From IMG/VR virus record IMGVR_UViG_2568526411_000004: a stretch of 22,737 bases of DNA. One strand, 5' to 3'. Positions 1-22,737 of this stretch are shown here, one piece after another; position 1 is the first letter of the stretch, and each line of letters opens with the position of its first letter. The notes below the pieces were generated by a model that saw nothing but the letters and a program-made list of their open reading frames with translations, had not been told where the DNA came from and searched no databases. This stretch comes from a virus. Lineage: Duplodnaviria > Heunggongvirae > Uroviricota > Caudoviricetes. Both the position numbers and the translations under genes were made by a program.

Positions 1-613
1 CACGCCCTTGATACGAAACTAATTTTCCATTCAGATCTCGAACGGGAATGATGATGCGGTTATCAAAACTTTGGCGCTTCTTCTGACCGAATGAATCGAT
101 GTAAGAAAAAGAACCCTGCTGACAAAAACGCAGACCAAAAGCTTTAGCCGTCTCGATGCTAATGCCTCGATCAGCTAAATACTTCAAATTGTGAAGCTTT
201 GAGTCTTTACCGAGAATGGGCAACTCAAACGAAGCTGGAAAGTGCAGATTTCCCAACTTTGGTCGCTGGACTTCTTGTTTATGCTTCGGTTGCCAACCCT
301 GCTCCCTTGCAACGACCTTGATGTGTTCTGCAATTTCTTTATTGGTTAAATTGCCAAGCTCAGCTTTAATAAATGACCATTTAGAGAATTTAGCCTCACA
401 GTCACCATGAAAGCAGTTGCCCAAACCTGTCGTGGCCCCAATGTAGACCTTCCAATTCGCGTTACCGCAAACAGGACATTCCTTCAAGTTCAGCTGCACA
501 CCATTTCGACCACGAGTAACTTTATACTCAACGCCTTCACGATTTAGCCAATACTCAATATCAATGTGGTCGAGTATTTCGCCAAAATCTTCTTTTGACG
601 GTTGGCCACTCAT
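1..613 (-). CDS. Phage DNA primase (N-terminal Zn-binding domain plus start of DnaG-type catalytic domain); partial, runs off the left edge
   Basis: Not in the ORF track because no stop lies in the window. Manual translation from ATG at 613 (RBS AAGGGTG): MSGQPSKEDFGEILDHIDIEYWL...ECPVCGNANWKVYIG...NCFHGDC...YLADRGI...DNRIIIPVRDLNGKLVSYQGR. It has a CxxC/C-H-x-x-C zinc motif and the DnaG-like RIIxPxRDxxGxxxxxxGR motif, and lies downstream of the helicase. Confidence 0.88.
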   Translation of the reverse strand, partial: MSGQPSKEDFGEILDHIDIEYWLNREGVEYKVTRGRNGVQLNLKECPVCGNANWKVYIGATTGLGNCFHGDCEAKFSKWSFIKAELGNLTNKEIAEHIKVVAREQGWQPKHKQEVQRPKLGNLHFPASFELPILGKDSKLHNLKYLADRGISIETAKAFGLRFCQQGSFSYIDSFGQKKRQSFDNRIIIPVRDLNGKLVSYQGR

Positions 614-652
614 AATTTCACCCTTAAAAAATCACATAAGTAAATGTTAATG

Positions 653-681
653 AATAAAAATAGGGGTTACTTGAACCCCTA
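653..681 (-). terminator. Rho-independent terminator after the helicase/peptide genes
   Basis: Perfect 8-bp stem TAGGGGTT (661-668)/AACCCCTA (674-681), 5-nt loop, followed on the minus strand by TTTTTATT. Confidence 0.75.
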
Positions 682-689
682 TCTGGCAA

Positions 690-703
690 TGTCAGTTATG
701 ACT
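690..703. promoter_or_regulatory. Palindromic motif copy (TGTCAGTTATGACT, 1 mismatch to AGTCAGTnnTGACT)
   Basis: Intergenic, upstream of the primase gene; one of five copies in the window. Confidence 0.45.
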
Positions 704-715
704 AAAAGATCAAAC

Positions 716-799
716 TTAGCCCCCCGCCACAACCGCAATGCCTAGCATGACCTGCACAAAGATGAGCCAGATTTCAGTGATCTTTTTTGACTTTCGCAT
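716..799 (-). CDS. 27-aa putative membrane peptide MRKSKKITEIWLIFVQVMLGIAVVAGG
   Basis: ATG directly follows the helicase stop (TAAATG), consistent with translational coupling. Basic N-terminus followed by one hydrophobic segment. Confidence 0.5.
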   Translation of the reverse strand: MRKSKKITEIWLIFVQVMLGIAVVAGG

Positions 800-2197
800 T
801 TAGTCCACCCTTAAAATTCTCTCGATGAACTTCATACGAGATAAGTCTTGCTTAATAACGATTGTGAAACCTGCTTCTTGGTTACGTGATGCAGCAAAAT
901 ACAACCGCGCTTCACCGTTTTGACGCTCTTCTTCGGTTTTGTTAATCGAAATCATCAAATCCACGATACGCACTTTGTTAAAGTCGTCTGCTACGTGTTC
1001 TGCTTTGGCTACCGTTTGTTTACTACCATCACGATTCGATTGAGTCGCGGTTAGAACAGCGGCATTTTCTTCAAAGGCGATTGCACGAAGATCCACCCAG
1101 ACTTGCTTTGAGTTTTCGATTGGGTCTGATGTGCGGTAATTCGGCGCCATAATGTCTGCATAATCGACTACGATTAAATCGAAAGTTATTGGCGGTCGAA
1201 TTGTTCCATCCGGGTTACGAGCTGCACGCTTGTAAGACTGAATGAGATTTCGCAACTGATTGCCAGTCAATGTTCCTGATGCGTATTCATGAATACGCAA
1301 TTGACCAGATTCTTTAGCGAGCTTCTGAATTTGTTGCGCAACATCATTGGCTTTCACGCCAAGCTCTTTCATCATGGTGTCTGTAAGCGACGCATCAAAA
1401 CGATCCGCAATGATATTTGCGCCCACTTCTAAGGTTGCGTACAAAACGTTAAAACCTAACCATGAGGCAATTCGAGCAAAGTGAATTAAAGCTGTAGTTT
1501 TACCTGACTTTGGCCCACCCAAGAACGCATATAACTCTTTGCGCCCCCATCCTCGATGATATAAAAGCCCATCTAAACGAGGGTCGCCCGTCGATATACC
1601 CTGTGGAGGAAGAACGCCACTCACCTTCTCTATGCGCTCAACGGTACGTTGCTGGATGCGATCATGAGCAAAGAAGTCATAACCCGCGCCATCTTCATTA
1701 ATACCGACAGCAAGCGCTTCTTCAATGACAGGGTGAATCGCTTCGACTTTACATTTGTTAAGTAGATCGACCGCCTTCAAAATTGCAGTTTTCATCGCGA
1801 ATGTGCGAGCAAAATCCACCAATTTTTCTTCGACAAATTGACGGTTAGATAAGTCTGCTAACTGAACGTCTTTAGCTGCTTGAATAACAAGTGGCGTCAA
1901 CTCTCTACGAATGGCCCGCTTCGTTATTCTTTCTTTCAGCTGAGCGATTAAAGAAGCGTTATCTGGAGCGCAGTTGTATTTTTGAAAGTGGTCTAATGCG
2001 ACCGCAACCAACTGTCCTAGCCCTTCGTTTACGAAAAACTCAGGTTTTAACATCATGGCTGATCGACGCAAAAATTCACTATCACGCAAAGAAAGCGCTG
2101 CTATCTTCAACTGAAAAGCATCGTCAAACTCAAATTGATCTGTTACTGGCTGTTGTGCTGTGGCGGGCTGAGCCGCCGCAGTACTTTGAACTGACAT
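800..2197 (-). CDS. DnaB-like (SF4) replicative DNA helicase
   Basis: Walker A GGPKSGKT, catalytic region LYATLE, Walker B LIVVDYAD, TATQSNR motif and late FAASRNQ motif; RBS AAGGTG; adjacent to the primase. Confidence 0.92.
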   Translation of the reverse strand: MSVQSTAAAQPATAQQPVTDQFEFDDAFQLKIAALSLRDSEFLRRSAMMLKPEFFVNEGLGQLVAVALDHFQKYNCAPDNASLIAQLKERITKRAIRRELTPLVIQAAKDVQLADLSNRQFVEEKLVDFARTFAMKTAILKAVDLLNKCKVEAIHPVIEEALAVGINEDGAGYDFFAHDRIQQRTVERIEKVSGVLPPQGISTGDPRLDGLLYHRGWGRKELYAFLGGPKSGKTTALIHFARIASWLGFNVLYATLEVGANIIADRFDASLTDTMMKELGVKANDVAQQIQKLAKESGQLRIHEYASGTLTGNQLRNLIQSYKRAARNPDGTIRPPITFDLIVVDYADIMAPNYRTSDPIENSKQVWVDLRAIAFEENAAVLTATQSNRDGSKQTVAKAEHVADDFNKVRIVDLMISINKTEEERQNGEARLYFAASRNQEAGFTIVIKQDLSRMKFIERILRVD

Positions 2198-2206
2198 AGT
2201 TACACC

Positions 2207-2746
2207 TTAGCTTGGTCTTGGTGCAGTTGTCACCGCAGTAATCGGTGAGAACATTACCAAATTGTGTTTAAAAATCACTCGCACAGTGTAGGTTTTGCCG
2301 TCTTCATTCGGACACTCAAGCGAAATCGTTTCTTCATCTGAGGTTCGAATGGTTCCCGTGTACGTCATGCCATTGGTCAACGTCACTTCGATTGGACTTT
2401 GAGTCTCTTGTAAGTTGAACAAATATTTACGATGACCAGATAAGAAAGTTTTTTTGCTCTCTGTCTGATCATTACTAAAGATTCCCTTTCTCCACTCTTT
2501 TTGATCACGGAAACCATGACGCAATGTACCTTTTGGATGGTTGTAAGGGTGACGAAACTCTAAAGTGTCAGTAACCACAGGCGGCATAGCGGAGTTACCT
2601 ACCGCAAATCGCTCTTTTATGTATGGGTTTGGCACTTTCTGATCAATCGCTTGCCCGAATTCCTCATCAGGTTCGTTTTGCATCATCATACGACCATATT
2701 GTGCTTGAGAAATCATCTCATCCTGAGTATTCCAACCTTGAATCAT
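2207..2746 (-). CDS. Hfq/Sm-fold domain protein with a ~100-aa N-terminal extension
   Basis: Residues 104-168 align without gaps through Sm1 to E. coli Hfq (PIEVTLTNGMTYTGTIRTSDEETISL vs [26 protein letters not shown]) and carry the Sm2 signature IFKHNLVMFSP (vs VYKHAISTVVP). Strong RBS AAGGA 7 nt before the ATG. Confidence 0.8.
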   Translation of the reverse strand: MIQGWNTQDEMISQAQYGRMMMQNEPDEEFGQAIDQKVPNPYIKERFAVGNSAMPPVVTDTLEFRHPYNHPKGTLRHGFRDQKEWRKGIFSNDQTESKKTFLSGHRKYLFNLQETQSPIEVTLTNGMTYTGTIRTSDEETISLECPNEDGKTYTVRVIFKHNLVMFSPITAVTTAPRPS

Positions 2747-2782
2747 ATATAGTTCCTTCTATATTAAATACCCAATTAGTAT

Positions 2783-2796
2783 AGTCAGTACTGACT
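2783..2796. promoter_or_regulatory. Perfect palindrome AGTCAGTACTGACT (candidate operator)
   Basis: Lies ~37 nt upstream of the Hfq-like ATG. It is embedded in ATAGTCAGT-ACTG-ACTGACTAT, a second overlapping inverted repeat. Confidence 0.6.
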
Positions 2797-2814
2797 GACT
2801 ATTAAAAGAAATAT

Positions 2815-3555
2815 TTAAATGAATTTAGCTTCATTGATCGCCTCCTGAACAATGTCAAGATCAAACTCAGCAATGACCCTCTCGATTCTCAAGCACTCTT
2901 TCTCATAAAGACAATAAGACAAAGCATATTGAGGTAAACGTTTACGCTTAATTTGCTTAATCAAATAGTCCTCATAATCACGTTGAACTACACTGTTTGA
3001 GTAGTTTGCGACGTTGAAGTAGGGGCTACAAGCGTATTGAGTTACCGCCTCACATGTTTCCAACCAGTCTGCATACACTTTTTCGAACAGCTCTTCATTT
3101 TTAAGCATTGATGGGCGTGGTGGCATAATTCGACCGTTATAGATCATCTTATGCAAATGCTTCATTGCACTTGTAAAAAAGAACTCATATCTCATGCCGC
3201 AAGCATCTACCATTTGTCTTAAACGCCAAATTGTATTTCGCTCTTGAGTTGAGTCGAGAAAATCAACGTACTTACGCATTGGCTTTACAAAGTCTGCCTG
3301 CTCGCAGTTGATGTTTTGACGCCAAAAGTTTTTGTAAGCTTCGCTGTACAAGTGGAAAAAATAATAAGTGGCCATAAGTGGGTGCATGATTCTGTAATCA
3401 AACCACTTCTTATTCATCAGCTCTGTTTCAACTTTGAGATCCGCACGTTTAATGTTGCTTATAGTGAGGATTTCATAATGCTCAAATCGGAGATTGCCGT
3501 ACAAGAACGGCGGCAGGAAGTTTAGAAACTTCGACTTGGGTGAACTTGGGTGCAT
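2815..3555 (-). CDS. Conserved hypothetical phage-plasmid protein (replication-operon associated)
   Basis: 246-aa ORF between rep and the Hfq-like/helicase genes. The segment KWFDYRxMHPLMAT resembles, from memory, a conserved uncharacterised protein of SSU5/pHCM2-like phage-plasmids; function not assignable. Confidence 0.75.
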   Translation of the reverse strand: MHPSSPKSKFLNFLPPFLYGNLRFEHYEILTISNIKRADLKVETELMNKKWFDYRIMHPLMATYYFFHLYSEAYKNFWRQNINCEQADFVKPMRKYVDFLDSTQERNTIWRLRQMVDACGMRYEFFFTSAMKHLHKMIYNGRIMPPRPSMLKNEELFEKVYADWLETCEAVTQYACSPYFNVANYSNSVVQRDYEDYLIKQIKRKRLPQYALSYCLYEKECLRIERVIAEFDLDIVQEAINEAKFI

Positions 3556-3670
3556 CCGTGTGAATCACTATTAATAAATATTAACTAAGAGAGATTATAT
3601 AATTAATATAGTGATCGCGGTATTCATTCCCAAGTGCCCAAGTCGCGGAATACAAATGTTGCCAGCGGTA

Positions 3671-4519
3671 TTAAAATGGCAACTCTGGGTCGTCGTCATT
3701 GTTCGGTAGCAATTTGCTTGGATCTCCGCCGCCTTCGTTATCGTCCTCAAGTTCTTCTTGCTCAGGCTGTTCACCTTCAGGCAGCGCTTTCAATTTATGA
3801 CTAAAAGAATAGCCGATAGTTGCTCTCTTTTCCCCTCTTACAACTTCAAAGTCCATTTCAATATTAGTTTTACTTGTGACTTCTTTGACGGACTTTTTAA
3901 TTACTTGAGCTGTGAAAAACTTTAACTCTTTTGGGTCGGAATATTCATTGTCTGGCACGCCTAAGAAGTTTTTCATATAGCTAACTGTCAAGTCTGGCGT
4001 TTTGCCGCTTTTGCGCCACATCATCATTAGTTCATACATCCTAATCGAATGCATGGATGACAACCGACCAATATGTCGTAGGTTGTAATAAGTAAAACTT
4101 TTGCGAACATTCGCCAGCAAAGGAAGTACTGTTGTAGAAAATAGAATTTCAACACATTTTAACTCGTCGTTATAACGAGCGTCTTGTACCCAGTTAATAC
4201 CACCTACCCAACGGCCGGGGTCTGATTCTGTTTTAAGTCTTTTGTATTTCAACTTGGCATTAAGTAAATCATCGGGCGCATCTTTAATTGCTTTATACGA
4301 ACCCGACATGTCCGAACTTGAGCCATATAAATTGTGATAATCATGCGCTGTAATGCGAATGTAAGTATTCTCGCCAGACTTTAGCATGTTTTCTAAGAAC
4401 TTGTCCGTACCGGCTAATAATATAAGTCTATAAGCGATGACTGATACATTAAAAAAATGAGCCTGTGTTAAGTTATTGTGTTTCTTAACTTTTGGATTGC
4501 TTTTAACAATAGAGGACAT
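3671..4519 (-). CDS. Plasmid replication initiator, Rep_3 (RepB-type) family
   Basis: N-terminal VKKHNNLTQA, then the Rep_3-like ...ILFSTTVLPLL...FTYYNLRHIGRLSSMHSIRMYELM...F...VIKKSVKEVTSKT. Adjacent to iterons and DnaA boxes. Start moved from TTG 4537 to ATG 4519, which has an AGGGA RBS. Confidence 0.9.
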   Translation of the reverse strand: MSSIVKSNPKVKKHNNLTQAHFFNVSVIAYRLILLAGTDKFLENMLKSGENTYIRITAHDYHNLYGSSSDMSGSYKAIKDAPDDLLNAKLKYKRLKTESDPGRWVGGINWVQDARYNDELKCVEILFSTTVLPLLANVRKSFTYYNLRHIGRLSSMHSIRMYELMMMWRKSGKTPDLTVSYMKNFLGVPDNEYSDPKELKFFTAQVIKKSVKEVTSKTNIEMDFEVVRGEKRATIGYSFSHKLKALPEGEQPEQEELEDDNEGGGDPSKLLPNNDDDPELPF

Positions 4520-4563
4520 ATATTCCCTAACTTCCAATGATCACCAAGTACTGATGAAAAACT

Positions 4564-4575
4564 TAACTACCGAAA
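4564..4575. repeat. Isolated iteron core TAACTACCGAAA in the rep leader
   Basis: Identical to the 12-bp core of the iterons at 4739-4833; lies between the candidate promoter and the rep start. Confidence 0.75.
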
Positions 4576-4596
4576 TATTTTGTTTTGGCGTCATTA

Positions 4597-4625
4597 AGCC
4601 TACATTTGATAGTAATAAGTGTCAA
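4597..4625 (-). promoter_or_regulatory. Candidate sigma70 promoter for rep
   Basis: Minus strand: perfect -35 TTGACA (4625-4620), 17-bp spacer, -10 TAGGCT (4602-4597, retains TA---T). Confidence 0.5.
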
Positions 4626-4666
4626 AACCAATTTTTTAAGACTCAATCAGCTAAATATTAACCAAC

Positions 4667-4701
4667 TTACCCACAAAAACTGTGGATAACCATGTTGATA
4701 A
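4667..4701. promoter_or_regulatory. DnaA box cluster
   Basis: TTACCCACA (4667-4675, 8/9 match), TGTGGATAA (4681-4689, perfect TTATCCACA on the minus strand) and TGTTGATAA (4693-4701, 8/9 match), immediately next to the iterons. Confidence 0.8.
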
Positions 4702-4715
4702 CCACTGTATTTGGT

Positions 4716-4833
4716 GGAAAAAATGACTACCAAACTTTGGAATTTTTAACTACCGAAATTGGAATTTTTAACTACCGAAAATTTAAAAAACGGAATTTTT
4801 AACTACCGAAAACGGAAATAGTAACTACCGAAA
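4716..4833. repeat. Replication iterons (oriV): 20-bp GGAATTTTTAACTACCGAAA
   Basis: Exact copies at 4739-4758, 4761-4780 and 4792-4811; variant GGAAATAGTAACTACCGAAA at 4814-4833; degenerate copy at 4716-4735. Spacings are 23, 22, 31 and 22 bp, i.e. close to multiples of a helical turn. Confidence 0.92.
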
Positions 4834-4956
4834 ACAAGCTGAAACCTTTGCTACAAAAAGCTTTGAGGCATGTTCTATAAGTTATTATAAAATACCTACG
4901 GTATAGTATATAAACACTAGACGGTGTTTGATCATATGCAGGCATGTGATCTTATG

Positions 4957-5080
4957 AATAAATTTAAAATTTGAATTTAAATTTATTATTATAAAAAATT
5001 CCGCTTTGCTACATGTTATAGCAGGTTTAAAAATTTTAAATTTAAATTTGTTTAAACGTGTATCCATTTTAAAGTTTAAA
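4957..5080. other. Extremely AT-rich tract, likely DNA-unwinding element of the origin
   Basis: Runs such as AATAAATTTAAAATTTGAATTTAAATTTATT and TTTAAAAATTTTAAATTTAAATTTGTTTAAA; includes a 12-bp inverted repeat (4957-4968/4976-4987). Confidence 0.55.
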
Positions 5081-5205
5081 ACGCTCTAAAATCGTTTTTA
5101 AGCCCTGTTTATGAAAAATCGGTAAAGTTTATCAATCATCTTAAACAAAGCTTAAATTTGAGAAATTAGAGCGTTTTAGCAGGGTATTTTAAGCAAGCTT
5201 TACAC

Positions 5206-5364
5206 TCACTTAATTTTTTCACTGTGGATAACTGTTTCAGCTTGTTGTTTTGCTTTCTTGGTTGCATCGTTAGAACCAAGCAAGTAACTCCATGCACTCA
5301 CAATTACAAGAAGAACAACAACAAGAAAAACTTTGAGGGGTTTTGTTCCTTGAAGTAAGTGCAT
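5206..5364 (-). CDS. 52-aa single-pass membrane protein in the lysis cassette (MHLLQGTKPLKVFLVVVLLVIVSAWSYLLGSNDATKKAKQQAETVIHSEKIK)
   Basis: Below the ORF-track cutoff. ATG lies 3 nt after the endolysin stop; one strongly hydrophobic segment, then a charged helical tail. Confidence 0.65.
   Translation of the reverse strand: MHLLQGTKPLKVFLVVVLLVIVSAWSYLLGSNDATKKAKQQAETVIHSEKIK
5223..5231. promoter_or_regulatory. Perfect DnaA box (TGTGGATAA), distal side of the AT-rich tract
   Basis: Exact reverse complement of TTATCCACA; overlaps the end of the 52-aa ORF. Confidence 0.5.
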
Positions 5365-5367
5365 AGA

Positions 5368-5937
5368 TTAAGCCTCTGAAACACTCGTAACAGAAACGAT
5401 TTTTAGGACTGGTAAATCGTATCGGTGAGCAGCTGGTTTACTTGTTTTGCCATACCACATAAAGGCTTCAAAAGCCGAAACGTCATATACTGCAAAACAA
5501 ACTTTATTTGACTGATTACCACCTAAGCAAATTAATTTACCAGTAGGTGTTTTACCAACAACGAAAGTTACATGGCCACCGCCCTCTCTTGATTTTACCG
5601 CAACACACCCATAACAAGGCTTGTCTAATTTGACTCCGCCTTCTTTGATGTATTCAAGTGCGGCATACCAGTTGAAAGGATAAAAGCCTGGTGGGGCCTT
5701 TGTTCCTGATTTATAAGTTTTGGAACGCGAGTTTACACTTCCTCTTTGAAATCCCGCCGTTTGGAGACAGTGCGCAACGAATGTTCCGCACCATGCAGTT
5801 TCATCGTCAAGCCAAGAGGACTTTAAGTCCTTCAGCCATTTGATGATTGTCTGGTTGTGTTTGGGGCCGGCGATTTCAGCCAACCCTATGTGACGGCGAG
5901 CCTCTGCGATCCACGGTAATTCTGGATTTGCACTCAT
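5368..5937 (-). CDS. Endolysin, TIGR02594-type (CHAP/NlpC-P60-like Cys-His hydrolase)
   Basis: PWIAEARRHIGLAEIAGPKHN...DDETAWCGTFVAHCL...GGGHVTFVVG...LGGNQSNKV; directly downstream of the holin with TAATG overlap. Confidence 0.88.
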   Translation of the reverse strand: MSANPELPWIAEARRHIGLAEIAGPKHNQTIIKWLKDLKSSWLDDETAWCGTFVAHCLQTAGFQRGSVNSRSKTYKSGTKAPPGFYPFNWYAALEYIKEGGVKLDKPCYGCVAVKSREGGGHVTFVVGKTPTGKLICLGGNQSNKVCFAVYDVSAFEAFMWYGKTSKPAAHRYDLPVLKIVSVTSVSEA

Positions 5938-6254
5938 TATTCAACTCCTTTGATTTTTCGCACAAACTTGGCTTCTAACAAACGAATGAACTCTGAACCC
6001 AAATGCCCAGCTAGACCTGTACAGATTGCTGTCATAAATCCGGCAACTTGGAATTGAGCGCACAACAACCAACACAAAAGACCGGCAAATCCACTCATTG
6101 ATAAATGAATTGTTGCGCCGATAAATGTTGGTTTTTCACCCGCTTGAACTTTGCCCAAGTAGTTGACAATGCCTCCCCACATTGCCGTGATTGCAGCTAA
6201 CAGGACGTGCCACCACTGGACTTGATCGGTGCCTGTGCTGAATGGGTCTGTCAT
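5937..6254 (-). CDS. Holin (LydA-like/superfamily III type)
   Basis: Three hydrophobic segments, GGIVNYL...SGFAGLL...GLAGHLG motifs and a basic C-terminus; coupled to the endolysin. Start moved to ATG 6254 (AAGGAG RBS). Confidence 0.85.
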   Translation of the reverse strand: MTDPFSTGTDQVQWWHVLLAAITAMWGGIVNYLGKVQAGEKPTFIGATIHLSMSGFAGLLCWLLCAQFQVAGFMTAICTGLAGHLGSEFIRLLEAKFVRKIKGVE

Positions 6255-6280
6255 AATCTTCACTCCTTGAAGTTGAGTGA

Positions 6281-6310
6281 ATTATAAGCGGATTATTGAT
6301 TATTTGTAAG
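6281..6310 (-). promoter_or_regulatory. Candidate promoter of the lysis cassette
   Basis: Perfect -10 TATAAT (6286-6281); weak -35 (TTACAA at 17 bp or CTTACA at 18 bp) abutting the palindrome at 6309. Confidence 0.45.
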
Positions 6311-6322
6311 TCAGTAGTGACT
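6309..6322. promoter_or_regulatory. Palindromic motif copy AGTCAGTAGTGACT
   Basis: In the divergent intergenic region, touching the -35 region of the lysis promoter candidate. Confidence 0.6.
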
Positions 6323-6381
6323 GAATATATTGCTATTTAAATTGATTTGTATTAATCATGAACTTATATTTTATTAAATTG

Positions 6382-6399
6382 AGTCAGTAAGTAGTGACT
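6382..6399. promoter_or_regulatory. Palindromic motif copy (AGTCAGTAAGTAGTGACT; 6386-6399 is a 1-mismatch copy)
   Basis: Second copy in the same intergenic region, upstream of the plus-strand ORF. Confidence 0.5.
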
Positions 6400-6461
6400 T
6401 ATGAATTTATTCTGGTTAAAATCAAATCTCCGTAAAACTCATTCATGGATGAATATTGAGT

Positions 6462-6638
6462 ATGAAAACTATCACTCGCGAGGAAGCGAATTTAACAACT
6501 TGGTTGCTTGGTCAAGTAAGTTTGGTTGAGAGTCAAACAGGACGAAAGGTTGAAAAGTTGGAATTAACATATGACGGCGTTACCGGCGAGAATGGCATCA
6601 ATTTAATTCTCGAAGAGCAACCAACGGCTTCAGTCTAA
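6462..6638 (+). CDS. 58-aa acidic hypothetical protein, the only plus-strand phage gene
   Basis: ATG at 6462 (the track starts at TTG 6456); ends just before a bidirectional terminator; globular-looking composition. Confidence 0.65.
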   Translation: MKTITREEANLTTWLLGQVSLVESQTGRKVEKLELTYDGVTGENGINLILEEQPTASV

Positions 6639-6659
6639 TTGCCCTAGAACGAAGCCAAT

Positions 6660-6687
6660 AAAAAGCCCACATTGCGTGGGCTTTTTT
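6660..6687. terminator. Bidirectional rho-independent terminator
   Basis: AAAAAGCCCAC-ATTGC-GTGGGCTTTTTT between convergent genes; A-tract and T-tract on either side. Confidence 0.88.
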
Positions 6688-6688
6688 A

Positions 6689-6820
6689 TTATGAGTCACC
6701 GCCGTTTTGCTTGAGGTGATCTTCGAACTCTTGATCGTGTATTTTGTCGTAATTTACAGGATCGTACACACAACCAGTTAGAACGACCAACACAGCAAGA
6801 GCGGCAATCAATTTTTTCAT
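6689..6820 (-). CDS. 43-aa lipoprotein (MKKLIAALAVLVVLTGCVYDPVNYDKIHDQEFEDHLKQNGGDS)
   Basis: Not in the ORF track. Textbook signal peptide II (MKK, hydrophobic core, lipobox LTGC); AAGGA RBS; stop abuts the terminator; TATAAT at 6864-6859 upstream. Confidence 0.85.
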   Translation of the reverse strand: MKKLIAALAVLVVLTGCVYDPVNYDKIHDQEFEDHLKQNGGDS

Positions 6821-6937
6821 TAAAACAGCTTTCCTTTTAACGCAAAAGATTTGCATTAATTATACCGAGAAGTTGTCATTTCTGGAAAAATAATTAAAGG
6901 CAAATAATTGTTATACCTAAATTATTTGCCGAAATGA

Positions 6938-7495
6938 TCAAATCAGCGTGACAGCTTCTACTTCCTCTTTAGTGGTAGCTTCGGCGATCTTTAAGCGAGC
7001 CTTTCTGCCGAGTTCATGAAGTTTATTTACATGTTGAGCTAATGCCACTTGTAGGTTTTTTAACTGTTCAGAGTTTAGCAAAATGGTTGAGTTGTCTTTG
7101 GTTGTCCACTCCACTTCCAGTCCAAGCGCCGCAGCTGTAGCTATGCGACTTTGAGACGCGATGTCTGAGTCGAAAGTATGGCCATTAAACTCAAAACCAC
7201 CAAATTCGAGTTGATTGCGCTGAAGCTTAATCTTGTTCCATTTTTCTTCTTTGACTTGATCGAGTGATCTTGGATCAGACCACTTCTTAGCTGTGTAATC
7301 AAATTCATGCACTTCACTAGGTTTTTCACCTATGCTTTCCCAACTTTCGGTTTCGAAGTTCCACCAGTCACTAGGACTGGTGGGTTGCTTCTCGGTATAT
7401 TTCTTTCCTTGAGTGTTGAGTTCGAGTATTTCATTTGACCCCGTAAATGAGGCAATGCATTTACCCTCATCGGAAATGACATATCGAGTTCTCAT
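6938..7495 (-). CDS. DUF4376-type tail fibre accessory/assembly protein
   Basis: GFEFNGHTFDSD..SQSRI...VEWTTKDNSTILL..EQL..L..AL..HV...ATTKEEVEAV; ATG overlaps the stop of the tail tip gene. Confidence 0.75.
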   Translation of the reverse strand: MRTRYVISDEGKCIASFTGSNEILELNTQGKKYTEKQPTSPSDWWNFETESWESIGEKPSEVHEFDYTAKKWSDPRSLDQVKEEKWNKIKLQRNQLEFGGFEFNGHTFDSDIASQSRIATAAALGLEVEWTTKDNSTILLNSEQLKNLQVALAQHVNKLHELGRKARLKIAEATTKEEVEAVTLI

Positions 7496-10400
7496 TATTT
7501 TTTAACCTCCGTGATTAAAATAAGAGCGTTTGTAAACTCAATCTCGTTGTATCGACGCGCCATGTCCATTGCGTTATCCCGTCCCCAGTTGGTCGTTCTT
7601 CTGAGCGTTGCCTTGTAGACGTGTGTGCCAGCCGCAGGTCTGTCTAATGTCGTAAACATCGAACCAGCCATTGTGTTCATGGTGTATACGACAATATTGT
7701 AAAGAACATCATAAGAACCACCTTCTGTCCAAGATCTATCCTTGAATACTTCAGTGCTTTGAATCCACGGCAAGTTGAAGGTTTTAATCAAGGTGTCATC
7801 ACGGTAAATATCTAGGTAGATTTGTGGGCTGGAATATTTATTCCAAGCGTACAAAAATGGCGAAACATCAATTTTCACAAAGTTTGTACCCGAAGTGACT
7901 ACCGTAACCTGACAGGCATCAAAGGTTGAACTACTAGGCGTTAAGATCTTGCTGGCTTGTGTATTTTCAGCAACAGTTGCCACCGTAATTGCATTGTCTT
8001 TGATTTTGATCGTATCGACCGTTAAATCGGCAATTTTGGCGTTTGTGATAGCCGCATCTTTGATTTTTGCGGTATCAATTGCCGCATCAGCAATTTTTGC
8101 AGTAGTAATTGCTGCATCTTGGATGTGCGCGCTCTTGATAGATGCCGTAGCAATGTATGCGGTATCAATCCAAGTACCCGGCGGGTAAGTCACACCATTA
8201 ACGGTTGTGTTGGTTGTTGTGACCAGGAATGGCTTTTTGCCACCACTTGGAGGGCCAATGTAGAAGTTGTCTGCATTGACGCCAAAAGTGGAAGTCACTT
8301 TACCATTAACTAGGTCAGAGATTAAGCCATAGCCTGACATTACACCGTTATTGTCAATCGTAATCGTCTTGATGTTTCTAATGCCATCAATTGATTTTGA
8401 CTGCTCAGAGATAGCACTTGTGTTTCCACCGACAGCAGTTTGTAAACTAACAATATTGCTGGCTTGAGTTGAAACTTTGCCATCAATGGTTGAAACTTTG
8501 GCGTCTAACGTATTTACCGCCGATGCTTCAGCTTTATTGGCAAGCCCGTCGCTAAGGGTTTTGATGTCCTGAGTCCATGAGCCCCAAGTTGATGTACTGG
8601 TGCTACGGCGTTCAGCAGTAAGTTTCGAATCTGTACCTCGTGCAATCTGGATGATCGGACCACCAGATGCGTCAGTCCAATAAACGTATGTTTCAAGGGA
8701 GACATATGTACCCATGCCAGTCAAACCTAGCACAGAGGCTTGCTTGAACTCGCGAACGATACGCAATGGATAGTTTGACCAATACCACGATGGAGGCTGA
8801 TTAGTAGATCGAGTATCGGATACTGCAACATCCTTTAATAAGCCATTCACAGATGCATTCAGCGAAGTAATACTTGAGCCTTGAGAGGTAATTGCACCTT
8901 CGGTTGTAGTTACGCGGTTGGCGAGGTTTGTTAGAGCCGAACTATCTGCTTTTGTTGCTAACGTGCCGTTAATATTGGTGATGCTATTGTTTAGCGAGGT
9001 AATACTACTGCTATGTGAAGCAATATCCTTACCTTGTTGAGTCACTGTGTTCGACAATGACGAAATGGCAGAAGCATTTGCATCCAGTTGAGTGGTTAAA
9101 GTTCGGGAGTCACCTAAACCTACAGGTACACCATTCACAAAACTAAGCGGGTATTCAATCCACTGATTAGGAACAGTCGAATCAAACATACCGAGAATAC
9201 CATTGCCTGCATCTAGGTCTTTGCGTCCTACAAAAATAGGAAGAGCATTCCAGTTCCAAGATCTGAAATATGTGTCGCCAGCACCAGAAGCAAGTAAAAG
9301 CGCACGTAAATCAGTATTTGGGTTTGAATTTCCAACTGAGCCAATGTTATCTGTACCCACGATTGCAAAGTAAGTTCCCGATGCAAGCGCCTTGATAGCG
9401 GCATAGATGGCGTTACATGCAGATACGATGTCGCCATAGGTGTCATATTGCGTACAGCTTTCAACATCCCCATTTTTAAACACAATGAGATTTAAACCGC
9501 GCCCAAATCCATATAATCGCGTATTGTTTCCAGTGTAGACGCCAGCCGCCTTTGGCATGCCAACGGCAGAGCCGTTACGGAAAGTCACCAGCGAATATGA
9601 CTTCGTATTACCGATTTGATTAGTGAGCGAGGTAATGCTGCTGCTATTTGATGTAATAGTATTGCCTTGCTGACTTACTGTATTAGTAAGATTTGCGATA
9701 GCAGCGGCATTTGCATTGCTATCAGGAATGTAATCATATGGGCTTGGAATCCAAGCGTCAGTCGTGAGTACATCGCCTTTGACTAAAACTGCCCAATAAA
9801 CAGTACCGATAGTGCCCTTATCTGCGGTCGGACGGTTGATCATGTAGAAGTGGATAATTGGACCAGAGGCAACTGCGCTGTTTTTAACAAAGGTAACTTT
9901 GCTGATAACCTTACCGTCTGTATTAACAATAGATTGCAAAGTCTGGCTACCACCACCCGCGTAAACCGCTAGGTAAGAGTTGTTATCGCCAGTCCCTCGT
10001 TTATGTTCAGCGCACCAGATCAAGGTGTATTTAGCGCCAATTTCCCAATCTTCACCTAGTTTGTAAGTGTGGTGTGGGTATGAGACGCCATCATACAAGC
10101 CAACTACATTTGATTTAATGAGAAGGTTAGTTCCACCTTTTCCGCTAACTGCTAATGAGTTAGTCAATGAGGTAATTGAGTTACCTTGGCTTGTGATATT
10201 TCCTTCTGCATTTGTTACGCGGTTAGAGAGCGAATTTAACGCTGTCGCATCTGCCTTTTGAGCAAGGGTGGCATTGATGTTTGTGACGCTATTGTTGAGC
10301 GAAACAATATTGTTAGATGCGGAAGTTACACGGCCGTCAATATTTGTAACTTTGGAATCAAGCGTACTTAATGCAGACGAGGTTGCTTGCAAGTCGGTTG

Positions 10401-13400
10401 CTAATTTCTTATTACCTGTAATGTTACGTACTTGAATGTTCGTAACATGCCATTGCTGCCCCGCTGCCTCTGACGCAGCAATACTTACTTGAAGCCAAGG
10501 TCGAATTTCAACCATGCCATTTGGCACAGTGAAATAACCTTCCACCATACCCCAAGCATTTTTATCTGTAGACTTGACGGCAACACTATACCAAGTATAA
10601 GTACCTGCACTGTTTCGAGTATTGAAACCAAGTACAGCAGAAGCGATTACTGATGTATTTGGCGTCGCAAACCAAGCCGAAACATAGAACATGTCGCCAA
10701 CATTACATTTGACGAAAGGACCGTAATAACTATCGCGGTTATTCAGTCTTAATGCTTTTGGAGAAGGCGGGTTAGGTGCTGCGTCAGTCGCATCAACAAT
10801 TACGCCAGATGTCCAATCGCTTTTCGGGTCTACGAAATCAGGATTAAGAACAAGATTCGATAAATCGTTGTTAGTAATCTTGTTGGTTAAGGTGGTAATA
10901 GAATTACTTTGTGAAGTAATTGTATTACCCTGTTGAGACACAGTATTTGTCAGATTGCTAATTGCAGATGCAGTGGCATTAAGCGTTGTTGAAATGTCTA
11001 ATAAAGACGGCTCAATGATCGCCGAAATGCCATTAGATGCGAGGTCTGCCTCTGCCATGAAGCTTGCAGACCAACCATTCATCCATTCGTCTGGCGGAGT
11101 TGTATAGCCGATTTCGGCATCAATGTTGAATTTTGGATACTGCCAATAAGCACCGGGCGCTTGGGACGTCAAAATAATGACTACTGTGCCATTACGGACG
11201 CCCATGCGAACTCGAATTGGCATGGTGCCCGAATTCACTACACCATGTTGAAGTAGAGAGGTGCCCGAATATGCATAACCCCCAATGTTCAGATTAATTT
11301 CATTCTTAGCGGCCAAGTAGTTATAGCCAGTAAGTGAAAGTCGGAACATTTTATTTGTGAACGTAATTGGCGTTTGGATTACGATATTGCCAGTTAGATT
11401 TGCGCCGTTTTGTTGCCACACCAGCACGCCTCTAAATAACTTAGCTGCGCCAGTGCCGCCCTGAATCTTTGGCAATGCAGCGTTCGCTGTATTGGTTGTA
11501 ACCGTTAAGCTGTTACTTAAATTAGTAATCGCATTACTTTGATTGGTTAAACCATTTTCAGCAGCCGTCATTCTCGTTGAAAGACCGCTTAGAGCCGAGT
11601 TTGCCGCTGAGATATTCCCTTCTGCTGCACTCATACGAGAGTTAAGCGAAGTGATTGAATTTGTTGCTGTCGTTAAGCGTCCATCAACTTCTGATACTTT
11701 GGTATCAAGAGCGCTAATCGCTGATGCATTTGCATCATTGCCAACAATTGCCTCTGCATCTTCCAGAATTAGGTAATCAAGCTCAACAATGCCCGTTTGC
11801 GCCGAATAGTTTGCAATAAACATCGGCGTGATGAAGCCTGCTTGTTGTGAAACAGTACGTGGGCTTGTTTTTGAGCCTGAACCCGATGCTGCTCCTGCTG
11901 ATCGACCTTTGATATACGCAACGATTTCTTGCCATTCATCGATCGCAGGTGCGTGCGCATTAACAACATAGTTAGAAGACCCCATATCGCCCGATAATGC
12001 GTTGGCTGTTGTTACGTATAGTGCCTTGTCTGGGGTTTTCTGAGAGACACCGAGGTAAATTGTGCCTGTTCCGGCACGACGGCGATACCGCGCACGAAGT
12101 CGATATGTCTTAGTTGCATCAAAAGGAATGAAGTTATTCGGATGCATCCAAACAATATCATTGCCAGCATTATTTCCAAGTTGAATAACACGACCCGCTT
12201 GGCCATCCGCTTGTGCAACAATTGAGTATTCGCCTGACGTATTAAAGAATGTCCAATCGCCCTGTGCATTACCCGCATTCATTGAAATGCTTGAAGTAGC
12301 GTTGCTTAAAGTTGAACTTAAAGCTGTAATGGCATTGGTATTTGACGTTACTTTGCCATCGACATTCGTAACTTTCGTGTCGAGGTTTTGAAGCGCAGAA
12401 GCATCAGCTTTTTTGTTTAAATTGCCTTCTGTGGTCGTCATGCGACTTTCGAGGCTAGTGACGCGTCCCGCAGTCGCGGCGTTTTGGCTAGTGGCTGTGT
12501 TGAATAAATCAGTCGCCTTGGCTTGCGTTGAAAGAATCATTCCGGTTGGGTCGCTACCTGCAATCCAAGCCGAAGGGGTTGTGTTGTTGCCAACTTGCCG
12601 TTCAAGCATCATTCTTTCGATATTGATAACTTGTCCCGCAGGTTTGCCTGTAGGGTTTCCGATTAACAGCATACATGCAGCGGCACCACCAGCGGGCACC
12701 GTGAACACCCCGCTATAGCGGGTTAATGTTGCGGTAATATTAAAGCGCAGGCGTGTACTATCTACATTGTAGAGTTGCCACTCAATAGCATGCGGTGGGG
12801 TTCCGCCAACAGTTTTGGCAACAAAACTAAAAATGTATGTACCTTCTGTTAGCCACTGTCGCGGAACTTGGCCGCCTCCAATGTTGAAGTATGTGCCGTT
12901 CCTTGAAGAAGCAGGCATCGTGAATTGGAACGCGCGTACATTTACCGTATCTGGCGATTGGATGATTTCAAATGGCAATCCAGACGTCCAGTTGGTTGGC
13001 TTTTCTACTGGATTTGAAATCTCAGGGCCAAGCAAGTTCACGCCCTGATTCGGCAACCCATCAAAGCTGCTTTGTAATGTGGTTAATGCAGAAGAGTTAG
13101 ATGTAACTTTGCCGTCGATTAGGGTTACTTTTGAATCAAGCGACTGTAATGCGCTCGTATCCGCTTTACTCGAAAGTGCGCCATTAATGCTTGAAATGCT
13201 GTTGTTGAGTTGGGTAATAGAATTACTATGGGAAGTAATGGTATTACCCTGCTGGCTGACTGTATTTGATAGGGTGTTAATCGCATTCGCATTGGCTGCA
13301 ATAGCATCGCTATAAGCCTTTGGAATGGTGTCGTTCACAGCCGTTACATCAAATACTTCATAAGAAGCAAGAATGACAAAGACTGGATTATCAACCGTTG

Positions 13401-16400
13401 GTACTGGCGGGTTAGTACCGGCAATTACGCGGAAATGACCTTGAATAGTAGAGCCACTTAAATCAGCCCCACCTTGTACGACAGAGTAGTACGTTTCAAA
13501 TTTGCCAGTTCCTAGATCATTACCCAAGATTCGGATGTATCCACCCGTACCCGTAGCATTACCGATGGCTTGTAATTTTGTACCCACTGGCATCTTAATA
13601 ATTTGTTTAATTAAGAAGGTTTTATTTGCAGTGAGTACAAGCGTAGGTGCAGTTGGATACCAGCCACCGCCCAAAGCTTGAGTCGCTTTGATCAGCATTT
13701 CATTAGTTGAGCCAGTTGGGTTGTCCGTTGACTTGGCTTGCTTAATCCATGAGGTGCCCGCAGGGAAACTGTATGCAGACAACCCGCCCGCAGAGGTAGT
13801 TTTAAAAGTTGGGTCGTCACGTAAAGGCTTGCCAAGAGATAACAGTCGAGCCAGAACGTTTACGTCGTTCAAGTTACTGTTTGTTAGATCAAGGCTATTG
13901 CTAAGCGAAGTAATCTGCCCGCTTTGACTTGAAATCTTGCCTTCGGCTGTTTCCACTCGGCTAGTTAGGTTATTGACCGCGCTTGAATCGGCTTTGTTTG
14001 CCAGTGTTCCATTGATTGAGGTGACGCTATTTTGTAGCGATGCAATTGAATCACTTTGATTGGTGATCTTGCCCTCAGCGGTTGCCATGCGTGTCGAAAG
14101 TCCACCAACCGCAGTATTTGTGCTGTTGATATTTCCTTCGGCTGTAGACATGCGCGAATTTAGTGACGTAATCGAATCTGTAGCAGTGGTTAGCCGACCA
14201 TCGATATTGTCAACTTTTGTTTGGGTCGTTTGAATTGCAGAAGCATTGGCGTCAATTGCAGCCTTTGTATCACGAGGGCTTGGACTCCAAGCGGTAGCCT
14301 TTGTGCCCGCTTCAATGTGTAATTTACGAATCGTCGGGATACGGCCAGTTCCATACGTTCCATAGAACTCAATTGTCGAAACAGTTGTACTTGCCGTATG
14401 CGCTTTTGGACTAACTGTTACTGAATATTTGGCAAATTGATTTACGATAATTGCATTAACGGAAGTAACGAATTGGTGAGCAGAACCATTTGACGAATAA
14501 ACTTGAACCGGTCCAGCCACAGGAACGCTCATTTCAAACGAAATCGTGATTGGCTTCTCAAGGTTTTCGTCATAGAACGCTTTTAATTCGGCGCTACGTT
14601 CATACAGTAAATATTCGCGATTCGTTGCGGCAGTTGAAGTGCGAGGAGCTTCGGAGTTCGCAACAACGTTTACACCACCAATCGTCAATTGACTGTTGAA
14701 CTTGTCGATTGCGCCAGAGGCGGCAGAATCAGCCTCAGTTTTTGTGTAGTAGTTGTTTAATGCAGACGCGTCAGCTTTAGTTGAAAGCCCCTTCTCAATG
14801 CTGGAAACACTGCCCTGAAGCGAGGTAACGGCATTGGCAGTACTTGTTACTCGACCATCAATTTCTGATACTTTTGAATCCAAAGAATTGAGAGCGCTTG
14901 AGTCAGCTTTGGTTGAAACGGCTTTGTTGGTAGATGCTAGATCGTTTTGAAGAGAGACAATTGACGACCCTTGTGATGAAATTTGCCCCTCAGCATTAGA
15001 AACGCGAGTTGTTAATGCATTTAAAGCCGTAGCATCCGCTTTGTTTGAAAGGGTTCCATTAATCGTATTAATGCTGTTGTTTAGTTGCGTGATCGAATTG
15101 CCCTGAGATGTAATTTTCCCCTCGTCGTTCGAAACGCGTGTAGTTAGGTTGTTGATTGCTACAGCGTTTGTATCTAAGGCATTCTTAATCGCATTTAGAT
15201 CAGCAGGACCCGCCGTCCACGTAGAAGCAGGCTTTTCGGAACCGACAGACTCTTCTAGCATCAACATATCGATGAGGTATTCGCCGGCAGAAGGCCCCGA
15301 AGGGTTGCCTACAACATAGACGGTTGCGCCGATTGTGTTTGCAGGTGAGTTGACTGGTTTAAAGGAATAACGTTGACCGTTAGCGTTTGGAGCAACGTAA
15401 GAATCTGTTTGACCTTGTGGAAAAATGATTCCGGCATTTGTTGTGATGTTTCCAGTGCTAGGGTCACGAATAAACCACATGATGTTGAAACGGAATGATG
15501 GAACGGCCGTTGATAAAGCCTTCAACCAAGCGCTAAATGTATAAGCGCGCCCCGCCTCAACTTGCATCGCCATTTGTGATGGCGCTAGAGCGGCCTGAGC
15601 GGTGCCGAAATACACATAATGAGCCGCCGCCGTGAATGACACTTTGTAAGCCTTACCGTTTCGACGTAACGCAGAGTCCACTAAAGCTACGGTACGACCT
15701 GCTCCACCTAGAGCTGGAAGTTCTTGTGGGTCCGAGAAGGGCGCAACAATGTTATTAATGCCTTTTCCGCTGCTTAATTCTGATTTAAGAGCTGTAACGG
15801 AGTTTGCGGCAGCGTTAGCCTTGTCTACCGCTGTACTTGCGGTTTGTTGAGCTGTAGCAGCAGAATTAATCGCTTCGGCGGTTTTGCCCTCGTTTGTGGT
15901 CAAACGGGAATCAAGCGACGTGATTTTCTGAGCATTGGCATCTGTATTCGTGGCGTTCGTTGTGATCTGCTCTTGCAAGCTAGATAACGAGCCTTTAGTG
16001 CTTGATTTGAACGTCTCAATGTTGCTTAACAACGCAGCGTCTTCTGACTTGCGTTGAGTTGTTTCTGTCGTGAGACCGTCTTTCAGATTAGAAATTGCCA
16101 CTGTGCGTGCATCTGCTTCATCGGCGATTTTTTGGTTCAACTGATTTGTTGAGGTTGTTAAATCGCTGGCAACTTTTGACGCTGCGGACGCTGCATTATT
16201 CGCGGTTGTTTGTGCGTTCGTTGCGGCTGTATTGGCTTTCGCTGCCGCTGTAGAAGCGCTGTTCGCCATCGTTTGCGCAGTAGTTGCAGCTGAAGTGGCC
16301 TTATCTGCTGTGTCTTTGGCTTGGTTTGATGCGGCAACGGCTTGATCTGCGGCGGTCTTAGCGGCATTTGCTTGGTTTTGAGCGGTCGCGGCAGTGCTTT

Positions 16401-19173
16401 GAGCCTCTTTGGCTACGTTTTGCGCTAAATTTGCCGTGTTCTTAGCGGTAGCCGCTGCATCTTTTGCGGCATTGGCTACGTTTTGCGCTGCCGACGCTGC
16501 GCCTTGAGCTGCTGACGCTGCATCTTTTGCGGCATTGGCAGTTTGCTCAGAGGTATCAATTTTTTCCTGTAAGGCAGTATCTAAAACGCTTTCGTCAATA
16601 TGCCCAGAAATAACTTCAAGTACTTTATCCGGGTCAATATCTGGTGCAGCCGATACAACATCAGACCATTCGCCAGAGATTCCGAATTTGTCCACTAAGC
16701 GAGCGCGGAACCAACGCGTATCACTCAGGTTTAAACCTGTCACTTGGTGGGCTTTCATTGGGTCTGGATATGTGCCTAGTAGAGCAAAGTTAGCTTCTAA
16801 TGAGTTGTCTAGGCTCATTTGAATCTCTACGTGATCAACGCCTTTGGTGCCCGGCGCGTATTCCCATGCAAGGTCAATGGCAAACATTGCAGGCGTAGCT
16901 TTAAATAAGCCTAGTTTTGGCAATACCGAAGCTTGGCCATTAACTTTTGTAGGAATAGAGTAGGTTGCTGGTGAACGGCTGCCAGTGGACGAAATAGCTA
17001 CTACTTGAGCCACATATTCACCCTCGTAGACATTCTCAATCTCTACGCTTAATCCTTTTGTAATTGGAAGTGTGAACCAGTTACCTTCGGTTTTCTTATA
17101 CTTAACTTCGTAAGAAACAGCGTTCGGCACTTGCTCCCAATTGATCGACATGTTTCGAACCGTAATACCCTGTTCGATACGTGCTTCTTCAATGATTTCA
17201 ACATTCTTTGTCGCCTCAATGAGTGACGGCGAAATGATTGTCACATTCGGACTATCAAGCTGAATGTTGCTTTCGATGAAGTCGAATTTGCTTGGGTTGT
17301 GAGCGATTGTAGTGATCGTGTAAGTTCCCGGAGCATCCTCGCTGTCACCAATGGCAACTACACGCGCAAGTTGAGGCTCTAACTCTGGAGACTTAACAAT
17401 CCAAACGGCGTTATCCGTTGGCAATGTAGAAAGCGCAGTATCCCAGTTGATAACCGAGTTGCCTGTTGCTAAGTCAGTGCCAATGGTCTTGATGTTACGT
17501 TCGACAAAATCACCACTCGCCAAGCGCAACATGATTGATGAGTTTTCGTTGAGAATAATTTCAGAATCGAGAGTTGCTGAAGTTGCAGTTGCGCCAATTA
17601 AACGACCGCCCATTCGTTTGCCTGAGCGATTAGGGTCTGCAATCTGTACAACGTCACCCGGAAGCACAAAGGAAGAATCAACACCAACTTTGAAGGAAAT
17701 GGTGCGTGACTGGTTACGCTCTGTATAAAGCAACCATTTACCGATACGATGCGCCTGACCGCGTGATGTACAGCCGAATGATGTAATTTCAGCTTTACGC
17801 ACGCCGTAACGTTGAATGAGTTCAGGGTCTTCAACATATTCAACGGCGCGTTGATAGTTGCGTTCAGGGTCGTTCCAAGTAATCAAAGCAACTGAATGCA
17901 TGTCTTTTCGAGACGCGCCCGAATAAACAAACTCACCATTAACAACGTTTGAGGCGTTGTAAAGCATGGTCGGCTGAGTTGGCATGTCGCACATGTAGCC
18001 AAATTGAGAGCCAGACCAGTAGGCCATGCCGTTGAATACGGAAGTGATGTCGCTAATTAATTGATAAGCATCTGAAATGCTATTGATTACGGTATTTAAT
18101 GTGAAACGTGGTTCCTTTCCGCCAAAACCATCATCGACCATTTCGTCACAATATTGACCAATCACATATAAGCGAGCAGGGTTTGCATATGCAGGGTCAA
18201 CAAATTGACCTAAGCCATAACGCTCGTTGGTAATAACGTCGTAAAGAATCCATGCAGGGTTATCGCTTGGAGCGAGTTTGAAAGTGCCGTTCCAAGTACC
18301 TTCGTATTTACGCGTTTTGTAGTCATAGTTAGACGGAACGCGAATGAGTAAACCGTCAACTAAGTAAGAACGGGTTGGAATGCTTTGAAATTGTTCTGAC
18401 GAAATACTCAATCCAAAAACGGCTGAGTTTGGATAAGACAAACGCGAACCGATAATTACCGAATAACTATCAAGGTAAATATCGTTTGAAGTTGATGATT
18501 CATTACTCTCAGGACTTACGCGCTCAATCTTGATCGTCCACATTGTTACGCGTGTGCCGTCTTCCGTTTGTTTTGGAAGCGCATACTCGTATTGACGCTG
18601 ATAACGCGAGCGTGTCTTACCTGTGATTTTGCCTTTGCCGATCTCAACAAAATGACTGTTATTCAGCGAGATAGAGAATTTGTACTCGACTGATGAGCCA
18701 ACAATGTCGCCACGACTGGTTGTACTGATCAAAGATGGTGTAGAGATAATTACACGCGCTCTATCTGCATTTGGGTCTGTAATTGAGAAAGTTGCAGGAG
18801 AATCGCGGGTAATAAGCTGCCCAACCGAAGTAGAAGACTCAACAGTGTCGAAACCTTCACCTAAAGATGGCTGGTCTTGGGTTCCTTTAAGCATGGCCCA
18901 AGTTACGTTTTGGAAGTTGTACTCCCCTGCCGCGTTCACCAAAGGCGTATCGTTAAGGAAGATTGACTTAGGGCTGTCATCTACCAAGCCACCAATTTGC
19001 CCCTCACCGAGCAAATCAATCAAAGACAGGAACGATTTCGATTCAAGATCGTCGTCTGATTCACTGCCCCCTTTGCCACCACCGCCACCGCCTGCGCCTG
19101 CGATGACTTTAGGGGCCTTATGTACATCTTTAATAGCTTGATTAATAGTTTGTAGGTTGGTTACTGCTTCCAT
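7495..19173 (-). CDS. Giant lambda gpJ-like tail tip/host-specificity protein (3,892 aa) with multiple inserted receptor-binding-like modules
   Basis: The N-terminal ~870 aa show gpJ-family motifs (LIDLLGEGQI, NPAWILYDVITNERYGLG, GCTSRGQAHRIGKWLLYTE, PGDVVQIADP). These are followed by an Ala-rich heptad stalk, ~10 globular modules between repeated linkers, and a DUF1983-like region (SGYGL...FGVNADNFYIG) near the C-terminus. Syntenic with M-L-K-I. Confidence 0.92.
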   Translation of the reverse strand: MEAVTNLQTINQAIKDVHKAPKVIAGAGGGGGGKGGSESDDDLESKSFLSLIDLLGEGQIGGLVDDSPKSIFLNDTPLVNAAGEYNFQNVTWAMLKGTQDQPSLGEGFDTVESSTSVGQLITRDSPATFSITDPNADRARVIISTPSLISTTSRGDIVGSSVEYKFSISLNNSHFVEIGKGKITGKTRSRYQRQYEYALPKQTEDGTRVTMWTIKIERVSPESNESSTSNDIYLDSYSVIIGSRLSYPNSAVFGLSISSEQFQSIPTRSYLVDGLLIRVPSNYDYKTRKYEGTWNGTFKLAPSDNPAWILYDVITNERYGLGQFVDPAYANPARLYVIGQYCDEMVDDGFGGKEPRFTLNTVINSISDAYQLISDITSVFNGMAYWSGSQFGYMCDMPTQPTMLYNASNVVNGEFVYSGASRKDMHSVALITWNDPERNYQRAVEYVEDPELIQRYGVRKAEITSFGCTSRGQAHRIGKWLLYTERNQSRTISFKVGVDSSFVLPGDVVQIADPNRSGKRMGGRLIGATATSATLDSEIILNENSSIMLRLASGDFVERNIKTIGTDLATGNSVINWDTALSTLPTDNAVWIVKSPELEPQLARVVAIGDSEDAPGTYTITTIAHNPSKFDFIESNIQLDSPNVTIISPSLIEATKNVEIIEEARIEQGITVRNMSINWEQVPNAVSYEVKYKKTEGNWFTLPITKGLSVEIENVYEGEYVAQVVAISSTGSRSPATYSIPTKVNGQASVLPKLGLFKATPAMFAIDLAWEYAPGTKGVDHVEIQMSLDNSLEANFALLGTYPDPMKAHQVTGLNLSDTRWFRARLVDKFGISGEWSDVVSAAPDIDPDKVLEVISGHIDESVLDTALQEKIDTSEQTANAAKDAASAAQGAASAAQNVANAAKDAAATAKNTANLAQNVAKEAQSTAATAQNQANAAKTAADQAVAASNQAKDTADKATSAATTAQTMANSASTAAAKANTAATNAQTTANNAASAASKVASDLTTSTNQLNQKIADEADARTVAISNLKDGLTTETTQRKSEDAALLSNIETFKSSTKGSLSSLQEQITTNATNTDANAQKITSLDSRLTTNEGKTAEAINSAATAQQTASTAVDKANAAANSVTALKSELSSGKGINNIVAPFSDPQELPALGGAGRTVALVDSALRRNGKAYKVSFTAAAHYVYFGTAQAALAPSQMAMQVEAGRAYTFSAWLKALSTAVPSFRFNIMWFIRDPSTGNITTNAGIIFPQGQTDSYVAPNANGQRYSFKPVNSPANTIGATVYVVGNPSGPSAGEYLIDMLMLEESVGSEKPASTWTAGPADLNAIKNALDTNAVAINNLTTRVSNDEGKITSQGNSITQLNNSINTINGTLSNKADATALNALTTRVSNAEGQISSQGSSIVSLQNDLASTNKAVSTKADSSALNSLDSKVSEIDGRVTSTANAVTSLQGSVSSIEKGLSTKADASALNNYYTKTEADSAASGAIDKFNSQLTIGGVNVVANSEAPRTSTAATNREYLLYERSAELKAFYDENLEKPITISFEMSVPVAGPVQVYSSNGSAHQFVTSVNAIIVNQFAKYSVTVSPKAHTASTTVSTIEFYGTYGTGRIPTIRKLHIEAGTKATAWSPSPRDTKAAIDANASAIQTTQTKVDNIDGRLTTATDSITSLNSRMSTAEGNINSTNTAVGGLSTRMATAEGKITNQSDSIASLQNSVTSINGTLANKADSSAVNNLTSRVETAEGKISSQSGQITSLSNSLDLTNSNLNDVNVLARLLSLGKPLRDDPTFKTTSAGGLSAYSFPAGTSWIKQAKSTDNPTGSTNEMLIKATQALGGGWYPTAPTLVLTANKTFLIKQIIKMPVGTKLQAIGNATGTGGYIRILGNDLGTGKFETYYSVVQGGADLSGSTIQGHFRVIAGTNPPVPTVDNPVFVILASYEVFDVTAVNDTIPKAYSDAIAANANAINTLSNTVSQQGNTITSHSNSITQLNNSISSINGALSSKADTSALQSLDSKVTLIDGKVTSNSSALTTLQSSFDGLPNQGVNLLGPEISNPVEKPTNWTSGLPFEIIQSPDTVNVRAFQFTMPASSRNGTYFNIGGGQVPRQWLTEGTYIFSFVAKTVGGTPPHAIEWQLYNVDSTRLRFNITATLTRYSGVFTVPAGGAAACMLLIGNPTGKPAGQVINIERMMLERQVGNNTTPSAWIAGSDPTGMILSTQAKATDLFNTATSQNAATAGRVTSLESRMTTTEGNLNKKADASALQNLDTKVTNVDGKVTSNTNAITALSSTLSNATSSISMNAGNAQGDWTFFNTSGEYSIVAQADGQAGRVIQLGNNAGNDIVWMHPNNFIPFDATKTYRLRARYRRRAGTGTIYLGVSQKTPDKALYVTTANALSGDMGSSNYVVNAHAPAIDEWQEIVAYIKGRSAGAASGSGSKTSPRTVSQQAGFITPMFIANYSAQTGIVELDYLILEDAEAIVGNDANASAISALDTKVSEVDGRLTTATNSITSLNSRMSAAEGNISAANSALSGLSTRMTAAENGLTNQSNAITNLSNSLTVTTNTANAALPKIQGGTGAAKLFRGVLVWQQNGANLTGNIVIQTPITFTNKMFRLSLTGYNYLAAKNEINLNIGGYAYSGTSLLQHGVVNSGTMPIRVRMGVRNGTVVIILTSQAPGAYWQYPKFNIDAEIGYTTPPDEWMNGWSASFMAEADLASNGISAIIEPSLLDISTTLNATASAISNLTNTVSQQGNTITSQSNSITTLTNKITNNDLSNLVLNPDFVDPKSDWTSGVIVDATDAAPNPPSPKALRLNNRDSYYGPFVKCNVGDMFYVSAWFATPNTSVIASAVLGFNTRNSAGTYTWYSVAVKSTDKNAWGMVEGYFTVPNGMVEIRPWLQVSIAASEAAGQQWHVTNIQVRNITGNKKLATDLQATSSALSTLDSKVTNIDGRVTSASNNIVSLNNSVTNINATLAQKADATALNSLSNRVTNAEGNITSQGNSITSLTNSLAVSGKGGTNLLIKSNVVGLYDGVSYPHHTYKLGEDWEIGAKYTLIWCAEHKRGTGDNNSYLAVYAGGGSQTLQSIVNTDGKVISKVTFVKNSAVASGPIIHFYMINRPTADKGTIGTVYWAVLVKGDVLTTDAWIPSPYDYIPDSNANAAAIANLTNTVSQQGNTITSNSSSITSLTNQIGNTKSYSLVTFRNGSAVGMPKAAGVYTGNNTRLYGFGRGLNLIVFKNGDVESCTQYDTYGDIVSACNAIYAAIKALASGTYFAIVGTDNIGSVGNSNPNTDLRALLLASGAGDTYFRSWNWNALPIFVGRKDLDAGNGILGMFDSTVPNQWIEYPLSFVNGVPVGLGDSRTLTTQLDANASAISSLSNTVTQQGKDIASHSSSITSLNNSITNINGTLATKADSSALTNLANRVTTTEGAITSQGSSITSLNASVNGLLKDVAVSDTRSTNQPPSWYWSNYPLRIVREFKQASVLGLTGMGTYVSLETYVYWTDASGGPIIQIARGTDSKLTAERRSTSTSTWGSWTQDIKTLSDGLANKAEASAVNTLDAKVSTIDGKVSTQASNIVSLQTAVGGNTSAISEQSKSIDGIRNIKTITIDNNGVMSGYGLISDLVNGKVTSTFGVNADNFYIGPPSGGKKPFLVTTTNTTVNGVTYPPGTWIDTAYIATASIKSAHIQDAAITTAKIADAAIDTAKIKDAAITNAKIADLTVDTIKIKDNAITVATVAENTQASKILTPSSSTFDACQVTVVTSGTNFVKIDVSPFLYAWNKYSSPQIYLDIYRDDTLIKTFNLPWIQSTEVFKDRSWTEGGSYDVLYNIVVYTMNTMAGSMFTTLDRPAAGTHVYKATLRRTTNWGRDNAMDMARRYNEIEFTNALILITEVKK
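16140..16545 (-). repeat. Ala-rich 7-residue repeat stalk within the tail tip, with 63-bp DNA periodicity
   Basis: Heptads AKDAASA/AQGAASA/AQNVANA/AKDAAAT/AKNTANL/AQNVAKE...; exact 24-bp repeat CGCTGCATCTTTTGCGGCATTGGC at 16453-16476 and 16516-16539; 18-bp TTGGCTACGTTTTGCGCT at 16409 and 16472. Confidence 0.85.
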
Positions 19174-19762
19174 GCAAAAACCCTTTTACTTGATTCGTTT
19201 GAGTGGTTGTAAAAGCTGACAATTCGTTGACAGTCATGCGTACGGAAATAGGCGAAGCACCCGTTTTGATTCGTCCGTAAATCAAAGGAACGGGGTCGCC
19301 TTGCTGCACCGTATTGGTGGCGCCTTGAAAGTAATGAGAGGTTCTGGTTGAGCCAGTTTTGACCTTCGGAGCTAGAAGCTCACTTACCCCGCTCATAACA
19401 AGCGCAAGTCCGGCTTGGAACGCCATTGGGCCAAGCCAGTAGGAAGCGACCATCAAAACCACACCGGCGATGATTTTTCCCCACTTACCTGAACCCGTAA
19501 CGACAGGAGCGAAGTGAACGGATTGAATGTTGTTTGCCGAGAGCAAAGTGTCTTTCGTCAAAAATTCCTTTTTGCCGTTCTTGAAGATGCAAAACACTCG
19601 GTAGTTTTTGTACTTTTGAAGATTTGCTCGCATCCAATGAAACAAACGTCCTGTGTTTGCATCAATGAGAGCTAATGCTTCGCGTGGAGTTTTGATAGCT
19701 AGGTTCCATTCCTTGCCAAACTCCTTGCCCATTGGGCCATGAAGATGAACGCTAACTAGCAT
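19142..19762 (-). CDS. Tail assembly protein, lambda gpI-like
   Basis: V.LHGPMGKEFG..W.LAIKTPREALALI, IHFAPVVTGSG, C-terminal NTVQQGDPVPLIYGR; lies between K and J. Confidence 0.88.
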   Translation of the reverse strand: MLVSVHLHGPMGKEFGKEWNLAIKTPREALALIDANTGRLFHWMRANLQKYKNYRVFCIFKNGKKEFLTKDTLLSANNIQSVHFAPVVTGSGKWGKIIAGVVLMVASYWLGPMAFQAGLALVMSGVSELLAPKVKTGSTRTSHYFQGATNTVQQGDPVPLIYGRIKTGASPISVRMTVNELSAFTTTQTNQVKGFLHGSSNQPTNY

Positions 19763-20510
19763 TTACGTGTCTCAATCGTCTGATGGTGTGCTTTTCCCAA
19801 TAGCCGCCGTAGGTATCAATGGTTGATAAGCGACCTTGAACGTGATGAAGAAATTGATTGTTTCCAATGTAGACGCCGACATGGTTTGCGTGACCGCTGG
19901 CGTCCGTTTGAAACATCAAAACATCGCCCTTTTGAAGCTCTCCTTCGATTTCGAAAAGACCTTCATTGGCGAAGTGGGTGTCGAAAAAATTTGTCTCATC
20001 CTTGAGCCAAAAGTTTTCAAGTCGTGGATAGTTGTTGCTGATCTCAATGTTTAATTCGCGTTTAAGGTAATCAACAACGAGTGACCAGCAATCAAACGTG
20101 CCGTACACATATGGACGACCAACGTAAGGTTGTTGGTATCCAGTCGGCTCAAAGTAAATAAGATCGGAAAATTCAAAGCAGTCTGAGCGCTTATAAATGC
20201 CCATCAAGAACCACGGCAATTCACTTTCTTCGCACGCAGCTAAATCTGCTGGTGTTGGTCGTGCCGGCTCTTCAACATGGGTATGCCAAACGCCTAAAAG
20301 CTCACCTTCTTGCTCCGCTTCAGCCCAAGCGCCGGGATTCATTAAGAAGTTAGTGCGTTTGTTGTGTGCTTCATTTTGCTTTTCGATAACGAGAGTCTTC
20401 TTGCCCACCCCCACAATGAAGCCGCAAGCTTCGTATGGGTAACGAAGCTCAGCAATTTCACGGATTCGGGCAGCAACAGACTGACGAGCTTTAGGATTAA
20501 TCGTCGCCAC
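19752..20510 (-). CDS. Tail assembly protein, lambda gpK-like (JAB/MPN plus NlpC/P60 domains)
   Basis: EACGFIV...HTH-x7-T-x2-D JAMM-like motif; DCWSLV...NHVGVY...FLHH NlpC/P60 motif. Likely start GTG at 20510 rather than 20534. Confidence 0.88.
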   Translation of the reverse strand: MATINPKARQSVAARIREIAELRYPYEACGFIVGVGKKTLVIEKQNEAHNKRTNFLMNPGAWAEAEQEGELLGVWHTHVEEPARPTPADLAACEESELPWFLMGIYKRSDCFEFSDLIYFEPTGYQQPYVGRPYVYGTFDCWSLVVDYLKRELNIEISNNYPRLENFWLKDETNFFDTHFANEGLFEIEGELQKGDVLMFQTDASGHANHVGVYIGNNQFLHHVQGRLSTIDTYGGYWEKHTIRRLRHVNAS

Positions 20511-21207
20511 GTTGAACCCCCGGCATTCCACCAAACGTCAAAACAACATCACTACCTTGTCGGGCTTTGCAGGACGTAAACCGCTTTGGGCAACAGTCCT
20601 TATTGATGTCGTTTGTAGGCTGGTCAAACTCGTCGTAATAGCCACCTGAGTAGCCACATTCAGGGCCTCGATACCGCCATGCGCATGAGTTCTTTAGAAC
20701 TTGTCGATAAGGCAGTTTGATGCCGTCGAAATCAAATGCTGAAGCCAGCTCCCATTCGATGACATCTTTGGTTTCGGTAGCTTTACGATCAACCAGCCAC
20801 ATTTCGTCTGGTAAATGTTGGTCGGGGTTCTCTTCTGGATTGCCGTTGCGGAAATTGACAGCATCAAGATAGCGAGCAAAAGTTCGTTTGCGAGTGATTC
20901 GAGCGCCCACCAGATCGTCCATTTGGATGACCATAGCCGAGAACAAACCGCCCACATTGGCAATTTTTAGCTTAGGGCGTGGCAAAGTGCCTTGAGCTGT
21001 CTTGTCAAAACCGCTGCTTTCGATTGGCATAGGCTTGTAATTCAAGCCTTGCCAAACGATGTCTTGATAGCCCTGCGCGATTCCTGAGTGGAAACGCATA
21101 ATTGAGCCGTTTTCAAACATTGTGGTGTCGATTACAAACAACTCCACCAAAGCTGACGGAGAAAGCGATTGAATCTCCGTCTGAATGTTTACAACTGGAA
21201 TGTTCAC
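20497..21207 (-). CDS. Minor tail protein, lambda gpL-like
   Basis: VWQGLNYKPMPIESSGF, RKRTFARYLDAVNF, and the C-terminal Cys cluster C-x8-C...CC-x5-C typical of the Fe-S-binding gpL. Confidence 0.9.
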   Translation of the reverse strand: MNIPVVNIQTEIQSLSPSALVELFVIDTTMFENGSIMRFHSGIAQGYQDIVWQGLNYKPMPIESSGFDKTAQGTLPRPKLKIANVGGLFSAMVIQMDDLVGARITRKRTFARYLDAVNFRNGNPEENPDQHLPDEMWLVDRKATETKDVIEWELASAFDFDGIKLPYRQVLKNSCAWRYRGPECGYSGGYYDEFDQPTNDINKDCCPKRFTSCKARQGSDVVLTFGGMPGVQRGDD

Positions 21208-21215
21208 GAGTGTCC

Positions 21216-21545
21216 TTACTCAAATACCTGTTCGAATACCCCCGTTATCTGAAGTACTCCGAACCCGACTTGTTTACTTTTCCAAGACCGGCAGACGTAT
21301 CGTCCTAATTCGCCTTCTGGATCAACCCACTCAAACGCCTTAACTGCTCCATGCTGTTTAAGGAAAGCCCGAATTTTTCGGTACTCGTCTAAGTTCTTCG
21401 TGAACGTGACAGTCCATTTATTCGGTTGGGAGTTAATTCCTGTTGCCAGTCTTGCTTCATATCCATCGCCAAATTTCGTGACTGTAACGAGCGGGGTTTC
21501 ATCCCGCTCACAGCCTAAATCTGGACTCCATTCAAATTTTAGCAT
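21216..21545 (-). CDS. Minor tail protein, lambda gpM-like
   Basis: FEWSPD...VTKFGDGYEAR...GINSQ...W.VTF...IRAFLKQHGAVKAFEW.DP...YVCRSW. Confidence 0.9.
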   Translation of the reverse strand: MLKFEWSPDLGCERDETPLVTVTKFGDGYEARLATGINSQPNKWTVTFTKNLDEYRKIRAFLKQHGAVKAFEWVDPEGELGRYVCRSWKSKQVGFGVLQITGVFEQVFE

Positions 21546-21549
21546 AGTA

Positions 21550-21563
21550 AGTCAGTCCTGACT
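21550..21563. promoter_or_regulatory. Palindromic motif copy AGTCAGTCCTGACT
   Basis: Lies 4 nt upstream of the gpM-like ATG, in the only gap between the tape-measure and M genes. Confidence 0.6.
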
Positions 21564-21581
21564 GATTTTTTTGATTGATTT

Positions 21582-21996
21582 TTACTGGTTTGTTGAACGC
21601 AACATACCGCCTGGTCGTTTTTGCTTCACGATCTCTTCCTGAACTAATGACTTGACTCTGTTAGACAAGTCTTTCCAGTTGGATTCGTTGTCTCCGCCTT
21701 TTGAGCTTTCTGTTGTTGTATCTCCATTGTTGTTGACTTCAATGTTGATGCTTACAACCGTGCCCCCACCAACTGGCGCGCCTCCGTTTAGAGCAACCCC
21801 TAAACGTCCTGAAGAATCACGTTGCAATGGCATGACCGCTTCTGGCCCAGCTTCTCCCATTACGCCGTTTGCAAATCCGCCGCCTTTGGCAAACTTGAAG
21901 TAGGTTGGTGAATCGTAAATCCCATTGGTAAATGCCCCGCCGTTAGCAAAAGCATGTGTACCAGCGCCAAAAGCGCCACCGTTAGCAAAGAAAGAG
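21582..21996 (-). pseudogene. 3' remnant of the tail tape-measure gene, severed by IS26
   Basis: FANGGAF...GVMGEAGPEAVMPL.RDSSGRLGV...VKSLVQEEIVKQKRPGGML is the lambda-family tape-measure C-terminus; the reading frame runs straight into the IS26 inverted repeat at 21997. Confidence 0.9.
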
Positions 21997-22737
21997 GGCA
22001 CTGTTGCAAATAGTCGGTGGTGATAAACTTATCATCCCCTTTTGCTGATGGAGCTGCACATGAACCCATTCAAAGGCCGGCATTTTCAGCGTGACATCAT
22101 TCTGTGGGCCGTACGCTGGTACTGCAAATACGGCATCAGTTACCGTGAGCTGCAGGAGATGCTGGCTGAACGCGGAGTGAATGTCGATCACTCCACGATT
22201 TACCGCTGGGTTCAGCGTTATGCGCCTGAAATGGAAAAACGGCTGCGCTGGTACTGGCGTAACCCTTCCGATCTTTGCCCGTGGCACATGGATGAAACCT
22301 ACGTGAAGGTCAATGGCCGCTGGGCGTATCTGTACCGGGCCGTCGACAGCCGGGGCCGCACTGTCGATTTTTATCTCTCCTCCCGTCGTAACAGCAAAGC
22401 TGCATACCGGTTTCTGGGTAAAATCCTCAACAACGTGAAGAAGTGGCAGATCCCGCGATTCATCAACACGGATAAAGCGCCCGCCTATGGTCGCGCGCTT
22501 GCTCTGCTCAAACGCGAAGGCCGGTGCCCGTCTGACGTTGAACACCGACAGATTAAGTACCGGAACAACGTGATTGAATGCGATCATGGCAAACTGAAAC
22601 GGATAATCGGCGCCACGCTGGGATTTAAATCCATGAAGACGGCTTACGCCACCATCAAAGGTATTGAGGTGATGCGTGCACTACGCAAAGGCCAGGCCTC
22701 AGCATTTTATTATGGTGATCCCCTGGGCGAAATGCGC
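21997..22737 (+). mobile_element. IS26 (IS6 family), truncated by the window end
   Basis: Begins with the IS26 left inverted repeat GGCACTGTTGCAAA; the transposase ATG is at IS position 64, as in IS26. About 741 of 820 bp are visible. Confidence 0.97.
22060..22737 (+). CDS. tnpA: IS26 transposase Tnp26 (partial, 3' end outside the window)
   Basis: MNPFKGRHFQRDIILWAVRWYCKYGISYREL...WHMDETYVKV...INTDKAPAYG...NNVIECDHGKLKRIIGATLGFKS; glycine at position 184 (RIIGAT). Confidence 0.97.
   Translation, partial: MNPFKGRHFQRDIILWAVRWYCKYGISYRELQEMLAERGVNVDHSTIYRWVQRYAPEMEKRLRWYWRNPSDLCPWHMDETYVKVNGRWAYLYRAVDSRGRTVDFYLSSRRNSKAAYRFLGKILNNVKKWQIPRFINTDKAPAYGRALALLKREGRCPSDVEHRQIKYRNNVIECDHGKLKRIIGATLGFKSMKTAYATIKGIEVMRALRKGQASAFYYGDPLGEMR

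Follow-up and report, generated by a model that had tools for sequence, protein, structure and literature searches.

An Hfq-like protein gene fixed in front of the replicative helicase gene in a clade of tailed phages and phage-plasmids

The Hfq-like gene and its operon

The window analysed here, a 22,737-nucleotide stretch of tailed-phage DNA (Caudoviricetes; record IMGVR_UViG_2568526411_000004), carries a group of replication genes on its minus strand, with a gene for an Hfq-like protein directly in front of that for a DnaB-like helicase:

2..613, minus strand: 5' part of a toprim/primase gene, which lies downstream of the helicase and runs off the window (ORF list, PGAP)
800..2197, minus strand: DnaB-like replicative helicase, 465 aa (Pfam DnaB_C, phrog_19; 57% identity to the pABTJ2 helicase)
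2198..2206, minus strand: 9-nt spacer GGTGTAACT between the Hfq-like stop and the helicase ATG (sequence)
2207..2746, minus strand: Hfq-like gene, 179 aa (P0001, identical to WP_000614153.1; whole-length phrog_19781 match)
2243..2437, minus strand: Sm/Hfq domain, residues 104-168 (Pfam, PDB profile, AF2, Foldseek, alignment with E. coli Hfq)
2438..2515, minus strand: variable linker rich in Lys/Arg/His, residues 78-103 (identity to P0002/P0003, low pLDDT)
2516..2746, minus strand: conserved N-terminal module, residues 1-77 (AF2 helix, identity to close relatives, consensus motif)
2754..2759, minus strand: Shine-Dalgarno sequence GAAGGA, 7 nt 5' of the Hfq-like ATG (read from sequence)
2778..2805, minus strand: promoter-like site, TTAATA, 16 nt, TATACT (sequence)
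2783-2796, minus strand: 14-bp palindrome AGTCAGTACTGACT within the promoter-like spacer (sequence)
2815..3555, minus strand: conserved gene of ~245 aa (246 aa here), phrog_2500, the invariant upstream partner of the helicase
3671..4537, minus strand: Rep_3 plasmid replication initiator (Pfam Rep3_N, Rep3_C; PGAP RepB family)

The Hfq-like gene comes first in a unit that it shares with the genes for the DnaB-like helicase and the primase, and the Rep_3 initiator is a plasmid-mode replicon adjoining this replication module. A sequence-only reading of the window had placed the gene in a replication operon, with a strong ribosome-binding site, a ~100-aa N-terminal extension and an end 9 nt before the helicase, and each of these points holds: GAAGGA precedes the ATG, the extension is real, the stop codon occupies 2207-2209 with the helicase ATG at 2197, and the order of 246-aa gene, Hfq-like gene and helicase recurs in relatives. 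TAAGGTG, read across the stop codon and spacer, is the ribosome-binding site of the helicase gene.

The promoter-like site, with the palindrome in its spacer, suggests that the Hfq-like gene is the first of its own transcription unit, with a start of transcription predicted at about 2771. On the 111-kb plasmid the palindrome is present in 27 copies, where 0.44 would be expected, and its orientation relative to genes is constant. In RNA-seq collections the stretch is present in 18 runs from five studies, solely as assembled contigs of 15-37 kb that may reflect DNA carry-over; one low-depth run gave a depth of 51.6 for a contig spanning rep and the 246-aa gene (2962-4886) and 10.9 for one covering the Hfq-like gene (2228-2923), although depths of such assembled contigs are unfit for ranking genes.

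Fold and comparison with bacterial Hfq

The C-terminal part of the 2207-2746 reading frame is a true but much altered Hfq/Sm domain. Pfam PF17209 (Hfq) matches residues 108-171 with an E-value of 2e-6, marginally above threshold (27.7 bits vs a gathering score of 27); the same model is matched by 21 of 27 family members (best 5.6e-11), and besides Hfq the only Pfam matches at E-values up to 1 are to small beta-barrel (Sm- or SH3-like) families. A family profile detects solved Hfq chains (e.g. B. subtilis 3ahu, E 1.1e-8), AlphaFold2 (AF2) predicts a helix at residues 105-115 followed by five strands at 118-168 (pLDDT 90-97), and all 50 of the 50 Foldseek matches listed against the PDB are Hfq chains, with TM-scores by target of 0.73-0.92. 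The Hfq fold proposed earlier for residues 104-168 is therefore borne out by each approach, including the PF17209 search suggested at the time, and the predicted structure is an Sm rather than a non-Sm fold.

The protein was aligned by MAFFT with E. coli K-12 Hfq (from NC_000913.3), to which it is ~24% identical. Every conserved correspondence listed in the sequence-only reading was reproduced (E. coli=phage: P21=P118, L26=L123, N28-G29=N125-G126, G34=G131, I36=I133, D40=D137, K56-H57=K160-H161, P64=P168), and the Sm2 motif [YF]KH is present as F159-K160-H161, aligned to Y55-K56-H57. The rewiring of the RNA-binding faces is equally evident: the rim arginines R16/R17/R19 are replaced by Q113/E114/Q116, the distal Y25/K31 by T122/T128 (where the family shows no conservation) and the proximal Q8/F39/F42 by H105/S136/E139. 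The rim and distal Hfq surfaces are lost, and His105, Lys160 and His161, which by homology with Hfq would line the proximal pore, are retained. Within the proximal uridine pocket, K160 and H161 are kept and Q8 is His, but positions 41/42 are Glu-Glu (E138, E139) in the window protein and likewise acidic in its Rep_3-bearing relatives, where most family members have Lys followed by Tyr/Phe. Since the Sm core of the window protein is also net acidic (-2), nucleic-acid binding is less certain for this protein than for its family.

In comparison with bacterial Hfq (PF17209; structures from E. coli, P. aeruginosa, L. monocytogenes and B. subtilis), the phage protein thus shares the helix and five bent strands, the Sm1 Gly and Asp and the Sm2 motif, yet it differs in these surface replacements, in a 10-residue insertion in the loop between strands 3 and 4, in having 103 extra residues at the N-terminus rather than a C-terminal tail, and in its setting, a phage replication operon instead of miaA-hfq-hflX.

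The sequence-only reading had guessed that Hfq-like annotations might exist, and indeed on 27 identical A. baumannii plasmids the protein already bears the NCBI/PGAP name ‘RNA chaperone Hfq’. That it is a regular Hfq, pairing small RNAs with mRNAs as this name implies, is scarcely credible: apart from the product name and a PF17209 score just over the cut-off, the evidence runs the other way, as the rim, distal and proximal contact residues listed above are replaced and the NCBIfam Hfq equivalogs are not reached (TIGR02383, 21 bits vs 61.7; NF001602, 16.6 vs 95). As the equivalog cut-off is missed, the name overstates what is known.

The phage family and its N-terminal extensions

The protein belongs to a family that includes phrog_19781, phrog_5258, Pseudomonas phage nickie gp117 and pABTJ2 WP_000005905.1, and that is spread over many different viral contigs as well as cultured phages of Pseudomonas and Acinetobacter. 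Its members share the signature GH-x-x-[FY]L ... G ... D-x-x-T ... FK[H], in which G104-H105, G131, D137, T140 and K160 are invariant or nearly so and to which F159-K160-H161 also belongs. Among 73 members the pore positions are the most conserved (His at the Q8 position in 72, K56 in all 73, H57 in 65), an aromatic residue occupies the Phe42 position in 58 and Lys position 41 in 55; at the rim, Glu replaces R16 in 53 and Gly replaces R19 in 45, the middle position is variable, and the distal Tyr25 is likewise gone family-wide. A tblastn search of 50,697 phage records with P0001 and P0026 returned nothing, a result that marks the sensitivity limit of the search, since nickie has a member. In Stenotrophomonas phage ANB28, a 69-aa gene at the equivalent position looks Sm-like by eye, without a Pfam match and with an hhalign probability of 0.4% (E 0.15). 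In the literature searched we found no tested function for any family member, in keeping with the sequence-only reading, which knew of no functional study; no paper was found linking Hfq with Acinetobacter phage-plasmids or SSU5, or on ‘phage-encoded Hfq’, and the papers on pABTJ2 and on phage-plasmids leave the gene unmentioned.

N-terminal to the Sm domain, AF2 predicts a helix at residues 7-23 (pLDDT ~86), which carries the family consensus motif (R)..Q...(G/A)R.M, and low confidence for residues 24-103. Residues 1-77 are 77-83% identical to P0002 and P0003, relatives that are 75-77% identical to P0001 overall, and so are conserved almost to the level of the Sm domain, whereas the linker (78-103) is only 38-46% identical. 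Over the 20 residues preceding the GH motif the net charge is at least +3 in 63 of 73 family members, and +1 in the window protein. Across phage lineages the extension ranges from 0 to ~100 residues and is wholly different in sequence, that of the window protein being the longest seen.

Such a pattern, with residues 1-77 conserved in close relatives and extensions differing between lineages, is what host-specific adaptation would produce, and the N-terminal module could accordingly recruit or block a host replication, RNA-decay or defence protein, with the Sm ring just giving multivalency. Fast protein evolution also speaks for this role, which we nevertheless consider improbable: short members of 88-97 aa (including nickie gp117) lack the module and keep their position before the helicase, PADLOC gave no match, and the N-terminal part alone had no homologue in an exhaustive search of 1.84 billion proteins. 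An Atlas search with residues 1-100 provided no usable lead (score 0.76).

The sequence-only reading had also raised a subunit-poisoning mimic that would enter host Hfq hexamers and silence small-RNA regulation; this proposal, or that of a competitor of host Hfq, has little behind it. The one point in its favour is the shared fold, with the strand 4-5 region that forms subunit contacts in Hfq. The closest sequence matches of the phage protein are to Bacillus, Thermotoga-type and Listeria Hfq, not gammaproteobacterial Hfq, which argues that the gene is no recent copy of host hfq. These matches, the low identity to E. coli Hfq, the 10-residue loop insertion, the long N-terminal arms and a signature of its own (GH...FKH) that recurs across many viral contigs, fixed to the replication module, together make such poisoning very unlikely.

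Linkage to the helicase and candidate roles

Searching with the Hfq-like family led to 67 viral loci, and in every one a helicase homologue lies directly downstream on the same strand; its start falls between -8 and +10 nt from the Hfq-like stop in 64 of these loci, and at -4 in 20, consistent with an ATGA-type stop-start overlap. The ~245-aa homologue is found upstream in 66 of 67, the remaining locus being cut by the contig end. When loci were chosen through the helicase alone, the Hfq-like domain was upstream in 76 of 77, with one truncated exception. The window has this same order (246 aa, Hfq-like, helicase, with the 9-nt gap), as do the further genomic contexts inspected; in pABTJ2, an AB-group phage-plasmid whose Hfq-like protein is 40% identical in the Sm domain only, it reads Rep, ~245 aa, Hfq-like, helicase, primase. 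Positive genomes that were searched whole have one copy each, always at this position.

All 48 gene-bearing helicases fall on one side of a single branch of the helicase tree (support 84), so that one gain and zero later losses suffice. The synteny therefore counts as a single evolutionary event that descent has preserved, and not as a set of many independent associations. The gene is specific to one lineage and fixed within its phage-type replication module; the lineage is a clade of tailed phages and phage-plasmids, ~105-120 kb in size, to which the Acinetobacter AB group, Pseudomonas phage nickie and numerous uncultured viruses belong. Within it, the Hfq-like protein evolves much faster than the helicase (20-37% vs 45-59% identity to the window proteins).

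Outside this clade, SSU5, Klebsiella pJN2-26, Rhizobium RHEph10 and B1VFA have no family member genome-wide, and their ~245-aa gene is followed directly by a related helicase (38-44% identical). The Hfq-like protein is thus not needed for this helicase in general, and its absence from SSU5, RHEph10 and B1VFA marks the gene as an add-on, not a core loader. The ~245-aa neighbour, present upstream of the helicase also in these phages without the Hfq-like gene, is predicted to be all-helical (246 aa; AF2 pLDDT 93), and neither the PDB nor the Atlas offered a convincing fold match: Foldseek gave nothing below E 0.6, and the best VIA Z and Atlas TM were 4.7 and 0.43.

Two other potential associations were examined and discarded. 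Substitution for single-stranded DNA-binding protein does not fit, since SSB (PF00436) is absent from five elements with and without the gene and the distributions are not complementary. Helicases adjoining the gene mostly have a 35-50-residue N-terminal tail with a motif like E-S-V-A-x-M-I-G that those of SSU5, B1VFA and ANB28 lack; because the tail tracks the same single tree branch, the AB-like clade (window included) has the gene without the motif, and locus L074 combines the motif with a pocket that is not aromatic, it was not used as evidence.

The invariant position of the gene directly in front of that for the replicative helicase suggests that its product probably serves DNA replication, not small-RNA control. 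Our best explanation, a tentative one, is a replication-module accessory acting with the helicase. The sequence-only reading had listed a helicase accessory among its options, and this option fits best with the position and near-overlap (67/67, 76/77), although related helicases without the gene count against it. The fold and family, the single copy per genome, the tree, the conservation of pore residues and residues 1-77 and the basic stretch in 63 of 73 members are in line with an accessory, as is the result that no DnaC/IstB-type loader reached the cut-off in five of these genomes. The DnaC/IstB search gave sub-threshold matches alone, two of which (nickie, RHEph10) fall within PhoH-like genes. 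Against such an accessory stand the pairing of related helicases with the ~245-aa gene alone, the origin of the synteny in a single event, the faster divergence of the protein and, in the window protein, the acidic Sm core with E138/E139, which weakens the case for nucleic-acid binding.

Known helicase loaders and adaptors include DnaC, lambda P, DciA, SPP1 G39 and T4 gp59, and in SPP1 (genes 38-39-40) a small gene likewise lies between an upstream replication gene and that for the replicative helicase. The phage protein resembles these in gene placement but has no sequence relation to any loader family (no Pfam or NCBIfam match to DnaC/IstB, DciA, lambda P or G39), and in related phages the same helicase is loaded in its absence. 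Hfq3 of B. anthracis pXO1 is reportedly a compact canonical Hfq that has been studied for RNA-related effects, and we know of no helicase-operon link for it. As a plasmid-borne Hfq paralogue, Hfq3 is similarly an extra Hfq-family gene on a large extrachromosomal element (PMC5348863). An independent parallel for a helicase accessory comes from Thermococcus and Methanocaldococcus plasmids, in which Hfq-like genes adjoin helicase genes in one transcription unit and a role in plasmid replication has been proposed for pCIR10 gp2 and its relatives (PMC3543421). These are also mobile-element Sm/Hfq-like domains encoded next to a helicase, but these archaeal genes are preceded by a helicase gene of another kind and their products mostly carry an N-terminal zinc finger (PMC3543421).

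The main rival, which we regard as possible if doubtful, is an RNA binder that regulates the phage's own transcripts post-transcriptionally through the pore residues and basic linker, for example by adjusting helicase and primase levels as a translational repressor or stabiliser. T4 RegA, which is encoded inside the replication gene cluster, represses translation of replication genes in this manner. The fold is that of an RNA binder, the FKH signature (Sm2) and pore positions are the best-conserved polar residues, most members keep the aromatic residue and Lys at positions 42 and 41, the gene heads its operon right behind the promoter-like site, and its dispensability in related phages would suit a regulator. 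In addition, plasmid copy control is known to be affected by host Hfq through antisense RNA (PMC11012335). On the other hand, the rim arginine patch, needed for RNA annealing (PMC3753642), is absent family-wide, as is the distal Tyr25; the window protein has Glu-Glu at 41/42 and an acidic core, a target RNA motif was not found, and a free-standing regulator would have no obvious need for the stop-start coupling seen in 64/67 loci.

If the protein is instead a helicase accessory, it would form an Hfq-like ring that no longer pairs small RNAs with mRNAs, would be made in step with the helicase and would work with it at the origin or fork, where its tasks might be helicase loading or tethering, or holding single-stranded nucleic acid or primer ends nearby; residues 1-77, on a flexible basic linker, may act as a docking arm. 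A more specific form, a hexameric Sm-ring adaptor that docks on the helicase or the 246-aa protein and passes single-stranded DNA or primer ends to the helicase-primase, is speculative and, as stated, unlikely.

Phage-plasmids of ~110 kb carry the gene; they are common in clinical A. baumannii and can bear resistance genes, and an understanding of their replication in both plasmid and lytic mode is of practical value. The name ‘RNA chaperone Hfq’, meanwhile, will probably misdirect automated surveys of Hfq-dependent regulation. In bacteria Hfq is the central matchmaker for small RNAs, and a branch of the Sm family shorn of its matchmaking surfaces and tied to the gene for a replicative helicase would indicate a second use of the Sm ring, one related to DNA replication. 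Were the adaptor proposal true, the reach of the Sm fold would extend from RNA metabolism to DNA replication throughout this clade, and archaeal plasmids might offer a parallel.

Gene order at the replication locus

The strongest evidence on P0001, the 179-aa Hfq-like protein, is its genomic context. The sequence-only reading had placed its gene within a replication operon, and helicase and primase genes do adjoin it on the minus strand, in the following order:

3671-4537, minus strand: Rep_3 initiator, upstream of the Hfq-like gene
2815-3555, minus strand: 246-aa protein (phrog_2500, function unassigned), upstream of the Hfq-like gene
2207-2746, minus strand: Hfq-like ORF (P0001, 179 aa)
800-2197, minus strand: DnaB-like helicase, 465 aa
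downstream of the helicase: toprim/primase gene

A GAAGGA ribosome-binding site lies 7 nt ahead of the P0001 ATG, and 9 nt separate its stop codon from the helicase ATG; because stop and spacer read TAAGGTGTAACT-ATG, the stop forms part of the helicase ribosome-binding site. The N-terminal extension of ~100 aa described from sequence is likewise present (103 residues precede the domain), together with the ribosome-binding site and 9-nt gap noted then.

The phage-plasmid pABTJ2, from the other AB subgroup, has the order Rep, 244-aa protein, Hfq-like protein (143 aa), helicase and primase; identity to the window is 57% for the helicase, 46% for the 244-aa protein and 40% for the Hfq-like protein (Sm domain only). 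Searching IMG/VR with back-translated patterns yielded 67 family loci, many on 105-118 kb contigs, and all 67 encode, directly downstream on the same strand, a homologue of the window's helicase. Taking the start codon closest to the Hfq-like stop, the helicase begins at -8 to +10 nt in 64 of the 67, including 20 at -4, a spacing that fits an ATGA-type overlap of stop and start. Directly upstream, 66/67 loci encode a homologue of the 246-aa protein, the remaining locus ending at a contig edge. Sampling by helicase revealed an upstream Hfq-like domain in 76 of 77 further loci (the exception begins within the helicase), and seven additional metagenomic contexts have the same order, four with a Rep_3 gene like the window.

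A family-profile search detected a single copy, in the expected position, in each of Pseudomonas phage nickie, pPB364_1 and pABTJ2, and no member anywhere in the whole genomes of Salmonella SSU5, Klebsiella pJN2-26, Rhizobium RHEph10 and B1VFA, where a ~240-aa gene is followed by the helicase with gaps of 60-118 nt. A quick maximum-likelihood tree covering 53 helicases places every one of the 48 accompanied by an Hfq-like gene to the same side of a branch (SH-aLRT 84), outside which lie four helicases lacking the gene and that of Stenotrophomonas phage ANB28; one gain and zero later losses are enough to explain this distribution. The conserved pair is thus the ~245-aa protein and the helicase; the Hfq-like gene entered between them a single time and has persisted while the helicases diverged to as little as about 42% identity. 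Since the association traces to a single event, the loci, though numerous, do not count as independent observations, and single insertion with lasting retention argues for a function tied to the replication module. The same distribution shows that the Hfq-like protein is not an indispensable loader of this helicase type.

In every related phage checked, among them SSU5, RHEph10, B1VFA and nickie, the phrog_2500 protein is encoded immediately ahead of either the helicase or the Hfq-like gene. Its AlphaFold2 model is all-helical (pLDDT 93) and has no convincing counterpart in the PDB or Atlas; the protein is a good candidate, at least equal to the Hfq-like protein, for the initiator or loader of this helicase family.

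Several features of neighboring genes were also recorded. In ANB28, a 69-aa acidic protein (1796-2005 of the ANB28 stretch, L080) lies between a ~225-aa gene and the helicase, overlapping the latter by 8 nt; it appears Sm-like by eye and has no significant match by Pfam or hhalign. Most helicases beside an Hfq-like gene (relatives L009-L075; e.g. L009:4285-4400) carry a 35-50-residue N-terminal tail, in which a conserved motif like E-S-V-A-x-M-I-G precedes an Ala/Pro/Thr/Glu-rich linker; SSU5, B1VFA and ANB28 lack the tail, and AB-group helicases, that of the window among them, have a degenerate form. Inteins lengthen the DnaB-like helicase product to 772-937 aa in three relatives:

L007:1550-4333: intein (Pfam Intein_splicing)
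L166:2925-5243: intein (Pfam Intein_splicing)
L074:4214-7027: probable intein, judged from product length only

The Hfq-like domain and its altered surfaces

Residues ~104-168 of P0001 have the Hfq fold, confirming what was first proposed from sequence. PF17209 matches residues 108-171 (27.7 bits vs a gathering score of 27) and also individually matches 21 of 27 relatives; a profile of these relatives recovers solved Hfq chains (best E 1.1e-8). AlphaFold2, run on the family alignment, models residues 105-168 as one helix and five strands (pLDDT 90-97), for which all 50 Foldseek matches listed from the PDB are Hfq chains (TM-score by target 0.73-0.92). The first 103 residues are modelled as a helix (7-23, pLDDT about 86) followed by low-confidence sequence.

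Bacterial Hfq proteins are the closest characterised relatives of P0001. Alignment with E. coli Hfq, taken from the K-12 genome record (24% overall identity), reproduced every residue correspondence proposed earlier: Pro21, Leu26, Asn28-Gly29, Gly34, Ile36, Asp40, Lys56-His57 and Pro64 are kept, and rim Arg16/17/19 become Gln/Glu/Gln, distal Tyr25/Lys31 Thr/Thr, and proximal Gln8/Phe39/Phe42 His/Ser/Glu. The PGAP product name, ‘RNA chaperone Hfq’, exceeds this evidence, given that identity and a failing score of 21 bits against the NCBI Hfq equivalog models (cut-off 61.7). It is a misleading name, and the regular Hfq role that it implies is contradicted by three tested features.

Close relatives are few: a word-indexed search of 5.8 billion proteins returned only two close clusters (75-77% identity), and exhaustive HMMER against 1.84 billion representatives returned the 27 relatives (E <= 1e-3), all of 90-177 aa except two very long outliers (727 and 5,414 aa), which match partially and repeatedly. 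Their common signature is GH-E-A-F-L-K ... G ... S-D-K-Y-T-I-S ... R-V-x-F-K-H ... F-x-P. In BFVD, structural similarity is greatest to nickie gp117 and to further uncharacterised Sm-like proteins of phages, and our literature search found no functional study of the family.

Across 73 family members (E. coli Hfq numbering), 53 have Glu at the Arg16 position and 45 have Gly at Arg19, and Glu or Thr predominates at Tyr25, indicating that the rim and distal faces have been dropped family-wide. Gln8 is His in 72, Gln41 Lys in 55, Phe42 Tyr or Phe in 58 and Tyr55 Phe in 71, with Lys56 kept in 73/73 and His57 in 65; in 63 the 20 residues preceding the GH motif carry a net charge of at least +3. Proximal-pore residues have thus been kept in altered form, with a basic arm added beside them.

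This retained pore in most relatives, the Hfq fold and the dispensability of the gene all fit the main rival explanation, an RNA-binding regulator of its own operon, which we regard as possible; T4 RegA is a comparable regulator. P0001 itself has the longest N-terminal module and most eroded pocket of the family: positions 41/42, acidic or small in P0001 and its Rep_3-bearing relatives, are Glu138-Glu139, and the Sm core has a net charge of -2.

Phage-plasmid background and transcription

A stretch of 4.7 kb shares 99.9-100% identity with 27 A. baumannii plasmids (105-114 kb). These encode tail, capsid, terminase, holin, DNA polymerase III alpha, ribonucleotide reductase and ligase, and belong to the ‘AB’ group of Acinetobacter phage-plasmids (Pfeifer et al. 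2021, PMC7969092). Neither a canonical SSB (PF00436) nor, above cut-off, a DnaC/IstB-type loader was detected in the whole records (~103-115 kb) of NZ_CP040426.1, NC_020524.1, NC_042091.1, NC_018843.1 and NC_034248.1, although at least the first of these, pPB364_1, supplies a helicase, primase, DnaE polymerase and ligase of its own. Outside the window, pPB364_1 has also acquired a macrolide-resistance insertion, msr(E)-mph(E), flanked by IS26 (L083:10288-14645).

A promoter-like site (TTAATA, 16 nt, TATACT) lies 37 nt ahead of the P0001 ATG and holds in its spacer a 14-bp palindrome, AGTCAGTACTGACT. Allowing <= 2 mismatches, the window has four copies (0.05 expected):

2783-2796: copy in the promoter-like spacer
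6309-6322: further copy
6386-6399: further copy
21550-21563: further copy

The 111-kb plasmid NZ_CP040426.1 has 27 (0.44 expected). Nearly all copies compared with annotation are intergenic, and all carry one and the same pair of asymmetric flanks (...atc-palindrome-tatact), in gene direction, ahead of minus-strand operons; the palindrome probably serves throughout the phage as a promoter or operator motif for some regulator. On this sequence evidence, the Hfq-like gene appears to lead a transcription unit that includes helicase and primase but not the rep and 246-aa genes. The region occurs in RNA-seq contigs of five studies, which are no proof of transcription. In one low-depth run (X17; window 2228-4886), the rep and 246-aa contig has ~5x the depth of the Hfq-like contig, and helicase fragments fall below the latter, weakly suggesting that the rep unit and the Hfq-like/helicase unit differ in expression level in the plasmid state.

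A proposed role beside the helicase

We tentatively propose that P0001 forms an Hfq-like ring that has lost RNA pairing, is synthesized in step with the helicase, and would cooperate with it at the fork or the origin. The data show the fold and family, the position and coupling of the gene, its retention and the residue pattern, whereas the ring, its ligand and its partner are inferred. The closest known situation is on Thermococcus and Methanocaldococcus plasmids, where Hfq-like proteins are encoded beside helicases and a replication role was likewise proposed for them (Krupovic et al. 2013, PMC3543421). Residues 1-77 are nearly as conserved (77-83% identity) as the Sm domain (83-86%) among the same relatives, whereas linker 78-103 is far less so (38-46%), suggesting that the N-terminal module may be a docking arm. 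That this module instead has a host-directed role is unlikely, and less likely than operon regulation. The interpretations first offered from sequence are supported in part: among them, gene context favors the helicase accessory; poisoning of host Hfq also ranks below the RNA-binding regulator and seems very improbable. The proposed pairing of an Sm ring with a replicative helicase can be tested and, if real, would be unexpected.
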